Shown in pieces: positions 1 through 64,000 of a DNA stretch of 64,000 bases; the stretch's first letter is position 1; the number at the start of each line of letters is the position of its first letter. The notes beneath the pieces were generated by a model. That model searched no databases. It saw only the letters and a program-made list of their open reading frames with translations, and was not told the origin of the DNA. Both the position numbers and the translations under genes were made by a program. Source of the DNA: a virus (Duplodnaviria > Caudoviricetes); IMG/VR virus record IMGVR_UViG_3300002220_000189, positions 32,001 through 96,000 of that record, one strand, 5' to 3'.

Positions 1-753
1 AAAAGATCAACATCAAAAACAGATTTTATTATAGGAAATTATAGAATTTCATTAAAGGTTGGTAAATCTCGTCTTATGTCTGGTGGAAAACCAGACTCAA
101 CTGCAATTTTTTCTTGTATTCAACAACAAATGAAATGTCCTAATGATAGAATAAATGAAATTCTTTCATATATTCAAACCTTCATAAACGGTGTGTGTTC
201 TGATACAGTTGCAAAATCAAGAAAAAATAATGAAATAATACAAGAAGGTGATAAATTACATAAAAAACTTACAGGAATACTCACAGATACTGTAAATAGT
301 GATAAAGAATTGAGTGTTATGTTTGTACGTGAAGCAATAACAGGAAGATCAAAATTTGGTGATTCACCAGCCGTTCCTACACATCTATTTTCAGTGGGAA
401 CTTCATACAAATTATATGATGTAAATGATAATTCTATTATGGAAAAAATTGCACAGTCTGCTGATGTAAGAGTATCATTTAAAGCCTCGCATTTAAAAGG
501 TGCCCCACGTAAAGGATATAGATTTTGGTCTGTTATTGAAATGGCACTTAATAAAATAAGAGAAGAATATAGTTTTCACAGACACGACATGTTATCAGAA
601 ACTGTTGCATCTGATATGTGGAATAAAATAAAAGGATATTTTATAACATTATTTAATAATATAAAAAGTTACATTAGTGATAATATGAAAAATTTATTAG
701 ATTTTCTTGAACTTGAACCAGAAATTACATATAATGAGGAGATAGTTATATAA
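1..753 (+). CDS. Hypothetical protein, 5'-truncated; possible PD-(D/E)xK nuclease-like fold
   Basis: Frame 1 is open from base 1 (KRSTSKTDFIIGNYRISLKVGKSRLMSGGK...). The KTD...ISLK spacing resembles a PD-(D/E)xK core. Confidence 0.5.
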   Translation, partial: KRSTSKTDFIIGNYRISLKVGKSRLMSGGKPDSTAIFSCIQQQMKCPNDRINEILSYIQTFINGVCSDTVAKSRKNNEIIQEGDKLHKKLTGILTDTVNSDKELSVMFVREAITGRSKFGDSPAVPTHLFSVGTSYKLYDVNDNSIMEKIAQSADVRVSFKASHLKGAPRKGYRFWSVIEMALNKIREEYSFHRHDMLSETVASDMWNKIKGYFITLFNNIKSYISDNMKNLLDFLELEPEITYNEEIVI

Positions 754-755
754 AA

Positions 756-1568
756 ATGAATATTACTGTAATCTTGCCTACTAAACAAAATTTTGAACTT
801 GAACATGATATTAGAAAACAAATTGATATACTTGATGAATTAATAATTTTTGATTCTCCGCAATATCCAGCAAGAAAAATTGATGATATAATAAGAAATT
901 CTATGAAAGATGTTATTTTTATAGTAAATCCATTATCTATCAGATTATCCGATGAATTTTTAAATACTATACGAGAATATACTGAAAATGGTATACATCT
1001 TAGACAATATAATGAACCACTAGATTGTTTTGTACAGGGATCGTATAAAAATTTTACTAAACATGATTCAATTTGGTTTATAAGAAGTATGTACAAAGGA
1101 GCTTTAAGAGGTTATTCTGGAAGTATGAATTTAGATACTACATTAAGAACTTTAGTAAAAACATTTTATAGTAATATATTTGTTCCTAATGTAAGACTTA
1201 ATATAAATTATGAAGAAATGATGAAAGAATTAAAAGAGGTAGATGTTAAAAAAAAGAGAACTGAATTAGAAGAAAAACTTGAAAAAGAACGAAAAAAACA
1301 GATTCTTAATAGTAATTTAGAAAACGAACGATTGAAAGCAATTGATGATTATAGAAAAGAATTAAGTAAATTAAAATATTTTAAAAAAGTTAAAAAAGAA
1401 ATAATTCCGATACAGATAGTAAAGCCTCAGACAGTAAAGCCTCAGATAGTAAAGCCTCAGATAGTAAAGCCTCAGATAGTAAAGCCTAAAGAAAGTATAT
1501 CAATTCCTAAATTACGGGTTATAGATGTCGAATCTGTAAAAATAGAGGAAATAATTTTAGAGGATTAA
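756..1568 (+). CDS. Hypothetical protein with coiled coil and QIVKP repeats
   Basis: 270 aa ORF tightly coupled to its neighbours. Confidence 0.6.
   Translation: MNITVILPTKQNFELEHDIRKQIDILDELIIFDSPQYPARKIDDIIRNSMKDVIFIVNPLSIRLSDEFLNTIREYTENGIHLRQYNEPLDCFVQGSYKNFTKHDSIWFIRSMYKGALRGYSGSMNLDTTLRTLVKTFYSNIFVPNVRLNINYEEMMKELKEVDVKKKRTELEEKLEKERKKQILNSNLENERLKAIDDYRKELSKLKYFKKVKKEIIPIQIVKPQTVKPQIVKPQIVKPQIVKPKESISIPKLRVIDVESVKIEEIILED
1413..1487 (+). repeat. 15-bp tandem repeat x5 (CAGAYAGTAAAGCCT) encoding Q(I/T)VKP
   Basis: Five adjacent copies with one substitution. Confidence 0.95.
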
Positions 1569-1570
1569 TT

Positions 1571-2326
1571 GTGAAAAACAAATTAATTGTGTTTTCGTGT
1601 AGTTATAATTGTGAAAAGTATATAAAAAATCATATTGAAAGTGTGCAAAAACAAACATATCAAAATTTCATTCATATTATTGTGGATGATGCAAGTACAG
1701 ATAATACTTATAAAATCATTCAAAAATATCAAAATAATAATACAATAATATATCACAATACCAAAAATCAAAAATGGATAAAAAATGCAAAAAATTATTT
1801 AAAAAGTAATTCTACAAAAAATTTTATCATTAATGATAATGATATAATAATTTTGCTTGATGGTGATGATTTTTTTGCAAAAAAAAATGTATTAGAAATA
1901 TTAAATAATTTTTATAATAATAATGATTGTTGGATAACATATTCTAGAATGTATTACTTATCTAGGAAAATTACTTCACATTGGATACCAATATATTCAA
2001 AAAAAGATTTAGAACAAAAAAAATTCAGAAATAATATTTGGTCATATACTCATTTACGAACATTTCGTTATTTTCTTTGGAATCATATACAGGATAAAGA
2101 TTTAAAAGATGAAAATGGCGAATATTTTAAATATTGTTATGATCAAATTGTTTGTATACCAATGTTGGAAATGGCAAGTCCTAATCATGTTGGTTTTATT
2201 GATGATATTTTGGTAGTATATAATGATGCGAATCCTTTATCTGTAGAAAAAATCCATAGAAAAGAACAAGAAAATATTAGAGATTATTTATATAGTAAGG
2301 AAAAGTATCATACTTTACATTTTTAA
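1571..2326 (+). CDS. Glycosyltransferase family 2
   Basis: SYNCEKYI...IIVDDASTD...LDGDD GT-A motifs. Confidence 0.9.
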   Translation: MKNKLIVFSCSYNCEKYIKNHIESVQKQTYQNFIHIIVDDASTDNTYKIIQKYQNNNTIIYHNTKNQKWIKNAKNYLKSNSTKNFIINDNDIIILLDGDDFFAKKNVLEILNNFYNNNDCWITYSRMYYLSRKITSHWIPIYSKKDLEQKKFRNNIWSYTHLRTFRYFLWNHIQDKDLKDENGEYFKYCYDQIVCIPMLEMASPNHVGFIDDILVVYNDANPLSVEKIHRKEQENIRDYLYSKEKYHTLHF

Positions 2327-2368
2327 TAATAAGTGGTATAATGAATAAATTAGAAAGGGAAATATTAA

Positions 2369-2872
2369 ATGAATAATAAATATTGGTCATATTTTAAGTA
2401 TATAATAACTCATAAATGGTATGTATGGAAGGAATGTAAAAAATATAAATTATATTGGCAAGGTATAACACATGATTTATCAAAATTTAGATTAGATGAA
2501 TTTATACCATATGCAAGATTTTTTTATGATGATAATGGAAATTTGAAGCAAAAGAGAGACGAATCAGGATATTATAAACCTACTGATACTGGTGATATAA
2601 ATTTTGATATGGCGTGGGCATTACATTGTAAAAGAAATAAACATCATTGGCAATTTTGGACTACTCCTAATGATTATGAAGGTTTAAAAATTTTTAATAT
2701 ACCAGAAAAGTATATAATGGAGATGATTTGTGATTGGAAAGGAGCGGCAAAAGCACAAGGAATAGAAAATCCTAATATTACTAAATGGTATAAATTAAAT
2801 AGGGTAAAAATGCAATTAAGTAGTAAATCTGCTAAAATGATTGCGGAATATTTAGGGTATATGAAAAAATGA
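2369..2872 (+). CDS. HD-like phage protein (DUF5662-like)
   Basis: HK...HDLSKF...AWALHCKRNKHHWQ...EMICDW pattern. Confidence 0.65.
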   Translation: MNNKYWSYFKYIITHKWYVWKECKKYKLYWQGITHDLSKFRLDEFIPYARFFYDDNGNLKQKRDESGYYKPTDTGDINFDMAWALHCKRNKHHWQFWTTPNDYEGLKIFNIPEKYIMEMICDWKGAAKAQGIENPNITKWYKLNRVKMQLSSKSAKMIAEYLGYMKK

Positions 2873-3810
2873 TAATACAAGGTAATTGTTTAGAAATTCT
2901 AAAAACATTGGATGATGAGATAGTACAATGTGTTGTGACTAGCCCGCCATATTTTGCACTTAGAAATTATGAAATAGATGGTCAAATTGGAATGGAAGAA
3001 ACACCTGAAGAATATATTTTAAAACTTGTTGAAATTTTTAGAGAAGTTCATAGAATACTAAAAAAAGATGGTACTTTTTGGTTAAATATAGGTGATAGTT
3101 ATGCGGGTAGCAATCAAGGAGTTGGTGCCAAAAAAATAAATCCGTTACAATTTGCTAATAGGGGCACTAATTTTATGCATGATAGAAAAAAAAGTTTATT
3201 ATCTAGACTTCCGGGATATAAGCCTAAAGATCTTATAGGTATTCCTTGGATGTTAGCATTTGCATTACGTAACGATGGCTGGTGGTTAAGACAAGATATT
3301 ATATGGCATAAACCAAGTTGTATGCCGGAGAGCGTAAAAGATAGATGTACAAGAAATCATGAATATATATTTTTACTTACTAAGAATAAGAAATATTATT
3401 ATGATATTGAGGCGGTAAAGACACCATGTAAAGGAAATTGGGGAACAAGAGACAGAAAATTAGGTAAGTATCATAATGAAGGAACTGGTTTGAATCCTCA
3501 TACTGGATTAGATAAGGAATATGAAAAAGCTAATCTCCGTTCAGTATGGTCAATTACAGTAAAACCCTTTAAAGGTGGGCATTATGCGACTTTTCCGCCA
3601 GAATTACCTGAAATATGTATAAAAGCTGGTAGTAAAGAAGGTGATACAATACTTGATCCATTTGTGGGTACAGGAACAACTTGTATAGAAGCTAAAAAAT
3701 TAAAAAGAAAATATATCGGAATTGATATAAATCCAGAATATATAAAAATTACAAAAGAAAGAATCAAAAATGAAGTTCCAGATGTTATAAATAATCCGTT
3801 TATGAGGTAA
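2869..3810 (+). CDS. Beta-class DNA methyltransferase, probably N4-cytosine
   Basis: VTSPPY catalytic motif, HYATFP, ILDPFVGTGTT SAM motif. Confidence 0.92.
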   Translation: MIIQGNCLEILKTLDDEIVQCVVTSPPYFALRNYEIDGQIGMEETPEEYILKLVEIFREVHRILKKDGTFWLNIGDSYAGSNQGVGAKKINPLQFANRGTNFMHDRKKSLLSRLPGYKPKDLIGIPWMLAFALRNDGWWLRQDIIWHKPSCMPESVKDRCTRNHEYIFLLTKNKKYYYDIEAVKTPCKGNWGTRDRKLGKYHNEGTGLNPHTGLDKEYEKANLRSVWSITVKPFKGGHYATFPPELPEICIKAGSKEGDTILDPFVGTGTTCIEAKKLKRKYIGIDINPEYIKITKERIKNEVPDVINNPFMR

Positions 3811-3818
3811 GGTTGTAA

Positions 3819-4997
3819 ATGAATATATTATTGGTAGAACCAAAGAAGAGTAAAAATTGGGGTAAAAATAATCAATATGTTGGTTTATTAAGAATTGGAA
3901 ATTGGCTTATTCAAGAGGGAAATAATGTACAATATATTCAATTTCCTAATTTACCAAAATTTGTTCCAGATGAAATTTATGTAACGTCAATGTTTACATA
4001 TGATTATAAAATGGTGTGGGATGCAATAGATTTTTATAAGAAGCGATATCCGAAAAGTTATATCAGACTGGGTGGCATATATGCAACGATATGTCCAGAT
4101 CATACTGCTAAAAGTGGTGCTGATGAAGTAATTGCAGGACAGCATCCTGAAGGAAAAGAATATCCGCCTGATCCAAGTATTTTACCATATGAACAAGATT
4201 TTGCATATTTATTTACATCATATGGTTGTAATAGAGCATGTACCTATTGTGCAACTCATATACTTTATGGTGCCGGTATAAGACAGTTATCACCAGATAG
4301 AGTATTGAGTGATATTGTATTTTTAAGAAAGAAGGGTTTCAAGAAGATATATTTTGGTGATGATAATATACTTTATAATTCAGAAAATCATATCAATAAA
4401 GTTTTAGAAGAAATTATAAGAAATAAAATAAAAGTAGAAATTCATATTCCCGGTGGTATGGCTGGTAAGGATTTCACTAAAGAAACAGCATTTTTGATGA
4501 AGAAAGCAGGTGTTACTGAAATAAGTTTTGCTATTGAAAGTGTGTCTGCTGATGTTAGAAAGAAAATGGGAAGAGCAAAGGGTACAACAGAAGATGACTT
4601 GGAAACTGCTTTACAGTATGCTGATGCAGCGGGATTTAAGAGAAATGAGATAAATACATACTTCATTATAGGACTTCCATATCAAAAAGTTGAAGATATG
4701 TCAGAAACACTTGTATATCTTTTGAAATTAGGTGTTTGGGCACATCCACAAAGATTGACACCAATACCTAATACTATTGATTGGAAAAGGATGAAATTAG
4801 AAAATGTAGATTATTCTGATTTGGATTATAAAACTTTTGTTGCACCATCAGAAGATTTTACAGAAGATGATTTAGATAAAATTTATAAGATTGCAAGATA
4901 TTATAATATTGGCAATCGTTATACCGGTGGTTATAATATATTTACAGATGATAGTAAAGTAAGTAATAAAGTAAATGAAGTAATAAGAAAGGAATAA
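3819..4997 (+). CDS. B12-binding-domain radical SAM protein
   Basis: N-terminal cobalamin-binding-like domain (LGGIYAT), GCNRACTYC, FGDDNI, FIIGLP. Confidence 0.85.
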   Translation: MNILLVEPKKSKNWGKNNQYVGLLRIGNWLIQEGNNVQYIQFPNLPKFVPDEIYVTSMFTYDYKMVWDAIDFYKKRYPKSYIRLGGIYATICPDHTAKSGADEVIAGQHPEGKEYPPDPSILPYEQDFAYLFTSYGCNRACTYCATHILYGAGIRQLSPDRVLSDIVFLRKKGFKKIYFGDDNILYNSENHINKVLEEIIRNKIKVEIHIPGGMAGKDFTKETAFLMKKAGVTEISFAIESVSADVRKKMGRAKGTTEDDLETALQYADAAGFKRNEINTYFIIGLPYQKVEDMSETLVYLLKLGVWAHPQRLTPIPNTIDWKRMKLENVDYSDLDYKTFVAPSEDFTEDDLDKIYKIARYYNIGNRYTGGYNIFTDDSKVSNKVNEVIRKE

Positions 4998-4999
4998 AA

Positions 5000-5185
5000 A
5001 TGGAATGTAGTTGTAAAAATTTAAAACCTATTTTTTGGGAAAATCCAGAATCTGAACAACTTGAAGTTGATGTTTTAGTGTGCCAAGATTGTTTAAAAGA
5101 ATACTGTGTATCTTCTTTAACAAAATATGAATATTTTACAGTTATAGAAAATGAAAGGATAGGAAGGAGAAAATTAAATGTCTGA
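5000..5185 (+). CDS. Small Cys-containing hypothetical protein
   Basis: CxC...CxxC, AGGA RBS, overlap with the next gene. Confidence 0.55.
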   Translation: MECSCKNLKPIFWENPESEQLEVDVLVCQDCLKEYCVSSLTKYEYFTVIENERIGRRKLNV

Positions 5186-5918
5186 AGAGAAGGATGAATG
5201 GTCATTAATATTAAAGTCTTTTTTTAATGCAAGTATGCGAATTATTGAGTTAGAGGCAAAACTTGAAGAAAGAAATAAACGAATATCAGATTTAACTGTA
5301 CGTATTAATACTATTAACAAATTACAAAGTAAGTATCCAAACAGAGCAAATGGATGTTGTTGTTTATTTGATGATAATGGTAATCAAATAGAATCGTGTA
5401 AATATCATGCAGAAATACGGAATCTGATGAGTAATGAAATTTCTATTATCAGGAGGAAGATTGAAGAAATTGAGAATATAGCAATATCAAAGCAGTGGAT
5501 ATTACAGAAAAGTAACATACCTTTAAAATCAAAAGATGAGAAGGAGAAAATGAAAAAAGAAAATTTATGTGTTGATTTTGATGGCGTTATTCACAAATAT
5601 GTTTCAAAATGGGTATCAGAATATGTTATTCTTGATTCGCCAGTAGATGGTGCATTAGAATTTATAAATGAAGCTGTTAAACATTTTAATGTATATATTC
5701 ATTCAACTAGATGTGGATATCCAGATGGTTGTGAAGTAATATATAATTGGCTTAAAAAATATGGTTTTCCAGTTGATAAATTACAATATACACATTCTAA
5801 AATACCAGCAATTATGTATATTGATGATAGGGGATATCAGTTTAATGGTATATTTCCAAGTATTGATTTTATAAAAAATTTTAAAACTTGGAATTATAAT
5901 GAAAAGATAAGAGATTAA
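5178..5918 (+). CDS. Coiled-coil region fused to a HAD-superfamily hydrolase-like domain
   Basis: VDFDGVIH...STR...YIDDRG; in-frame internal AAGGAG-ATG at 5541-5552. Confidence 0.7.
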   Translation: MSEEKDEWSLILKSFFNASMRIIELEAKLEERNKRISDLTVRINTINKLQSKYPNRANGCCCLFDDNGNQIESCKYHAEIRNLMSNEISIIRRKIEEIENIAISKQWILQKSNIPLKSKDEKEKMKKENLCVDFDGVIHKYVSKWVSEYVILDSPVDGALEFINEAVKHFNVYIHSTRCGYPDGCEVIYNWLKKYGFPVDKLQYTHSKIPAIMYIDDRGYQFNGIFPSIDFIKNFKTWNYNEKIRD

Positions 5919-5930
5919 GGGGTGCTTAGT

Positions 5931-6092
5931 ATGATTGATAGGTATAAGTTGCAAGTTAAATGTCCTTGGTGTGCTTGGTGTGCAGAGGTTGAGCTAATTA
6001 TTAACGCACCAAAAGAAGCAGTTGACGATGCATCTAAGTTATTAGGTTATGAAATGCAAAAGCATTGGGATATTAGAAAACATGCTTTATGA
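5931..6092 (+). CDS. Small hypothetical protein (53 aa, CPWC...H...H, possible Zn finger)
   Basis: Manual translation MIDRYKLQVKCPWCAWCAEVELII...HWDIRKHAL; fills the gap and overlaps the MTase start. Confidence 0.5.
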   Translation: MIDRYKLQVKCPWCAWCAEVELIINAPKEAVDDASKLLGYEMQKHWDIRKHAL

Positions 6093-8157
6093 AGGTGATT
6101 GTTTAGACATAATGCTGACGTTAGAAGCTAATTCAGTAGATTCGATAGTAACAGATCCGCCTGCTGGTATATCATTTATGGGAAAAGAATGGGATAAAAA
6201 TAAAGGTGGTAGAGATAACTGGATTAAGTGGATGGAAGAAATTGCAATAGAATGCTTACGGGTTATCAAACCTGGAGGGCATGCTCTTGTATGGTCTATT
6301 CCAAGAACTTCTCATTGGACAGCAACGGCATGGGAGAATGCAGGATGGGAACCAAGAGATAAAATATATCATTGCTTTGGAACAGGATTTCCTAAATCGT
6401 TAGATATAAGTAAAAATCTGGATTCATTTGCTAAAAAAAGATGGTTTGATATAAATAAAGGTATAGATAATTTAGATAAAGGAGCTATACTTGAATTATG
6501 GAAAAGAGACTTAAACAATGTGAAATTTGTGGAGCAATTATTTCCAAAGAATATAATAGAAACTGGAATGAGTATAGAAAAAAACGATTTTGTTCAAGAA
6601 AATGTTCTGCTCAAAATCAATATAAAAAAATATTATGTAGATGCGATAATTGCGGAATTGAATTTTATAGATCAAAATCACATACAACAGGAAAAAAATC
6701 AATATATTGTTCAAGAGAATGCAGAAGTAAACATAAAACAATTACAAAACAATGTGAAATTTGCGGTAAAATTGTTACCAAACCTATATCAAATACTATT
6801 GAAAGCAAACATTTTTACTGTGGAATACAATGTTCAGGATTTGCTAAACGAAAACACAATTATACAGAAGAAAGTAGAAAAACACCTGAAAACTATATAT
6901 GGCGAACCACAATTATTAAACAATCAAACAATACTTGTATTATGTGCGGAGATAATAGAAGACTTGAAGTTCATCATATTAAACCTTTCTCCGTATTTCC
7001 AGAATTTAGATATGACATCTCAAATGGAATGTGTGTCTGCCACCGATGTCATTATTACAGAATACATGATGGAAAACCTAATTTTAAACATGGTAAATAT
7101 TCTAAAAAATAATGCTCTTATCAAATCTAAAGGTGCTGAAAGAAAAATCGTAGGAAAGATAACTGAAGGTAGAGCAGCAACACCTAGACAAGATATAAGA
7201 GGCGGGAAGTTTCATGCCTGTTCTGAGGGTGATACAAGAGGTTATGATGGAAGTAATATAACAGCACCATCAACAGAAGAAGCCAAACAATGGGATGGAT
7301 GGGGGACAGCACTAAAGCCAGCAGTAGAAGAATGGTGGTTATTTCGTAAACCATTAAGAGGAACAGTTGTAGAAAATGTTTTAGAACATGGTATTGGCGG
7401 ACTGAATATAGATGGTTGTAGGGTGGAAACAGCTCCTGATGATATACCTGGTTGGCATAAATCTGGAGCAAAAGGATCAGATGGTTACATGAATACAGAT
7501 ACGTTCAAAATTCGGAACATGACAGCAGAAGAAATACAGGAACGATGTGGCGGAAAAGGTCGTTGGCCAGCCAATCTTATCCATGATGGTAGTAATGAAG
7601 TGGTAGGGTTGTTCCCAAATACTGGTAAATCTGCTGGTGGTAAATCAGGACACACAGCCGCATATTGCGGTGGTTATAAAGAAGAATATTACGGTGATTT
7701 GAAGCCCGGCTATGGTGATAATGGTTCTGCTGCCCGTTTTTTCTATTGTGCAAAAGCATCAAGAGAAGAAAGAGAAGCTGGATGTGAGAATTTACCCGGA
7801 AGAAAAATGGATGAGAGTAGAAAAGAAGGTAATCCCGGAGGTGATAATCCAAGAAATAGAGGAGTTACCGAATATAAAAATCATCACCCGACTGTCAAAT
7901 CCTTAGAACTTATGCGATATTTATGTAAATTAATAACGCCTCCAAAAGGGATTGTTCTTGATCCGTTTATGGGTAGTGGAACAACAGGTATTGCTTGTAA
8001 ATTAGAAGGTTTTGATTTTATTGGAATTGATTTAGATCCAGAAAATGTTTCAATAGCAGAAGCTAGAATAAACCATTGGGAACATGTTATGGAAAAGAAA
8101 AAGAAAAAGAAAATAAAAAATAAAAAAGAAGTAGAAAATCCATTTTTGAAAGGGTGA
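6082..8157 (+). CDS. Beta-class amino DNA methyltransferase with a ~233 aa in-frame insertion (~6424-7122)
   Basis: LYEGDCL, VTDPPAG, GTGFPKSLDISK, GWGTALKPA, GRWPANLIHDGS, HPTVK, LDPFMGSGTTG. Likely start at ATG 6082; the ORF is open from 6049. Confidence 0.88.
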   Translation: MLYEGDCLDIMLTLEANSVDSIVTDPPAGISFMGKEWDKNKGGRDNWIKWMEEIAIECLRVIKPGGHALVWSIPRTSHWTATAWENAGWEPRDKIYHCFGTGFPKSLDISKNLDSFAKKRWFDINKGIDNLDKGAILELWKRDLNNVKFVEQLFPKNIIETGMSIEKNDFVQENVLLKINIKKYYVDAIIAELNFIDQNHIQQEKNQYIVQENAEVNIKQLQNNVKFAVKLLPNLYQILLKANIFTVEYNVQDLLNENTIIQKKVEKHLKTIYGEPQLLNNQTILVLCAEIIEDLKFIILNLSPYFQNLDMTSQMECVSATDVIITEYMMENLILNMVNILKNNALIKSKGAERKIVGKITEGRAATPRQDIRGGKFHACSEGDTRGYDGSNITAPSTEEAKQWDGWGTALKPAVEEWWLFRKPLRGTVVENVLEHGIGGLNIDGCRVETAPDDIPGWHKSGAKGSDGYMNTDTFKIRNMTAEEIQERCGGKGRWPANLIHDGSNEVVGLFPNTGKSAGGKSGHTAAYCGGYKEEYYGDLKPGYGDNGSAARFFYCAKASREEREAGCENLPGRKMDESRKEGNPGGDNPRNRGVTEYKNHHPTVKSLELMRYLCKLITPPKGIVLDPFMGSGTTGIACKLEGFDFIGIDLDPENVSIAEARINHWEHVMEKKKKKKIKNKKEVENPFLKG
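6450..6457 (+). promoter_or_regulatory. T4-type late promoter (TATAAATA) inside the MTase insertion, upstream of the nested HNH gene
   Basis: Exact TATAAATA 40 nt upstream of the HNH ATG; AAGGAG at 6479-6484. Confidence 0.65.
6498..7112 (+). CDS. HNH homing endonuclease with repeated Zn-binding modules, overprinted within the MTase gene in another frame
   Basis: Three CxxCG...(F/Y)CxxxC repeats, then CIMCG...LEVHHIKPF...DISNGMCVCHRCH. Confidence 0.9.
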   Translation: MEKRLKQCEICGAIISKEYNRNWNEYRKKRFCSRKCSAQNQYKKILCRCDNCGIEFYRSKSHTTGKKSIYCSRECRSKHKTITKQCEICGKIVTKPISNTIESKHFYCGIQCSGFAKRKHNYTEESRKTPENYIWRTTIIKQSNNTCIMCGDNRRLEVHHIKPFSVFPEFRYDISNGMCVCHRCHYYRIHDGKPNFKHGKYSKK

Positions 8158-8162
8158 AAAAT

Positions 8163-8659
8163 ATGGAAAAATTAAAATTTAGAGTATGGGATGAAAATGA
8201 TAAAAAGTTGTTATATTTCAATGGCATTTTTAATGTGCATCCATATACAGAATATTCTGCACAATATGAAAGTATTAAAAATACCATGAAATAAAAATCT
8301 CACAATTTATTTGCCAATATGATAAAAATAATAGAGAAATATATGAAGATGATATTATTAGAGAATGCGTTGTTGATGAAGTAATATGGGATGGTGATGG
8401 TATTGTTGAAGAATGTCCTATTGGTATAGTTTATTGGAATGAAGTAGGAGTATATTATAATATAAGACAGATAAAGAAGGGTAGAGTTAGATTGGATAAA
8501 ACATCTCATATGAGAAAACACTATCCTGATGGTTATTGTTCGTTGAATTTATCAAGATATGATGGTCAATTTTTATGGTGGAGTAGAACGCTTAACATTG
8601 AAGTTATTGGGAATGGACTTGAAAATCCCGAATTATTAGAGGAAGCATGGAAAAATTAA
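8163..8659 (+). pseudogene. YopX-family protein with a single frameshift near 8277-8282
   Basis: MEKLKFRVWD... stops at 8292-8294. The -1 frame continues ISQFICQYDKNNREIYEDDII...IEVIGNGLENPELL to TAA 8657-8659. Confidence 0.8.
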
Positions 8660-9318
8660 AGGTAGTGTCACTTATACCAGCACGAGGCAATTCAAAGTCT
8701 ATACTAAAGAAGAATTTATATCCTCTTAATGGAATTCCTTTAATTGATTTTACACTTAAAGCATCAACTATGTCAATAGTAGATGAAACATGGGTTAGTA
8801 CTGATGATATTGAAATTGCCGAACATTGTGAAAATTTTGAATATTTTGATGCTCCTGTAAATGTTTTGATGAGACCAGATTATTTAGCAACGGATGATGC
8901 GACAACAGAAAGTGTTATGAAACATTTTACGGAAAATGTTGAGTATGATATAATTGTTCTGATACAGGCAACATCACCAATGATAACACATAGAGATATC
9001 AATAATGGATTAGAGATACTTCTCGTTTATAACTATGATAGTGTATTTTCTGTCGCAGAAGCATCTGATATGTTGATTTGGGATAAGGAAACAAAAAAAC
9101 CACTCAATTATGATCCATTTGATAGAGGAAACAGACAAAGTAGAAATAATAACATAGTAATTGAAACAGGCGGATTTTATATAACACACAGAAGACAATT
9201 TATAGAAACGGAATGTAGAATGTCGGGTTCGATTGGATTTGTGAAAATTCCATTTTGGAAAATGTTTGAAGTTGATGATATTGAAGATGCTAAAATGATA
9301 GAAAAACTTATGAAATAA
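8647..9318 (+). CDS. neuA: Acylneuraminate (CMP-nonulosonate) cytidylyltransferase
   Basis: IPARGNSKSILKKN, VSTDD, RPDYLATD, IQATSP, EVDDIED. Confidence 0.9.
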   Translation: MEKLKVVSLIPARGNSKSILKKNLYPLNGIPLIDFTLKASTMSIVDETWVSTDDIEIAEHCENFEYFDAPVNVLMRPDYLATDDATTESVMKHFTENVEYDIIVLIQATSPMITHRDINNGLEILLVYNYDSVFSVAEASDMLIWDKETKKPLNYDPFDRGNRQSRNNNIVIETGGFYITHRRQFIETECRMSGSIGFVKIPFWKMFEVDDIEDAKMIEKLMK

Positions 9319-9323
9319 AATAC

Positions 9324-9352
9324 TTGACATTTTATATATTTTATAGTACAAT
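9324..9352 (+). promoter_or_regulatory. Sigma70-type promoter
   Basis: TTGACA-17 bp-TACAAT in an intergenic region. Confidence 0.8.
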
Positions 9353-9382
9353 TACTTATACATGAAATTTTACAAATGTTTT

Positions 9383-9390
9383 TATAAATA
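9383..9390 (+). promoter_or_regulatory. T4-type late promoter upstream of the GIY-YIG gene
   Basis: TATAAATA. Confidence 0.6.
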
Positions 9391-9420
9391 CCTATGATAC
9401 CAAATTCATGAGAATCAATT

Positions 9421-10215
9421 ATGAAGATAAAATTAGGAATATATCATGAAATGTTTTCTAAAATAGATAAACCGGGAGTTTATCTTATCATAAATACTAA
9501 AAACAATAAATATTATGTAGGTAGTTCAGTAAATATATCAAAAAGATGGATAAATCACCAAAGATGTTTGAAATTAGGAATACATAAAAATCCTATATTA
9601 CAAAATTCATATAATAAATATGGTTCGGATTCTTTTGTTTTTATTATATTACAAAAAACTAACTGTATTAAAAGTGAAATACTATCATATGAACAATTTT
9701 GGTTAGATATGTTATTTGATATATGTCCAGAATGTCTTTACAATATATGTAAATCAGCAACATCTACTTTAGGTCGTACATTATCAAAAGAAACTAAAGA
9801 GAAAATAAGTAAATCTCATAAAGGTAAAAAACTTTCTTATGAAACCAGAAAAAAGATGTGTGAAAGTCATAAAGGTAATAATAATGGAATGTATGGAAAA
9901 AAACATACAGAAGAAACTAAAATAATTCAATCACAACATAAAAGGGGAATGTATAATGGTGATAACAATCCTTTTTATGGGAAAAAACATACTGATAAAA
10001 CAAAGAAAATAATCGGGAATAAAAATAGAGGTAAGATAAGTAGTAGAAGACTATTGAATATTGAGCAGGTATTAGAAATAAAAAAAATTATCCAGCAAAA
10101 ACCTCATAATATTATGTGGAAAGATTATTATTGTGAAATAGGAAAACAATATAATGTTAGTTCAAATTATATTCATAAAATAAAGAAAGGACAGAAATAT
10201 GGTAACGAGTATTGA
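9421..10215 (+). CDS. Free-standing GIY-YIG homing endonuclease with NUMOD3 repeats
   Basis: GVYLI...YYVGSS...RW; repeated (N)xMYGKKHTEETK / SKETKEKISKSHKG. Confidence 0.92.
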   Translation: MKIKLGIYHEMFSKIDKPGVYLIINTKNNKYYVGSSVNISKRWINHQRCLKLGIHKNPILQNSYNKYGSDSFVFIILQKTNCIKSEILSYEQFWLDMLFDICPECLYNICKSATSTLGRTLSKETKEKISKSHKGKKLSYETRKKMCESHKGNNNGMYGKKHTEETKIIQSQHKRGMYNGDNNPFYGKKHTDKTKKIIGNKNRGKISSRRLLNIEQVLEIKKIIQQKPHNIMWKDYYCEIGKQYNVSSNYIHKIKKGQKYGNEY

Positions 10216-11194
10216 AAATAACATAAAAATAATCAGAACTAATAGTTACGAAATCAAATTTAATATGCTAACTGGTGTAGAAATAACACAGGGTATTAAT
10301 GGATATAATGATCCTCGTGTATTAGAAATGTGTTCACTCATAGATATTGGTGTAATGGGACATTGTAATAATAGATGTAATTTTTGCTATCAGGGAGATA
10401 TACAGCAACCAAATATGAAACTTCAAGATTATAAAAAAATAATTTTAGAATCAAAAAATTCTGTTATGCAAGTGGCATTAGGTGGTAGAGGAAATCCTGA
10501 TGAACATGAAAATTTTTATGAATTATTAGCATTTGCAAGACAGAATAATATTATTCCTAATTATACAACAGCTGGTAATACTATGACTAAAGAAAAAGCT
10601 GAATTGTCAAAAATGACCGGAGCAACCGCTGTAAGTGATTATAATGAAAATTTTACATATAATGCCATAAATCTTCTTATGGCTGCCGGTGTAAAAACTA
10701 ATATTCATACTATTGTTTCAAAACAGTCAATGGATCGTATATTGAAAATATTAGATGGTGAAGATGTTTGGGGTGGTAGAGTAGATATTTCTAAATTAAA
10801 TGCTGTTATTTTTCTTTTATTCAAACCACAAGGAAGAGGAAAGCAGTATCCAGAATGGGCACCAACTAATGAGCAGATAAAAGATTTCATCAAACTTATG
10901 AGAAATCCAAAATGTGAGTTCAAAATAGGACTTGATTCTTGCATGGTGTGCCGTATTTCACAATTAGATAATCTTTCAGAACAAGAAAAAATGTTTATTG
11001 ACACTTGTGAAGCATCAAGAATGAGTATGTATATTACACCAAATATGATTGCTAAACCATGTTCATTTGGAGATGATTCATATGGTATTAATTTAAAAAA
11101 TATTTCTATAGAATATGCATGGAATTCATTAAATTTTAATATTATAAGAAGTAAGTTATTATTTAATCCTACTAAATGCCCATTTGGATTATAA
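10199..11194 (+). CDS. Radical SAM protein with SPASM/twitch-like C-terminus
   Basis: CNNRCNFC, VALGGRGNP, CEASRMSMYI...PCSF...CP. Confidence 0.88.
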   Translation: MVTSIENNIKIIRTNSYEIKFNMLTGVEITQGINGYNDPRVLEMCSLIDIGVMGHCNNRCNFCYQGDIQQPNMKLQDYKKIILESKNSVMQVALGGRGNPDEHENFYELLAFARQNNIIPNYTTAGNTMTKEKAELSKMTGATAVSDYNENFTYNAINLLMAAGVKTNIHTIVSKQSMDRILKILDGEDVWGGRVDISKLNAVIFLLFKPQGRGKQYPEWAPTNEQIKDFIKLMRNPKCEFKIGLDSCMVCRISQLDNLSEQEKMFIDTCEASRMSMYITPNMIAKPCSFGDDSYGINLKNISIEYAWNSLNFNIIRSKLLFNPTKCPFGL

Positions 11195-11208
11195 GAAAGG
11201 AATATATT

Positions 11209-11385
11209 ATGATGTGCAATTTATGTCGAAAAATATTAAAAAAAGGAACAAAATATATTATAAATAATGAAATGAAAATTTGTGAATTATGTATTAAAAT
11301 ATGCGTAAAAATTATAAATGATCCAAAAGAAAGTAATAAAAAAATAACATATCTTAATGAATATCGTGAACGGATTGGAATATGA
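11209..11385 (+). CDS. Small C4 zinc-finger protein (ClpX-ZF-like)
   Basis: CNLC...ICELCIKICVKII; AAGGA RBS before ATG 11209. Confidence 0.6.
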   Translation: MMCNLCRKILKKGTKYIINNEMKICELCIKICVKIINDPKESNKKITYLNEYRERIGI

Positions 11386-11558
11386 TAAAAGATGTTTGTT
11401 TTATATTAACATCATTGATAACAGTTTTATCTATTGGTATTATTTCAGTGAAATTAGAAATTTCTTTTGATGTGGGATTTTTCTTAACTATACTTGCTTG
11501 GTTATGGTTGCATTATAATTGGGAATATATATATTATGGGATATTTGGAGGAAAATAA
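11382..11558 (+). CDS. Small membrane protein (58 aa, two hydrophobic segments)
   Basis: Manual translation MIKDVCFILTSLITVLSIGIISVK...GFFLTILAWLWLHY...; ATGA and TAATG overlaps with both neighbours. Confidence 0.6.
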   Translation: MIKDVCFILTSLITVLSIGIISVKLEISFDVGFFLTILAWLWLHYNWEYIYYGIFGGK

Positions 11559-11887
11559 TGAAAATAAAATGTGATTTTGTAACAAACAGTTCAAGTGCAT
11601 CATTTATTATGTATTTCAGAACAAATGATGATACGGTAGAAGAATTCGTTACCAGAATTGAAAAGCTCTTATCAGATATATCATACCATAGAAATTTTTC
11701 TAATGCAAGAATAGAAAGGGTAACTGAAGGAATATATAGAATGATAGATTGGACTTCAATGTATAATTATAATGATGATATGCCTAATTATATGAAGTCT
11801 ATTTTGGTTGAATATCATTTGAATAGATCAAATATTTTTAAAAATGGTATAAAAGAAATAATCTTTGAAATATCAGATGATTACTAA
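11558..11887 (+). CDS. Hypothetical protein with N-terminal MKIKxDFVTNSSS motif
   Basis: GGAGG RBS before ATG 11558. Confidence 0.7.
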   Translation: MKIKCDFVTNSSSASFIMYFRTNDDTVEEFVTRIEKLLSDISYHRNFSNARIERVTEGIYRMIDWTSMYNYNDDMPNYMKSILVEYHLNRSNIFKNGIKEIIFEISDDY

Positions 11888-11899
11888 AAGGAATACAAT

Positions 11900-12094
11900 A
11901 TGACATTAGGTGAATTTAGAGAAAAAACTAAACATTATCCAGATGATACAGATATACAAGTCAATGGAAGTTGTTTTATCCATGTACTGTTTGAAGAATT
12001 TGTTTATTTTAAATGCCCTCCAACTACTTTTTTTGTGGAAGTACCTGGTAGATCTAATGCAACAAGGAAATTAAAAATAGAATCACTCAAATAA
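11900..12094 (+). CDS. Hypothetical protein
   Basis: AAGGA RBS; MTLGEFREK...YPDD start typical of small phage proteins. Confidence 0.6.
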   Translation: MTLGEFREKTKHYPDDTDIQVNGSCFIHVLFEEFVYFKCPPTTFFVEVPGRSNATRKLKIESLK

Positions 12095-12104
12095 GGAGAG
12101 AATA

Positions 12105-12320
12105 ATGAAAATTGTTATAGATGAAAGACCGTCATCAAATAATAATCCTAAGCCGTTTTTTGCTATACGTTTATATCCAGAAACGAATGAAGAAATGGGT
12201 AAGATGGAATGGGGATTATCTGTTATGAGTGATCCCTATCGTGTAGATAGAATATGTAATGGTAAAGGAGATACTACTTTTCATTATGCTATATTATTTA
12301 AAGAAATTATATGGAAATAA
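12105..12320 (+). CDS. Hypothetical protein
   Basis: AAGGAG RBS, 71 aa. Confidence 0.6.
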   Translation: MKIVIDERPSSNNNPKPFFAIRLYPETNEEMGKMEWGLSVMSDPYRVDRICNGKGDTTFHYAILFKEIIWK

Positions 12321-12371
12321 AAATAAAAAATAATATTTAAAAATAATCTTTACTTTTGGTCATTATCGTAT

Positions 12372-12408
12372 AAATAAAAGAGAATATACAATATATTCTC
12401 TTTTATTT
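12372..12408. terminator. Perfect 17-bp inverted repeat (probable terminator or regulatory hairpin) overlapping late promoter TATAAATA at 12369-12376
   Basis: AAATAAAAGAGAATATA-CAA-TATATTCTCTTTTATTT. Confidence 0.65.
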
Positions 12409-12497
12409 TGTACAGTACAATTTTGTACATATTCTGTCCTCCGGACAACTGGTATATTATATCATATATTCGGAAATTGTAAATTAAAAATATTTGG

Positions 12498-13493
12498 ATG
12501 AATAATATGGAAAGACAAGTATGGTGGAATGGAAATTTTGTTCCAGAAAGTAATGCAAAAGTATCTATATATGATAGTGCTATGATGTTTGGTGATATAA
12601 TATTTACTATGATGCGAACATTTAATGGTAAAGTATTTCAGTTAGATAGACATATGGATAGATTATTTAATAATTTAAAATATATGTATCTTGATATACC
12701 ATATACTAAAAATCAAATAAAAGATGCTGTATATCAAACAATAGAAGTTAATAAACCTACAATGCAAGATGATGATGAACACAGAATATTAATAGATATT
12801 ACAAGAGGTTTATTATCAATATATCAAGATGTAGTAGGAGTAGAAAAAGGAATAAATGTAATTATCGCAGATTTTCCTTTACGATGGACTACAAAAGGAA
12901 TGAGTAAATATTATCAAGAAGGAATAAATGCTATTATACCATCACAAAGAACTATTCCTGCTAATCTATTAGAACCAAAAGTTAAAAATAGAAATCGTAT
13001 ACATTATCTTATGGCAAATATTGAAATATCACAACATAAAGGTAATAATAATTGGGCATTATTATTAGATAATGATGGTTATATAACAGAAGGAACAGGT
13101 GCTAATTTCTTTATAGTTACTAAAGAAAATGAGGTTGTAACACCAGAACCCAGAAATGTTCTTAGAGGAATTAGTAGAAATTATGTTATGGAAATATGTA
13201 GAAAACATGATATTAAATGTTATGAAAGAAATATTGAATTATATGATGTAGTTACCGCACAAGAAGCATTTTTTACAGGAACGCCATTTTGTTTACTACC
13301 TGTTGTTTCCATAAACGGCTTGCAGATCGGAGAAGGTATTCCATTAAAAAAAGATGGTATAACTAATAAAATATTAACATTTTGGAATTCTTATGTTGGT
13401 TTAAATATTAAAAATCAGATAGAATCTTGGGATAACGAACTAAATACTATTGGAAACTTTGTTTCGCCATATACATTTAATAAGGATAATTAA
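12498..13493 (+). CDS. Class IV PLP aminotransferase (branched-chain / D-amino acid aminotransferase family)
   Basis: VSIYDSAMMFGD, HMDRL, catalytic K in PKVKNRN, ITEGTGANFF, LRGISR, EAFFTGT. Confidence 0.9.
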   Translation: MNNMERQVWWNGNFVPESNAKVSIYDSAMMFGDIIFTMMRTFNGKVFQLDRHMDRLFNNLKYMYLDIPYTKNQIKDAVYQTIEVNKPTMQDDDEHRILIDITRGLLSIYQDVVGVEKGINVIIADFPLRWTTKGMSKYYQEGINAIIPSQRTIPANLLEPKVKNRNRIHYLMANIEISQHKGNNNWALLLDNDGYITEGTGANFFIVTKENEVVTPEPRNVLRGISRNYVMEICRKHDIKCYERNIELYDVVTAQEAFFTGTPFCLLPVVSINGLQIGEGIPLKKDGITNKILTFWNSYVGLNIKNQIESWDNELNTIGNFVSPYTFNKDN

Positions 13494-14290
13494 TGAATTT
13501 TAATGAACAACCTATTGATATAGCAGTAACTTGCTATAATACGGGAAAATATATAGAAGAATGTATAGAAAGTATTATTTATCAAACTTATAAAAATTGG
13601 AATTTGATTATTGTTGATGATCATTCAAAAGATCAAACACTAAATATTATTAAATCAACAATTAAAAAATTTAAAATTTCTAAAAAATGTAAGTTATTTA
13701 CATTAAATGAAAATTGCGGATATGGGATGTCACTAAAAACTGCTATTGAAAAGGGTTCTAGTGACATTATTTTTATTGTAGATTCTGATGATATATTAGC
13801 AGAAAATATGGCATTTGAAAAAATGGTTAATGCTCATAAAAAATTCCCAAATGCTTCTTTAATATATAGTAATTATTATGAATGTACAAATACTACGAAT
13901 AAAAAATCTTTAATAAAATGTAGAGAACCACGATATGGTGAAACATATTTAGGAAAATTTTCAGGATATACATATTTGGGCTCGCATCTTACAATAAGTC
14001 ATTTGAAATCTTTTAAACGTAAATATTATAATATGACAGAAGGATTAAATCCGATGTTAAAGAAAGCAGTTGATAAGGATTTGATTTTAAAATTAGAAGA
14101 AGTTGGAGAATTAAAATATATTAACGAAGATTTATATATTCATAGAAAACATAATGATAGTATATCATCAAAATTTAAAAGTTTAAGGTTTATAGATCAA
14201 TTAAGAATTTTAGAAATGAAAACTTCTATGTATCTCAAAGCTAGAGATCGTAGAAGAAATAAGGTAAAAAATGAAGATATTATTGGATAA
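13493..14290 (+). CDS. Glycosyltransferase family 2
   Basis: CYNTGKYIEECIESI, IVDDHSKD, VDSDD. Confidence 0.9.
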   Translation: MNFNEQPIDIAVTCYNTGKYIEECIESIIYQTYKNWNLIIVDDHSKDQTLNIIKSTIKKFKISKKCKLFTLNENCGYGMSLKTAIEKGSSDIIFIVDSDDILAENMAFEKMVNAHKKFPNASLIYSNYYECTNTTNKKSLIKCREPRYGETYLGKFSGYTYLGSHLTISHLKSFKRKYYNMTEGLNPMLKKAVDKDLILKLEEVGELKYINEDLYIHRKHNDSISSKFKSLRFIDQLRILEMKTSMYLKARDRRRNKVKNEDIIG

Positions 14291-15212
14291 TGCTCTCGGA
14301 CATATAGCAATTACAAGGATGCTACCATATTGGAAAAAGAACCATCATAATATAACAACAAATGCTAATGATAAGCCAAATATTCAATTATCTTTTGTAA
14401 GATTTGGTATTCATACTAATTTACCAAAAATTCTTCGCTTAGATGGTATTTATTATGATTCTGCTACCGATTACAATAATAGGAATTTAGCAATAAGTAA
14501 TGGTCATCAGATTGCCGATGGTATAATATATCAAAGCATACATTCCTCTATGATGTGTGGAAAATATTTAGGAAAGAAAAAGAATTTAGTAAGTACTAAA
14601 ATTATTTATAATGGTATTGATCCTAATTGGTGTGGATCACCTATAGAACATGATGGTATAAACATTGCAGTTGCTAATAAATGGAGACGCCATAAAAGAT
14701 TGAAGGAGACTATTGAATTATTTATTGAATTTTTGAAAATAAAGCCAAATTCGATGTTACATATTTTTGGTAGATTACATGATAATATTGAGATCAAACA
14801 TCCTAAAATCAAATATTACGGTCAAGTTGAAAGAGAAAAATTGATTGACATATATAGAAAAACAGATTTTACGCTACATTTATCTAAAAGAGATAGTTGT
14901 CCTAATAGTGTAGTAGAATATATAGGTGCAGGAATTCCTGTTATTACAACAAATAATTGCGGCGGTGCAACAGAAATGTGCAAACTCACAGAAGGTTGTA
15001 TTATAATTGATAATGACGGGGATTATAATAATCTTGATCCGGTTTCACATTATCAAGAATCATGGAATATATTACCTAAAAATGTGAAAAATGATATACT
15101 GGATGCTATGATATTATTAGCAAATGAAAAAAGAAGGGTTCAAATACCTAAAGAATTGACCGCCGAGTGTATGGCAAATGAATATATAAAATATATGGAG
15201 GATGTTATATAA
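14271..15212 (+). CDS. Glycosyltransferase family 4 (GT-B)
   Basis: IIYNGID, WRRHKR, DSCPNSVVEYIGAGIPVI. Confidence 0.85.
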   Translation: MKILLDNALGHIAITRMLPYWKKNHHNITTNANDKPNIQLSFVRFGIHTNLPKILRLDGIYYDSATDYNNRNLAISNGHQIADGIIYQSIHSSMMCGKYLGKKKNLVSTKIIYNGIDPNWCGSPIEHDGINIAVANKWRRHKRLKETIELFIEFLKIKPNSMLHIFGRLHDNIEIKHPKIKYYGQVEREKLIDIYRKTDFTLHLSKRDSCPNSVVEYIGAGIPVITTNNCGGATEMCKLTEGCIIIDNDGDYNNLDPVSHYQESWNILPKNVKNDILDAMILLANEKRRVQIPKELTAECMANEYIKYMEDVI

Positions 15213-16006
15213 TGTTAGCAGGATTATCTGTAATTAATTGTGAATTAACCAGTAGATGTAACAAAAACTGCTGGCATTGTGGAAGACGAGAAAGAGAACG
15301 ACTTTATGGTGATCAGGGGTATGGTGATATGCCATTACATATAGTTGGGTTGATAGCATCACAAATACCGCCAGGAATTATGGTTCAATTACATAGAGAT
15401 GGTGAACCACTTGTATATCCCGAATTTAGAAAAGCTGTAAAATTATTCAAGCACTGTATTACAAATATTGTATCTAATGGTAAATTGATAGTTGAAAAAT
15501 CTAATGAAATTATAAATAATTTAGATATTCTTACTATTTCTATAATTGAAGATGATGATTCTAATGAAAAATACTTTCAACTTCAACAGATTGAAAAGTT
15601 TTTAAAGATTAAAGGAGAAAAGAAGCCACATACAATATTGAGGTTTGTTGGTGATGTTGATGAAGAACCTTATAAAAAGTTTAATCTTCTCCATGTAAAC
15701 AGAACATTACATTTACCTAAAGGAAGTGTAGGATATAGAAAACAGCCAATTATACCAGAATATGGTATATGTTTAGATTTTCTAACGCATTTAGCAATAG
15801 ACAGACATGGTAATGTAAGTATGTGTGTACGTTTTGATCCAGAGGGAGAATTGAGACTAGGTAACATCACATATACAAAATTATCTATTTTATGGAACAG
15901 TGAAAAAAGATTATATTACAAAAAGAAATTTATTGAAGGAAAGCGAGATGAATTACCATTTTGTGGTAATAAATGCGAATTTTGGGGCTGTCCGATTGGG
16001 AGATAA
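15212..16006 (+). CDS. Radical SAM / SPASM-twitch protein
   Basis: ELTSRCNKNCWHC, GEPL, CLDF...GNVSMC, C-terminal CxxKC. Confidence 0.85.
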   Translation: MLAGLSVINCELTSRCNKNCWHCGRRERERLYGDQGYGDMPLHIVGLIASQIPPGIMVQLHRDGEPLVYPEFRKAVKLFKHCITNIVSNGKLIVEKSNEIINNLDILTISIIEDDDSNEKYFQLQQIEKFLKIKGEKKPHTILRFVGDVDEEPYKKFNLLHVNRTLHLPKGSVGYRKQPIIPEYGICLDFLTHLAIDRHGNVSMCVRFDPEGELRLGNITYTKLSILWNSEKRLYYKKKFIEGKRDELPFCGNKCEFWGCPIGR

Positions 16007-16008
16007 AA

Positions 16009-16284
16009 ATGAAAAAGAAAAAAAAATCTAATGATGATTTACTTAAAATGTTAGATAATATCTCAGAATTTTTAGATAATGAAATAAAAGGAGTTAATGC
16101 ATCTTTACCACAAAGAGGTATGGATACGATGTCTGGAAAAAGATCATTATGTAATGTATTGATAGAGATATATTCTTCTACAGAAGATCAAAATATAAAA
16201 GACTTAGCAACAGAAGCAACAATGATGGCAAAAAAAATGACTAAAAAACTTGTAGAATATTATAAAAAAGAAAGAGGAAGATAG
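16009..16284 (+). CDS. Hypothetical protein
   Basis: GGGAG RBS before ATG 16009. Confidence 0.55.
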   Translation: MKKKKKSNDDLLKMLDNISEFLDNEIKGVNASLPQRGMDTMSGKRSLCNVLIEIYSSTEDQNIKDLATEATMMAKKMTKKLVEYYKKERGR

Positions 16285-17034
16285 ATGATATTACCGTTCA
16301 AGGAGTTATATAATAAAAAGAAAAGTCATATAGCTGTTTTTCTTGGTTCTGGAGCATCTGTAAATGATATAACTGAAGAACAATGGAGTATATTGACTAG
16401 ATTCGACTTGTGGGCTGTAAATAATTGGGTTTATCATCCATTTATAGTTCCAGATTTTTATCATATAGAAGTTAAAAAGTATGATGCGCTTATTGTAAAA
16501 GAAAGGCTTACAGAAAAATGGTCGAAATATAAAAATGTGAATTTTGTTATACCTAAACCAAAAGGAGAAAAATCACTTGTATTAGATACAATAGGGCATG
16601 AAAAACAGTCAAAAATTTATACATATGATTTTAATAAACGTGGTGCACATCCACTTCGTAGTTCTGCACAAATAATTGATGCTAATTATGATGTTAAATC
16701 ACCGATATTAATAAAATCATATGATGCTTCTGTAACTCTTTTAATTGATATGTTATATAAATTTGGTTATAAACATATTATTCTTGTTGGTGTTGATTTA
16801 TCAGATTCAAGATATTTTTGGACAGGTGGTGATTCAAAAGTATATGGTAGAGTACATCATCAATGGAATAAACAACATGAAGGAAAATCTCCAAATTCTC
16901 CACACAATACATTTCATGTTATATATTTTATTGTAGATTTTAATAATAGACATATGAAACCTAATAGAAAAGAGATTTTTATACAATCTAAAAAATCTTT
17001 ACTTTATAAATATATGAGACACATAGAAATTTAA
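16285..17034 (+). CDS. Maf/DUF115-like putative nonulosonate transferase
   Basis: FLGSGASV...AVNN...GYKHIILVGVDL signature of Maf/CstII-like GT-A variants; NeuA and NeuB nearby. Confidence 0.6.
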   Translation: MILPFKELYNKKKSHIAVFLGSGASVNDITEEQWSILTRFDLWAVNNWVYHPFIVPDFYHIEVKKYDALIVKERLTEKWSKYKNVNFVIPKPKGEKSLVLDTIGHEKQSKIYTYDFNKRGAHPLRSSAQIIDANYDVKSPILIKSYDASVTLLIDMLYKFGYKHIILVGVDLSDSRYFWTGGDSKVYGRVHHQWNKQHEGKSPNSPHNTFHVIYFIVDFNNRHMKPNRKEIFIQSKKSLLYKYMRHIEI

Positions 17035-17064
17035 TTAATAAATTAAAATGTTGAGAGACAGAAT

Positions 17065-17418
17065 ATGAAAAATATGGAAAATAAAAATATTGTTTTAAAA
17101 CCTTGGGGTAATGAAGAAATAATATATTCTGATGACAAATATACTATAAAAAAATTATTTATTAAACAAGGGCATAGAACTAGTTTACAATATCATGAAT
17201 ATAAACAAGAAACCATTTATGTTTTAAATGGTCATCTAAAAATAATTAGCAATACTGTAAATTTAGAATATATTATTTTATATCCAAATACCGGAATAAC
17301 TATTTTTCCTAATGAAATACACAGAATGGAAGGAATAACAGATGCTACTTATCTTGAATGTTCAACAAGTTTTTTAAATGATACAATTCGTCTTGAAGAT
17401 GATTATAATCGTGTATAA
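17065..17418 (+). CDS. Cupin (mannose-6-phosphate isomerase-like)
   Basis: KPWG, SLQYHEYKQET, IHRM, ECST, RLEDDYNR. Confidence 0.85.
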   Translation: MKNMENKNIVLKPWGNEEIIYSDDKYTIKKLFIKQGHRTSLQYHEYKQETIYVLNGHLKIISNTVNLEYIILYPNTGITIFPNEIHRMEGITDATYLECSTSFLNDTIRLEDDYNRV

Positions 17419-17464
17419 TTATAAGATTTTTTAAAAGGATGAATATTCAAAAATACGATAAAAT

Positions 17465-18088
17465 ATGAAATATAATAAACCAAATTCTTTGTATTATTAT
17501 AAAAATAATATAGCAAACGAATATATAAAAACCAGAGAAAGAAAAAAATCTTGGAAAAAAGAACAAGAAATTGTTGAGAAATATATTCAAATATTAAACA
17601 TTAAAAATGTTCTTGATGTACCATTTGGTACAGGAAGATTTGTATTACCATATTTAAAAAAGGGTCTTGATATTCATGGTATTGAAATTTCTGAAGATAT
17701 GATAAATGAAGCTAAAAAAATCTTAAAAAAAAACTTTTTATACTGTAATATTATACAAGGAAATTCTATAAATTTACCTTATAAAAATAATTCTTTTGAT
17801 TTTTTAGTTTGTACAAGATTTTTATCAGCTATTATTTCATTTTCTGATGTTAAAAAATCGTTAAAAGAATTTAGTAGAGTTACAAAAAAATATGCTTTAT
17901 TATTTATAGGACAAAGAAAAAACGATGATTTCAGAGAAAGATTACCTAATGATGATGAAAAAATGGATAAATGGTTATATCGTAAAGAAATTATTAAATT
18001 ATTACACGATTCAGATTTTGAAATTATTGAAGATACATATTCTGCAGATGATGCATATGCTTTTCTATGTAAAAGGAAATATAATTAA
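17465..18088 (+). CDS. Class I SAM-dependent methyltransferase
   Basis: VLDVPFGTGR, GIEISEDM, LPYKNNSFD, LKEFSRV. Confidence 0.88.
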   Translation: MKYNKPNSLYYYKNNIANEYIKTRERKKSWKKEQEIVEKYIQILNIKNVLDVPFGTGRFVLPYLKKGLDIHGIEISEDMINEAKKILKKNFLYCNIIQGNSINLPYKNNSFDFLVCTRFLSAIISFSDVKKSLKEFSRVTKKYALLFIGQRKNDDFRERLPNDDEKMDKWLYRKEIIKLLHDSDFEIIEDTYSADDAYAFLCKRKYN

Positions 18089-18726
18089 TGGCAAAAATAA
18101 TAGAAATAATGGGGTCTACTGCAATAGGGAAAACAACTATATATAAACATTTAACAACTATCTATAAACCTAATGAAATTTGTGATTATTATATACCGAA
18201 TTCTCCTCCATGCTTTCTAGATTCTTTTACATCAAAAGTAGAAAAATATGATATAAAACATTGGGGAAGATTAAAAAAATCAGGTATCAAATATGAAGAT
18301 ATATTACATTATAATAGATCAAAATATGTTATTGTAGATAAAAGAATTTATCATTATCTTTTTTCTATATTATTTTATTCAAATAAAAAAAATAATTTAA
18401 TAAGAAAATCTGATAATTTTATGAGAGAAAAATATGTAATAGAAAATTATGACGAAAATATTTTAAAAGAAATATTAAATGATTTTCCACAAATTCATGC
18501 TGTATTCAATTTAAAATGTGATATCAATGAAATATTAAGAAGAGAAAATGAAAGAAAAAGAGATCAAGAAGTTAATTTAGAAATATTAGAAACAACAATA
18601 AATTATATTGATCTAATATGTAATTTTTTAAAAAATAATAATGTTCTAGTATATGAAATTGATACCAGTATTGAAAAAGAAATAAATGCTGATAAAATAA
18701 AAAAAATATTAATGGAAGCAATATAA
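18088..18726 (+). CDS. P-loop kinase-like protein
   Basis: IEIMGSTAIGKTT Walker A; NMP-kinase-like lid RRENER. Confidence 0.65.
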   Translation: MAKIIEIMGSTAIGKTTIYKHLTTIYKPNEICDYYIPNSPPCFLDSFTSKVEKYDIKHWGRLKKSGIKYEDILHYNRSKYVIVDKRIYHYLFSILFYSNKKNNLIRKSDNFMREKYVIENYDENILKEILNDFPQIHAVFNLKCDINEILRRENERKRDQEVNLEILETTINYIDLICNFLKNNNVLVYEIDTSIEKEINADKIKKILMEAI

Positions 18727-18729
18727 AGG

Positions 18730-19197
18730 ATGGAAATGCAGAATAATATAAATTATCGTGTACTACTTACGACATCTGGCATAGGTTCAAGATTAGGAAC
18801 TGCTACCAAATATACGAATAAATCCCTTGTAACTGTTGGTGATAGAGCGGCTATCTCACAAATCATAGAATCTTATCCAGATGATATTGAAATTGTTATT
18901 ACTGTTGGATATTTTGGTGATCATGTGCGTGACTATGTTTCACTTGCATATCCTAATACTGTATTAGATATATGGGAGGAATTATTGACTGAAGAAAACT
19001 TAATTTATATTGAAGTTCCTACATATGATAGTATTGATATGAAACAAAGTTATTGGTTGGTTTATGAACATATGTCATATTTTAGTAAGTATTCGTTTCT
19101 TAAACTGATGAATGCAAAATTTAGAGAAGTCGAGTATGGTATACATAAAGATAATAATATATACTATATTGGTAGAAAAAGGAATAAAAAGATATGA
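18730..19197 (+). pseudogene. Probable deletion chimera: nucleotidyltransferase N-terminus joined to a methyltransferase-like C-terminus
   Basis: TTSGIGSRL...NKSLV...TVGY (first 76 aa), then LIYIEVP...EHMSYFS; both halves too short to be intact. Confidence 0.6.
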
Positions 19198-19211
19198 AAA
19201 TTAATGATTTT

Positions 19212-19219
19212 TATAAATA
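19212..19219 (+). promoter_or_regulatory. T4-type late promoter upstream of neuB
   Basis: Intergenic TATAAATA. Confidence 0.6.
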
Positions 19220-19255
19220 ATAACATCTAACAGTTATGATATTTAGGAGATACTC

Positions 19256-20089
19256 ATGAATAAGATTGAAATTATATGTGAAATTGGCATTAATGCAAAT
19301 GGAGATATTGAAATAGCAAAGAAACTTATTGATATTGCAGTATCAAACAATATTGATTATGTAAAATTTCAAAAAAGAGATATTGAAACATGCTATTCTA
19401 AAGAAGAATTGGATAAACCACGCGAATCACCTTGGGGTACAACAACAAGAGAACAAAAACAGGGATTAGAATTTTCACAAGACGATTATGATGAAATAGA
19501 TTGGTATTGTAATAAAAATAATATAAAATGGTTTACTTCAGTATGGGATATTCCTTCAGTAGATTTTATGTGTGATTATTGTATACCATATATTAAAATT
19601 CCATCGGCAATGATAACACATAAAGAACTTCTTAAATATATTAGTGAGAAAAATTTTCCTGTAATAATGTCAACAGGGATGAGTACAAAAAAAGAAGTTG
19701 ATGTTGCTCTTAATATTCTTGGTAAAAAAGTAGAAATCTTGTTACATACAACTTCCATATATCCTGCTAAACTCAATGAAATAAATCTTAAAAAGATTGT
19801 TACATTAAAAAAAGAATATGGTAAAAAATATAAAATCGGATACTCTAATCATTCACCTTCTGTTATGGCTGTAATGATAGCAGCTGGATTAGGAGCTGAA
19901 GTAATAGAATTTCATATAACATTAGATCGTTCTATGTATGGAACAGATCAGTCGGCAGCTATTGAAAAAAGAGGTGTTGAAATGATTTCTGATTGGTTAA
20001 AAGATTTTCCTGAAGCAATGGGTGATGGAAAATGGAAAATATTTGATAAAGAATTAGAAGTGATGAAAAAATTAAGAAAATATTCTTGA
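19256..20089 (+). CDS. neuB: N-acetylneuraminate (nonulosonate) synthase family, no C-terminal AFP/SAF domain
   Basis: EIGINANGD, VKFQKR, KIPSA, STGMS, HTTSIYP, GYSNH, EFHITLDR, GTDQ. Confidence 0.92.
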   Translation: MNKIEIICEIGINANGDIEIAKKLIDIAVSNNIDYVKFQKRDIETCYSKEELDKPRESPWGTTTREQKQGLEFSQDDYDEIDWYCNKNNIKWFTSVWDIPSVDFMCDYCIPYIKIPSAMITHKELLKYISEKNFPVIMSTGMSTKKEVDVALNILGKKVEILLHTTSIYPAKLNEINLKKIVTLKKEYGKKYKIGYSNHSPSVMAVMIAAGLGAEVIEFHITLDRSMYGTDQSAAIEKRGVEMISDWLKDFPEAMGDGKWKIFDKELEVMKKLRKYS

Positions 20090-20114
20090 CATTTTATTAT
20101 AAATAGTGTATAAT
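20086..20114 (+). promoter_or_regulatory. Consensus sigma70 promoter with a late promoter (20098-20105) nested in its spacer
   Basis: TTGACA-17 bp-TATAAT; spacer contains TATAAATA. Confidence 0.85.
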
Positions 20115-20135
20115 ATTATAAAAATTAGGAGAACT

Positions 20136-20300
20136 ATGATGTTTGAAGATTTATTTGACAATATATTGAAAGATAATGAAATAGATAAAGAAAGAAGTGG
20201 ATTTGAAGATGAATATTGGGATACTTGTGTAGGTGACAGTACATGGACTATATTTGATACACCAATAAAAGATCAAATTTGGTCTACTTTTACGAAATAG
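20136..20300 (+). CDS. Small acidic protein (MMFEDLF...)
   Basis: AGGAGA RBS before ATG 20136/20139, directly downstream of the dual promoter. Confidence 0.65.
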   Translation: MMFEDLFDNILKDNEIDKERSGFEDEYWDTCVGDSTWTIFDTPIKDQIWSTFTK

Positions 20301-20952
20301 ATAAAAATGGATGAATATATCGCTCATAGATAAGTTTCTTTGTTGTTATAAACTCATCCATTTTTCCTGCTGAAATATCATCCTTTGTACTCATAGCAAT
20401 AAAGCTTGTATCATAACATATACTGCCTATATAACCATGATTGTACATTTTTAACCACATTGCCCAATCTGAGAGTCTGTGAATATCTTCCTCCATCACA
20501 AATCCTCCAACATCTTCAATTGCCTTAATCCTATAAAGACTGTTAGAAGAAATATAATTATTTACTCTCAATTTATTTATATCATATTTCATTGGTGGGA
20601 ATGAAACATTAATAAATCCTTTATATGCAAAGGAACAATAAGAAAATCCAACATTTTCAGGCTGTTTTATAAGATGATTATACAATCTATCTAACATTTT
20701 TCTACCACATATAATATCTCTATCTAACACTTGAATATATTCTGGTAGTTTTCCAAATTGTGATTTATATTCATCTAAGCCTGCTTGAACATTAGCAGCA
20801 TGTTTTCTATTACTAGAAAATGAAATCCACTTATATTTTATTTTATTACTTTTGATTGATAATTTTGTTTCATGTGATATTTGATGTTCTGGAAGTAATG
20901 GCGAGATGATTAAAATAAGCGGATCAATACAATCTTTTATAATGCTAATCAT
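20290..20952 (-). CDS. Glycosyltransferase family 2-like protein
   Basis: LDRD DxD motif, NNYISSNSLY, VGGF, SDWAMW. Confidence 0.75.
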   Translation of the reverse strand: MISIIKDCIDPLILIISPLLPEHQISHETKLSIKSNKIKYKWISFSSNRKHAANVQAGLDEYKSQFGKLPEYIQVLDRDIICGRKMLDRLYNHLIKQPENVGFSYCSFAYKGFINVSFPPMKYDINKLRVNNYISSNSLYRIKAIEDVGGFVMEEDIHRLSDWAMWLKMYNHGYIGSICYDTSFIAMSTKDDISAGKMDEFITTKKLIYERYIHPFLSIS

Positions 20953-21247
20953 CTAACAAATTCACCACTTCTCTTTCAAGATTAGGAGCATCTGGTATAC
21001 TTACTTGTTCATCATATCCTATAAAATCAGCTGAAAATCTGTTTTTTTCAAAATTCAAATTAGATATTTTAAATTTTTTACCATCTAAATTAAGTATAGT
21101 ACTTATTTGTGGTAACTCATTTCCAGTTGCTGTAATTCTAAATTGAGATTCATTTACATATATAACTTTATATTTATTCTCTATTATTGATCCTATTGAT
21201 GGTAAAATAATTTTAGATATTTGCTTTTTAGAAATAAAATTTTTCAT
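20945..21247 (-). CDS. Hypothetical protein
   Basis: ORF coupled to both neighbours. Confidence 0.55.
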   Translation of the reverse strand: MKNFISKKQISKIILPSIGSIIENKYKVIYVNESQFRITATGNELPQISTILNLDGKKFKISNLNFEKNRFSADFIGYDEQVSIPDAPNLEREVVNLLDD

Positions 21248-21546
21248 TATAAGGGCGCCTTTTCTAAATATTTTCTTAGTTCATTTTCGAGTTTTTCCGA
21301 TTTTTTTAGTAATATTCTAAGATACGCACCGAAACCATTATCAGATATGGTCATCATTTCAGTACCCATTTTTATAATTTCTAGTGCTATCAAAGCATCA
21401 GCCAATTCTGATAATCTCATATATTCTTTAGTAATATTTTGTTCTTCAATATCTTTCAATGTTATACTTATTGAAGGTTTTATAGAAGAATAATTGCCTG
21501 TTGCAATTGTTAAGCTTCTACCTATTACGATGTCCATCTTACACAT
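21247..21546 (-). CDS. Hypothetical protein
   Basis: AAGGAG RBS lies within the end of the upstream endonuclease gene; RSLTIATGNYSSIK. Confidence 0.6.
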   Translation of the reverse strand: MCKMDIVIGRSLTIATGNYSSIKPSISITLKDIEEQNITKEYMRLSELADALIALEIIKMGTEMMTISDNGFGAYLRILLKKSEKLENELRKYLEKAPL

Positions 21547-22459
21547 TATATTTTCTCCTTTTCCACCACCATTGTATTGTTGTTTGAGGTATTTTCATTA
21601 TTTTAGAAATATCTTTGAACATTATTCCTTTTTTTCTGTATTGTATTGAGTCTATTTGTTGTTTATTTGTATATTGTGATATTTTTATGTCTTTACACCA
21701 ATGTCTCATATTTCGTATATCATTGATGTTCATTATTTTGGATATTTCTTTAAAAGACATTCCTGTTCTTCTATAATTTTTAACCTTTTCTACTATTTCA
21801 TTAGAATATTTTTTACTTAAATGTTTAATTTTTATATCTTTACACCAATCATTCATTGTACCAGTATTTATATTCATTATATCTGAAATTTTTTCAAATG
21901 TCAACCCATTTTTTCGATATTCTCTAACTTTTTCTATTTGACTATCTGTATATTTTCTTACTTTTTCACGCCATTTTTTAATTGTTTCATCAGATGGATG
22001 TTTTCCATATCGGTGATTGTTTTTACCCAACATTTTTTTACTTAATTCTTTTTTATTTCTCTCTGCACCTTCTATACCTCTAATTTCATCCCATGTTTTA
22101 CCTTTTTTGGCATTACACATTTTTAATTTTGTTTCTTCTGAATGATAATAACCTCGGTTTCCGAGACATTTTTTTAGTCTATTATATCCACCTTCAGTAT
22201 AATGTGTGTGATGTAATACAATCATTTCCTCTTCTGTTTTGTTGAGATCTTTATATGGCACATTCTTATAAAGGATTTCCCATGTAAAGTTATCAAAACC
22301 AAAATCACGAATGGCTTGATGAAATAACATACATCTAGTTTTTGATTGACTTTTGTGTTCTTTTTTTCTTTTTTTCATTGGATAAGTTGTCTGGCCTATA
22401 TACCCACAGCCATTGACTTTATTGGTTGCTTTATAAATTATTCCAAAATGTTTGTTCAT
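21539..22459 (-). CDS. Free-standing GIY-YIG homing endonuclease with NUMOD3 and three HTH repeats
   Basis: GIIYKATN...YIGQT, GGYN, HSEETKLKM, 3x YRxxGxxFxxISxIMxI. Confidence 0.9.
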   Translation of the reverse strand: MNKHFGIIYKATNKVNGCGYIGQTTYPMKKRKKEHKSQSKTRCMLFHQAIRDFGFDNFTWEILYKNVPYKDLNKTEEEMIVLHHTHYTEGGYNRLKKCLGNRGYYHSEETKLKMCNAKKGKTWDEIRGIEGAERNKKELSKKMLGKNNHRYGKHPSDETIKKWREKVRKYTDSQIEKVREYRKNGLTFEKISDIMNINTGTMNDWCKDIKIKHLSKKYSNEIVEKVKNYRRTGMSFKEISKIMNINDIRNMRHWCKDIKISQYTNKQQIDSIQYRKKGIMFKDISKIMKIPQTTIQWWWKRRKYNV

Positions 22460-22470
22460 TTTGTAATTCC

Positions 22471-22497
22471 TATAAATATGTTCTATATCTATTTATA
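22471..22497 (-). promoter_or_regulatory. Late promoter (22490-22497) forming one arm of a hairpin next to the endonuclease RBS
   Basis: Minus strand TATAAATA-GATATAGAACA-TATTTATA-GGA...ATG. Confidence 0.65.
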
Positions 22498-22506
22498 AAA
22501 ATTATA

Positions 22507-22572
22507 TTATTTATGACAATTTTTATTAATAGTGATATCTCTACTAAGAGATATATCCATTTTATTCGACAT
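22507..22572 (-). pseudogene. Orphaned 5' end of the 21247-21546 gene
   Basis: AAAGGA RBS + MSNKMDISLSRDITIN... versus MCKMDIVIGRSLTIA. Confidence 0.55.
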
Positions 22573-22619
22573 ATTGAATCCTTTCTTTACATAATTTTAA
22601 TTAGTATATCATAAATCAA

Positions 22620-23072
22620 TTATTTTGTAAATCTTAAAATAACTGTTCCTGTTTGTTTATGATATTCTAATTTATAACCATCTTTTAGTTTTCTGTATAT
22701 AGGAACTATCGGTGTTTTAGTAATTTGTAATGTCCCATGTTCTTCAAAAGGTAACTTAGGTTCACAATTTGATTCTTGAACAGGTTCTGGATCATATGTT
22801 GTATATTCCGGTTCATATTGTGTATCAAATACTTTTCCAGAATCATCAGGTTCTTCTTTAGGTCGATTATTATAACCGCTAGTACCACTTTTACCACTTT
22901 TACCACTTTTACCACTAGTTGGGACACTTTTACCACTAGTACAACCAGTTGGAATACAAGTTGAACCATCAGTCTTTTTTTCTTTTTCTTTTTCTTTAAA
23001 ATCTAATGTTGTTTGCCCAAATGGTTTTTTATTACAATTTTCTTTTTTTTCATATATTAAATCATCAAACAT
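22620..23072 (-). CDS. Hypothetical protein with MFDDLIY start and SGK repeats
   Basis: AGGAG RBS; 9-bp ACCACTTTT repeats at ~22885-22938. Confidence 0.65.
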   Translation of the reverse strand: MFDDLIYEKKENCNKKPFGQTTLDFKEKEKEKKTDGSTCIPTGCTSGKSVPTSGKSGKSGKSGTSGYNNRPKEEPDDSGKVFDTQYEPEYTTYDPEPVQESNCEPKLPFEEHGTLQITKTPIVPIYRKLKDGYKLEYHKQTGTVILRFTK

Positions 23073-23195
23073 TTTTTCTCCTGTTTTATAATTATTTACT
23101 TTTCATTAATAAATTATAAACCTTTAATAGTACTTTTTCATTAAAAATTTGTAATTTAGTATTTAAACCTTCGAGTAACTTCAATTTTTCAATAA

Positions 23196-23378
23196 TTACA
23201 ATACGTTCTTTTTTATGATTTCTAAAACTTCCTTATCATTAAAAATTTCTATATCAATATTTTTAATTTTATCATCCATTTCATTAATAGAAATATTGAT
23301 TGAAAATAATTCATTTTGTAGTTCTTCTACTTTTAAATCAAAATCTTTATATTCATTATATATTAAATCATCAAACAT
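23196..23378 (-). CDS. Small acidic coiled-coil protein with MFDDLIY start
   Basis: GAGGAAGG RBS; first 21 nt identical to the 22620-23072 gene. Confidence 0.6.
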   Translation of the reverse strand: MFDDLIYNEYKDFDLKVEELQNELFSINISINEMDDKIKNIDIEIFNDKEVLEIIKKNVL

Positions 23379-23551
23379 TTTTCCTTCCTCGTTTTATATT
23401 CATTTATAGTTTCACATTTACAACATTTTATATTATACAGAATCGCTAAACCACATTTTTTACAATATGTAAAATTACAACCCCAACAAGGTTCACCATT
23501 ATCTAAAAAACCCATATTTTCACCACAAATTAAACAACCTAATTCATTCAT
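23363..23551 (-). CDS. Small Cys-rich zinc-ribbon protein
   Basis: Four CxxC pairs. Confidence 0.55.
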   Translation of the reverse strand: MNELGCLICGENMGFLDNGEPCWGCNFTYCKKCGLAILYNIKCCKCETINEYKTRKEKCLMI

Positions 23552-23723
23552 CTTTAACTCTTTTCAACGGTGAAATTAATTCTTTTGATAATACATCACA
23601 AATTCTTCTTTGTATTTCATTAATTTCCCAAAATTGTTCACATGTTATTTCTAATTGTAATGAATATATGTTTTCCCATGCACTACCAGTAGCTTTTATA
23701 ACAGTAAATTTTTTAATATTCAT
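23544..23723 (-). CDS. Hypothetical protein
   Basis: AAGGA RBS before ATG 23723 (MNIKKFTVIK...). Confidence 0.5.
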   Translation of the reverse strand: MNIKKFTVIKATGSAWENIYSLQLEITCEQFWEINEIQRRICDVLSKELISPLKRVKDE

Positions 23724-24582
23724 TATATTTATCCTTTTCTTTGTTTTCTTTTTTAGGTGCATCATTATAAAATGTGTTAGTCGCAGTAAAAATTTTAAAT
23801 GATCCATCAATATCTTGCTGTATATTTTTTCTATTATCCATATATGTTTTCACAGAAGTTGAGTGAGAATTCATAGCACTATCTAATGAATTAGTAGCTG
23901 TCATACCAGAATTTGTATAACCTAAAACTTGACTATTTCCCGATGTTCCTGAAACTCCAGATCTTCCTGAAACTCCATTTAATGGTGATGCGCCAACATA
24001 TCCTATATTAGCATTTTGTTGTGCAAAATACATTGTATTAGTACCTGCAATACCCAAATCTTTAGATACTTCATCAACATCAAAATTAGATCCAATAAAT
24101 GAAAATGTCCATCTGTTTGTTTCTTTCATTTTATTCATCAATTCTACTATCTTTTTTCCATTATATTCTTTAGAACTATTCTCACATCCATCTGTAATAA
24201 TAACAACTAAATATGAAGTCTTTATATCATCAGCATCTTCATCCATATTTAATTTATTAATAGTGGTACCAATAGCATCATATAATGCAGTTAAACCTCC
24301 TAATTTATAATCATCATCTTTCATATCTCTTACATTATTGATATCTTTTTTCCAAAAAATAGGTTTATCAACTACTGTTTCAAATGTCACTAATGATACT
24401 GTAGTTTTCATAGTACTAGATATTTCTTTTAAATCTTTTAACTGTCTATTAAATGCTCCGGGAACTTCAATTTGTAAAGTACTCATTGAACCAGATCTAT
24501 CTATAATCATTACTATATGATTAATTAAATCAGATTCTTTTACCTTTTCATTTACTTTTATAATTAAATCTTCAAAACTCAT
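23713..24582 (-). CDS. vWA-domain protein
   Basis: IIDRSGSM MIDAS, GLTALYDAIG, IITDGCENSS, WTFSFIG. Confidence 0.9.
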   Translation of the reverse strand: MSFEDLIIKVNEKVKESDLINHIVMIIDRSGSMSTLQIEVPGAFNRQLKDLKEISSTMKTTVSLVTFETVVDKPIFWKKDINNVRDMKDDDYKLGGLTALYDAIGTTINKLNMDEDADDIKTSYLVVIITDGCENSSKEYNGKKIVELMNKMKETNRWTFSFIGSNFDVDEVSKDLGIAGTNTMYFAQQNANIGYVGASPLNGVSGRSGVSGTSGNSQVLGYTNSGMTATNSLDSAMNSHSTSVKTYMDNRKNIQQDIDGSFKIFTATNTFYNDAPKKENKEKDKYNEY

Positions 24583-24766
24583 TTACATCATCCCTCCTTA
24601 TACACTTATCCCCATAAAGTTCAATCGCTGCTTCATAGGATTTTTTCTTCTCATCATCTAAAATTTCGGCAAATACTTCTGCCAATTCGGGTATCATAAC
24701 TAATTTTTCGGTAGTTGGTTTACACCATGCTTGTGCAGCTCTTTGTAAAGAATATTCTGTTGGCAT
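24572..24766 (-). CDS. Hypothetical phage protein
   Basis: RAAQAWC...ELAEVFAEIL; coupled to neighbours. Confidence 0.6.
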   Translation of the reverse strand: MPTEYSLQRAAQAWCKPTTEKLVMIPELAEVFAEILDDEKKKSYEAAIELYGDKCIRRDDVNEF

Positions 24767-25671
24767 TATAATTCCCCCTTTATTATTTGTGCTGTATATT
24801 CTACATTCATTTCAGGATAAAACATCTCAATTTCTTGATATATATTATATATAAGACCTAAATATACATCATTATAATTCATCCCAATATACCAACTTAA
24901 ATCTTCTGGACTTATTATAATTCCTTTTAAACTAGCATAATATCTATGTTCAATAGGTAATAATGGAATACATCCTTTATTTAATGCGGTAAAAAATGTT
25001 GGATCAATATATCCGTCCTTATATTCAGGATTAGAACCTATTATAATAGTAAATCTTGCACTATCATAATCATCTTCTGTAGCATTGACTGAAAATGATT
25101 TATATTCATTAATTTTATTTGATATAATATTTTTACTATTATAACATATCAAATTTTTATGATATATTTTAGCGGATTCTACATAATAATTATCAAATGC
25201 TTTTATTCTATCTGATAATAACCTACCTTTATATAATAGAGTAATTTTTCTTTCATGATCATCAATTTCTATTTCTGAAAGAGTTTTTATTTTAGTCCAT
25301 AATGGTAAATAACGAAAACCAGATCTTAAATGAATAGATGGTTCAAAAAGTTTTACATTCATTTTTTTAAACCAATCAACTTCTTTGTTAGTTAATCCTC
25401 TAAATTTATCAAATATTATTGTCGGTATTTTCTTTTTAGTAGTATATTTTTCAATAATATCTACTTGTTTTAATAATTTATTAGCACTATTTTTATCATA
25501 TGTAGGTATCCAATCAATAAAAATGGCTTTAATATTACTATCAAAGCCATCTTCTATTTCAGTTACTTTTATAGATTTTGCTAATTCTCTGGATAACACA
25601 TAGTCAACATTGAACAATCCTAACATACTTAAAATCCTGAGAAAAGTATTTCTTCTATAGTTGTTCTCCAA
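24766..25671 (-). CDS. Putative GT-B glycosyltransferase-like protein (likely start near 25626)
   Basis: C-terminal half LLYKGR...FTIIIG...YKDGYI...FFTAL..GCIPLL resembles a GT-B nucleotide-sugar-binding domain. Confidence 0.45.
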   Translation of the reverse strand: MENNYRRNTFLRILSMLGLFNVDYVLSRELAKSIKVTEIEDGFDSNIKAIFIDWIPTYDKNSANKLLKQVDIIEKYTTKKKIPTIIFDKFRGLTNKEVDWFKKMNVKLFEPSIHLRSGFRYLPLWTKIKTLSEIEIDDHERKITLLYKGRLLSDRIKAFDNYYVESAKIYHKNLICYNSKNIISNKINEYKSFSVNATEDDYDSARFTIIIGSNPEYKDGYIDPTFFTALNKGCIPLLPIEHRYYASLKGIIISPEDLSWYIGMNYNDVYLGLIYNIYQEIEMFYPEMNVEYTAQIIKGEL

Positions 25672-26990
25672 CCATTTTTATTTTCTACTTCATATTGCTG
25701 TATCCATTCAATAACAGCGTCTGAAAATCCATGAACACGAATCCAGTCTCTATCATATCCTATTCCATATTGATATGATGCAACATTTACCATATATGCA
25801 TTATTTATAGGTTGATAAAATGAAATATCTGTTTGTGATTGTTCATCAGTAAAAACTATTAATCTATCATAATCAGTAACATTATTTTGTAGATATTTCA
25901 TAGCTTTACCCATATCTGTTCCATTATGTTTTTGTGAATTTTTAATTTCATCACCTAAAGTAAATCCTCTTGCCGGTTCAATTCTTACAATATTGTCGGA
26001 AAATGAATAAATATCTACATCATCACAAATTTCACGAAGAAGAATTGCTAAACCATTAGCAACATCAATTCTATTCGTTTGTTCTTTTTGTAAATATTTT
26101 GTTCCCCAAAGATCACCCTCATAACCTAAAGGCCAGTCCATAGAACCAGAAACATCTACAACAAGAATAGTTTTACCATATAATTTTTGTTGACTAGAAA
26201 GACATTTCATCATGGCATTTTCTAATTCTTTTGAATATTCTTTTGCATATTTTTCAGCTGTTATGAATCTATATGGTAAAATCCTTTCAATTTTTATTTC
26301 ATTTAACGCTTGTTTAATAATTTCTGGCATAACACCGTCCCTCTGAAAATTACGTAAATTTCTAAGAACGGCAAGTGCGCCCATTTTATTATGTGTTAAT
26401 AAATCTTCCCATGATTGTTTTTTATCTGCACCCGAAGAAAGTCTTACTTCCCAAGTATCAGGAGATTCTAATGTTTTATTTGCCAATTTAGAAAATATTA
26501 CTGCCTGTTCAGTATCTTTAGGTTTAGGATGTGTTAGAAACATAATATCTCTAAGATCAATTTTACTATTATTATTCCATTTAGATAATTGATAAGCATC
26601 AAATTTGTTGAAAGCTAATGCTAATCCTTTTTTTACTTGAGCAGACAAAGGTTTTTTACCATCTTCCCAATATAAGTTAAGAAATTTCACCATTTCATCT
26701 GGTCTTTGTATAACTCTTGAAAGAACCTTACTTACAAGATTTGTACCTCTTTGTGTTGATGCTAGTTGTTTAACAAGGAGTAAAGGAACACTTCTTAATT
26801 TGAATTTTTCACGAGCTTCTATAGCAAGAGATGCTACTATTTTAGCATCTACTTCATTACATAAATCTTCAATTCTTTCTTTGATTGATGAACCACTTTC
26901 ATAGAAAGTATCTTCCCATAACATACAAGAAAGAACTGACCTTCTAAGTAATTGTTCAGAGGAAATTTTATGATTTTGTAGCATTTTCAC
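25629..26990 (-). CDS. Ro60/Rsr-like TROVE-domain RNA-binding protein with C-terminal vWA
   Basis: LRSVP, IQRPDE, AFNKFDAYQLSKW, LTHPKP, TWEVRLS, ALAVLRNLRN, LPYRF, VDVSGSM, GTD, FTDEQ. Probable start at ATG 26984. Confidence 0.93.
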   Translation of the reverse strand: MKMLQNHKISSEQLLRRSVLSCMLWEDTFYESGSSIKERIEDLCNEVDAKIVASLAIEAREKFKLRSVPLLLVKQLASTQRGTNLVSKVLSRVIQRPDEMVKFLNLYWEDGKKPLSAQVKKGLALAFNKFDAYQLSKWNNNSKIDLRDIMFLTHPKPKDTEQAVIFSKLANKTLESPDTWEVRLSSGADKKQSWEDLLTHNKMGALAVLRNLRNFQRDGVMPEIIKQALNEIKIERILPYRFITAEKYAKEYSKELENAMMKCLSSQQKLYGKTILVVDVSGSMDWPLGYEGDLWGTKYLQKEQTNRIDVANGLAILLREICDDVDIYSFSDNIVRIEPARGFTLGDEIKNSQKHNGTDMGKAMKYLQNNVTDYDRLIVFTDEQSQTDISFYQPINNAYMVNVASYQYGIGYDRDWIRVHGFSDAVIEWIQQYEVENKNGWRTTIEEILFSGF

Positions 26991-27007
26991 ACTCCTTTTA
27001 TTTTTTA

Positions 27008-27089
27008 ATAGGGAACAGTCTAATAGAATCGTATCAAAGATTTGACAATCTTTTTCCTGGTCGATGTATTTCTATTATATCACCACTAT
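27008..27089 (-). ncRNA. Structured RNA unit 3 (candidate Y-like RNA)
   Basis: Terminal stem AUAG-U-GG-U-GA/UUCCCUAU, inner stem UAAUAGAA/UUCUAUUA, motif UACAUCG. Confidence 0.65.
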
Positions 27090-27105
27090 AATTAACATAT
27101 TGTTC

Positions 27106-27171
27106 ATAAGAGGGAATAAGTAATAAGAATATTTTATCTACCGATGTAATTCTTATTTTCACCACTCTTAT
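27106..27171 (-). ncRNA. Structured RNA unit 2 (candidate Y-like RNA)
   Basis: Terminal stem AUAAGAG-U-GG-U-GA/UUCCCUCUUAU, inner stem AAUAAGAAU/AUUCUUAUU, motif UACAUCG. Confidence 0.68.
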
Positions 27172-27186
27172 TGTAAATTATATAAA

Positions 27187-27289
27187 TGATGGGGTTCGAT
27201 CAAGGAGGCTCTAATTTAATACGCTTTTAATCTTTGTGTTACCAAAAAACTTTTCATATACGAAGAAATCCTTCTTTACGCCACCATCA
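27187..27289 (-). ncRNA. Structured RNA unit 1 (candidate Y-like RNA)
   Basis: Terminal stem UGAUGG-U-GG/CCCCAUCA, inner stem AAGAAGG/CCUCCUU, motif UUCUUCG; 5' end coincides with the predicted TSS. Confidence 0.62.
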
Positions 27290-27294
27290 ATAAG

Positions 27295-27323
27295 ATTATA
27301 CCATAATAAATTTATATTGTCAA
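27295..27323 (-). promoter_or_regulatory. Consensus sigma70 promoter with extended -10 driving the RNA array and TROVE operon
   Basis: TTGACA-17 bp (ending TGG)-TATAAT. Confidence 0.9.
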
Positions 27324-27324
27324 C

Positions 27325-27627
27325 TTATTTTTTCTTTAATTTTGGTTTTTCTGCTTTTTTTGATTCTTTTGGTTCATTTTTTATAACAATTTCTTCGATT
27401 TTTACATTTTTGCCCATATAAGCATTTACAATTCTGTCTCTTACTTCAAATGTTACAGAATCCAATCTACTATGCATACCAGCAATCATAATTCTAATAG
27501 GTCCAACAACTTTTTGAATATAATTCTCCGCTTCCTGTAAGTCATGTGCCGCAATAAATGTAGTCCATGAACTCATTGTTGATAATTTTTCATATTCAAT
27601 ACGAAAAACAAACATTTCTTTTGCCAT
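27325..27627 (-). CDS. Hypothetical protein with basic tail
   Basis: GAGGTG RBS, 100 aa. Confidence 0.6.
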   Translation of the reverse strand: MAKEMFVFRIEYEKLSTMSSWTTFIAAHDLQEAENYIQKVVGPIRIMIAGMHSRLDSVTFEVRDRIVNAYMGKNVKIEEIVIKNEPKESKKAEKPKLKKK

Positions 27628-27628
27628 T

Positions 27629-27832
27629 TTACACCTCTTCTAAAGTATCAAAATTCATTACATATTCTATATTACCATTTTTAGAAACATTGATAATTTT
27701 ATAATACGTAATCGTATCGTCCTTTCCTTTTTCTAATTTTTGTTTCGCCAATTCTTTTGTAAGAAATACATCATCAATTTTACCATTCAATGGAAAATCT
27801 TCTTGCATTTGTAGAAAATCAAATATTTTCAT
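27629..27832 (-). CDS. Hypothetical protein
   Basis: TAATG coupling to the upstream peptide. Confidence 0.55.
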   Translation of the reverse strand: MKIFDFLQMQEDFPLNGKIDDVFLTKELAKQKLEKGKDDTITYYKIINVSKNGNIEYVMNFDTLEEV

Positions 27833-27915
27833 TATTTTTTCTTTCCTTTCTTTTTTTTACCACCTTTTTTTGTATCCTGTTTTACTGGTTGTGAACCCTG
27901 TTTCTTCTTTGACAT
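27832..27915 (-). CDS. 27-aa lysine-rich peptide
   Basis: MSKKKQGSQPVKQDTKKGGKKKKGKKK; GGAGG RBS, TATAAATA at 27948-27955, TAATG overlap downstream. Confidence 0.65.
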   Translation of the reverse strand: MSKKKQGSQPVKQDTKKGGKKKKGKKK

Positions 27916-27959
27916 CTTATTCTACCTCCAAGTAATAGTATTTTATTTATTTATATATA

Positions 27960-29120
27960 TTATTTCTTTTTGGTAGTTTTTCTTGTTTTCTTTACAGTAC
28001 TCTCATCTTCCACCACATCCTCTGTAACTTGTGTAGTTTCATCTGTCATAATATTCATTAATATTTCTTCTGCTTGTTTGAGATTTTCATTAACCGTTGA
28101 ATATCCTGTTGTTTTAAGCCATTCATTCAAATCGTCTAATATTTTATTTGATAATTCTTGATTTTCTTTCAATGCTATTGTAGAGTTTGCTTCACCTTGA
28201 GCTAATCTTTCACCTTTATATGAATACCATGAACCAGATTTTTCAACAAGTCCAGCTTCTACTGCTAAATTCAATATACCAGCATAAGAATTTATACCAT
28301 TTACATAATCTATTTCTATAGTCGCTTCCTGAAATGCTGGATAAAATCTATTTTTTGTAGTGTATGCTGTAATTACATTTCCTGTAACATTTTTATCATC
28401 ATCTTTCATTTGAGATTTTTTAAGTTGGATAAAAATTGATGGTAAATATTTAAAAGCCTTGCCACCACCAACTTCATCTGGTTTTGTAAATTTTCCTATT
28501 GAACCCGGTGCGCCATACATATGACCAGTTAAGATAGCAATAGAATTTTGTAAAACACAAATACCAGTAATCATTTTTATAATAGTTCTAATATTTCTCT
28601 GTAACTGACCCTGATCAGCTTTTGGTTCTCCTTCTAATGCATCTTCATATGTTTTTAAACGATCAAGACCACCAACAGAATCAAGTATAATAATCATTTT
28701 TTCCATACCAGAATTTTTTAATTGAGCCAGAAACACCATAATTTCTTCAACCCATTGACTATAAAAATAAATAGCTTTTGAAGTATCCAATCCCCATCTT
28801 TGACAGAATTCAGTTTTTAATCCACCTTCAGTATCAATCAATATAGGTTGAAATCCATTTTTTGATGCATCTGCTGCACATAATACAGCAAAAGAACTTT
28901 TAAAACTACCTTCTGGCCCTGCTATACCAACAACAGCTCTTGTAGGAATTCCAATATTAAGATTACCTGAAAGAATTCTGTTTAAATCTAATGCAGGCGT
29001 TTTTATTGTTTCAGTTATATTAGCAATATCAGATTCTGTCATAAGAGAAATATGAGTACCTTTTATATTTTTTCTAACGGCTGCTAGCAGTTTTTCAATC
29101 TTATCATTCATTCTTTTCAT
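27960..29120 (-). CDS. uvsX: UvsX/RecA-like recombinase
   Basis: LNRILSG, AGPEGSFKS Walker A, IDTEG, ILDSVG, GGGKA, KNRF, KSGSWYSY. Confidence 0.92.
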   Translation of the reverse strand: MKRMNDKIEKLLAAVRKNIKGTHISLMTESDIANITETIKTPALDLNRILSGNLNIGIPTRAVVGIAGPEGSFKSSFAVLCAADASKNGFQPILIDTEGGLKTEFCQRWGLDTSKAIYFYSQWVEEIMVFLAQLKNSGMEKMIIILDSVGGLDRLKTYEDALEGEPKADQGQLQRNIRTIIKMITGICVLQNSIAILTGHMYGAPGSIGKFTKPDEVGGGKAFKYLPSIFIQLKKSQMKDDDKNVTGNVITAYTTKNRFYPAFQEATIEIDYVNGINSYAGILNLAVEAGLVEKSGSWYSYKGERLAQGEANSTIALKENQELSNKILDDLNEWLKTTGYSTVNENLKQAEEILMNIMTDETTQVTEDVVEDESTVKKTRKTTKKK

Positions 29121-29170
29121 TCTCCTTTAAAATATTTCACATTTTTCAACTTGTTCAAAAATTTTCTTGA

Positions 29171-29776
29171 TTATATTATATTTAACTGACTAAATCCATT
29201 TATTTTTTGTCTGTTTCTTTGTGCGATAGCCATTTTTCTTTTTGTTTCTTTTGAAAAAATTCGTTTTTTCCCATACATAGGGTTATTTTCACCTTTTGTT
29301 GCATCACTTATTTTTCTTTTTGCTTCTTCTGTATGGTTGTTTCCTTTATGTGATTCACTATTTTTTCTTTTTGATTCTTCTGAATGATTTTTTCCATACA
29401 TGGGATTTGATGTACCCGCTTGTAATCCTTTATGTGATCTACTCATTTTTATTTTTGATTCTTTTAAATGTTTGAAACCATGCATTCCTTCGCCTCCCCA
29501 TGTTAGATTATATCCATCTTCACTTACATGGGTTTTATGAACCATTATCATGAAAGTTTCCATTATACTCATTATTTCCCAAGAAGAACATTCACAAAGA
29601 GTTTTAAGAGTAAAGTTTTCAATTCCATATTTTCTTAATGCGTTATAAAAATAAATATTATCTTTATTATATTTTAATCTATTTAAATGTTTTGACCATC
29701 TTTTATTTAAAGTCTTTGTAGTTTTACCAATATAAGATTTATAATTAAGAATATTAGTTATTTTATAGATTATCAT
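29171..29776 (-). CDS. Free-standing GIY-YIG homing endonuclease with NUMOD3 repeats
   Basis: IIYKITN...YIGKT, GYNLTWGGEG, NPMYGKNHSEESK. Confidence 0.92.
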   Translation of the reverse strand: MIIYKITNILNYKSYIGKTTKTLNKRWSKHLNRLKYNKDNIYFYNALRKYGIENFTLKTLCECSSWEIMSIMETFMIMVHKTHVSEDGYNLTWGGEGMHGFKHLKESKIKMSRSHKGLQAGTSNPMYGKNHSEESKRKNSESHKGNNHTEEAKRKISDATKGENNPMYGKKRIFSKETKRKMAIAQRNRQKINGFSQLNII

Positions 29777-32204
29777 TTAATATTACCTGGCTATAACCAT
29801 TTATTTTATTTACCATATATACAGTGTCAATTTCTAAGTTAGTGATTTCACTTCTATGAGTTATTAAAAATACTTTACTATTATCTTCTCTTTGTTTAGA
29901 ACGAATTATTTTTAGTAAATTATGTAATCCTGATGCGTCAATAGAAGAATCTAATATCTCATCGAATATTATTATATCAGGAAATATAGCCGCTTGTAAA
30001 CGTAAAATATCTAAAAATGCTAATTGTAATGCTAAGTCAATACTTCTTGCTTCACCACCGCTCAAATTACCGTATGAGCAATTTGTAATACCAGGTCCTA
30101 ATATTTCTTCTTCTAACCAACCAGTAAATTTTAAATAAAAGTTACATCCACCTTCAGCCAAATAATGATTTACCTGTTTCGTCAAAAATGGCATAATTGA
30201 TGATATTGCAAATTGTTTTACATTTTCATCTTTACATAATAATTTTATTTGTTCAAGATAATCAATTATATTATTAAATTTATTTACTTTTTCTACATCT
30301 TCATCAATCTTTTCTATTATTACCTTGATGTTACTTTCTAAATCATAAATATTTCTTGATATTTCATCATTTACCTTATCCTCAAATAATACTTTTTCCC
30401 GTAAAGTTTGTAATTTGTTATTCAGTTCATTCAATAATTTCAATTTTCCTACTACAACACCATATTCATTATTTAAAATACTTAAAACTTCCTTATCATT
30501 AGAAATTTCAGAAGTTATATCTTTCAATCTATTATTCATTTCCATAATAATATTTTGGATTGTTAATAAACTATCTTCTAATTCTTTAATCTCCAAACTG
30601 AAATCCCTATATTCTTCATATTTTATACATTCATTTTTAATGTCTATAATTTCTTTGATAATACTTTTCAAGGTTTCTATTTTAGTACTCAAAACGTCTT
30701 TATTCTGTAACATATACTGAAGTTGTTCGGTATAATATTTAATATCATTATCAATTTTTAAAATATCTTCCTTTAAATTAGTAGCTTGTTCGGTAAAAGA
30801 AGAAGAAAAGCCATTAAATGATATTATAGAACCACAAGTGGGACAAATATCTTTACCTTTTAGATTATCAAGTTTTTTTATTATTTCATCATAATGTTTT
30901 TTATTACTATATCGTTTACCATTTAGAATACTACATTTTTCTTTCATATTATCAATTTCATTACAAAGTATTGATAATTCTGACATCAACAATGAAAGTT
31001 CAATATTCAACTTATCTGATTCGCCATATTCTTTAATTCTATTATTATATAAATCAAATGCTTTTATATACTTATCCGCATTTTCCTTCTTTTTTCGCAT
31101 ATCATGAATTTTAAAATTAATATTTTCTTCTTTTGTAACACTAATACTTTTACTTATTTCTAATGTTCCTTTTCTTGTCGTATTCTTTTCTATTGATTGT
31201 TTTAAGTCATAAATTTTATCGTCAATAAGACGTAAATCTTCTTCTGTTACATCAATATCATTAATTTTCTTTATAATACCATCCATTTCTTTCTTTGATG
31301 ATATCATATTACGTTGTTTATCTTTTAATTGAGTTAATTGAAATTTTAATTCATCAGATTTCTTCTCATTATATCTAATTTCTATATTAAGTTCGTGTAT
31401 TTTGTTGTTTATAACATTAAGTTTTTCATTTGATTTTTCATTGATTTTAGTGTATATATTCAAACCAAACACTCTTTCCAAAAATGCTCTTTTTTTCTGA
31501 GTATCCATTTTTAGTATAGGTGTTAAAGTATTGAGATTTGTATGTACTATGGATACAAATGTATTAAAATCAATATCTAATATTTCAGTTTCTAATTGTT
31601 TTTGATATAATCTAACATCAGATAATGGTGGAATTGGATCATTATTACGATATATTTCCAATTTATCAGGTTTTATTCCTCTTATTATAGTAAATATATC
31701 GTTATTTTTTTTAAATCTTATTTTGACTTCACAATTTTTACGATTTTTCCAATTTACTATTTGTTCTTTCTTAACACTTCTATTCAATTTACCAAAAAGT
31801 GCAAATGTAATAGGTTCAAGACATGAAGAATTATGTGAAAGAATACCGTTTGAATAGTACTGTTCTACTTCTTCCACTTGAATATCATATAATGTATATT
31901 TTAACGGAAGTTTATAACATTCTATAACTTGTTCATGGCCTTTTTTAGTTTGAATATTGTTTGATATTTTTAGATTTTTTACAAACACCCAATTACCATA
32001 TTCATCTTTTACTCTGTGATCAGGAGAACAGATAAGAGAAAATGATAGTGTTTTCAATAAAAATGATTCTGCATTTTTTTCAATAATTTCACAAGCAATA
32101 ATTCTTTTATTTCCATATGGCGTATCCACATATATTGATCCGATATGTTCAGGAAATTTTTTGTAAAATTTATAAATTTTAGATATTGTACAGGTTACAT
32201 TCAT
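29763..32204 (-). CDS. gp46: C-intein (125 aa, 31830-32204) + C-terminal part of gp46 (SbcC/Rad50-like recombination ATPase)
   Basis: CSPDH block B, YDIQV...YYSNGILSHN|SSCLEPITFALFGK, CPTC hook, LSGGE, IIIFDE, LITH. Confidence 0.92.
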   Translation of the reverse strand: MNVTCTISKIYKFYKKFPEHIGSIYVDTPYGNKRIIACEIIEKNAESFLLKTLSFSLICSPDHRVKDEYGNWVFVKNLKISNNIQTKKGHEQVIECYKLPLKYTLYDIQVEEVEQYYSNGILSHNSSCLEPITFALFGKLNRSVKKEQIVNWKNRKNCEVKIRFKKNNDIFTIIRGIKPDKLEIYRNNDPIPPLSDVRLYQKQLETEILDIDFNTFVSIVHTNLNTLTPILKMDTQKKRAFLERVFGLNIYTKINEKSNEKLNVINNKIHELNIEIRYNEKKSDELKFQLTQLKDKQRNMISSKKEMDGIIKKINDIDVTEEDLRLIDDKIYDLKQSIEKNTTRKGTLEISKSISVTKEENINFKIHDMRKKKENADKYIKAFDLYNNRIKEYGESDKLNIELSLLMSELSILCNEIDNMKEKCSILNGKRYSNKKHYDEIIKKLDNLKGKDICPTCGSIISFNGFSSSFTEQATNLKEDILKIDNDIKYYTEQLQYMLQNKDVLSTKIETLKSIIKEIIDIKNECIKYEEYRDFSLEIKELEDSLLTIQNIIMEMNNRLKDITSEISNDKEVLSILNNEYGVVVGKLKLLNELNNKLQTLREKVLFEDKVNDEISRNIYDLESNIKVIIEKIDEDVEKVNKFNNIIDYLEQIKLLCKDENVKQFAISSIMPFLTKQVNHYLAEGGCNFYLKFTGWLEEEILGPGITNCSYGNLSGGEARSIDLALQLAFLDILRLQAAIFPDIIIFDEILDSSIDASGLHNLLKIIRSKQREDNSKVFLITHRSEITNLEIDTVYMVNKINGYSQVILNDNL

Positions 32205-33258
32205 TTTCTAGAATAAAATCCTTACATTTTTGAATATTTACTTCTTTAGTATCAGATGACCATATTTCTAAAACTTTAAAGTTTGCACTATTAGCTAGTT
32301 CAAGTTTATGTTTTTGATAGTTATACATTTCTTTAGCCGATTTTCTATTGAAAGGATGTTGCCATTTTTCTAATTTTTCATCATTCCATAATGGGTTTGG
32401 ATGAAATGCCTCTCCATTATATTCTATAATAAGTCTTACAGGATGTAAAATAGTAAAATCATAAAAGTAACATTTTATAGTTCCATCTACATTTTTTCTA
32501 TTCTCAAATAATTTAAATTCACCTAATTCATTACATCCGATAAAAATATCAGTTTGTTTGTATTTTCTAGATATAAGCCATTCGTATAATTCAATAAAAA
32601 TGGTAAGAGATTCTTGTGAATATAACGAATTTTTCATACCTTTTATCATTGCTGTTTTCCATGATTTATATTTCTTTGTTCCTTCTTCGATACCATATTT
32701 CTTGATATTATTTTCTAATGAATTGCTACATTTCAAACATCTTTCGGTATATTTCTTTGTTCCTTCTTCGATACCATATTTCCTAACAAAGTTTTCCAAT
32801 GTTAACGCTTTTGATTTATTTATCCTTTCAATTTCTTCTGCTGGTTTAGCTTTTAGAGTTTTCTGCCATTTTTCTTGTCTTTCTTCCCATCGTTTAGTAC
32901 CTTCTTTCTTACCATATTTTTCTATACATTTTTTTAAAGTAAAAGTTCTTTGTCTTTCTGATACTTTTTGTTTAGCTTCTTCTTCAGAAAAACCTTTATT
33001 TATCCAATATTCAATATTCATATTATAATATTTTTTATATTTTTGTGGGTTTTCTTTTTTAGTTTTTGATCCTTTTTTACACATTTCTAATATTTTTTGT
33101 TTAGCTTCTTCTTCAGAAAAACCTTTATTTATCCAATATTCAATATTTGTAGGTCTTCTTTTTCTTATTTCAAGAATAGAGTCTTTTTCAGAAAAACCTT
33201 TATTTATCCAATATTTTATTGAGTATGGTGATATTATATTACCTTTTTCATCTTTCAT
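32179..33258 (-). CDS. Free-standing putative homing endonuclease between the split-intein halves (repeat-rich N-terminus, Vsr/PD-(D/E)xK-like C-terminus)
   Basis: 3x YWINKGFSE, 3x KYGxxEGTK(K/R); C-terminal YFYDF...IIEYNGEAFH...KVLEIW; TATAAATA at 33264-33271. Confidence 0.75.
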   Translation of the reverse strand: MKDEKGNIISPYSIKYWINKGFSEKDSILEIRKRRPTNIEYWINKGFSEEEAKQKILEMCKKGSKTKKENPQKYKKYYNMNIEYWINKGFSEEEAKQKVSERQRTFTLKKCIEKYGKKEGTKRWEERQEKWQKTLKAKPAEEIERINKSKALTLENFVRKYGIEEGTKKYTERCLKCSNSLENNIKKYGIEEGTKKYKSWKTAMIKGMKNSLYSQESLTIFIELYEWLISRKYKQTDIFIGCNELGEFKLFENRKNVDGTIKCYFYDFTILHPVRLIIEYNGEAFHPNPLWNDEKLEKWQHPFNRKSAKEMYNYQKHKLELANSANFKVLEIWSSDTKEVNIQKCKDFILENECNLYNI

Positions 33259-33288
33259 ATGAATATTTATATAAACGCAATCGGAAAA

Positions 33289-33507
33289 TCATTCACTTTC
33301 CAAAAAAATATTAATAATATTTTCAGGAACAATAACATCTATATTTGTCTCACCATCGACACATTTTCCACTAGAATTACTTCTATTTCTTTCACTATCC
33401 ATTCCTAAAATAAGATTAATACCTGGAGTGAATGTTATTTTTTGGGGTATTTTACCATATGATAAGAAATTACGCCATTCTATATCAATCATTTCTATTT
33501 TATGCAT
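33289..33507 (-). CDS. gp46: N-terminal part of gp46 (48 aa) + 24-aa N-intein (33292-33363)
   Basis: WRNFLSYG...NLILG...NSSGK|CVDGETNI..., then stop. Confidence 0.9.
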   Translation of the reverse strand: MHKIEMIDIEWRNFLSYGKIPQKITFTPGINLILGMDSERNRSNSSGKCVDGETNIDVIVPENIINIFLESE

Positions 33508-33983
33508 TGATTAAATTTTATATCTCCCAACCATAATTTCTGAAGCCATATTACACCCACTTGTAAACCAAATTTAGGCCATGTTTCGGGTGTATCTATA
33601 GGTAATATTTCTTTTATACCAAATTTAGCACTTTGAATATCTTTCAATCTTGCTTTCATCCATATTGCATTTATAAGACATAAAAAAACAACATTAGTAG
33701 ATATTTCCATACTATGTTGTAAAAATTTTCTAAATTGAGAATATGGTGGATTAGTTATTATCCAGTCTACATTTTCATTAAATTCAAAAAAATCTACACC
33801 ATCATCAATTTCACACCATAATTTTGTACATTCTTTTGGAAATGCATTATAAAAAGCGCCTTGTCCTCTACATGGTTCAAGTATTGTTCCAGTTGGTGAA
33901 AAATGGTCTACTATTTTTTGAGCAACGTCTTCTGGTGTATATATTCTATCATTACCACCTTTTCCTATAAGTGCTCTACTCAT
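33495..33983 (-). CDS. Small DNA adenine methyltransferase-like protein
   Basis: YTPE, ILEPCRGQGAF, DFF, IITNPPYS. Confidence 0.82.
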   Translation of the reverse strand: MSRALIGKGGNDRIYTPEDVAQKIVDHFSPTGTILEPCRGQGAFYNAFPKECTKLWCEIDDGVDFFEFNENVDWIITNPPYSQFRKFLQHSMEISTNVVFLCLINAIWMKARLKDIQSAKFGIKEILPIDTPETWPKFGLQVGVIWLQKLWLGDIKFNQCIK

Positions 33984-34189
33984 CTATCCTCTATACACAT
34001 ATAAATTGTTTCAGGGCTAAATCTCTTATTGCCTAAAAAATCTGTAGTACATTTAATCCAAGTAATAGAAAACGAATGCCCTGTCTTATTTTTTAAATGT
34101 TCTTCAAAAGAGGATGTATCAGGACTATTATTTTCAAACCATTCTTCTAATTCCTCATATGTTCCAAACAGTACAGTTTCTTCTCTCAT
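33980..34189 (-). CDS. Hypothetical protein
   Basis: AAGGA RBS, ATGA overlap. Confidence 0.55.
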   Translation of the reverse strand: MREETVLFGTYEELEEWFENNSPDTSSFEEHLKNKTGHSFSITWIKCTTDFLGNKRFSPETIYMCIEDR

Positions 34190-34194
34190 ATGAT

Positions 34195-34476
34195 TTATCC
34201 TTCTTCTTTTTGATCTTCATATACACCAAGAATACCATATCCAGCAATATCATTATAAGGACTTTCTCCCAAGGCGTGCTTATCAGTAGCAATCCTAAAC
34301 AATTTATCAATTATTCGTGTAACTGCGAGCATATCTCTATATTTATCTACTGTTACACCATTAGGATATAATATTTCCAATATTTTAGGTGAATTAGCAA
34401 AAGAATCACCATATTTAGCGTTCTTTTCAGTTACTAAACTACCTATTTCTAATCCTATATCTCTATATGATTTCAT
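34195..34476 (-). CDS. DUF1599-like nucleotide-modification-associated protein
   Basis: KNAKYGDSF...RIIDKLFRI...DIAGYGIL. Confidence 0.7.
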   Translation of the reverse strand: MKSYRDIGLEIGSLVTEKNAKYGDSFANSPKILEILYPNGVTVDKYRDMLAVTRIIDKLFRIATDKHALGESPYNDIAGYGILGVYEDQKEEG

Positions 34477-34940
34477 TCTTCCGCATCTCTCCTTTGTTCA
34501 TATATTTCTGAAGCTAAATTTGCAACTCTTGATGCCCATCTTACATCATCTTTATTAAGCTCTACTTCCTCAGCAAAATCTTCAATATCATGTGGAAGTA
34601 TTTTATATGGATTTTTTTCACTATCAATATCTATAAAAATATGCCTTAATTCGTGTCTTAAAAGTCTAATTTTATCAATTCTTTCAATATTATCCCATAC
34701 ACATTTATCTAAATAAATAATATATGGAATACCTTCTTCAGCTTCTTCTAGTGTTAAATATTTAATTAAATCATTAGATTTTTGACATCTTCCAAGAATT
34801 AATTTTCCCCCAGATTGTCTTTTTTTCAAGTCAAATAATACTTTAATATCAACATTTCTAAGTGATGGAAAATATTCTCCTTTTATTTCTGATAATAAAT
34901 CTAATACATCTTGTGTTACCTCTTCAAATCTAATATTCAT
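34473..34940 (-). CDS. Putative phage metallopeptidase
   Basis: LLRHELRHI (HExxH) ...PHDIEDF. Confidence 0.75.
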   Translation of the reverse strand: MNIRFEEVTQDVLDLLSEIKGEYFPSLRNVDIKVLFDLKKRQSGGKLILGRCQKSNDLIKYLTLEEAEEGIPYIIYLDKCVWDNIERIDKIRLLRHELRHIFIDIDSEKNPYKILPHDIEDFAEEVELNKDDVRWASRVANLASEIYEQRRDAEE

Positions 34941-34945
34941 AATAA

Positions 34946-35164
34946 TTACCTCTTCTTTCCTTTCAATTTTATCATATAACGGTTTCTACCAAGTTTTTTT
35001 GAAATTTTGTAAATATAACCATCAATTTCTAAAAAATCTCTTAAATTTGGATCGGGTCTTGCTATCTTATGAGATGGCATTAATTCAAAAGGTATTTCTG
35101 CCTTTGCTTCTTCATAATCTTTTTTTTCATCATCAAGCATCTTCTTTTTTTCAATATAATCCAT
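34946..35164 (-). CDS. Hypothetical protein
   Basis: 72 aa ORF in operon. Confidence 0.5.
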   Translation of the reverse strand: MDYIEKKKMLDDEKKDYEEAKAEIPFELMPSHKIARPDPNLRDFLEIDGYIYKISKKLGRNRYMIKLKGKKR

Positions 35165-35173
35165 AAAAATACA

Positions 35174-36115
35174 TTACTCCTTTATATTGTAATAAAATTT
35201 ATACCATTGTACAAATCTTTCTAACCCTTCATCTATATCTACTTTAGGGGAATATCCAAATTCAGAAACTAATTTATCAACATTAGCTCTCGATTTATTG
35301 ATTTCACCCGGTGGTATTGAAACATATTCTTTTTTACCAGTAATACCTGTCAATTCCTCTAACTTTGTTACAACATAGTTCAAATCGACACTGTTAGTAT
35401 TTGCTATATTATATATTACATATTCTTGTGGTATGTGTAATGTTTCTAAAATCATATCAACAACATCATCAACAAAAGTAAAATTTCGTTCCATTTTTCC
35501 ATAACCATTCATCTTCAATACTTTATTATTATACAATGCATCTGTCCATATGTAAATGGCCATATCGGGTCTTCCCCATTCACCATAAACAGTAAAAAAT
35601 CTCAATCCAGTACACTTTACGTTATATGCGCTACTATATACTCTAGCTTGTAACTCATTATATCTTTTAGTTGCTGCATACATATTAAGAGGATTATCAA
35701 CATCGGCATCTTCAATAGATTCTTCTTTACTTTCACCATACACACTGCTACTTGATGCATACACAAAATTTTTCACATTCCACATTCTTGCTCGTTCTAA
35801 CATGTGAAATGTTCCCCAACTATTATTATATTCATATATTTTAGGATTTTCTAATGAATATGGTATACCGGCATATGCTCCTAAATGACAAATATAATCT
35901 GATTTTAATGAATGTGGAATAAAATTCTGTACAGGTCCCTCATAAAACATAAATTTATCATAATTATTCAGATTATTTAGTCTTGCATGTTTCAAATTTA
36001 TATCATAATATGTGTTTACACTATCTACACCATTTACTCTTTTACCCATATCTAATAATCTTTTACAAACATGATAACCTATAAAACCGGCAGCGCCTGT
36101 AATTAAATATGTCAT
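35174..36115 (-). CDS. NAD-dependent epimerase (UDP-glucuronate 4-epimerase-like)
   Basis: TGAAGFIG, ASSSSVYG, YAATK, LRFFTVYGEWGRPDMA. Confidence 0.92.
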   Translation of the reverse strand: MTYLITGAAGFIGYHVCKRLLDMGKRVNGVDSVNTYYDINLKHARLNNLNNYDKFMFYEGPVQNFIPHSLKSDYICHLGAYAGIPYSLENPKIYEYNNSWGTFHMLERARMWNVKNFVYASSSSVYGESKEESIEDADVDNPLNMYAATKRYNELQARVYSSAYNVKCTGLRFFTVYGEWGRPDMAIYIWTDALYNNKVLKMNGYGKMERNFTFVDDVVDMILETLHIPQEYVIYNIANTNSVDLNYVVTKLEELTGITGKKEYVSIPPGEINKSRANVDKLVSEFGYSPKVDIDEGLERFVQWYKFYYNIKE

Positions 36116-36131
36116 TATTTTTATCCCTCTC

Positions 36132-37124
36132 TTATTCCTTTAAAATTTTATTAATCATTTGTTTCATTACTGATTTTTTTAAATGTTCTGGTATTTCTAT
36201 TTTATTAATATATTCAAAAAATATATCTTTATGATCCATTATTTTTATATTTTCTATTTCATCAAAATCAGTAACTTTATCTTCTATTATTGAAATACTT
36301 GAAAAATCAGTATATAATTGTAATGGATTATGAATTCTTATACTTTCAATAATTTTAGTATTTTCATTTATACCATAATCTTTAAGAAATTGTAATTTTA
36401 CAATATTATTTGTTATAATATCACTTTTTATTTCTTGTTCAGAATTTATTATAACATATTGTGGTGCATCAGTAAACGATATAAATTCAATATTATTATC
36501 ATCAAAAATATAATAACCTCTATCACTATTAACATCATTAAAAGACATATGATAAGGTGAACCTAAATATATTATATTATTTTTTTTTGTGGGAATATGA
36601 AAATGACCAGATAAGACTAAATCAAAATTTTTAAAATCGTTTATATTAAAAATTGATTTATTATAAATATGTTTTTCATTAGTATAAAAAGAATTTATTT
36701 CAAAATGACCAAATAAAAACTTACCACCCTTTTTTAATATTTCAGGCGTAAGTTTTTCCCAAGGTACTAAAGTAATATTATCAATAGTACATGTTTCTCT
36801 TATAACAGATACATTTTTATATTCTTTAAAAACATCTAATGAAGTGGGATAAACATCTGTTTTATAATATGAATCATGATTACCTATAATAATAATAACA
36901 TTAAAATTTTTCAGCATTTCCATAATATGTATTGTTACAGAAAGAGTTTTAATATTTAATGTTTTTCTATCATCGAACCAATCACCTAAATGGATGATAG
37001 TTTTAATATTTTTTCTATTACAATTATCTATTATAGATTTAAATAATTTTATTGCTGATTGATGCCATATATCAGAAGATTTATGTATACCTAAATGTGT
37101 ATCACTTATTAATAATTTCTTCAT
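36132..37124 (-). CDS. gp47: Recombination endonuclease subunit (SbcD/Mre11-like)
   Basis: SDTHLG, LGDWFD, GNHD, GHFE, SGHFH, YLGSPY. Confidence 0.92.
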   Translation of the reverse strand: MKKLLISDTHLGIHKSSDIWHQSAIKLFKSIIDNCNRKNIKTIIHLGDWFDDRKTLNIKTLSVTIHIMEMLKNFNVIIIIGNHDSYYKTDVYPTSLDVFKEYKNVSVIRETCTIDNITLVPWEKLTPEILKKGGKFLFGHFEINSFYTNEKHIYNKSIFNINDFKNFDLVLSGHFHIPTKKNNIIYLGSPYHMSFNDVNSDRGYYIFDDNNIEFISFTDAPQYVIINSEQEIKSDIITNNIVKLQFLKDYGINENTKIIESIRIHNPLQLYTDFSSISIIEDKVTDFDEIENIKIMDHKDIFFEYINKIEIPEHLKKSVMKQMINKILKE

Positions 37125-37599
37125 TATTCACAATTTCCTCTTCTACATATAAATCATGCCATCGTTCTTCTTCTACCGGAGCCTTACCAAACGCCGATGA
37201 ATTTAACATTCCTTCATAATCAAGTGATCTGGAAGTATATGTTATTTCATTACTAGATCTAAAATTATCTACAGCATTATAACATACATCTTTAATATAA
37301 CTATGTGTATTTTGTTCTTTTATATATAATTTATAAGAATTTTTACAGATTTGTGTGATGTATGCGAATGCATTTCTAGATTTTTCTGGATTAAAATTTT
37401 TAAGATATTTTATACAGGTTAAAACAGCTTCTCCTACCATATCTTCTCGCCATGTATAACCAACAAAATTACCCTTAAAAGAATAATTATTTGCTAATAC
37501 TAATAACATTTTACCTAATTCTTCTGATACTACACCATTTTCCTTGAATTTTATAACTTCCGTTAGCAAATCTTCATTATTTATATAATTTTTAGCCAA
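37102..37599 (-). CDS. gp55: T4 gp55-like late-transcription sigma factor
   Basis: YINN...NFVGYTWREDMVGEA...NFNPEKSRNAFAYITQI; T4 synteny 55-47-46. Confidence 0.88.
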   Translation of the reverse strand: MAKNYINNEDLLTEVIKFKENGVVSEELGKMLLVLANNYSFKGNFVGYTWREDMVGEAVLTCIKYLKNFNPEKSRNAFAYITQICKNSYKLYIKEQNTHSYIKDVCYNAVDNFRSSNEITYTSRSLDYEGMLNSSAFGKAPVEEERWHDLYVEEEIVNNEEIINK

Positions 37600-37654
37600 A
37601 CTTCATAAATCCTCCTAAGCGTAATGCTCGTTTATTAGTAAATCTCTAATAATT

Positions 37655-37683
37655 ATTATAACTTAAATTGTATTATTTGTAAA
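37655..37683 (-). promoter_or_regulatory. Sigma70-type promoter for the gp55-gp47-gp46 operon
   Basis: TTTACA-17 bp-TATAAT. Confidence 0.75.
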
Positions 37684-37686
37684 TGT

Positions 37687-38049
37687 TTAAACAACGGACT
37701 GGAGTAGATTATTTTCTACTTGTTTTTTATATAAAGATAGAACATCATTAGATTTAAGATGAAGAATTTTTAATTTTTCATAATTTTTTTTCCTTAATTT
37801 AAGTATATTAATATCAGAACCCTCATCAATACAAAAATCAAAAAAATATTTACCCTTATATATATTTTTTAATTCTTTATTAAGTGATGAAGGTAATTTT
37901 AATATTTCTGTAATATTATGTTCTTTAATTATTTTTAATATTATTTCTGAATAAGGGGGTGGCTTATCAACTAACATTAGTGTCAGCATCCTAAATTTAT
38001 TAGTATCTTCGTCAATACCGGAATATGATAAATAATTTAATAATCTCAT
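37687..38049 (-). CDS. Hypothetical protein (MRLLNYL start)
   Basis: 120 aa at the end of the late operon. Confidence 0.55.
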   Translation of the reverse strand: MRLLNYLSYSGIDEDTNKFRMLTLMLVDKPPPYSEIILKIIKEHNITEILKLPSSLNKELKNIYKGKYFFDFCIDEGSDINILKLRKKNYEKLKILHLKSNDVLSLYKKQVENNLLQSVV

Positions 38050-38051
38050 TT

Positions 38052-38852
38052 TTACTCTGTCGGAATTTCAAAAACTAATTCAACAATTAAACCTTTTGGT
38101 GCAGTACTACTAACAGCATCTATATGAATACATAAAATATTACCTGTTGTTATATTATCATAGGCAGCGTCTATAACTCCTGGAGTATCCGATGTTCTTG
38201 TACTTACTTCACCTGATTCAATAGCCATTAATGTTGATAACATTTCATGTGATGTTGTAACATTATATACGCCTATTGTTGTAGATCCTGTTTCGCCGGC
38301 AACCAATGCTGTTGCAGCTACTCTAATTAAATTCATTCCATTAAATTCATCTGGAACAATATAATAATATTTATTTCCAGTAGTAATATCTGTACTCCAT
38401 TCAATAACTGGTAATTCAATAACTCTTTTTACTGCTGATTCCCATCTATATGCCAATTTATTACTTATTAATTTATTCTTTCCTATTACACTATAATCTG
38501 TTTCTAAAACTGGTTCTGGAGAAATACTAAACTCAATATTATCAATATATCCGTCTGATATAACACCAGGTTTTGACCATTTTATTTTAAGTTTGATACC
38601 AGCATATCCATGTCCCGATAAATCACTATCATCAGAAATCCAAAACTCAAAAAAACCATCAGAATTAGTTCTTAATTGTGGATTACCAGTTGATCCAGAT
38701 CTTTCATAATTAATGAATGCTGTTCCACCAATTTCAACATCATATAACCAAACATATGTAGTACTTTCAGACTGCATAACGCTTATAATAGCGGCTTCTA
38801 TTGGTTGCCCTTCTTCATTTAACAAATAATGCCAATAATGTACTCTTGCCAT
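38052..38852 (-). CDS. Putative virion structural protein
   Basis: TATAAATA at 38873-38880, GAGGG RBS, position after baseplate genes. Confidence 0.55.
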   Translation of the reverse strand: MARVHYWHYLLNEEGQPIEAAIISVMQSESTTYVWLYDVEIGGTAFINYERSGSTGNPQLRTNSDGFFEFWISDDSDLSGHGYAGIKLKIKWSKPGVISDGYIDNIEFSISPEPVLETDYSVIGKNKLISNKLAYRWESAVKRVIELPVIEWSTDITTGNKYYYIVPDEFNGMNLIRVAATALVAGETGSTTIGVYNVTTSHEMLSTLMAIESGEVSTRTSDTPGVIDAAYDNITTGNILCIHIDAVSSTAPKGLIVELVFEIPTE

Positions 38853-38886
38853 AATATTTATCCCTCAATTTATATTTATAATTTAA

Positions 38887-41745
38887 TTACATAATTTTAG
38901 CTATTCTATACCAAATAATCAAAGAAATATTTTCTGGCTTATATATAGGACTACAATATGTATAAAATAATATATCACCTGTAATGCTAAATATACCCAT
39001 TTCTGATATATTATAAGATTGATTATCATTTATATCAACTCTTATATAATAATATTCACCATCTTCTTTATATAAAACTGCATTGAATGTTCCAATAGGA
39101 GATTCTATATCATTTTCTACAGCAGGTTTCCAATTTCTACTACCAGCATTTCCTATTTTTAAGTATGATATTGAACTTATAATTTCATCCATTGTTAATA
39201 ATCCAATACCCACTTCTCGTACAACCGCAATACCTGATCTTTCCTCATTAAATAATAATATACAAACATTATTATCGACAATAGTAATAGATGCTGGATA
39301 TATAACATTATCATTATTATCAAATGCCTGAACTTGAATATTATTTGAATTTAATCCATGATATACATACCATTCTTTTGATGCTTCTGATCTTTCATAA
39401 GGAACGACCATTGTATGTTTTGTTAATGATAAAAATCCTGTATCTGCTTCAATAAGACTTGCCGATGCTGAAACAGTCGATGACATTGTAACTGATTGTG
39501 GAATAAAAACTTTTTGAGTTTCATATTTAGCTAATTCTAACACATATTGATAGTTATCGCCAAAATTATGAGTAGCCTCCCATTCACTAGAACTTACTGA
39601 TTGTTCGTGAGTATAATCAGCAACAGAAATAAAAGCATATCCATTTACTGCTACAGAAAAGGTAACAACTATTGAACTATTTGTTGTAAATTCTATAGTA
39701 GATGGATAGATTTGTTTTCTATTTGCATCAAAACATTGAATATTCAAATCTTTTGTCCCAAAATTATGTTTTATAATCCATTTAGATAAATTATTTACCG
39801 AATTAAAAATTAAACTATTAGGAAAAGATACTGCAACTGATCTACAACATTGTGAGTATAAATAACCATATTTTGTTGGAAGTTGATATAATGATTTTGT
39901 TAATCCTGTAAAATCTGTTATTGGTGAAATAATTTCATTATAATGTGCAAATTTACATACCGGTCTCATTTCATTCCAATATGATAATAAATCATCCCAA
40001 AATTCTTTTTTTATAATAGCATCAGAATGTAATGGTTCATTAGATAAATCTATTTCTACTCTATAATGTGGAGTTAAACATCCACCACTTATTTCCGGTG
40101 AATATGTTGGATATAACATAGATGATGTATTACTGAATGTTATTGCTTTACCTTCAGCATTTTCAGTAAAAGTAACTGTATATGACATCGTATCATTGAA
40201 TTTGATACCATCAGGAATTTCTAAATAATCATTATTTACTATTTGAACGAGAGGATACATATCATCTAAATTATGCTCTATATACCATTCTGTACCTGAT
40301 GAATGTGTTGTTACTGTTAAATCATCATCCACAATCATAACCGCAACACCTTCCATAGCTTCTGAAAATGTTAATGTTAAATCATCAGTATTTTCATAAT
40401 ATATTTGATCAGGTATTATTTGTTCATCATTATATATAACCTGAATTATTGGATACTGTTTGCCTAATGCATGGTTTATATTCCATGTTATACTTGGTGT
40501 ATTTTGAATATGAATAAATTCCATAGCAGATAATGGTGCTTCAGTACAAATTGCCTTACCTGAAACAACCTCACCAAATGTTGCTTCTATTAAACTAATA
40601 TCTCTATAAAATATTTTACTAGGAATAATTATATTATCTTGATCATCAACAAATTGGCACAATGGATATTTATTATTAAGATTATGTGTCACATCCCATA
40701 TTAATGATGGCGTATTTATATCTATTACAGATCGTGCAATTTCAGAATAATAATATCCATGACCAGCACCTGTTTCTGGAGGAACTTCATTATAATGTGG
40801 AAATGATGTATAGAGAAAATCTGTAAAATTTTCTAATGGTGTACCTTCTATTTCCCAATTATGCCATCTTTCATATATATTTAATAGATTAGTCGTTCCT
40901 TTTGCTAGAGTATTCCAAATAATATATAATGATGAATATGTTCCTTTTCTTTTTAAATAATATGGTAGATTAGCGACAAATACTCTTTCTGTATCAATGT
41001 CCATACTATGCTTTGTTGATACATTATACATTAATAATAAGTAATATAGATAATTTGACCACATTTCATATGGATCTGATAAACACAATATATTTTTTAG
41101 TGAATTATATATTTCAGAATATTGTTTATCAAAAAAAGTTTCTAAAAATATTTGAAGATTTTCAGTTCTATTATTTACAGGAAGTGTATTTAATGCATAC
41201 TTATAAATATTATTATAATCTATTACAATTTTATTATTATCTAAAGCAAAAAGTTCACCAAAATATAGATATCTCTTGTTAGTATTTACATACTTAACAT
41301 ATTCATCATTATTTTCTATAAATTCATGTAATATTCTATCTATACCAAAATATATTTCAATAGGTGTATTTATTGGATCAGATGAATATTCAATAAGATC
41401 TTCTAAAGTAATTTCAGAACCTCTTATTGCTGTTGCCGGAACGTATTGAAATGTAAATAAAGTACTCTCAAGAAGGCTATTTTCAGAATTTCTTGAAGTT
41501 AAAGAATACGGTACACCTTTAATTCTATAATAAGGATTATATCCTAAACTATCTGATGATGGCCTTGGATTTTTAAGATAAAGATTTACACCGTAACCAC
41601 CTCTTGCACAAATATTAATACCCGAACCAAATATAGACACTCCTCGCAGAGAACCAGTTTTAGCTAGCGAATAATTATATGGTCGTATAGTATTTAAAAA
41701 ATTTTCAATAATAAAATATGGAATATCTGAAAATTTACTAGACAT
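38887..41745 (-). CDS. Large baseplate wedge-like protein with repeated WxIxHNL...YPxVQ beta modules
   Basis: YLKRKGT (gp7/P2-I-like), at least 6 repeats, C-terminal ISEMGIF...PIYKP; follows gp6. Confidence 0.7.
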   Translation of the reverse strand: MSSKFSDIPYFIIENFLNTIRPYNYSLAKTGSLRGVSIFGSGINICARGGYGVNLYLKNPRPSSDSLGYNPYYRIKGVPYSLTSRNSENSLLESTLFTFQYVPATAIRGSEITLEDLIEYSSDPINTPIEIYFGIDRILHEFIENNDEYVKYVNTNKRYLYFGELFALDNNKIVIDYNNIYKYALNTLPVNNRTENLQIFLETFFDKQYSEIYNSLKNILCLSDPYEMWSNYLYYLLLMYNVSTKHSMDIDTERVFVANLPYYLKRKGTYSSLYIIWNTLAKGTTNLLNIYERWHNWEIEGTPLENFTDFLYTSFPHYNEVPPETGAGHGYYYSEIARSVIDINTPSLIWDVTHNLNNKYPLCQFVDDQDNIIIPSKIFYRDISLIEATFGEVVSGKAICTEAPLSAMEFIHIQNTPSITWNINHALGKQYPIIQVIYNDEQIIPDQIYYENTDDLTLTFSEAMEGVAVMIVDDDLTVTTHSSGTEWYIEHNLDDMYPLVQIVNNDYLEIPDGIKFNDTMSYTVTFTENAEGKAITFSNTSSMLYPTYSPEISGGCLTPHYRVEIDLSNEPLHSDAIIKKEFWDDLLSYWNEMRPVCKFAHYNEIISPITDFTGLTKSLYQLPTKYGYLYSQCCRSVAVSFPNSLIFNSVNNLSKWIIKHNFGTKDLNIQCFDANRKQIYPSTIEFTTNSSIVVTFSVAVNGYAFISVADYTHEQSVSSSEWEATHNFGDNYQYVLELAKYETQKVFIPQSVTMSSTVSASASLIEADTGFLSLTKHTMVVPYERSEASKEWYVYHGLNSNNIQVQAFDNNDNVIYPASITIVDNNVCILLFNEERSGIAVVREVGIGLLTMDEIISSISYLKIGNAGSRNWKPAVENDIESPIGTFNAVLYKEDGEYYYIRVDINDNQSYNISEMGIFSITGDILFYTYCSPIYKPENISLIIWYRIAKIM

Positions 41746-43476
41746 TTATAACTCCTGTATAAAAGTACTATCAAATATTGAAACAGCAGGAAATTGATTA
41801 TGCCCTAATTGAATATATCGTAATTTATTATCTCCTGAGTGAGATTCAGAAGTATATACAGGATATTCAGTTGATCCATATTCATTTATAATAACACCGT
41901 TTAAAACATTTATATCTCTTGGTATTAAAGTTTGTATACCTTTAACATATGAAAACGAATCAGTGGTTGAAATATTAGTAGTATCAAGAATATATTCTAT
42001 TATATTAGTAAATGATATAATTTCATTAAATCTCCTATTACTTGTTTCAAAATAATATTTCAATTTATTACTTACATCATTTGCTACGGTTGAAAATGTA
42101 TATGTTCTTTTGATTTTTATACCAAAATCAAAAGAGAAAAATATAATTTCAGGTAAAACAAATTCTTCATATGCACATAGCATTTTTCTTGGTTCTAGAT
42201 ATGTTGATAAATCAACTTTAAAACTATTAGTAAAATTTATAGGGACATATAATCCACTACCAGATGCTGGTATACTATTGGAACCATCTGCTCCTGAAAT
42301 GGTTATTGTTCCAGTTCCCCAATCAACAGGAATAGTTGAAACATAAACTCTATTATATTCTAACATACTACCTGATGGTGCTATTTCTTGCTCTCCCCAT
42401 ACATTAGCAACTTGTATATCAGATTTAGCTTCTAAATGAGTTATATAATCATATTTCGTAACATTTCTATATTGAGAATGTATAGCTCCAGTAGATGCTG
42501 ATTTTATATTAGATAGTGTTTCTGGATTTGAACCGCCAACAGCCGCAGATAAATTTGTTACTGACATATATGTATTATTTATATATGATCGTTTTGTTTG
42601 ATTATATATAAATTCAGTTTCTGGTATTGTAATTAATCCTGATCCTATATTACCATAAGTACCTGCTGATATTAATAAAATAACATTTATAATATCTGTT
42701 CCTAAAGGAACATTTCTAGCTGATGAAAATTCTAAAATATAATTTTTATATTTATTATATCTCATTAAATATAAATTAGATTCATTTTTCAACCCCGATA
42801 ATTCATCATAAAAATCTGATGCTCTATTCCATACTATGTTATTTACACTTAATTCCATAGATGGTGACTGGTCACTTAAATCATCATCATAATCAAAATT
42901 ATATGAAGGTAAATAAATTATATTATCTATAATATTATCTCCTGTAAATGTTCCATTATATACGATTCCCTGTCTTATAGGAACTGAAAAGGTATATGTT
43001 CCTAATGCTGATGTTGGGATAGTTTCTATGGTATCTATTATAGTTGAGAATTGTAATAATGCACCATTTTCATCAACAGATTCATTACCAGTACAGACTA
43101 TTTGTTTCCATGCCCCTAATGAAATAGTATCTCCTGGTGATACCCCATTTGTACCACCAGATAACGTAAGTGTTATAGTAAGATCTGTTGAACTTGAAAT
43201 ATAACCACGTGGATCATAACCTCTAAGTCGTGATAACATATGAACTGTTTCATATATATCAGCAGTTTCCATATATTGATTCTTTGCTATTTGATTTACA
43301 TAATATGTTGTTAACATTCCAAGATAACACATCATTTCCATTAAAACAGATATGTTAGAACCCTCATAATTATAATCTCTAAATGTCGGATTTACTGCAA
43401 GAAGTTCTTGTAATCTAGACTTCATTGTAGAATAATCCATATCTAAATATTGTGGTGTAAGTATATTATCAGCCAT
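41746..43476 (-). CDS. gp6: Baseplate wedge subunit
   Basis: FRDYNYEGSNISVL, LRGYDP, GGSNPET...SQYRNVTKYDY, VWG. Confidence 0.88.
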   Translation of the reverse strand: MADNILTPQYLDMDYSTMKSRLQELLAVNPTFRDYNYEGSNISVLMEMMCYLGMLTTYYVNQIAKNQYMETADIYETVHMLSRLRGYDPRGYISSSTDLTITLTLSGGTNGVSPGDTISLGAWKQIVCTGNESVDENGALLQFSTIIDTIETIPTSALGTYTFSVPIRQGIVYNGTFTGDNIIDNIIYLPSYNFDYDDDLSDQSPSMELSVNNIVWNRASDFYDELSGLKNESNLYLMRYNKYKNYILEFSSARNVPLGTDIINVILLISAGTYGNIGSGLITIPETEFIYNQTKRSYINNTYMSVTNLSAAVGGSNPETLSNIKSASTGAIHSQYRNVTKYDYITHLEAKSDIQVANVWGEQEIAPSGSMLEYNRVYVSTIPVDWGTGTITISGADGSNSIPASGSGLYVPINFTNSFKVDLSTYLEPRKMLCAYEEFVLPEIIFFSFDFGIKIKRTYTFSTVANDVSNKLKYYFETSNRRFNEIISFTNIIEYILDTTNISTTDSFSYVKGIQTLIPRDINVLNGVIINEYGSTEYPVYTSESHSGDNKLRYIQLGHNQFPAVSIFDSTFIQEL

Positions 43477-43488
43477 TATTTAAAGCTC

Positions 43489-43884
43489 CTATGTTTGTTT
43501 AAGGATAAACTTTATGGTTCCTCCACCACCAAGTTCTCCTATTCCTTTTATATGATATGTTATAGTAATTTTATATTGCATATTATCAATATCACCATCT
43601 ATATTTACATTATCTAATATTATTCTTGTTTCCCATGCACCTATTTCATTAATGATAGTATTTCCTAATTTCTTAACAGTATATTCATCCATTGGTTCAA
43701 ATAATATTAAATTTGAATTTGATCCAAATTCTGGCAACATTCTTCTTGAATTTTTAGATGTTGTCAATATATTTGTAATAGAATTCCTAATTGCATTATG
43801 ATCTACATATTTTTTAATATCACCATCAGTTTGCTGATTAAGTTCTATATCTATATCCGAAAATATTGTAAATGTTGATATCAT
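43489..43884 (-). CDS. gp25: Baseplate wedge / sheath initiator
   Basis: AIRNSITNILTT...RRMLPEFGS...LFEP...WETRI. Confidence 0.9.
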   Translation of the reverse strand: MISTFTIFSDIDIELNQQTDGDIKKYVDHNAIRNSITNILTTSKNSRRMLPEFGSNSNLILFEPMDEYTVKKLGNTIINEIGAWETRIILDNVNIDGDIDNMQYKITITYHIKGIGELGGGGTIKFILKQT

Positions 43885-43894
43885 AATTTTTACC

Positions 43895-44575
43895 TTATAT
43901 ATATGGTGTAAATATTGTTATAGAATCTTCATATTTTGTTTTATTAATTTGTGTTAAATTTTTACCAACTGTTAATTTAGAAATCATATCATAAATACCA
44001 TATGTTCCTGATGTATCAATAGTTTTATTCAAATAATCATATGTAAAATTAAAGTCTACAATTTTATTTATTATTATTGTATCAGAATCCCATCCAATTC
44101 CGTTATATTGATATGATAATGTTTTTACAGATTCTAAATTATTAGTAATAATATCACCACTCAATGATATTGTTGTTGTATCATCTGAATAATCTGATGA
44201 AACAACATTACAAATTTTAATACCATCTATTCCACAATTACATAATATATCAGCATCTACTATAAATATTAATGTTTTATCATCATAACAAGAAAATGAT
44301 GTATCACTAATAAAAGTTAAATCATTTAATATTAAATTATCATATATTTTCCAATCTGTTACATTAGAAATTCCAAAATTATCATATATATAAACATAAT
44401 CACCTTTAGCTGGAAGTAATGTTTCAGTAAATTCTGTAGAAATTGTTTCTAATATATTTTCAAAATCATCTGCAATTGATGCCAATTCAGTAATTTGTTC
44501 CTGAATTTTAGCAATAGAAACAGTTGCATTTTCTATTTTTTGTGGCATACTATTTAAAATATTTTGTATACTCAT
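43895..44575 (-). CDS. Hypothetical virion-associated protein
   Basis: Within the baseplate operon. Confidence 0.5.
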   Translation of the reverse strand: MSIQNILNSMPQKIENATVSIAKIQEQITELASIADDFENILETISTEFTETLLPAKGDYVYIYDNFGISNVTDWKIYDNLILNDLTFISDTSFSCYDDKTLIFIVDADILCNCGIDGIKICNVVSSDYSDDTTTISLSGDIITNNLESVKTLSYQYNGIGWDSDTIIINKIVDFNFTYDYLNKTIDTSGTYGIYDMISKLTVGKNLTQINKTKYEDSITIFTPYI

Positions 44576-44871
44576 CCTGCAAATACACTCCCTGAACCTG
44601 TAATAAGTACTCCTTTGAATGATCCATCAAATGAATCTCCTATTCTTGCTACTCCTTTACCATTACAAAAAACACTTCCACTACCTGTAATAATTATTCC
44701 TACATGACCACAAGAACTTAATACAATATCTCCTATTGTTGCTACTCCTTGCCCATTACAAAAAACATTTCCAGAACCTGTAACTATTATTCCTGTTGTA
44801 TTTATAGGCGTTTTATGATCATAACAAGTTCCCGATCCAACATCCCCTATTTTACATAACGATAATCCCAT
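44572..44871 (-). CDS. PAAR-like spike tip protein (gp5.4-like)
   Basis: Repeats TGSGxVFCNGxGVAxIGD with C/H ligands; follows gp5. Confidence 0.85.
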   Translation of the reverse strand: MGLSLCKIGDVGSGTCYDHKTPINTTGIIVTGSGNVFCNGQGVATIGDIVLSSCGHVGIIITGSGSVFCNGKGVARIGDSFDGSFKGVLITGSGSVFAG

Positions 44872-44879
44872 AATAATCC

Positions 44880-45623
44880 TTAATTTATATTTACTGGAGA
44901 GCCTGAAATAGTACATACCCCACTTGCCGTAACATTTACATTCACTCCTTGAACTGTAATGTCGCTAGAACTTGTTATACTAATATTACCAGTAACATTA
45001 ACATTCCAATTACTTTTAAATGTTTCAGTTACATCACCAGTAACATCATCTTTAAATGTACCACCTACTGTTCTTGTTACATTATCTGTTATATTTATAG
45101 TTTCATTTTTAACTCCAGTAATTTGAATATTCCCGTCTTTATCTATTTCACTCAATGTTCCGGTTTTATGGTAAACTTTAATCCTTTCATTACTTGGCGA
45201 TGAATCAATTTCAATATAATGGCCTGCATGTGTTTCCAAAACAATATTATGTGGATATGTAGAAACTTTTGTATTCCAATCACCTTTCGCTGGAACAGTT
45301 GCAAAATATCTCGGTTGTAATATATGACCCGATTCAAAAAACACAAAAACATGTGAATTAACTAAAGGAACACTAAATAAACCCTGTCCGGTAATAGAAC
45401 CTTCTATCAAGCTTAAAACAGGTTCTGCCCAAAGTAATTCATCTGTTGGTATACCATCAGTAGATGTTTTTATTTTGTTTTGTGAATGAACGCCAAATAC
45501 TCGTATTTTACATCTTCCTTGTTGCTCAGGATCAAGATTATCTTCTACAATCCCCCTGAAGATGCCATATAACTTCTCTCTGGGTAAAGTCATATCTGAA
45601 AATTCGTTTTTTAGAATAGACAC
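44880..45623 (-). CDS. gp5: Baseplate spike (gp5 OB-fold + beta-helix, no lysozyme domain)
   Basis: GIVEDNLDP...GRCKIRVFGVH, LLWAEP, YPHN...ETHAGH.IEID, HKTGT, VxG repeats. Confidence 0.88.
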   Translation of the reverse strand: MSILKNEFSDMTLPREKLYGIFRGIVEDNLDPEQQGRCKIRVFGVHSQNKIKTSTDGIPTDELLWAEPVLSLIEGSITGQGLFSVPLVNSHVFVFFESGHILQPRYFATVPAKGDWNTKVSTYPHNIVLETHAGHYIEIDSSPSNERIKVYHKTGTLSEIDKDGNIQITGVKNETINITDNVTRTVGGTFKDDVTGDVTETFKSNWNVNVTGNISITSSSDITVQGVNVNVTASGVCTISGSPVNIN

Positions 45624-45655
45624 TATTATATTTCTCCAATTATTATGCCATTTTT

Positions 45656-46891
45656 CTATTTTTTAGGTACTACAATATTATATAATGTGGCCTTATGTAA
45701 TGCTTTATTATCAGCATCAGTATAACCTGTTTTTATAGCAACTATTAATTGTCTAAAATATGGCTTTGTTTTACTACTGAATTGATGTGTTATAGATTTT
45801 ACAAGGAATTTTCCTTCATATAATTTATGTAATACTTCAGTATCTGAAACACTTTTCCAAGGAATATCTATCATCATTCCAGCATATCTTCTGTCATGTC
45901 CTCTTACCATCATTAAAACTGCAAATTGTTTTGAATATCTTTTTATAAATTCACCATACGCTATATTTTTCAAAATATTAATATCATTATCACCTTCAAG
46001 TGTTATTTGAGAATTTTCACTACTAATATCTTGAAATAATGTTTTTTTACCCATCATTGTATATTTAGATATTATTTCAGAATATGTATATGATAAATCT
46101 AATAAAGATTTGGTTTCAAAATCATATCCTAATTTATGTCCACCACTCAAATAAGATAATGATTGATAATTTATTGGTTCAATACTATAAGATAATATTT
46201 TATTTTCTGAATCAACATTATCAGTATCAGTAAATACATATTTAGCAATGGTAGACTCATCTTTTTCAAATTTAGTATTAGTAAATAATGTTTCAATGGT
46301 AGTACAATTCATTCCTTGTGTATTACTATATAATAAATAACCTGATTTTCCTGATATACTACCGGAAGATCTTTTTAAAAGCCATTTCAACGCTTCTAAT
46401 GGTGTCCAATATGCCATATAAAAATATGGTATAATTTCTTTAGGTTCTTCAAAATTTTTAAATTGTGTTATACTACACATATTTTTACATATATCTTTTA
46501 CAATTACAGATATTTTTTTATCTTTCCATGAAATACTATATTTATGTTGAGTTAATGTAAGATGAATAGGTTCAACAAGATACATTTCAATCATGGTCAT
46601 TGCACTTCCTGTTAAAGAAGAGCCCTGATGAATTTTTTTAAAATCATATATTATAAATGTTTTTGTTGTTTCATTTTCACCATATGTTATAGTTACAACT
46701 TCATTTCCTGTAATGGGTAGTTGTTCTATTGAACCAATCCTATCAAAAAACATTAATTTTCCAACCATACAAACTGAAAATATATCTTCGATCATTTCAA
46801 ATAAATGTATGTCTTCATTCCCAATAGATAAATCACCCAAATCAGGAGAAATAATTTTTACTGTAAATTTTCCTTCTTCAGTATCACGCAT
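45656..46891 (-). CDS. Baseplate hub protein (gp27-like)
   Basis: EDIFS...LPITGNE, WTPL, GKFLVKSITH; position between gp53 and gp5. Confidence 0.6.
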   Translation of the reverse strand: MRDTEEGKFTVKIISPDLGDLSIGNEDIHLFEMIEDIFSVCMVGKLMFFDRIGSIEQLPITGNEVVTITYGENETTKTFIIYDFKKIHQGSSLTGSAMTMIEMYLVEPIHLTLTQHKYSISWKDKKISVIVKDICKNMCSITQFKNFEEPKEIIPYFYMAYWTPLEALKWLLKRSSGSISGKSGYLLYSNTQGMNCTTIETLFTNTKFEKDESTIAKYVFTDTDNVDSENKILSYSIEPINYQSLSYLSGGHKLGYDFETKSLLDLSYTYSEIISKYTMMGKKTLFQDISSENSQITLEGDNDINILKNIAYGEFIKRYSKQFAVLMMVRGHDRRYAGMMIDIPWKSVSDTEVLHKLYEGKFLVKSITHQFSSKTKPYFRQLIVAIKTGYTDADNKALHKATLYNIVVPKK

Positions 46892-46892
46892 C

Positions 46893-47273
46893 TTATTTCT
46901 CCGAAATATCTCTTATTTCTCTTATAATTAAAGGTATAAATGATTCTCTTAAAACTTTTATATTTTGCCCCGGACCTAATTCTTCAAATGGATTTATTAT
47001 ATTATTAGATAGAAATATTATCCACCATAAATTTACATTTTGATATATTGTATATGCTATATTTTCTGAAAATTCATCTTCCTCTGTTTCATATGTAATA
47101 AAATTCATAATATCTAACATAACATCCTCATTGATTGAAAACGATCTAAAAATATTTAAAAAATTATTACCATCATCATCTTGTAAAATATTAAATAATT
47201 TAAGAAACGATACGTTACTTAATCTATGATTAGTTATTTCATAAAAATCTTCGGTTATTCTTTTAGTAGCCAT
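46893..47273 (-). CDS. gp53: Baseplate wedge protein (LysM-like)
   Basis: ENIAYTIY...LWWIIFLSNNIINPF. Confidence 0.8.
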   Translation of the reverse strand: MATKRITEDFYEITNHRLSNVSFLKLFNILQDDDGNNFLNIFRSFSINEDVMLDIMNFITYETEEDEFSENIAYTIYQNVNLWWIIFLSNNIINPFEELGPGQNIKVLRESFIPLIIREIRDISEK

Positions 47274-47284
47274 AATTAATTATC

Positions 47285-48334
47285 CTATATTTTATATGTT
47301 AATATTCTATCGGGATCAAATACATCATCATATAATGGCATATATTCTGTAACAGAAACCCTCAATTCACAATATGTTGGTAGCCCATTTACCCAAGGAC
47401 CTTTAAAAACAGGATTAATTTGTTTTATAATAGCATTTTTCATAAGAAGAAAATCTCCTGGATCAGAATATATTTTAAAAAGATATGGTGGTTCAATTTT
47501 TGTATTTGCCATTGTTGTTTCACTATCTCCTTTATATTTTGACGGAGATGATAAAAATTGTAAAAATCTTACAGGTTCAACAACATCGGCATATCTATCT
47601 TCATATGCAAATAGATGAAATATAAATTCATATGATCTTCTTTCCGATGATTTATATGTTAATGGTGTATCTACTCTAGTAAATGGAACTTTACCTCCAC
47701 CAGTAGACTGTAATTCACCCGCAATTTGTTTAACTTTTCCAAAAAGATCCTTTCCTAAAGTACCTTTTTGTAATGATTCCATATAACCTTTAAAAGTTTC
47801 TTTACTCATACCATGTTTTTTTAATACATCACCTAAACCTTGAATTTGTTCCCACCATGATCCACCTAGTCTTGCATACATTTCTGCTGCTTTTGATGAT
47901 ATGGATTCATACGATGCCCATTCATGAGATAATGATTCCATAATATCTCTTGGCATAAGAAAGAAAAAGGTATAATTAATTTCCTGATTTGCTTGTACAG
48001 GACCTTGAGAAGCATCAGCATATATAGTACCTATTTTTATACCATCAAAAACCAAATATGTTAAAGTGTTAATATCATCTATTTCTCTAGCAACCACATA
48101 ACTTGGTGGTGGACACCAAAATGTAATATTTTGTCTTTTTGTTGAAGATTTTTGAATATCAGGCGGTGTAGGAGTTTTTTTATCTTCAGTAGTCTTTTTT
48201 ACCATTGGTACTTTAGATTTAGCCTTTTTAGATGTAACTACTGATTTAGTTGCTGAACTCACAACTCCTTCTGGCTTTTTCTTGAGATCACTGTCTTGTA
48301 TCTTACTTGCATCAACTAAACCCATTATTCCCAT
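47285..48334 (-). CDS. Baseplate tail-tube initiator (gp48-like)
   Basis: YKSSERRSYEFIF, PPYLFKI, NGLP...VTEY. Confidence 0.6.
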   Translation of the reverse strand: MGIMGLVDASKIQDSDLKKKPEGVVSSATKSVVTSKKAKSKVPMVKKTTEDKKTPTPPDIQKSSTKRQNITFWCPPPSYVVAREIDDINTLTYLVFDGIKIGTIYADASQGPVQANQEINYTFFFLMPRDIMESLSHEWASYESISSKAAEMYARLGGSWWEQIQGLGDVLKKHGMSKETFKGYMESLQKGTLGKDLFGKVKQIAGELQSTGGGKVPFTRVDTPLTYKSSERRSYEFIFHLFAYEDRYADVVEPVRFLQFLSSPSKYKGDSETTMANTKIEPPYLFKIYSDPGDFLLMKNAIIKQINPVFKGPWVNGLPTYCELRVSVTEYMPLYDDVFDPDRILTYKI

Positions 48335-48347
48335 AATCTAATTTCCT

Positions 48348-51300
48348 CTATATTGAATTTTGACATATAAGCCACATTAATGGTGAACTTCCTAATATTG
48401 ATGGTGATGGTTCTGGAATATTACTTTTTTGAGAAGAATCACTTCCACCACCAGCCATTGCAACATTACTATCTCCTCCAGATATCATTGCATTACTTGC
48501 TGCTTGTTGAATTTCTGGAGTTGGTACAGCATTTTCCATTGCTAATGATTTATCTGCTGATCTTATTGCTTCAGGTGCACCAGAAGTACTCAATATCGGC
48601 GGTGTAGTTTTAGCTTCACTTGGTGTAATTTTAACAGAATCCATTGGACTTATACCCATCATTCCAAACATATCTTTTACTGGAGAAGGAATAGTATCAC
48701 CGCCTGTACTCAATATATCTGAAAACATATTATTTACATCTTTACGAAGATCTTCGCCTTTATTTTTTTTCATATTATCTTTTAATGTCTTCATAGCATC
48801 TTTTGAATTAGATATTACATTCAATATATTACCTTTTACCTTTCCACCCATAACATTAGGTGCTACTTTAGAAATAGAGCCAAATATATCAGATATCGGA
48901 TCACCTGTTTGTGCTGGTGTAGGTGTAGTAGATCCTAAACCTGCAGAACTTAACATTGACATCATAGCACCAGAAGCTAAAACACCTAAAAGTTCATCGA
49001 CAATAGGGGGCATTGCACCAACACCACCTAATAATCCAGCACCTGCTCCCATCAACCCTAACATACTTCCAAAACCAGATTCTGCTCCTGTACCCGATGG
49101 TATACCAGTACCTTTCCATGCCAAAGTTCCCATCATTCCTGAATTTTTAGTAACTTTATCAATATAATCTGGATTTATTCCTATTTTACCCGCACCTGCA
49201 TTATATGCCGAAATTGCTTTATTCATATCACCGTTTACTCGTTTATCTTTAAGTAAACTAGCTAAATATGCTGTTCCGGCCATTACATTTTGTTCTGGAT
49301 TGAAATAATCTTGCACGCCATATTGTGTTTTCCACATATCATCATATTTTGAATTGAGTTGCATCAAACCGAAACTATTCTCTGGTGGTTTACTTCTAGC
49401 CAATGCATTAAAGTTACTTTCAGTTTGTATAATTCCTCTTATAATACTTTCTGGAACACCATATTTTGCACTTGCTTTTGCAATTATTGCATTTATATCA
49501 TAATCCTTTGACATAGAAACTGGTGACATTTGTATATGAACAGGATCTTTTACAGGATATGGTCTATAAAATCCAAACTTAGCTAGCTTATCATCTTTCT
49601 CTAATTTATTTGCTGTTGCTGCTGGAATATCTATAGCCATACCATAATTATGAAAAGATGTTCCGGGCTGTGCTACACCATATGGATATTTTGATGGATT
49701 TGCTTGTCTTTCAGCATACATTCTTGTTTGTTCTTCTATTGATCTGTATGCAGATGTTACAGGAATATTGCCTACACTATCACTCATCAATTTGAATCTT
49801 TGCATAAATGCTGGATTCATTCCAGAAAAATCGGGTTTATAACCTGGTGCCGGTCCGTAACCATCTCCAATTTCTCTTCTTCTTGCTTTTATTGGCGGAT
49901 CACCAGTTGCATATGCAGCATCATCTTTAAATACAGAAGTCGGATCTTTATATGTTTTATACATACCATAACCAACACCCGCGGCGACAGCAGCTGTCAT
50001 TGCTGCAACTCCAGCTGTTCCTAAAGTAAGGCTACCAGCAGTTTTTACTGCTCCCGGTATAATATCTTTTCCACCAGCTCCTGCTAATAATCTTTGTGCA
50101 GCAGTATTTAAAAGCATTGCAGAATTATCAAGTTTACTAAATATTGAATAAATATAAATAGCTTTAAGTGGAAAAAGTACTAATGAACTAAAAAAATCAA
50201 ATATTTTACCCATTACTGGTTGTAATAAATAAAATCCTGAAAATACTAGACCAATTTTTCCGATAAAATCTGATTCATTCCATGCTTTTGTAAAAACTTC
50301 CCACATCCATTTAGTTAAATCTATACTAGAATCAATTATTTTACCTGCAAGTGCTTTAAGAGAATTAACAATAAGAGTAAATCCCTCACCTTCAACACCA
50401 AAATACTCTTTAAACCATCCTATAAAGGGAGTGTAAATATAATCCACAAAAAAGTTTTTAAAACTATTCCATATTGACCTTATTTTTTCTCTAGTTTCTT
50501 CACTATGTTTACCAAGTGCCGCCCATGCAAAAGTTGCCCCACCAACTACAAAAGATATAGTTTTTAAAAGTTTAGATGTTTTTATAAAATTAAATGTTTT
50601 GGAAATTATTCCCTCACCATCATCATCACCACTTTTCTTTTTTATATATAATTTTTTTAATTGTTCTTTCCATGATCCTCCATATGGATCCCATGATTTT
50701 TTTAATAAAAATGGTGACATCAACGCCTTCATTTTTTCTACTGGTCTATCCTGTGATTCATAAATACCTTTTAAATATTTTAAATTAAATCTTCTTTCAA
50801 TAGCTTCCTTATATGGTGATATTTTTTTACCAAAATAAGTTTTAAATGTTGATTTTAATGTTTTTTTTCCTTCTGGATCAAAAGTTTTAATTACAGATTT
50901 TCTTTCTTTCCATTGAGTAGATAAACTTTTTACTATCTTTTTTAATAATCCTTCTTGTTTTTTTTCACTTATTACTAACTTTTCAGTTTTTTGCAAAATG
51001 CTTGTATTATCAATACCTTTTTTTATTTTAATATAAGGAGAAGATATAAGGGCACCAATACCTAACATTAATTTAGGAAATATTTTTAATAATGGCTCTA
51101 ATAACATTTTTCGTAAATAATCACCAGAACTTTTTAATACATTAACAAATGGTTCTACTTCTCTATATAAGTCTCCAAATAATTCTCCAAAAAATTTATT
51201 ATATACTCCTTTTAATGAATCAAATAACCTCTCTGTTTGATATTTAAATTGAGTTGATAATTTTGCAAAGAATAAACCAACATTTGATGATATAATTTTT

Positions 51301-51530
51301 TTAAATATTGGGCTTTTAGTTAAATCAGTTTTTTTCAATCCACTCATATAATTTTTATATTCTTTTAATCGCATTTGTTCTAAATCAGGCGTTTTAATTG
51401 TAGGTGTTTTGCCTGAAACTCTAGGCATAGATGTAGGATAATCCATGCTATTAACAGTTTTAGCTAAACTCTTTATAGCAAAAGTTAAATCTTTTACCAT
51501 ATCTCCAGTAATTGGTGCTGAAAACCCCAT
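48348..51530 (-). CDS. Tape-measure-like protein with M15 peptidase and lytic transglycosylase domains
   Basis: SAYRS...SFHNYGMAID...DPVH (M15); IQTESNFN...GLMQL...AYNAG (SLT). Confidence 0.8.
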   Translation of the reverse strand: MGFSAPITGDMVKDLTFAIKSLAKTVNSMDYPTSMPRVSGKTPTIKTPDLEQMRLKEYKNYMSGLKKTDLTKSPIFKKIISSNVGLFFAKLSTQFKYQTERLFDSLKGVYNKFFGELFGDLYREVEPFVNVLKSSGDYLRKMLLEPLLKIFPKLMLGIGALISSPYIKIKKGIDNTSILQKTEKLVISEKKQEGLLKKIVKSLSTQWKERKSVIKTFDPEGKKTLKSTFKTYFGKKISPYKEAIERRFNLKYLKGIYESQDRPVEKMKALMSPFLLKKSWDPYGGSWKEQLKKLYIKKKSGDDDGEGIISKTFNFIKTSKLLKTISFVVGGATFAWAALGKHSEETREKIRSIWNSFKNFFVDYIYTPFIGWFKEYFGVEGEGFTLIVNSLKALAGKIIDSSIDLTKWMWEVFTKAWNESDFIGKIGLVFSGFYLLQPVMGKIFDFFSSLVLFPLKAIYIYSIFSKLDNSAMLLNTAAQRLLAGAGGKDIIPGAVKTAGSLTLGTAGVAAMTAAVAAGVGYGMYKTYKDPTSVFKDDAAYATGDPPIKARRREIGDGYGPAPGYKPDFSGMNPAFMQRFKLMSDSVGNIPVTSAYRSIEEQTRMYAERQANPSKYPYGVAQPGTSFHNYGMAIDIPAATANKLEKDDKLAKFGFYRPYPVKDPVHIQMSPVSMSKDYDINAIIAKASAKYGVPESIIRGIIQTESNFNALARSKPPENSFGLMQLNSKYDDMWKTQYGVQDYFNPEQNVMAGTAYLASLLKDKRVNGDMNKAISAYNAGAGKIGINPDYIDKVTKNSGMMGTLAWKGTGIPSGTGAESGFGSMLGLMGAGAGLLGGVGAMPPIVDELLGVLASGAMMSMLSSAGLGSTTPTPAQTGDPISDIFGSISKVAPNVMGGKVKGNILNVISNSKDAMKTLKDNMKKNKGEDLRKDVNNMFSDILSTGGDTIPSPVKDMFGMMGISPMDSVKITPSEAKTTPPILSTSGAPEAIRSADKSLAMENAVPTPEIQQAASNAMISGGDSNVAMAGGGSDSSQKSNIPEPSPSILGSSPLMWLICQNSI

Positions 51531-51728
51531 TTATTTCCTCTGTGTTATATTTTTCTTCAATTTTTCATTTTCAACCTGAGTTCTCAAATCTCTTATTATC
51601 AAGTTCAAAAAAGCCTCTCTTTCAAAATCAGCAAGTTCATTACTTTCTTCAATACTTATATTAGCTTTTGTTGCTAAATAATATTGCTCCTCTGTTATGC
51701 TATGTAATGTATTACCAGAACACACCAC
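51531..51728 (-). CDS. Baseplate hub assembly protein (gp51-like)
   Basis: ISIEE..EL..FERE..LNL; follows the gp26-like gene. Confidence 0.55.
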   Translation of the reverse strand: MVCSGNTLHSITEEQYYLATKANISIEESNELADFEREAFLNLIIRDLRTQVENEKLKKNITQRK

Positions 51729-51733
51729 ATAGC

Positions 51734-52591
51734 TTAGGAGAAAAAATTTTCTAACGGAATTTCTTTTCTTTCTTTATGTTCACAGTGAGCACATACAACA
51801 TCAAATGAAAAATCAACACCAAAATCATTATCTTCAAACCATTTTGATATAATTTCAACACTTTTTGATGGAATATTTTCTATCAAATAAATTTTATCAT
51901 CTAAAGTTAAATCTGTTTCTTCACCATCTGGTGTTACTATAGATTTTACGGTAACTGCATATGATAATGTTGACTCTTCTATCATTTTTTGGTTTTCTGT
52001 TAAGTCTGGCAGTGTTGATAAGTACTCTTTATATTCTTTTTGTAATTCTCTTGTCAAATATGTTACCCTAATTGATAACTTATCATCAAGTTTTACGATA
52101 TTTCGATCAGATTCTTGTAAAACATCATTTTTTATTTCTTCGTTGTCATCAAGAATTAATTTTCCTCCCTTTTTCATTGGAATTACTTTAGATGTTTTCT
52201 TTTTCTCAACAGGTTTTGCTAATACTTCTTTTGGAAGCTTTTTAACTTCTAATTTAGATAAATTTACTGATTGTGCAGATTGTGATTCGCATTTACTACA
52301 TCTGGATTGAAAAGAATAAGTATTTCCCTTTGTAGCCTTTCTTATTTCTAATAGTAAATAAAATCTGTCTTGAAGATATAATTCACCAACATCAAAATCC
52401 TCATCAATAACACATTCTGAAATAATATTATCTAATGATTTTTCAATACTATCCATATCTTCAGATGTTTCATAAAGAAGTAATCTCTTTATCTGACCTG
52501 TTGTGATTGGTTTGAAAGTTACTAATTTTCCTGTTCCAGGTAATTCACTTTCAAATTCATAAAAATTTACATATTTCCTAAAATTTGACAT
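51734..52591 (-). CDS. Baseplate hub subunit (gp26-like)
   Basis: LPGTGKLVTFKP, D..YLLLEIR..TKG, two CxxC, PLENFF. Confidence 0.75.
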   Translation of the reverse strand: MSNFRKYVNFYEFESELPGTGKLVTFKPITTGQIKRLLLYETSEDMDSIEKSLDNIISECVIDEDFDVGELYLQDRFYLLLEIRKATKGNTYSFQSRCSKCESQSAQSVNLSKLEVKKLPKEVLAKPVEKKKTSKVIPMKKGGKLILDDNEEIKNDVLQESDRNIVKLDDKLSIRVTYLTRELQKEYKEYLSTLPDLTENQKMIEESTLSYAVTVKSIVTPDGEETDLTLDDKIYLIENIPSKSVEIISKWFEDNDFGVDFSFDVVCAHCEHKERKEIPLENFFS

Positions 52592-52609
52592 ATTTTTCCT
52601 CCAACTTTT

Positions 52610-53377
52610 TTATTTTTTTGTTTTTAATAAGTTCATTACTTCATTTGTAACAATATCAGTACCACCAGCTTGCATAAACCCACCTGCTGCCTGTTTCAAC
52701 ATTTCAACAATCACGCTTGGTTTATGTTCTGTCACAGTATGGTATTGATATGCAAATGTTACGTCAAATGTTGCGAACTCATTAGAACTGTAATCCAATG
52801 CCACTTGACCAATTTGTTTAGGCCATGCATTATATAATTTATAACAACTTATTTCTTCAGCAGTTTCCATTCCTATCAAATATAATAATTGATCTGACAT
52901 ATATGTTATTGGTTTTCCATAAGTATTAGTTTGTGGATTATGTATTATTTTTTGCCAGTCATTAAATTTCTTTAATATTTTAGCTTTATGATCTACATAA
53001 AATGTTACAGTCCATTCTGAAAATCTTTGTGTAGATGCTATTTTATATTCTTGACCACACCAAAACGATGATATTTCTTGTATAGTTGATTCTGGTAATT
53101 GTGTAGATTTAACATAATATCCAAAATCATTAGTTCCAGAACTTAATCCTACAAGATCAATACCAGAATTTGCTACTGCTAAACCGCCGGCAATACCTGC
53201 CGATGCAAGACTACCTAAATCTGTTGGTATATTGCCACCGGCCAATGCACCTTGTAAACCTGCTTGAGCAACATTACCAAATCCCGGAAATTGTATTTGA
53301 ATAAAAAATAAATACGCTCTTGCATTACCGCCGAGAAATTTTGATCTAAATGAATCTATATCTATATTAAATTTCAT
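52610..53377 (-). CDS. Tail tube-like protein (gp19/gp54 paralog)
   Basis: WTVTF...AWPKQIGQVALDYS...FDVTFAYQY. Confidence 0.8.
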   Translation of the reverse strand: MKFNIDIDSFRSKFLGGNARAYLFFIQIQFPGFGNVAQAGLQGALAGGNIPTDLGSLASAGIAGGLAVANSGIDLVGLSSGTNDFGYYVKSTQLPESTIQEISSFWCGQEYKIASTQRFSEWTVTFYVDHKAKILKKFNDWQKIIHNPQTNTYGKPITYMSDQLLYLIGMETAEEISCYKLYNAWPKQIGQVALDYSSNEFATFDVTFAYQYHTVTEHKPSVIVEMLKQAAGGFMQAGGTDIVTNEVMNLLKTKK

Positions 53378-53994
53378 TAAAACATCCCTGCAATTTTGTT
53401 AGTTGCCTGTTTTATCAAAGATTCTGTAACAGAATCTACTCTACTCACATCAAAATATTGATATGAAAAAGTAACTTCTAGTGTCGCTATTTCACTAGAA
53501 CCATAATCTAATGTTACTTGACTCATTGCCTTAGGCCATGCTCCAAATAATTTATATGTAAAAAAAGATGATCCCTGATAATCAACTAAATGAATTTGTT
53601 GATCCTTCATATAAACATCAGGTAAACTAGTCTCGCATATTTCCATCCAATTAAAAAATCTTTCTACTATTTCACCTTTTTCATCTATATTCATTGTTAC
53701 TGTCCAATCTCCATATGATGGATATCCTGCTGTCTTTAAATCAAATTTAGTATATGGTGTTACAACTTCATTCAATCCATATGATGGTAGTATTGTTGAT
53801 TTTACAAGATATGGAAATTTATCTTGTTCGGCACCTAGTCCAAATGTACTCAATACTGTTTGAGCAACAGAAAGCCATCCAGAAGATTCAGGTTTAGTAG
53901 GTTCTGGAAAAGTAAATAATACAAAGAAAAGATATTGTCTGGCACCGCCGAGAAATCTTGTTCTATAACTTTCAATATCAAAAAGTGTTTTCAT
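53377..53994 (-). CDS. Tail tube-like protein (gp19/gp54 paralog)
   Basis: WTVTM...GAWPK...LDY...VTFSYQY. Confidence 0.8.
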   Translation of the reverse strand: MKTLFDIESYRTRFLGGARQYLFFVLFTFPEPTKPESSGWLSVAQTVLSTFGLGAEQDKFPYLVKSTILPSYGLNEVVTPYTKFDLKTAGYPSYGDWTVTMNIDEKGEIVERFFNWMEICETSLPDVYMKDQQIHLVDYQGSSFFTYKLFGAWPKAMSQVTLDYGSSEIATLEVTFSYQYFDVSRVDSVTESLIKQATNKIAGMF

Positions 53995-54003
53995 TTTCTC
54001 CTC

Positions 54004-54049
54004 AAATAAAAAGGTCTAAAGAGATTTTTATTTTTCCCTTTAGACCTTT
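54004..54049 (-). terminator. Intrinsic terminator after the major tail tube gene
   Basis: 15-bp stem AAAGGUCUAAAGGGA/UCUCUUUAGACCUUU (one G-U pair on the minus strand) plus U-rich tail. Confidence 0.75.
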
Positions 54050-54093
54050 GAGATCCGTCTAGACTAACCATGAGCCTGAGTGGGTTATATAAC

Positions 54094-54101
54094 TATTTAT
54101 A
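54094..54101 (-). promoter_or_regulatory. T4-type late promoter
   Basis: Intergenic TATAAATA. Confidence 0.6.
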
Positions 54102-54118
54102 AAAAGTTATATAATTTT

Positions 54119-54664
54119 TTATGCAAATGTTGCTTGAACACCATATTTTGCTATATCAACTACATGATAAATATATGTAAATGTTACATCAAACTGAACA
54201 ACATCATTAGCAGAATAATCAAGATTAGCATTACCAACCATTTTTGGCCATGCGCCAAATAATTTATATTTAGTAATTGGTATACCTTCAAGATTTAGAA
54301 GTTCTATTTGTTGATCCATCATATATTTACTTGGAACTGTATATTTATTAGTTGTTGGATCATGAATTAAAGACGCCCAGTTATGAAACATTTGTTGTAT
54401 TTTTGCGTCAATGTCAACATTAAAAGTAACATTCCAATCAGAATATGTATATTTACCAGCAATTTTATAATCAAATCCCTGCCAATTCATCATAATTTCA
54501 TCTGATGATGTTTCAGGTAATGATGCCGTTCTTACCAAATATGTTGCTACTTCGGTATCAGCACCTATTACTCCCGTAGGAAATAATGGTTTAAAATAAA
54601 ACAAATACTGTCGAGCACCGCCCTGAAAATTACTTCTATAACTATCTATATCAAATTTTGGCAT
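54119..54664 (-). CDS. gp19: Major tail tube protein
   Basis: GGARQYLF, ASLP, IAG...DWNVTF, GAWP, FDVTFTY; directly after the sheath. Confidence 0.88.
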   Translation of the reverse strand: MPKFDIDSYRSNFQGGARQYLFYFKPLFPTGVIGADTEVATYLVRTASLPETSSDEIMMNWQGFDYKIAGKYTYSDWNVTFNVDIDAKIQQMFHNWASLIHDPTTNKYTVPSKYMMDQQIELLNLEGIPITKYKLFGAWPKMVGNANLDYSANDVVQFDVTFTYIYHVVDIAKYGVQATFA

Positions 54665-54691
54665 ATCTTTTAAAGCCTCCTATTTTATTAC

Positions 54692-56425
54692 TTATACTGC
54701 AGTTGCCAATTCTGTAAAGCTGGCACCTGTTTTTGTTGCTATGAAATTCAGAACGATAAATTCTGCAGCTCTTGTTGGTTTAATATAAATATCACACCAT
54801 AATTCATTTCTATCAATTCGTTCAGGTGTATTATTGGTTTCATTACATACTATCATATAATCATAGATACCTCTTCTTGATTTTACATCTCTCAAGAACG
54901 GATCAATCATGTTGATAAGTAATAATCTTGTCAAGTCGTCATTAGGTTCAAATAAGAAATATTTTGCAGCTGTTGAAATCGCCTTTTCAAGAACAATGAA
55001 TAATCTTCTAACATTAATTCTATTGAAAGCTGATTCTTTATCAAGTTGTGTTTTTTGGCCCCATACAACTTTTCCTTGTCCTGAAAATGATACAATAGGA
55101 TTAACTCCAGCCTTGTAAAGAACATCTCTTTCACCTAATGTTGGATTCCATGCTAATCTTCTAACATTACTTAATAATGCTCTGTTAAGACCTGCTGGCG
55201 CAAACCAAGGATCTGAAACATCATCTGTATTGACAAATACACCTGCCACATGACCAGATGCTGGAATCCATCTATATTTTCCATTCCATTTATCATATAC
55301 TTCAAGCCAATTACCATATAGTGCTGAATAACTTGAATTTAAATTCAGTGTTTCTCTTCTATAAGTTCTCAAATCAGTAGCTTCAGAGCCTCTATTATTT
55401 ATAACATCAGAATCTAAACAGTCTAGAACAGCTATACAATCTTTTCTTGTTTGGCAAATAGTATCAATATATTCCTTTACAGTTGTTGATTTATTTGAAT
55501 CTATAAAGATATTTATATCAATTTCTTCAGGATTTGCATATAAATCCAAATCTGTCATAACAAGAGCATCTGTTACAACATCTAAAGGATCTAAAGCATT
55601 ATAATCAGAACCACCGCCAAAATCCTGATATCCATCTGATGATATTACAATATCACTATTTTTAGCATCTTCACACATAGAAATTCTAATATATTGTGAT
55701 GTTTGATTAATTATTGTTTCACAAAATGTTCTTCTTCCTTGATCATCATATCTGTTTTCCATTGTAGAAACATTAAAATATTCTTTTACAGTATATGCTG
55801 TCTCTCCTTGGTCTTTAACAGATACAACTATAAGAAAATCCTTTGCATCAAGTAACGGACTATCTATAGCTTCAATATCAGTATGTGCTTGTCCGGTTCC
55901 ACAACCAGCACCACCTGATGCTATAGAATTATATGTATTATTATCTGCTACCGCTACTCTTATATTATTTCCCCATGCACCTCTTGATATTGCAATAAGA
56001 TAAAAAGGACTTGGTGATGCAACAGCAACTTCTGTTCCAAATTCATCAGGATCTTCACTATCAAAATCAGATAATTTATATGCATTATTAGTTGTAAATG
56101 CATCAAATATAGCATCAGAACCACTTGCAGCTTTTGTTCCTGCAAAAGTTGCTGATACTGGCATTGTTCTTGTACAATATAATGCATTTCCATATCTTAA
56201 AAATCCTGTAGCTGCAAGAACATCTTGATAACAATTTGCTATATTTGTTGGTTTTCCAAAAGTTCCAATAAGATTATTTGTATTTGTTATTAATACTTTC
56301 TTTCTTTCAGGTCCTTTATAAGTATTTCTTAATATAGAAACACCTATTGATGTAGCTACTGCTGGTATTGTTGTAGATAAATCAATTTCATTGACATCCA
56401 CTATAGGACTCATGTAAAAAGCCAT
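54692..56425 (-). CDS. gp18: Tail sheath protein
   Basis: SP.V.VNEIDL, FGKP, PWFAPAGLNR, VVWGQKT, RINVRRLF, IKPTRAAEFI. Confidence 0.96.
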   Translation of the reverse strand: MAFYMSPIVDVNEIDLSTTIPAVATSIGVSILRNTYKGPERKKVLITNTNNLIGTFGKPTNIANCYQDVLAATGFLRYGNALYCTRTMPVSATFAGTKAASGSDAIFDAFTTNNAYKLSDFDSEDPDEFGTEVAVASPSPFYLIAISRGAWGNNIRVAVADNNTYNSIASGGAGCGTGQAHTDIEAIDSPLLDAKDFLIVVSVKDQGETAYTVKEYFNVSTMENRYDDQGRRTFCETIINQTSQYIRISMCEDAKNSDIVISSDGYQDFGGGSDYNALDPLDVVTDALVMTDLDLYANPEEIDINIFIDSNKSTTVKEYIDTICQTRKDCIAVLDCLDSDVINNRGSEATDLRTYRRETLNLNSSYSALYGNWLEVYDKWNGKYRWIPASGHVAGVFVNTDDVSDPWFAPAGLNRALLSNVRRLAWNPTLGERDVLYKAGVNPIVSFSGQGKVVWGQKTQLDKESAFNRINVRRLFIVLEKAISTAAKYFLFEPNDDLTRLLLINMIDPFLRDVKSRRGIYDYMIVCNETNNTPERIDRNELWCDIYIKPTRAAEFIVLNFIATKTGASFTELATAV

Positions 56426-56486
56426 CGTCTATCTTCCTCCCTATAATCTTTCAAGATTATTTATGTTTATTTCAAACTTCTATATC

Positions 56487-56494
56487 TATTTATA
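56487..56494 (-). promoter_or_regulatory. T4-type late promoter for sheath/tube
   Basis: Intergenic TATAAATA. Confidence 0.75.
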
Positions 56495-56540
56495 AAAATA
56501 GTTATGAATTTTAAATTTATTTGTATTATTTATATTTTTA

Positions 56541-57035
56541 TTATAAAATTTCATATCTATCATAATATAATGTTGCATTACATTCTATATGACTTTCACC
56601 GTCTCTTACTGAAAGTGAAAGTTCTCCTAATGATTGTATCCATACATTTTTAAACATTATAACAACTTTTTCTACATTATAATTATCCATTAATTTTATT
56701 GACATATCGACCATATAATCTGCCGGTAATGAAGATGGTTTATCAAAATTATTACATACATATATTAACCATTTATATAATATATGCCAATTAGAAAAAT
56801 CAGAATCTACCATAAATGATACACTTAATGGATCAAAAGACATACCACCATTATGAAATAACATTTTCATTCCTTGCCATGTTGATTCTCCCTGATTTAG
56901 AGAAATTGCTGGTAAAACTACGCTAAATAAATTTAAGCGAACAACATCCACAGCATCTAATGTTGTTTCTGTTGGTAACATAGGAATTACTAGTTGATAT
57001 TGTGTCGCTGTCGCGCGATTTATATTTACTGGCAT
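56541..57035 (-). CDS. Tail tube terminator (gp3-like)
   Basis: LPAISL, FDPLSVSFMVD..F.NW..LYKW, SLGEL. Confidence 0.75.
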   Translation of the reverse strand: MPVNINRATATQYQLVIPMLPTETTLDAVDVVRLNLFSVVLPAISLNQGESTWQGMKMLFHNGGMSFDPLSVSFMVDSDFSNWHILYKWLIYVCNNFDKPSSLPADYMVDMSIKLMDNYNVEKVVIMFKNVWIQSLGELSLSVRDGESHIECNATLYYDRYEIL

Positions 57036-57038
57036 AGT

Positions 57039-57812
57039 TTAATTCTCAAAAATTTCATAATTATATAGTTTTATTGCATCCTCATCTATTTCACGACCTT
57101 CTAAATACATAGTCTCTGCTGCTGGACTATTAGAACCGGACGTTATTACAGACTCTGTATTTCTATCTGCCCATCCATAATCATTAGTGAAAAATCTTAT
57201 ATTTTGTGATCCTACTGCACCAAGTTCTGTAGATGGTGTAAATAAATACCCTTGACATATAAATGATGTATCCCATTTTACTACTCTTGCTTCTTCCTCA
57301 CTCGTATCATCAGTCATTACTGGTGAACAACTCTGTAGCACAACTTTTATTTCAAGATATACATCTAACTCAGGGATATGTATTTTTATAAACGCATGTG
57401 GTGTAAAATAAGGTAATATTTGTTCATATATCTGATCAATATCAACCATATGTAATGCCCATATAGTAAGGTTAAATCCAAAATTATATGGAACCATATT
57501 TTTTGCTAATGTTGATATCATTGTCTCATCATTAGTAGAAATCTTTATAGCTTGCTGTCTGTTAGTCATTCTATTAACATCAAAATCAATTCCTGACATA
57601 ATTACTGAGATCATTGGAAGCATTTCTTCATTTCTACCCAATTCTTTTAAAAACATATATGCTTTAGTTTTAGGTCCAAATCTTATAGGAACAACAACTT
57701 GTCTTAATAAAACACCGTTAATGTCATATCTTCCAATCTGAATATCATTGAAAATATCAAGAAATCCGATTATTGTTTTTCTAATTATCTTGTAATAATA
57801 ATATTGCCTCAT
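57039..57812 (-). CDS. gp15: Tail sheath stabiliser / completion protein
   Basis: IRKTIIGF..FNDI, VPIRFGPK, LPMIS, VPYN, QIYEQILPYFTP. Confidence 0.9.
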   Translation of the reverse strand: MRQYYYYKIIRKTIIGFLDIFNDIQIGRYDINGVLLRQVVVPIRFGPKTKAYMFLKELGRNEEMLPMISVIMSGIDFDVNRMTNRQQAIKISTNDETMISTLAKNMVPYNFGFNLTIWALHMVDIDQIYEQILPYFTPHAFIKIHIPELDVYLEIKVVLQSCSPVMTDDTSEEEARVVKWDTSFICQGYLFTPSTELGAVGSQNIRFFTNDYGWADRNTESVITSGSNSPAAETMYLEGREIDEDAIKLYNYEIFEN

Positions 57813-57815
57813 AAA

Positions 57816-58040
57816 TTATTTTTCCTTAAATCCAAGACATTTTCCATCTGCATCCAAAAAAACATCCATACAACCACATTGATATACACCGGGTATAGGA
57901 CTAACATTAAATTTACATTCACCATTATTACAGGTAAGGCCAACTTTTCTTAATAAACATCCTTGCGGCGTCCATTTCTTACATTCTGTCGCTTCACAAA
58001 AATATCTACCAAATTCTTTTTTCCAAGTTTTTTCAATCAT
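57816..58040 (-). CDS. Small Cys-rich protein
   Basis: Two C-x4-C...C repeats. Confidence 0.55.
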   Translation of the reverse strand: MIEKTWKKEFGRYFCEATECKKWTPQGCLLRKVGLTCNNGECKFNVSPIPGVYQCGCMDVFLDADGKCLGFKEK

Positions 58041-58041
58041 T

Positions 58042-58650
58042 TTATTTAACCTTTAAAAATAATATCAATGCTTTGTGATAGTTACCACCGGCATCTTTTT
58101 TTGTTTCAATTTCAGTTTTCTTCTCTATATCAAAATATTTTTCACATTCTTTTATAAAATCATCTTTATTCGCTACTTTATCATCAGTATTACCGCCAAT
58201 ATACACATATATAACAGCATTTCCATCATCTGTAAGAACTCTTCTCACCTCTTTTAATGATTTTTTATAATCTGTTGAATGTAATACAGATAATGAATAT
58301 ACGAAATCAAATTGTTTATCATTATACTTCAGTTTTTCCGCATCACCAATATCAAATTTAATACGTGATTGTATTGTTTTATTCTGTTTCTTTAAATTAT
58401 TATTAGCTAATTTTATAACATCTGCAACAATATCAATTCCTATAACTTTCTTAGAATATTGTGCGAGATAGAATGTATCTATTCCAGCAGCACACCCTAT
58501 TTCAAGAACATTATTAAAGTTACCATACTTATTTACAACAGATTTTGTAAGTCTGCTTACTTCTTTATCTACCCAATGATCATCATCGGAATTATAAACA
58601 TCTTCCCAAAACTCTTTTTCTGATTCATTGATAAAATTTAATAATCTCAT
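58042..58650 (-). CDS. Class I SAM-dependent methyltransferase in the late module
   Basis: VLEIGCAAG, GIDI, GDAEKL, FDFVYSLSVLH, KEVRRVL. Confidence 0.88.
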   Translation of the reverse strand: MRLLNFINESEKEFWEDVYNSDDDHWVDKEVSRLTKSVVNKYGNFNNVLEIGCAAGIDTFYLAQYSKKVIGIDIVADVIKLANNNLKKQNKTIQSRIKFDIGDAEKLKYNDKQFDFVYSLSVLHSTDYKKSLKEVRRVLTDDGNAVIYVYIGGNTDDKVANKDDFIKECEKYFDIEKKTEIETKKDAGGNYHKALILFLKVK

Positions 58651-58691
58651 TTATTTCCCTTTTGGTTTTTCAATTTTCATAAATTACCTTT

Positions 58692-58862
58692 TTATTTTGT
58701 TTCTTCAAATTCAATAATAATTTTATATGGATTTTTTCCTGAATTAAAAGGTGAGTATACTGAACCTGATCTACATTCACCATATACTCTTACTATTTTA
58801 TATTCTAATATGAAATTTATTACTTCTTCTGTAAGTTTATCAATTTTTTCTTCAATTTTCAT
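58692..58862 (-). CDS. Small hypothetical protein (56 aa)
   Basis: TATAAATA 58879-58886, AAGGAG RBS, MKIEEKIDKLTEE...EETK. Confidence 0.55.
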   Translation of the reverse strand: MKIEEKIDKLTEEVINFILEYKIVRVYGECRSGSVYSPFNSGKNPYKIIIEFEETK

Positions 58863-58926
58863 ATTATCTAATCTCCTTTATTTATAAAATCATAAACTCA
58901 AAATCGAACCCCATGTCAATAGCACC

Positions 58927-59661
58927 TTAAATATTTCCCATATTGAGAATTTTGAACATCATATCACCAAATAACATCATAAATGCAATACTATATCCAT
59001 AGATCGAGCTGTCAACACTATTATCTATCTCTTTATTTTCATCAATCCAAGTATTATCACCATAACCAGTAATACTTGGAGTAGTTGTATCCCAAGGTTG
59101 TGTATCATCAATATCATAAGATGCCAATCTTGCAGAATCTGATTCTTCTGAAAATCTGTAAGGAATCATATTGAAAACATATACTAAACTCCTATATTGA
59201 AAAATACTTGTATCTTGTGCAACGTGAATAATCTCAAATGCTCTACCCGCATCAATAGGATCATCAGTAAAATCCCACGGATACATCGGAATTCTTACCA
59301 CATCACCAACTTTAGGAACCTCAGTTTGACTAACATCCCTTTTATATACTGAACGAGGAATATATGCGATAATAGTATCTTGAGACATAACACCAAACAT
59401 ACTATATACTGTAGGAATTTCACCTATTTCATATATAATTTTTGTTTTTCTAGCCTCTTTATATTCTACATCTTGCTTTTCACCATATAAAGGATCGGAT
59501 AAAACAGATTGATCAGAAATTAAATAATAACATTCTATTCCTGTAATATCTGTATATTCAGTTACGAGATTTTCTCCAAATTGATATTCTGGATTATCAA
59601 TAATATCATAAAATCTCCACATTGGGCGATTCATTCCAGATAACGGTCTTCGGATAGCCAT
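58927..59661 (-). CDS. gp14: Neck protein (gp14-like)
   Basis: GIECYYL...DPLYGE, SMFG, PKVGDVV, FEI.HV; follows gp13. Confidence 0.75.
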   Translation of the reverse strand: MAIRRPLSGMNRPMWRFYDIIDNPEYQFGENLVTEYTDITGIECYYLISDQSVLSDPLYGEKQDVEYKEARKTKIIYEIGEIPTVYSMFGVMSQDTIIAYIPRSVYKRDVSQTEVPKVGDVVRIPMYPWDFTDDPIDAGRAFEIIHVAQDTSIFQYRSLVYVFNMIPYRFSEESDSARLASYDIDDTQPWDTTTPSITGYGDNTWIDENKEIDNSVDSSIYGYSIAFMMLFGDMMFKILNMGNI

Positions 59662-59816
59662 TTATTTCTTCCTTTTTGCATTTCTTAATTTTTGTTTATG
59701 TTCTTCAGAAAAAATTCTACCTTTCATTTTTTGCTTAGTTTCTTCAGTATGTTTTTTACCATACATAGGATTTGTTTTCTTGGATCAAGATATACATAAA
59801 TGTAAAAATTTATCAT
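59662..59816 (-). pseudogene. Internally deleted GIY-YIG/NUMOD3 endonuclease remnant
   Basis: MINFYIYVYLDPRK joined out of frame to TNPMYGKKHTEETKQKMKGRIFSEEHKQKL. Confidence 0.75.
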
Positions 59817-59840
59817 AATTCCATAACCATCGAAAAATCC

Positions 59841-60620
59841 TTATCCCACAAAAATTCCCCATCCCTCATATGTTTCTTCATCTCTAAGAGTAACTTCCAA
59901 TTTTTCTAATTCTGCTTGACCCTCATTCAATAAATCACTACCATCTAAAGCTAATCCTGTATTACTTCCTACAGCTGTAAAATTAGCAAACTTACTCCTT
60001 ACTCTACCTAATGAAATTTTACTTAATGCTGTTACATAATCTAATATCCAAATATTTCCATATAAATCAGTATTTTCACCTTCTATCATATAAGATCTAA
60101 TAAGAATAAATCCTGGAGAATCATATATAATACCATTTACACTTAATGAGCCTCCAGAAGGGGGAGTAGGTTGAATTTCTAATATATTTGTATATTTATG
60201 ATATTTAAAGTTATAAGCATCTACAACATATCTTTTTACAGTTTCTAAAAAATCTCTTGCTATATGGTATGATACTAATGTATAACCAGAACCACCTGCA
60301 CCTCTCATTAATAATTGATCATACATTCCCATATTATATAAATAATTTTCCATTGTGAATAATGTATGTATAGATCCTGCTGATCTACTTTCATAACCCA
60401 AAACATCAACAACACCTTCTGGCATATCATATTCGGTAACACCTGCAGAAAGCATTAAAGTAAAGAAATGTTCTTGTGTTGCATTACCAACCGCCCATTT
60501 TATAAATTTTTCCCTTGCATAATCAATATTATCATTAATTTGAGAATCATCAAGCTCCACCTTAATCATCGGACTCCCCAAACGGCGTTTAACTTTTTCT
60601 ACAAGATCACTTTTCTTCAT
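59841..60620 (-). CDS. gp13: Neck protein
   Basis: RRLGSPMIKVELDDSQI, WILDYVTAL.K..LG..RSKF, LDG. Confidence 0.9.
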   Translation of the reverse strand: MKKSDLVEKVKRRLGSPMIKVELDDSQINDNIDYAREKFIKWAVGNATQEHFFTLMLSAGVTEYDMPEGVVDVLGYESRSAGSIHTLFTMENYLYNMGMYDQLLMRGAGGSGYTLVSYHIARDFLETVKRYVVDAYNFKYHKYTNILEIQPTPPSGGSLSVNGIIYDSPGFILIRSYMIEGENTDLYGNIWILDYVTALSKISLGRVRSKFANFTAVGSNTGLALDGSDLLNEGQAELEKLEVTLRDEETYEGWGIFVG

Positions 60621-60640
60621 ATTTTATTCCTTTTATATAT

Positions 60641-63238
60641 TTATGCTCTAAAATCGCCGGATCTTGTCAACCAGTTCCAATCCTCAACAGTCTGTTCAAT
60701 ATCAGCGATTATTCCCCATACTTCATCTTCTGAGACTCCATCATTTCTATCTCGCTCTCTATCCATTACCGATTTTAATACACCAGTTTCTTCTAATACA
60801 TCCATTTCTGTAAAATATGTTGCCCAATATAATGCAGATATAACATCATCAGGTAAATTTAACCCATAAAATTTACCCTTATCTTCAATAAAAGATGATA
60901 AACACATAATAGTTCTTTTATCAACTATTTCTATACAATCATCTTCAATTAATTTTTTCATCAATAAAACAGCTTTCGGTTTAGTAGTTCTTGAAGCCCT
61001 TATACCTAAATCCACAACTCTACTTCCAGTATTTACAAGACTAACATTTTCATATTCCCACCATAATCTATTTACAACCGCTGATCCTTCTGCATTATTT
61101 TCACACATTATATGCGCATTATTATAATAGATTGATAATCTATTTATTATTTCCGAAAAAGAATATACATCAGTATAATCATCTTCAAATACAGCAACTT
61201 GTTTATATTTGATGGGAACTAGAGAAAGTAATTTCAAAATTTGTATAGCCGAATTATTTTCACCAGTACCCTTTGCAGAATCAACACCAATAACATATAC
61301 ACTTCCAAGTTCTGGTTTTTCATATACAGCCAATCTATCATTCAAATCATACATTAAAGGATTTTCTGTTTTAGTATATAAAATTTCAAGTATATTGGGA
61401 TCAATAACAGTATTAGAAGAACCTAAAAATTGTACGTCATATTCTTGATTAAATCTTTGTAATCCTAAATTAGATATTTGATTTTTAGCCCATTCTTCAT
61501 CCCTGCCAGGAACATCTCTCCATGTAGATTTAATAAATTTGAATTCATTTTCATTTCTTTCTGCTTGTGAATATATAGTATGAAATAAATTGTATGTACC
61601 ATTTGGTGTAGATATAATAATAATTTTTGATTCCTGTGATGCTGAAATCGTAGGATAATTAGCTGACCAAAATTCTTCAGCAACTGCTTTAGGAACAAAT
61701 GCAAATTCATCCATAACCAATAAATTAAGTGTTCGTCCTCTAAAAGCATCTGCTGATGTTGCAGATACCATAATTTTTGATCCATTATCAAATGAAACAA
61801 ATGTTTTTGAATATTCAACAACACCGGGTTTTAACCAAACAGGAAGTTCTTCATACATTTTTTTTATTCTTGAAAGAATGTCTATAGCAGATGTTTGTTT
61901 ATTAGATACAATACCAACTTCTTTATTAGAATTAAAAATGGCATACCATAAAGCATATACTGAAATTACTGATGTATTGTGTGTAGGAATCATTGTTTTA
62001 CCACATAAAAATAATGATTCATCATTATCAACTTTAATACATTTTACAGAAACAGAATCAATTTTTATAATATTTTTAATATAAATTCTTTTATTTTTAG
62101 GATGATTAAGACATTTTTTTTGTCTATCTAATTTTCTTTTTAATTTAAAAACATCATATTCACATGTTGTAAAAGATAATATAAAATATTTTTCACCTTT
62201 AACTATTTTATCTCTTTTACGAGATTTTATACCCAAACCTGATAATAGTTCTCTTACATTATCTATAAATAATTCATTTTTTTGATAAAATTCACAACTT
62301 CCTCCAATATCACAATAACCATCCGTATCCATTAATCCTCTTAATAATTCCAATCTTTGATTAATTGATGAATATAAATAATCATTTGGTATATGTTTAT
62401 TATTACAATTATTAATTTTTTTCAAATCTGTTATAAGGTTATATATTGTAAAATATCCTGTTGTTTCCCTTCTTTTATCTGGTCTATATTCAGATATATT
62501 ATATTTTTCTATAATATTATCTGATATTTCATTATAATCATCTATATGTGTTGTTATTCTTCCATTTCTCTTATCACCATCACCTAACCAAACACCCAAA
62601 ACATATGGGTCAATTAATAAATTTTTTTCAGAATATTCAATAGCATTATGATAATTTATATAAAATGTTTTTGCTTTATTTTTTGAAATATCATCAACTA
62701 TTTCCTTAGTTGTTAATATTTTTTCAAGATGTGTTTGTGTTTTCCCATTAATCATTTTTTTATGATATGAGGAACCAACACACCATAAATGTTCTTCATC
62801 TGCTATAATTTTCTCACCGTTATCAAATTCAATTTCATAACAATTATGATTATTCATTATATCTGTGATAAATGTAACTTTTGTTCCTTTACCATCTCTA
62901 CCAACTAATAAATCATTAACTTTTATATCACCCATTTTTTTCCAAGTACCATCAAACATTGGTATGGGCGTATCAAGACTTAATGCTTTCCCTGACTGTC
63001 TTGAAAGTAATCCTATAATATATCTATTATTTGTAAGAAGTTCAAGAATCATATTCTGATATGAATATGGTTTAAACTCAACAATGCCCTTATCTGGATG
63101 AATTACCTTTACATATTTTAAAAAATACCAAATATTATTAGAACAATCCATTAATTCTGAAAAATGTTCTGTAGAATATTCAAATTCTTCACGTGGTCTT
63201 TTTACATATTCTGAATATCTAATAGCCATAAAATTCAC
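60641..63238 (-). CDS. gp17: Terminase large subunit containing an intein
   Basis: SRQSGK|intein|TS, FRG, LVMDEFAFV, STPNG, FNQEY, GVDSAKG, DDVISA. Confidence 0.95.
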   Translation of the reverse strand: MNFMAIRYSEYVKRPREEFEYSTEHFSELMDCSNNIWYFLKYVKVIHPDKGIVEFKPYSYQNMILELLTNNRYIIGLLSRQSGKALSLDTPIPMFDGTWKKMGDIKVNDLLVGRDGKGTKVTFITDIMNNHNCYEIEFDNGEKIIADEEHLWCVGSSYHKKMINGKTQTHLEKILTTKEIVDDISKNKAKTFYINYHNAIEYSEKNLLIDPYVLGVWLGDGDKRNGRITTHIDDYNEISDNIIEKYNISEYRPDKRRETTGYFTIYNLITDLKKINNCNNKHIPNDYLYSSINQRLELLRGLMDTDGYCDIGGSCEFYQKNELFIDNVRELLSGLGIKSRKRDKIVKGEKYFILSFTTCEYDVFKLKRKLDRQKKCLNHPKNKRIYIKNIIKIDSVSVKCIKVDNDESLFLCGKTMIPTHNTSVISVYALWYAIFNSNKEVGIVSNKQTSAIDILSRIKKMYEELPVWLKPGVVEYSKTFVSFDNGSKIMVSATSADAFRGRTLNLLVMDEFAFVPKAVAEEFWSANYPTISASQESKIIIISTPNGTYNLFHTIYSQAERNENEFKFIKSTWRDVPGRDEEWAKNQISNLGLQRFNQEYDVQFLGSSNTVIDPNILEILYTKTENPLMYDLNDRLAVYEKPELGSVYVIGVDSAKGTGENNSAIQILKLLSLVPIKYKQVAVFEDDYTDVYSFSEIINRLSIYYNNAHIMCENNAEGSAVVNRLWWEYENVSLVNTGSRVVDLGIRASRTTKPKAVLLMKKLIEDDCIEIVDKRTIMCLSSFIEDKGKFYGLNLPDDVISALYWATYFTEMDVLEETGVLKSVMDRERDRNDGVSEDEVWGIIADIEQTVEDWNWLTRSGDFRA
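61976..62986 (-). mobile_element. Class 3 intein (Ala start) with LAGLIDADG endonuclease, 337 aa
   Basis: ALSLDTPIP start; ADEEHLW, VKCIKVD, IPTHN|T (W-C-T triplet); LGVWLGDG and LRGLMDTDG. Confidence 0.92.
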
Positions 63239-63274
63239 CTATTTTAAATTTTGTTATTATTTTTCTTACTCTTA

Positions 63275-63282
63275 TATTTATA
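63275..63282 (-). promoter_or_regulatory. T4-type late promoter for terminase
   Basis: TATAAATA; a second copy at 63333-63340. Confidence 0.7.
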
Positions 63283-63310
63283 ATTTTTATTCAAATTATA
63301 TAATAAAAGC

Positions 63311-63356
63311 AAAAAAATACCCCTATCTAATGTATTTATATAGATAAGGGTATTTT
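63311..63356 (-). terminator. Intrinsic terminator after the spoVR-like gene
   Basis: 16-bp stem (one U-G pair on the minus strand) with a U7 tract. Confidence 0.75.
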
Positions 63357-63374
63357 ACTTAAAAATAAATTATA

Positions 63375-64000
63375 TTAAAATTTTATACTATCCGGTTCTC
63401 CTATTTTAAAATCTTTATTTTTTCCAACAGCTACTAAAATTTCTTTTCCAGACTGTACTGTTTTCAAATATACAGGTTTTCCCCATAAATCTACTATATG
63501 AGATAATGTTTTAACCATAAATACAGTTTCTAACTGTTGTCCAGAATATTTATGTTCCATAAATAGATGTCCTGAATCTCCAAAATTTCCATTAACTACT
63601 TCAATTTTTGGAATTCCACTATGTGCAAATGATGAAATAATTATTTTTTTAATATCGTCACAACTATGATCGGTTCTTATATAATCATCATAAAAGGGAG
63701 TTTCTCTTTTTATATAAATATATAAATCTAATTTATCAATAAGATCAGTTGTTAAAAAATCTTGCATAAAAAACCAATCAGTATAAGTTTTCATTACATC
63801 CTTAACCTTTTCCCATCCTTTCATTTCTTTTGTATCCCATTCTTCACGTTCTCTTATATTTACACATTCATCCCATTCTTTACCATATCTTCCTTTATTC
63901 CATCTATCTTCAATATCTTCTAACATTTTAGAACCTATAAGATATGGATTCATTGTAAATTTACTATGAGCTTTTACAAGTGAATTACTATAATTAAATT
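63375..64000 (-). CDS. spoVR: SpoVR-family protein, C-terminal part (5' end outside the window)
   Basis: NPYLIG...DIEDRWNKG...D.FF..DFLT...IPKI.V...L.MEH...LWGKPVYLKT; frame open to the window edge. Confidence 0.85.
   Translation of the reverse strand, partial: FNYSNSLVKAHSKFTMNPYLIGSKMLEDIEDRWNKGRYGKEWDECVNIREREEWDTKEMKGWEKVKDVMKTYTDWFFMQDFLTTDLIDKLDLYIYIKRETPFYDDYIRTDHSCDDIKKIIISSFAHSGIPKIEVVNGNFGDSGHLFMEHKYSGQQLETVFMVKTLSHIVDLWGKPVYLKTVQSGKEILVAVGKNKDFKIGEPDSIKF

Follow-up and report, generated by a model that had tools for sequence, protein, structure and literature searches.

The window analysed here, a stretch of 64,000 nt from the viral record IMGVR_UViG_3300002220_000189 (Duplodnaviria; Caudoviricetes), holds a gene for a DNA methyltransferase (MTase) inside which the gene of an HNH endonuclease lies in a different frame of the same strand (Table 1). 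The MTase matches PF01555 in Pfam and comprises 702 aa if read from 6049, or 691 aa from the ATG at 6082, which is likely to be the start judging by the homologues. A sequence-only reading of this DNA had perceived about 233 extra codons in the gene, and alignment with insert-free homologues, which read ...GFPKSLDISKAID|KAAGAEREV..., places these codons at 6424-7122, give or take the 3-codon repeat (xID) present at both junctions. The site is constant, between SKxID and KAAGAERE in every insert-bearing homologue. The host target helix is found in three copies around and inside the insert, a feature newly seen here.

Table 1. Positions of the MTase gene, its insert and the nested HNH gene in the window
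Feature	Position	Strand	Remarks
DNA methyltransferase ORF (beta-class N6/N4, PF01555)	6049..8157	+	open across the insert; PDB relatives DpnA, CcrM, M.RsrI
Left junction, host codons S-K-N-L-D	6409..6423	+	first copy of the SKxID segment of the host
Insert, 233 codons	6424..7122	+	missing from insert-free homologues; MTase frame without known domain
Leader segment F-D-I-N-K-G-I-D-N	6445..6471	+	diverged copy 2 of host LDISKAIDK; contains the -35 element
TATAAATA	6450..6457	+	late promoter of the sequence-only reading; not conserved in relatives
-35-like hexamer TAGATA	6464..6469	+	TTGACA in most relatives
AAGGAG	6479..6484	+	13 nt ahead of the ATG; not conserved in relatives
-10-like hexamer TATACT	6486..6491	+	TATAAT in most relatives; 16 nt past the -35, 6 nt ahead of the HNH ATG
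HNH endonuclease ORF, 204 aa	6498..7112	+	several CxxC zinc ribbons, HNH motif at the C terminus; in the -1 frame with respect to the MTase
HNH catalytic core, residues 147-190	6936..7067	+	MTase frame here reads ...FQNLD.TSQMECVSA...
Right junction A-L-I-K	7114..7125	+	host AIDK picks up again; directly after the HNH stop

The MTase frame is the +1 frame of the HNH ORF. The nested ORF, already recognised from the letters as an intact Zn-finger/HNH endonuclease, matches PF01844 (E 6e-7, Pfam), and its TAA stop at 7110-7112 adjoins the resumed host codons, leaving as non-HNH sequence within the insert only 74 nt on the 5' side and 10 nt on the 3' side. The HNH has invariant Cys, His and Asn residues, and the AF2 model of the protein has a pLDDT of 85.7; the closest fold in the PDB is that of the GVE2 HNH (5H0M), with weak Foldseek matches limited to the HNH core, and a sequence search of the PDB with the HNH profile gave no match. 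Among 5.8 billion proteins a single homologue of more than 50% identity, P0121, has been called as a gene of its own, and at its locus the methylase is split. Fusion of the N part of the MTase to the HNH by frameshifting was rejected, the HNH frame being closed 1-10 codons before the conserved ATG at the loci examined.

Stop avoidance and recurrence of the nested gene

Over the 615 nt of the HNH ORF the MTase frame contains no stop codon and the third frame contains 31. Resampling of synonymous codons from window usage gives a probability of 5e-5 for a frame without stops, and permutation of the codons of the ORF itself gives 1.4e-3; elsewhere in the long ORFs of the window the +1 frame stays open for 121 codons at most. 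At the codon level, all eight NTA codons of the HNH ORF stand before a pyrimidine and none of the 16 NTx codons preceding a purine is NTA, compared with 39% elsewhere in the window; both the avoidance of MTase-frame stops and the restriction of NTA to positions before pyrimidines, as first read by eye, are thus borne out by the counts. Permutation of its own codons in each relative gives values of P0 from 0.0007 to 0.1. This demonstrates dual coding, with selection against stops in the MTase frame.

Nested alternate-frame HNH ORFs at the same site, for which the sequence-only reading had advised a search in other phage MTases, are present in 70 distinct sense-oriented relatives with GC contents of 28-64%, the E. 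coli phage BUCT618 included. The MTase frame is open in 69 of them, so the expectation that relatives would be free of stops holds with the sole exception of L074, in which a TAG interrupts this frame. A first set of distinct sense loci, gathered from viral contigs, a genome bin, protein look-ups and GenBank, is open in 22 cases out of 22, and a second set of further distinct metagenome loci in 47 out of 48; since the latter were found through the HNH protein, they are free of bias toward open MTase ORFs. BUCT618 (OM735461.1, MTase at 36396-38258) is a cultured phage in which the nested HNH gene is unannotated. Another copy, L076, belongs to a phage in which TGA encodes Gly (table 25), a kind of host newly seen here; it is intact under that table, and the reading of L076 as a decayed copy was rejected. 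No GenBank phage matched the locus in Megablast, and in the search of viral contigs a single HNH protein retrieved one distant locus, a profile built from five HNH proteins being required. The arrangement is real and widespread among phages.

Mobility of the insert and selection on the host enzyme

The insert is present in 44 of 135 MTases. On the tree of the flanks its gain and loss entail at least 14 changes of state, eight of them forced by well-supported branches, and the MTase of the window is placed in a clade that is otherwise insert-free. Distances between inserts correlate weakly with those between flanks (r2 0.19); inserts are 92-100% identical between alleles whose flank dS is saturated, and diverged alleles with near-identical inserts show gradients of flank identity. 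This patchy distribution, together with an insert far younger than its flanks, points to homing as the source of the distribution. On the host side, dN/dS of the flanks ranges from 0.03 to 0.37, one pair of an invaded and an uninvaded allele included, and the catalytic motifs of the MTase are invariant; the purifying selection on both flanks shows that the host gene is still selected. Taken with the open relatives, the patchiness and the young inserts, it makes the proposal of an overprinted homing-type HNH in an in-frame insert, which would be read through as a tolerated loop and is neither intron nor intein, well supported as judged by sequence comparison.

Retention of the insert in the product could be questioned if it were removed by some unrecognised RNA splicing, ribosomal bypass or atypical protein splicing, with the open frame only serving that process. 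Inteins also require an open host frame, a host-like segment is repeated at both junctions (SKxID ... SKAID), the predicted helical ends of the insert could pair, and the authors who described the ShiLan domain, considered below, also keep this possibility open for their element. We nevertheless regard removal as improbable, because neither RNA splicing nor bypass of 699 nt would select for a stop-free frame, and prediction gives the insert a disordered middle. No Hint/intein domain or Hint blocks were found, and the junction residues vary, without conserved C/S/T or His-Asn and without a C/S...HN pattern. The search of Rfam for group I or group II introns was empty at E<=10, no ribozyme core was found around the HNH ORF, and the non-HNH sequence amounts to the 74 nt and 10 nt given above, of which the 74 nt upstream are occupied by a promoter-like signal. 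The earlier view that the element is neither an intein nor an intron therefore stands, with no Pfam domain in the MTase-frame insert and no match in Rfam.

A second alternative is that the methylase does not act as one chain, but as two halves, the C part arising by a restart behind the HNH, or as a decaying pseudogene, so that the open frame would only prevent polarity or Rho termination and thereby let downstream sequence be expressed. In a sister form, newly seen here, a nuclease of this HNH family occupies the site in antisense and the MTase is divided between two ORFs, each half bearing a conserved extra tail or head; at L094 the MTase is divided at a second site. Split halves of the enzyme thus appear to be viable. 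Against this, in the sense form neither a conserved start codon nor an adaptor head stands before the C part, the HNH stop directly abuts host codons, purifying selection acts on both flanks in the same frame, and one uninterrupted ORF is kept in 69 of the 70 alleles, which leaves a split or decaying enzyme quite improbable for the sense form.

It is highly improbable that the peptide read in the MTase frame is itself a functional domain, such as a novel module for DNA recognition or regulation, to which the HNH ORF would be secondary. The MTase-frame reading of the insert matches no Pfam domain, the insert is missing from most family members, and its best-conserved stretch in this frame coincides exactly with the DNA of the HNH catalytic core. 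Variation within the insert peaks at HNH third positions (0.44 vs 0.23 and 0.28). In favour of a domain, HNH-synonymous sites are more conserved than the saturated sites of the flanks, fourfold sites of the HNH being conserved at 0.55 vs 0.34 expected, a value that the insert's recent spread confounds. The pseudo dN/dS of the MTase-frame peptide in the overlap is 0.3-1.0, obtained from a young insert with no doubly synonymous sites in this phase. The leader, too, varies in the MTase frame much as coding DNA does, and here the promoter hexamers account for the conservation. In the AF2 model of the MTase with its insert, the core exceeds a pLDDT of 85, insert residues 120-155 and 262-362 are helical, and insert residues 158-260 fall below 40; the C-terminal 100 residues of the insert, predicted to be helical at a pLDDT of 60-86, would agree with a domain. 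As a whole the insert is predicted to have helical ends and a disordered middle in this frame.

Expression signals and proposed mechanism

Upstream of the HNH ATG the sequence-only reading had proposed a late promoter, TATAAATA, and the ribosome-binding motif AAGGAG. Both are present in the window but are not conserved in relatives, in which a sigma70-like -35/-10 pair is conserved instead: the signal TTGACA-N16-TATAAT-N6-ATG scores at least 9 at 62% of the loci vs 0.4% of control ATGs, its exact geometry recurs in 30 of 36 further loci, and synonymous positions are fixed (CTT/ATT, ATA). The hexamers of the window itself, TAGATA and TATACT, are weak (9 of 12 positions), and in a promoter scan of the window such matches are no commoner than chance in AT-rich DNA, so that the case for the promoter depends on conservation among relatives. 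The consensus is of the sigma70 type, and the hosts may use signals of another type. From the spacing of the -35 and -10 elements to the ATG, transcription should begin at the A of the HNH start codon; the conserved signal, new in the present analysis, predicts a leaderless HNH mRNA. In this phage alone, AAGGAG could help ribosomes to start internally on the long MTase message. The leader was also observed to vary in a coding-like way in the MTase frame (position 3 > 1 > 2).

We consider it likely that the locus holds a homing element of the ShiLan type, or hidden HNH, lodged in the MTase, in which the host frame is read through and the HNH is expressed from an internal promoter. A compact cassette, consisting of its own promoter, the 204-aa zinc-ribbon/HNH gene and a stop codon abutting host sequence, would have entered an orphan phage DNA methyltransferase in its variable region, directly behind the conserved helix ...PKSLDISKAID, and would stay in both the RNA and the protein. 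Because the MTase frame is stop-free, we propose that ribosomes read through the insert, which would yield a methylase with about 233 extra residues accommodated as a tolerated loop and presumably still active. The HNH would probably be made apart, at low level, from the internal sigma70-type promoter and as a leaderless message. During mixed infection it would cut insert-less alleles at SKAID/KAAGAERE, and after cleavage repair would copy the cassette into the empty allele.

A larger reading, which we hold only tentatively, is that the HNH cassette constitutes a self-contained and orientation-flexible homing unit with its own consensus promoter, a leaderless mRNA and two ways of sparing its target. 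In the sense orientation this would be overprinting, with ribosomes translating the host across three copies of its own target helix; in antisense the host would be split into halves with conserved adaptor peptides, a stop-free antisense frame still being kept. If true, stop-free overprinting would represent a general and selectable route for endonuclease genes into coding DNA, one that works even in a recoded (TGA=Gly) phage.

Relation to ShiLan and other known systems

Homing endonuclease genes may also be free-standing, as is mobE, which splits its target gene nrdA in Aeromonas phage Aeh1. Like the element of the window, the mobE/nrdA type consists of a homing-type gene that brings expression signals of its own into a conserved gene, no intron or intein being involved, and the antisense relatives at the site of the window do split the MTase; in the window, by contrast, the host stays one ORF and the nuclease is overprinted in another frame. 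With inteins and group I introns that carry endonucleases the element shares a conserved target, patchy occurrence and horizontal transfer among diverged alleles, but it has no splicing module at the RNA or protein level and its endonuclease lies off the host frame. The nearest solved folds of the nuclease are the GVE2 HNH (5H0M) and the Gme HNH nicking endonuclease (4H9D), beta-beta-alpha-metal HNH proteins with a zinc site; just the C-terminal ~85 residues of the HNH align with them, and the N-terminal zinc-ribbon array has no solved counterpart by sequence.

The closest system is the ShiLan domain, or hidden HNH endonuclease, of mycobacteriophage DNA methylases (Gosselin et al. 2023, PMC9957025; Arsenault, Gosselin & Gogarten 2025, PMC11855218). 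The suggestion that the window held an undescribed class of element has consequently to be withdrawn, the same layout having been published in the same methylase family. That family is represented by PopTart_63 (...PKSLDVSKAIDKAAGAKRE...GWGTALKP..., PMC9957025), and the C part of the window MTase is matched by 371 Mycobacterium phage records. In both systems an insert of ~200 aa leaves the host frame stop-free and encodes the HNH in the 'third' frame with its stop at the extreme 3' end; intron and intein signatures are absent, the distribution is disjunct and inserts have diverged less than the host genes, part of the host sequence recurs at the insert edge, the insert is predicted to form a poorly ordered helical excursion, and leaderless translation has been proposed.

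The two elements differ in site, nuclease and start. The ShiLan/Mantra site (...GTALKPS|FEPVVVARKP...) lies ~65 residues downstream of SKAID|KAAGAERE, the site of the window element. The HNH motif is C-terminal behind the zinc ribbons in the window and central in ShiLan (residues 93-134 of 195). The start codon in the window is an ATG that follows 74 nt of insert sequence with the conserved sigma70-like promoter, whereas that of ShiLan is a GTG 18 nt in. The window lineage is known from at least 70 distinct alleles in environmental phages, an E. coli phage and a code-25 phage, compared with ~10 mycobacteriophage alleles of ShiLan. Lodging of an endonuclease out of frame and without splicing is thus no mycobacteriophage curiosity, but has a second lineage that is common in uncultured phages over a wide range of GC. 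BUCT618 offers a tractable cultured system for read-through, methylase activity, leaderless expression and homing, and a lesson for annotation is that nested nucleases are hidden by gene callers. With a site occupied in some family members, an open host frame, an HNH, no intron or intein and the corresponding distribution, the window element has every feature of a ShiLan-type hidden HNH; it is distinct from the ShiLan domain proper, occupying another site (...DISKNLD vs ...GTALKPS) and encoding an HNH for which tblastn against Mycobacterium phages gave no match at E<=1e-3. On sequence grounds we place it in the ShiLan-type kind, as a second lineage that occupies a site of its own in this family of methylases.

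The methylase gene and the stop-free frame of its insert

The host gene of the insert encodes a methylase with DPPAG close to the N terminus and FMGSGTTG close to the C terminus, whose solved relatives are DpnA, CcrM and M.RsrI; translation likely begins at the second ATG (6082), where homologues begin, giving 691 aa. The methylase is read in the HNH frame +1. The nested HNH has a CxxC zinc ribbon array followed by a C-terminal HNH motif, and its confident AlphaFold model (pLDDT 85.7) has a core similar to that of the phage GVE2 HNH (PDB 5H0M).

Features of the window, of related loci and of the virus record containing the window (G000:C1)
Feature	Position	Strand	Description
Methylase ORF	6049-8157	+	702 aa, beta-class N6/N4 DNA methyltransferase, PF01555 match
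Insert	6424-7122		233 codons
-35-like hexamer TAGATA	6464-6469	+	weaker than consensus of relatives
-10-like hexamer TATACT	6486-6491	+	weaker than consensus of relatives
Nested HNH ORF	6498-7112	+	204 aa, PF01844 HNH match, E 6e-7
Nested HNH, Escherichia phage BUCT618	L025:2995-3600		201 aa, unannotated
Methylase CDS UOK17941.1, BUCT618	OM735461.1:36396-38258
TAG in methylase frame of insert	L074:895-897		HNH intact
Methylase and HNH element	L076:566-2533		metagenome contig Ga0172367_10069518
Antisense HNH	L004:501-1277	-	in stop-free antisense frame tally
Antisense HNH	L080:2474-3286	-	in stop-free antisense frame tally
Antisense HNH	L071:518-1360	-	in stop-free antisense frame tally
L094 methylase with two HNH genes	L094:931-1557 and 1484-2422		first HNH nested, host frame open; second sense, free-standing, 208-aa zinc-ribbon/HNH
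Long HNH copy	L005:1631-2392		extra zinc-ribbon repeat
Extra HNH gene	G000:C1:7563-7697	+	open frame 176 aa
Extra HNH gene	G000:C1:98810-98935	-	open frame 224 aa

The dual-coding insert is confirmed. Over the 615-nt HNH ORF the methylase frame contains no stops and the third frame 31, in a window of 27.7% GC where stops occur at 0.09 per codon in the +1 frame of other long ORFs, whose longest open run is 121 codons. The sequence-only reading had proposed that HNH codon choice avoids stops in the methylase frame, and the synonymous shuffles bear this out: an open frame arose in 5e-5 of trials on resampling by window codon usage (mean 6.9 stops) and in 1.4e-3 when the ORF's own codons were permuted among equal residues. 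The codon rule behind it holds as well: in the 16 cases where a purine follows an NTx codon, the codon is never NTA (39% of cases in other ORFs), and a pyrimidine follows all eight NTA codons of the HNH.

Insert-free homologues read ...GFPKSLDISKAID directly followed by KAAGAEREV..., and the window reads ...LDISKNLD, 233 codons, then KSKGAERKIV...; this alignment establishes the proposed boundaries, with a three-codon ambiguity from the repeated xID. Identical junctions were found at the nucleotide level in a close pair of invaded and uninvaded loci (L033/L034, flanks 89-95% identical). The HNH stop abuts the resumed host codons or sits a few bases inside them, and the host segment LDISKAID is present in three copies: at the left junction, in the 74-nt leader (diverged) and, as SKAID, at the right junction. 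The proposal that the insert is neither intron nor intein is well supported, since an Rfam search of the locus gave no match at E<=10, all but 74 nt and 10 nt of the insert codes for the HNH, a Pfam search of the insert read in the host frame gave no domain, and the Cys/Ser...His-Asn pattern is absent from both junctions, where residues are variable. An unrelated in-frame segment of ~100 aa directly follows SKAIDK in a mycobacteriophage methylase (supplementary file 4, PMC9957025; sequence preceding Mantra_64), which suggests that this position may tolerate insertions generally.

The AlphaFold model of the predicted read-through methylase is confident over the core (pLDDT above 85). Within the insert it shows helices at residues 120-155 and 262-362 (pLDDT 60-88), and pLDDT drops below 40 at residues 158-260. 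Pairwise differences in the overlap are highest at third HNH codon positions (0.44, against 0.28 at first and 0.23 at second positions), and the methylase-frame stretch of highest conservation coincides with the HNH catalytic motif, pointing to the HNH frame as the bearer of sequence constraint; for the methylase frame stop avoidance alone is demonstrated. At fourfold HNH sites conservation is 0.55 where 0.34 is expected (in the flanks, 0.29 where 0.25 is expected); the insert's recent ancestry confounds this comparison. The pseudo dN/dS of the methylase frame is 0.3-1.0 within the insert, and flank dN/dS of 0.03-0.37 indicates purifying selection.

Expression signals of the nested HNH

The promoter TATAAATA and the AAGGAG formerly assigned to the HNH are not conserved among relatives. 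The conserved signal is TTGACA-N16-TATAAT-N6-ATG. A score of at least 9, from a maximum of 12, is reached by 13 of 21 loci and by 0.4% of the 775 ATGs used as controls. Its exact 16/6 geometry recurs in 30 of 36 further loci, 23 of them with an exact TTGACA and 18 with an exact TATAAT. The -35 falls in the duplicated host codons A-I/L-D-N, and synonymous choices in the methylase frame are fixed so as to suit the hexamers (CTT/ATT-GAC, ATA). The window hexamers taken alone are not above chance in a scan of the window. The ATG follows the -10 after six bases, which places the canonical start site at its A and thus predicts a leaderless mRNA, the form in which lambda cI is expressed from PRM. On balance, we consider it slightly more likely than not that the HNH is translated from such a message.

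Recurrence, orientation and mobility

All five insert-bearing homologues reached via the methylase carry a nested HNH. A second route, searching with the HNH protein and hence without bias toward methylases with an open ORF, reached 16 viral contigs, a single genome bin and, in GenBank, one phage, the cultured E. coli phage BUCT618; the methylase frame is open in all of them. Another 48 distinct sense loci came from a metagenome scan, and 47 of these are open, among them L076, which is open under table 25 only. Nested HNH ORFs thus recur at this site in other phage methylases, and the methylase frame is open in 69 of 70 loci (locus GC 28-64%); own-codon permutation of each of 20 sequences gave P0 = 0.0007-0.1. 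The sole sense relative with a stop, L074, has a single TAG on a 1.4-kb contig, which may be a sequencing error, a recent mutation or a pseudogene. In L076 both frames are TGA-rich under table 11 and free of stops under table 25 (TGA=Gly), and the TGA codons coincide with conserved Gly positions; the element here appears to be carried by a phage whose host is of the Gracilibacteria/SR1 type. In the protein database P0121 is the only homologue above 50% identity annotated as a separate gene, and its locus has a split methylase.

HNH copies of ~250 aa, with an extra N-terminal zinc-ribbon repeat (~50 aa), occur in L005, L052, L060, L067, L070 and the antisense class; the host frame is also open across this repeat.

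The antisense class comprises eight distinct loci (L004:1-1890, L071, L077/L078, L080, L081, L087, L088, L090) with the same HNH family on the opposite strand at the same site. Here the methylase lies in two ORFs with conserved extra sequence: a tail of ~25 aa on the N half (...EKxIKDALAxKGxTxVVW...) and a head on the C half (M..V.ERI.IE.DG....ERLEDGTF.KPDYLAGAEREVVG). The HNH promoter is kept (TTGACA/TTGCAT-N17-TATAAT, at 6-7 nt from the ATG). Six loci have no stop in the codon-aligned antisense frame of the HNH and the other two have one, where 1.5-6.7 are expected; this frame forms an ORF of 260-280 codons on the methylase strand, out of frame with both methylase halves, that may serve anti-polarity read-through. 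Of the two HNH genes in the L094 methylase, the second follows ...VAQKPK, which is at the ShiLan site or close to it. This HNH splits the methylase gene, whose downstream half begins with an adaptor-like head (MEKHTIIYKGKPLEIEQLPNGKFRKPD...). Two more HNH genes lie outside the window in the 127-kb virus record, both free-standing between genes rather than nested.

The insert is carried by 44 of 135 methylases. A flank-only tree requires at least 14 changes of insert state, eight forced by well-supported branches, and the clade of the window gene is otherwise without insert. Flank distance predicts insert distance poorly (r2 0.19), and inserts are 92-100% identical despite saturated flank dS in L009/L011, L017/BUCT618 (95%) and L019/L021. 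In the first two pairs nucleotide identity decreases upstream of the insert and falls steeply past the HNH stop. We interpret these near-identical inserts in diverged alleles, with their flank identity gradients, as a homing signature. Between L008 and L011 the 5' half of the HNH is 55-65% identical and the 3' half 98-100%; this recombination breakpoint inside the cassette therefore makes the element mosaic between lineages. As a proposed mechanism, an overprinted, read-through HNH insert is plausible and has strong comparative support.

Comparison with the ShiLan domain

The element had been put forward as an undescribed class; the same kind is already published as the ShiLan domain, in which 202 aa interrupt a mycobacteriophage methylase and leave its frame free of stops (Arsenault, Gosselin & Gogarten 2025, PMC11855218; Gosselin et al. 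2023, PMC9957025). Its HNH is hidden in the third frame, with a GTG start 18 nt in and a stop within the last four bases. The domain has neither an intron nor an intein and is disjunctly distributed; its HNH has been proposed to be translated without a leader, and the published model of the insert is hairpin-like, standing apart from the methylase (PMC11855218; PMC9957025). By the supplementary sequences (PopTart_63: ...PKSLDVSKAIDKAAGAKRE...), its host belongs to the same family as the window methylase. However, the ShiLan insert follows ...GTALKPS, ~65 residues downstream of the window site, and its HNH motif is central whereas that of the window HNH is C-terminal; tblastn of the window HNH against Mycobacterium phages gave no match in any. 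The shared features, together with another site and an HNH without a tblastn match in Mycobacterium phages, therefore make the window element a new example of the published kind rather than a new class.

What the first reader, a model, noticed from the sequence alone, without database searches (positions are those of the whole stretch)
25629..27323. Phage Ro60/TROVE operon led by a tandem array of three structured RNAs (candidate new Y-RNA class)
Seen: a consensus extended sigma70 promoter (27323-27295) whose expected start site falls at the 5' end of unit 1. Three units follow (27289-27187, 27171-27106, 27089-27008), separated by 15-16 nt AU-rich linkers, and then the TROVE RBS. Each unit has a terminal helix with a bulged U in G-U-GG paired to CCC, a second helix, a conserved GRAWUWCWUCG motif and a variable loop of different length. 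Helix sequences differ between units while pairing is preserved (AUAG/CUAU, AUAAGAG/CUCUUAU, UGAUGG/CCAUCA; UAAUAGAA/UUCUAUUA, AAUAAGAAU/AUUCUUAUU), which indicates selection on RNA structure. Known: Ro60/Rsr binds a bulged helix formed by Y-RNA ends, and bacterial Y RNAs are encoded next to rsr. These units lack the canonical GGUCCGA bulged-C motif and an obvious tRNA-like domain. Inference: an early phage RNP system in which one Ro60 is loaded with several scaffold RNAs carrying interchangeable loops (adaptors, decoys or guides). An alternative is a set of autoregulatory Ro-binding sites in the leader.
Basis: partly seen in the sequence, partly recalled or inferred. Interest (0 to 1): 0.9.

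Follow-up and report, generated by a model that had tools for sequence, protein, structure and literature searches.

The report
Phage Ro60 gene with three Y RNAs
An uncultured AT-rich T4-like phage carries a Ro60 RNA-binding protein gene preceded by three small structured RNAs. They are tRNA-less members of a Y-RNA family found beside related Ro60 genes in phages and bacteria, so this is a good example of a known kind of particle, not a new class.

Summary

The units are not a new class. A covariance model built only from other loci (R2) finds exactly these three units in the 127-kb phage record and nothing else. The same handle runs P1, bulged U, GG/CC, GGYGWA, P2, UWCWUC, then 3' GUU-CC-C. 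A model that includes the window units (R1) finds it 277 times in the window plus 99 related TROVE loci, and 69 times in 25 of 27 bacterial loci. Every hit is on the TROVE strand.

Covariation is heavy: 95% of cells pair, and 17 of 17 pairs show compensatory changes.

Caulobacter phage CcrColossus, reported to have Y-RNA-like RNAs, carries eight such units. Some units elsewhere hold YrlA-type tRNA-like inserts. The window's three do not, and neither do the arrays of at least twelve other loci.

Rfam's YrlA model misses the whole handle family.

Best reading: co-transcribed Y RNAs that load the phage Ro60. Binding, processing and the effector are inferred.

The scan met this family before on other DNA (e1-5618166) and reached the same verdict.

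The parts
27295..27323 (-). Extended sigma-70-type promoter TTGACA-17-TGgTATAAT; predicted start at about 27289-27287
   Evidence: Matches 12 of 12 hexamer positions plus TG; the only such site in 25400-27700. Sequence read. Transcription itself is not shown.
27187..27289 (-). Y-RNA unit 1 (103 nt). P1 UGAUGG/CCAUCA, bulged U, GG/CC, GGCGUA element, short P2 AAGGA/UCCUU, UUUCUUCG, and an apical part of about 50 nt.
   Evidence: R2 (built without it) 40.3 bits, E 2.4e-8. R1 55.7 bits. Fold. It aligns to the T-arm-bearing first units of related arrays, but its own T-arm is degenerate.
27172..27186 (-). 15-nt AU-rich linker between units 1 and 2; presumed processing site
   Evidence: Sequence. 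Processing is inferred from M. smegmatis YrlA/YrlB, which are cut from one precursor (PMC4201824).
27106..27171 (-). Y-RNA unit 2 (66 nt), the minimal form. P1 AUAAGAG/CUCUUAU, bulged U, GG/CC, GGUGAA element, P2 AAUAAGAAU/AUUCUUAUU, UUACAUCG, and a small apical hairpin.
   Evidence: R2 53.7 bits, E 7e-12. R1 57.5 bits. The MFE equals the proposed structure, z -2.8. It also folds this way within the whole leader.
27090..27105 (-). 16-nt AU-rich linker between units 2 and 3
   Evidence: Sequence.
27008..27089 (-). Y-RNA unit 3 (82 nt). P1 AUAG/CUAU, bulged U, GG/CC, GGUGAU element, P2 UAAUAGAA/UUCUAUUA, AUACAUCG, an apical hairpin, and a 3' loop GACUGUU that equals the family consensus.
   Evidence: R2 35.1 bits, E 5.5e-7. 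R1 51.2 bits. Fold (z -0.7, so thermodynamics alone are weak).
26992..26997 (-). Ribosome-binding site AAGGAG, 7 nt before the ATG at 26984
   Evidence: Sequence. The GTG at 26990 listed lies only 1 nt after the RBS, so ATG 26984 is the likelier start.
25629..26984 (-). Ro60 / TROVE-vWA protein gene (451 aa), with a MIDAS-type DVSGS motif
   Evidence: Pfam TROVE 2.6e-20; vWA_Ro60 26.4 bits, just under its cut-off. The best solved relatives are Thermus phage phiLo Ro60 9KOP/9L5Y, E 1.3e-22. The 12 best distinct structural matches listed for the AlphaFold model (ranks 1-13, mean pLDDT 67) are all Ro60.

Best explanation
The region is a phage Ro60 / Y-RNA operon. One strong sigma-70-type promoter, probably early, is predicted to drive a single transcript. 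That transcript holds three Y-RNA units and then the ro60 (TROVE-vWA) mRNA.

Each unit closes on itself. Its 5' and 3' ends pair (P1). Next come an invariant bulged U and two G-C pairs. Then comes an asymmetric internal loop: 5' YGWA opposite 7 nt that usually end in GUU. A second helix (P2) follows, then the conserved UWCWUC(G) and a variable apical part.

By analogy with characterised Y RNAs, the constant handle is the Ro60-binding module. The apical part is the module that recruits or blocks another factor. In Deinococcus, Salmonella and Thermus phage phiLo that factor is the exoribonuclease PNPase. The AU-rich linkers would be cut by a host endonuclease to release RNAs of about 103, 66 and 82 nt.

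Shown here: the sequence features, conservation and covariation of the handle, its strict linkage and co-orientation with TROVE genes, and the Ro60 fold of the protein.

Inferred: transcription, processing, Ro60 binding and the effector.

[quoted passage not shown] They are the YrlB-like, tRNA-less sort of bacterial Y RNA.
For: 1. Anatomy is as described.

2. Recognition is independent of the window. R2, built from 25 units of other loci, finds exactly the three units (53.7, 40.3, 35.1 bits). It finds nothing else in 64 kb or in the 127-kb record.

3. Linkage. R1 gives 277 hits at E <= 0.01 in the window plus 99 TROVE loci (551 kb, both strands). All are on the TROVE strand, and about 87 of the 99 loci have at least one. 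In bacterial genomes there are 69 hits in 25 of 27 loci, again all on the TROVE strand.

4. Structure.
- RNAalifold finds the same frame on its own, with 12 of 15 pairs compensatory.
- On 20 units, 92% of cells pair against 66% when shuffled. P2 was not used to pick the sequences, and all 9 of its pairs show double changes.
- On 135 distinct units, 95% of cells pair, 17 of 17 pairs are compensatory, and sliding the partners drops pairing to 45-55%.
- G-U and U-G pairs are frequent, which fits RNA of this strand and not DNA.

5. Conserved single-stranded letters. The bulged U is present in 150 of 150 units. G11, A14, U26, C28, U30, C31 and the 3' G-UU are each present in 81-100% of units; all but the 3' G (122 of 148) are above 95%.

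6. Link to known Y RNAs. In other units the same handle frames T-arm plus D-arm inserts. These score below threshold on Rfam YrlA: 45 and 31 bits in L037, 56 and 47 in Xanthomonas phage 10KY502B, 42 in CcrColossus. CcrColossus has eight units just upstream of its TROVE gene, and PMC12135203 names it among phages with reported Y-RNA-like RNAs.

7. Precedents. PMC4201824 reports Y RNAs within 4 kb of Ro60 on the same strand, the GNCGAAN0-1G motif, two or more Y RNAs per species, and M. smegmatis YrlA/YrlB cut from one precursor upstream of rsr. PMC12135203 reports that phage Ro60 binds upstream Y-like RNAs through CGAA and forms a complex with host PNPase.

8. The protein is Ro60-like by sequence and fold.
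Against:
- Thermodynamic support is weak. Unit z-scores are -0.7 to -2.8. The MFE of the whole leader (z -1.1) keeps unit 2, but replaces P1 of units 1 and 3 with long-range pairs.
- None of the three units carries the strict GNCGAAN0-1G motif. They read GGCGUAAAG, GGUGAAAA and GGUGAUAU. Only 19 of 150 family members match it strictly.
- Rfam YrlA and Y_RNA do not match.
- R1 does not match the experimentally bound phiLo Yrl1/Yrl2 region. It finds nothing in mycobacteriophage Bxz1 or in crAss001. The handle is therefore specific to one Ro60 clade, and binding is transferred by analogy only.
- No PNPase, RtcB or Rnl-type ligase was looked for or found as a partner here. RtcB and RNA_ligase are absent from the 60%-complete record.
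Confidence: 0.85

Rival explanations
1. The units act mainly in cis. They would be Ro60-binding sites or processing signals in the 5' leader that let the protein control translation or stability of its own mRNA, and not released trans-acting RNAs.
For: In this window the units sit between the only promoter and the RBS, with no terminator. Unit 3 ends 10 nt before the RBS. Co-transcription makes feedback plausible, and this role could coexist with a trans role.
Against: The same units lie downstream of TROVE in at least ten loci (L004, L010, L017, L054, L056, L058, L079, L084, L090, L096). In Ralstonia phage RsoM2USA they lie about 5 and 30 kb away. Arrays hold up to eight units, with elaborate tRNA-like inserts that a leader would not need. 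Related bacterial Y RNAs are stable, Ro60-bound small RNAs (PMC4201824).
Confidence: 0.07
2. The units are structured small RNAs with a job unrelated to Ro60, such as decoys for host nucleases or tRNA-modifying enzymes. They would sit near TROVE only through shared regulation.
For: Binding was not tested. Cargo parts in relatives mimic tRNA, which many other proteins recognise.
Against: The constant part, not the cargo, is what travels with TROVE across phages and several bacterial phyla. Co-orientation is 100% over 346 hits. It resembles the published Ro-binding motif. It is absent from the rest of this genome.
Confidence: 0.05
3. This is not an RNA feature. It would be DNA-level repeats (protein-binding iterons, or a recombination or origin structure) or chance palindromes in AT-rich DNA.
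For: The genome is 27% G+C, where hairpins arise easily. Fold z-scores are modest.
Against: Hits are strand-specific, with none on the antisense strand in 705 kb searched. G-U pairs would be A-C mismatches on the other strand. The same frame occurs in 60-70% G+C genomes. A perfect promoter is placed at the 5' end of unit 1.
Confidence: 0.01

Closest known systems
Bacterial and phage Y RNAs of the YrlA/YrlB group with Rsr/Ro60 (Chen et al. 2014, PMC4201824; Rfam RF02553 YrlA)
   Same: They are encoded next to Ro60 on the same strand. Their 5' and 3' ends pair into a stem that carries a conserved 5' motif (GNCGAAN0-1G there; GG[C/U]G[A/U]A here). They are modular, with a variable apical part. 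There are several per genome, and in M. smegmatis two upstream ones are cut from one precursor. In relatives of this locus the same handle frames YrlA-type T-arm and D-arm inserts.
   Different: The window's three units have no tRNA-like domain. None matches the strict motif. None matches RF02553 even at E <= 10. None of the handle-bearing units in the loci scanned against Rfam (22 loci at gathering cut-offs plus CcrColossus at E <= 0.01) reached RF02553's 69-bit cut-off. The second conserved element UWCWUC and the invariant bulged U are not mentioned in the texts I could read.
Thermus phage phiLo Ro60 with Yrl1 and Yrl2 (PMC12135203; PDB 9KOP, 9L5Y)
   Same: It is a phage-encoded Ro60 with Y-like RNAs upstream of the gene. 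Binding depends on a CGAA motif in a stem-bulge-stem. The complex engages host PNPase and slows it. phiLo Ro60 is the closest solved relative of the window protein.
   Different: The proteins are only about 25% identical. R1 does not match the published upstream region. It gives only weak hits downstream of the phiLo gene (20 and 7.7 bits). The phiLo RNAs were picked by the CGAA motif plus RNAfold, not by a comparative family.
Y-RNA arrays of Caulobacter phage CcrColossus and Xanthomonas phage 10KY502B
   Same: They share the handle family: eight and five tandem units directly upstream of a TROVE gene 41-45% identical to the window's.
   Different: Those arrays mix tRNA-like and short units. 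One unit in each is annotated as a tRNA. The window has three short units in a 27% G+C, T4-like genome with no close cultivated relative.
Vertebrate Y RNAs with Ro60 (Rfam RF00019; Stein et al. 2005, as cited in PMC4201824)
   Same: A terminal stem has a single bulged pyrimidine next to a conserved 5'-strand motif. A second stem and a variable loop follow.
   Different: The bulge is C, not U, and the motif is GGUCCGA. RF00019 finds nothing in this genome or in the two phage arrays tested.

Membership tests
Y RNA in the broad sense (Ro60-associated small RNA) | Encoded close to a Ro60/TROVE gene and on the same strand | tested here: met
   The units lie 24-305 nt upstream of the TROVE ATG on the same strand. 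Family-wide, all 346 hits are co-oriented with TROVE.
Y RNA in the broad sense (Ro60-associated small RNA) | 5' and 3' ends pair into a stem that holds a conserved, bulged protein-binding helix, with a variable module beyond it | tested here: met
   Folds, RNAalifold and covariation counts. The bulged U is invariant in 150 of 150 units.
Y RNA in the broad sense (Ro60-associated small RNA) | Physically bound by Ro60 and accumulates as a discrete small RNA | not testable with these tools
YrlA (Rfam RF02553) | tRNA-like domain with conserved T-arm and D-arm | tested here: not met
   No tRNA or tRNA-like hit in the window. Unit 1 aligns to T-arm-bearing relatives, but its own T-arm is degenerate.
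YrlA (Rfam RF02553) | Score at or above the family's gathering cut-off (69 bits) | tested here: not met
   No hit at E <= 10 in 26900-27400 and none in the whole record.
YrlA/YrlB Ro-binding module (Chen et al. 2014) | GNCGAAN0-1G motif near the 5' end | tested here: not met
   The strict pattern fails in all three units: GGCGUAAAG, GGUGAAAA, GGUGAUAU. These are one- or two-letter variants at the homologous place. At the CGAA position the family reads UGAA 44, CGUA 32, CGAA 28, UGUA 23. Only 19 of 150 are strict matches.
Handle family defined here (models R1 and R2) | Significant score against a model built without the sequence in question | tested here: met
   R2 scores 53.7, 40.3 and 35.1 bits, and these are the only hits in the window and the genome.
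Ro60 / Rsr protein | TROVE domain followed by a vWA domain with a MIDAS DxSxS motif | tested here: met
   Pfam TROVE 73.5 bits against a cut-off of 23. vWA_Ro60 at 26.4 and VWA_2 at 25.7 bits are just under their cut-offs. DVSGS is read in the sequence.
Ro60 / Rsr protein | Ro60 fold | tested here: met
   The AlphaFold model has mean pLDDT 67. Its 12 best distinct structural matches listed (ranks 1-13) are all Ro60 of phage phiLo, Xenopus, human and Deinococcus, with E 7e-19 to 7e-11 and TM 0.47-0.57. Model quality is moderate.

The most novel reading that the evidence does not exclude
This clade of Ro60 proteins would recognise a composite handle that has not been described: an invariant bulged U, a non-canonical YGWA/UGUU internal loop, and a second element UWCWUC. 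Rfam has no model for it. In this T4-like phage, Ro60 would work only with tRNA-less minimal Y RNAs made early from the ro60 transcript. Their A-rich apical loops would capture or inhibit a host 3'-5' exoribonuclease. The operon would then be an RNA-stabilising or counter-defence device, not an RNA-quality-control one.
Probability: 0.2. Interest if true: 0.55.

Novelty: new member of a known kind. Interest (0 to 1): 0.3.

Why it matters
Ro60/Y-RNA particles are known in animals, bacteria and a few phages. This locus adds a clean minimal example: one promoter, three short units and the gene, in a phage lineage with no cultivated relative.

The wider result matters more for annotation. Several hundred handle-bearing RNAs beside TROVE genes in phages and bacteria escape Rfam's YrlA model. 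Some of their tRNA-like inserts are deposited as tRNA genes.

The 66-nt unit 2 is close to the smallest natural version of the handle. That makes it a convenient substrate for binding and structural work on how bacterial-type Ro60 reads its RNA.

None of this changes the general picture of Ro60 biology.

Tried and rejected
- **Rfam scans.** The whole window at gathering cut-offs gave nothing. The leader at E <= 10 gave only chance-level hits (SIB_RNA, Bacteroid-trp and the like), which I rejected. ARAGORN found no tRNA.
- **Close relatives.** DNA search of phage records found none. The closest TROVE proteins elsewhere are 64-59% identical. Orthologous covariation therefore could not be done, and family-level comparison was used instead.
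- **Loosened regular expression for the handle.** It gave 249 raw antisense hits and was discarded as non-specific. Only the covariance-model results are used.
- **Complementarity of the units to the phage genome.** Nothing rose above chance. The one exception is a 19-of-20 AT-rich match of unit 2 at G000:121450-121469 (E 0.001), which I do not interpret.
- **Vertebrate Y_RNA model RF00019.** No hit in this genome or in two phage arrays. From memory, human Y1 has a GGUCCGAAG...GUUAUCUC layout that resembles the handle. That remains an untested lead.
- **R1 on the published phiLo Yrl1/Yrl2 region.** No match. No R1 hit in Bxz1 or crAss001 either.
- **Rfam alignment of YrlA stem 1 to P2.** I judge this a scoring artefact. 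The GGCGAA and CUUGU letters suggest that stem 1 corresponds to the GG/CC part of the handle, but I could not settle this without the published alignment. The supplements are not held.
- **Repair partners.** RtcB and RNA_ligase are absent from the 60%-complete record.
- **Downstream 286-aa gene.** It is conserved after TROVE in four related loci, but it looks like a T4-type glycosyltransferase and not an RNP partner. I dropped it from the system.
Full report
**What is in the sequence**

The window is part of a 127-kb IMG/VR virus record. CheckV estimates it as about 60% complete, and its G+C is 27%. On the minus strand, an upstream 100-aa ORF stops at 27325. Immediately after it comes TTGACA-17 nt-TGgTATAAT (27323-27295). 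This matches 12 of 12 hexamer positions with an extended -10, and it is the only such site in 25400-27700.

Three units follow: 27289-27187, 27171-27106 and 27089-27008. They are separated by 15 and 16 AU-rich bases. Then come AAGGAG (26997-26992), an ATG at 26984 and a 451-aa ORF ending at 25629. No terminator-like site separates the units from the ORF.

That motif occurs three times in 64 kb, all here, against 0.42 expected.

Thermodynamics alone are weak. Unit z-scores are -1.9, -2.8 and -0.7. The fold of the whole leader keeps unit 2 but not the terminal helices of units 1 and 3.

**The protein**

The ORF matches Pfam TROVE at 2.6e-20 and has a vWA part with DVSGS. Its best solved relatives are the Ro60 of Thermus phage phiLo, 9KOP and 9L5Y, at E 1.3e-22. 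An AlphaFold model with mean pLDDT 67 has Ro60 of phage, frog, human and Deinococcus as its 12 best distinct structural matches listed, ranks 1-13.

The neighbours are a UvsX-like recombinase, GIY-YIG homing endonucleases and a separate vWA protein. This is a T4-like phage with no close cultivated relative.

**Known catalogues**

Rfam gives nothing at gathering cut-offs for the window. It gives no Y_RNA or YrlA hit in the leader even at E <= 10. There are no tRNAs.

**Relatives**

No close DNA relative exists in the phage collection. TROVE proteins of phages are at most 45-49% identical there and in IMG/VR. In the large protein collection the best are 64-59% identical. I therefore collected 22 viral, 80 metagenomic and 69 bacterial loci that encode relatives.

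A pattern taken from the three units hit one foreign locus, L037. This is a 60% G+C contig. On inspection it carries six tandem units upstream of its TROVE gene, all with the same frame. A structure-aware scan then found the frame in dozens of loci.

**The handle family**

I aligned twenty short units, including the window's three. On that alignment RNAalifold predicts, on its own, P1, the bulge, GG/CC and P2, with compensatory changes in 12 of 15 pairs.

Counting pairs on the named structure gives 92% paired cells, against 66% after shuffling and 43-56% after sliding the partners. P2 was not used to choose the sequences, and all nine of its pairs show double changes. P1 pairing was a selection criterion, so its count on this alignment is partly by construction.

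Model R1 built from this alignment finds 277 matches at E <= 0.01 in the window plus 99 loci. That is 551 kb searched on both strands. Every match is on the strand of the TROVE gene. By my count from the table, about 87 of the 99 loci have at least one.

On the 150 best matches (135 distinct), 95% of cells pair and 17 of 17 pairs show compensatory changes. G-U pairs are common, which only makes sense for RNA of this strand. That alignment is fitted to the model, so it leans towards the structure.

The consensus runs as follows:
- P1 of about 6 bp.
- U, in 150 of 150 units.
- GG, then Y, G, W, A.
- P2 of about 9 bp.
- U-A-C-U-U-C-(G), with C and the second U invariant.
- The variable part, then P2'.
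- G-N-Y-U-G-U-U, then CC, C and P1'.

In 27 bacterial loci R1 gives 69 more hits in 25 loci, again all co-oriented. These loci come from Acidobacteriota, Clostridia, Planctomycetota, Desulfobulbus, Asticcacaulis, Terriglobus and others.

**Is the window a member?**

The window's units were in the R1 seed, so I built R2 from 25 units of other loci only. R2 finds exactly the three units, at 53.7, 40.3 and 35.1 bits. It finds nothing else in the window or in the whole 127-kb record.

**Relation to published Y RNAs**

Chen et al. 2014 (PMC4201824) reported YrlA-like RNAs within 4 kb of Ro60, on the same strand, in 254 bacteria and 22 phages. They described a 5' motif GNCGAAN0-1G and a tRNA-like domain. 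Each of the three species studied had at least two Y RNAs. In M. smegmatis, two are cut from one precursor upstream of rsr.

In L037, in Xanthomonas phage 10KY502B and in Caulobacter phage CcrColossus, several handle-bearing units enclose a T-arm, a stem and a D-arm. These score below threshold on Rfam YrlA, at 25-56 bits against a cut-off of 69.

CcrColossus has eight units directly upstream of its TROVE gene. A 2025 paper names it among phages with previously reported Y-RNA-like RNAs (PMC12135203).

That paper also shows that phiLo Ro60 binds two upstream Y-like RNAs through a CGAA motif. The complex engages host PNPase and slows it.

At the homologous place, the family found here reads UGAA (44), CGUA (32), CGAA (28) and UGUA (23). 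The window has CGUA, UGAA and UGAU. Only 19 of 150 members match the strict published pattern.

So these RNAs belong to the known kind, bacterial and phage Y RNAs. They share a handle with published phage examples. But they are not YrlA in the Rfam sense, and the strict motif is not met.

The handle is not universal. R1 finds nothing in mycobacteriophage Bxz1 or in crAss001. In phiLo it gives only weak hits, and those lie downstream of the gene.

**How this array compares**

About half of the 150 best units are 105 nt or shorter, and about a third carry a T-loop-like sequence. At least twelve loci have arrays made only of short units directly upstream of TROVE. Examples are L005, L006, L024, L031, L033, L046, L059, L062, L069, L077, L126 and L129.

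L024 is the closest metagenomic locus fetched, with a protein 55% identical. Its array has the same layout as the window: one unit of about 104 nt followed by two of 70-76 nt. Its first unit, like those of L051 and L125, holds a T-arm-like hairpin. Window unit 1 aligns there, but the hairpin is degenerate.

**Mechanism and rivals**

The best reading is one early transcript that is processed at the AU-rich linkers into three Y RNAs plus the ro60 mRNA. The handle would bind Ro60, and the apical parts would address other factors. Only the anatomy, conservation, linkage and protein fold are shown. The rest is inferred from the named precedents.

A purely cis-regulatory role is unlikely. Arrays lie downstream of TROVE in at least ten loci, and kilobases away in Ralstonia phage RsoM2USA. 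DNA-level repeats are excluded by strand specificity and by the G-U pairs.

**Novelty**

This is a new member of a known kind. An earlier follow-up in this scan, on another genome (e1-5618166), reached the same view: such multi-RNA arrays are normal for this group. I found no paper that describes the arrays or the full handle. That absence covers only the library I could search.

Noticed in passing
L108:2262-2329 (Xanthomonas phage 10KY502B) and L124:2604-2671 (Caulobacter phage CcrColossus): The deposited tRNA-Thr and tRNA-Gln genes lie inside handle-bearing Y-RNA units (L108:2258-2389, L124:2600-2764). They are probably tRNA-like Y-RNA cargo annotated as tRNA.
   Followed up: partly
L123:3581-3644 and 3771-3850 (Thermus phage phiLo, downstream of the Ro60 gene): Two weak handle-like units (20 and 7.7 bits) have P1, P2, GGGUACUUC and a 3' UUCC. 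They overlap the annotated CDS phiLo_25 (3614-3850). They are distinct from the published upstream Yrl1 and Yrl2.
   Followed up: partly
window 27106-27171 and 27008-27089 (minus strand): In units 2 and 3 the 5' strand of P1 is repeated inside the 5' strand of P2 (AUAAGAG / AAUAAGAAU; AUAG / UAAUAGAA). An alternative pairing is therefore possible. I did not see this in the GC-rich relatives.
   Followed up: no
window 27187-27289; L024:2127-2230, L051:103-205, L125:2159-2270: The first unit of the closest arrays carries a T-arm-like hairpin (ACGGTTCAAATCCGT) but no D-arm. Window unit 1 aligns there with a degenerate version (AAAGATTAAAAGCGT). It may be a decayed T-arm unit.
   Followed up: partly
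window 24766-25626 (minus strand): The 286-aa gene right after TROVE has no Pfam or PHROG match. The protein atlas places it with T4-type and GT-B glycosyltransferases. Homologues follow TROVE in L027, L029, L034 and L035. The upstream 100-aa ORF (27325-27627) is also syntenic, in L027, L029, L030, L034 and L035.
   Followed up: partly
window 23713-24582 (minus strand): A second, separate vWA-domain protein (Pfam VWA 6e-07, PHROG 7371) lies two genes downstream of the Ro60 gene. Weak homologues occur in three other TROVE loci (L020, L074, L180), but not in a fixed position.
   Followed up: partly
L107 record MG752970.1 at 49861-50070 and 75203-75506 (Ralstonia phage RsoM2USA): Four handle units lie about 5 and 30 kb from the TROVE gene on the same strand. 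Arrays need not be adjacent to the gene in jumbo phages.
   Followed up: no
G000:C1:121450-121469 (outside the window): A 19-of-20 match to the apical part and the P2 3' strand of unit 2 (E 0.001). It is AT-rich and its meaning is unknown.
   Followed up: no
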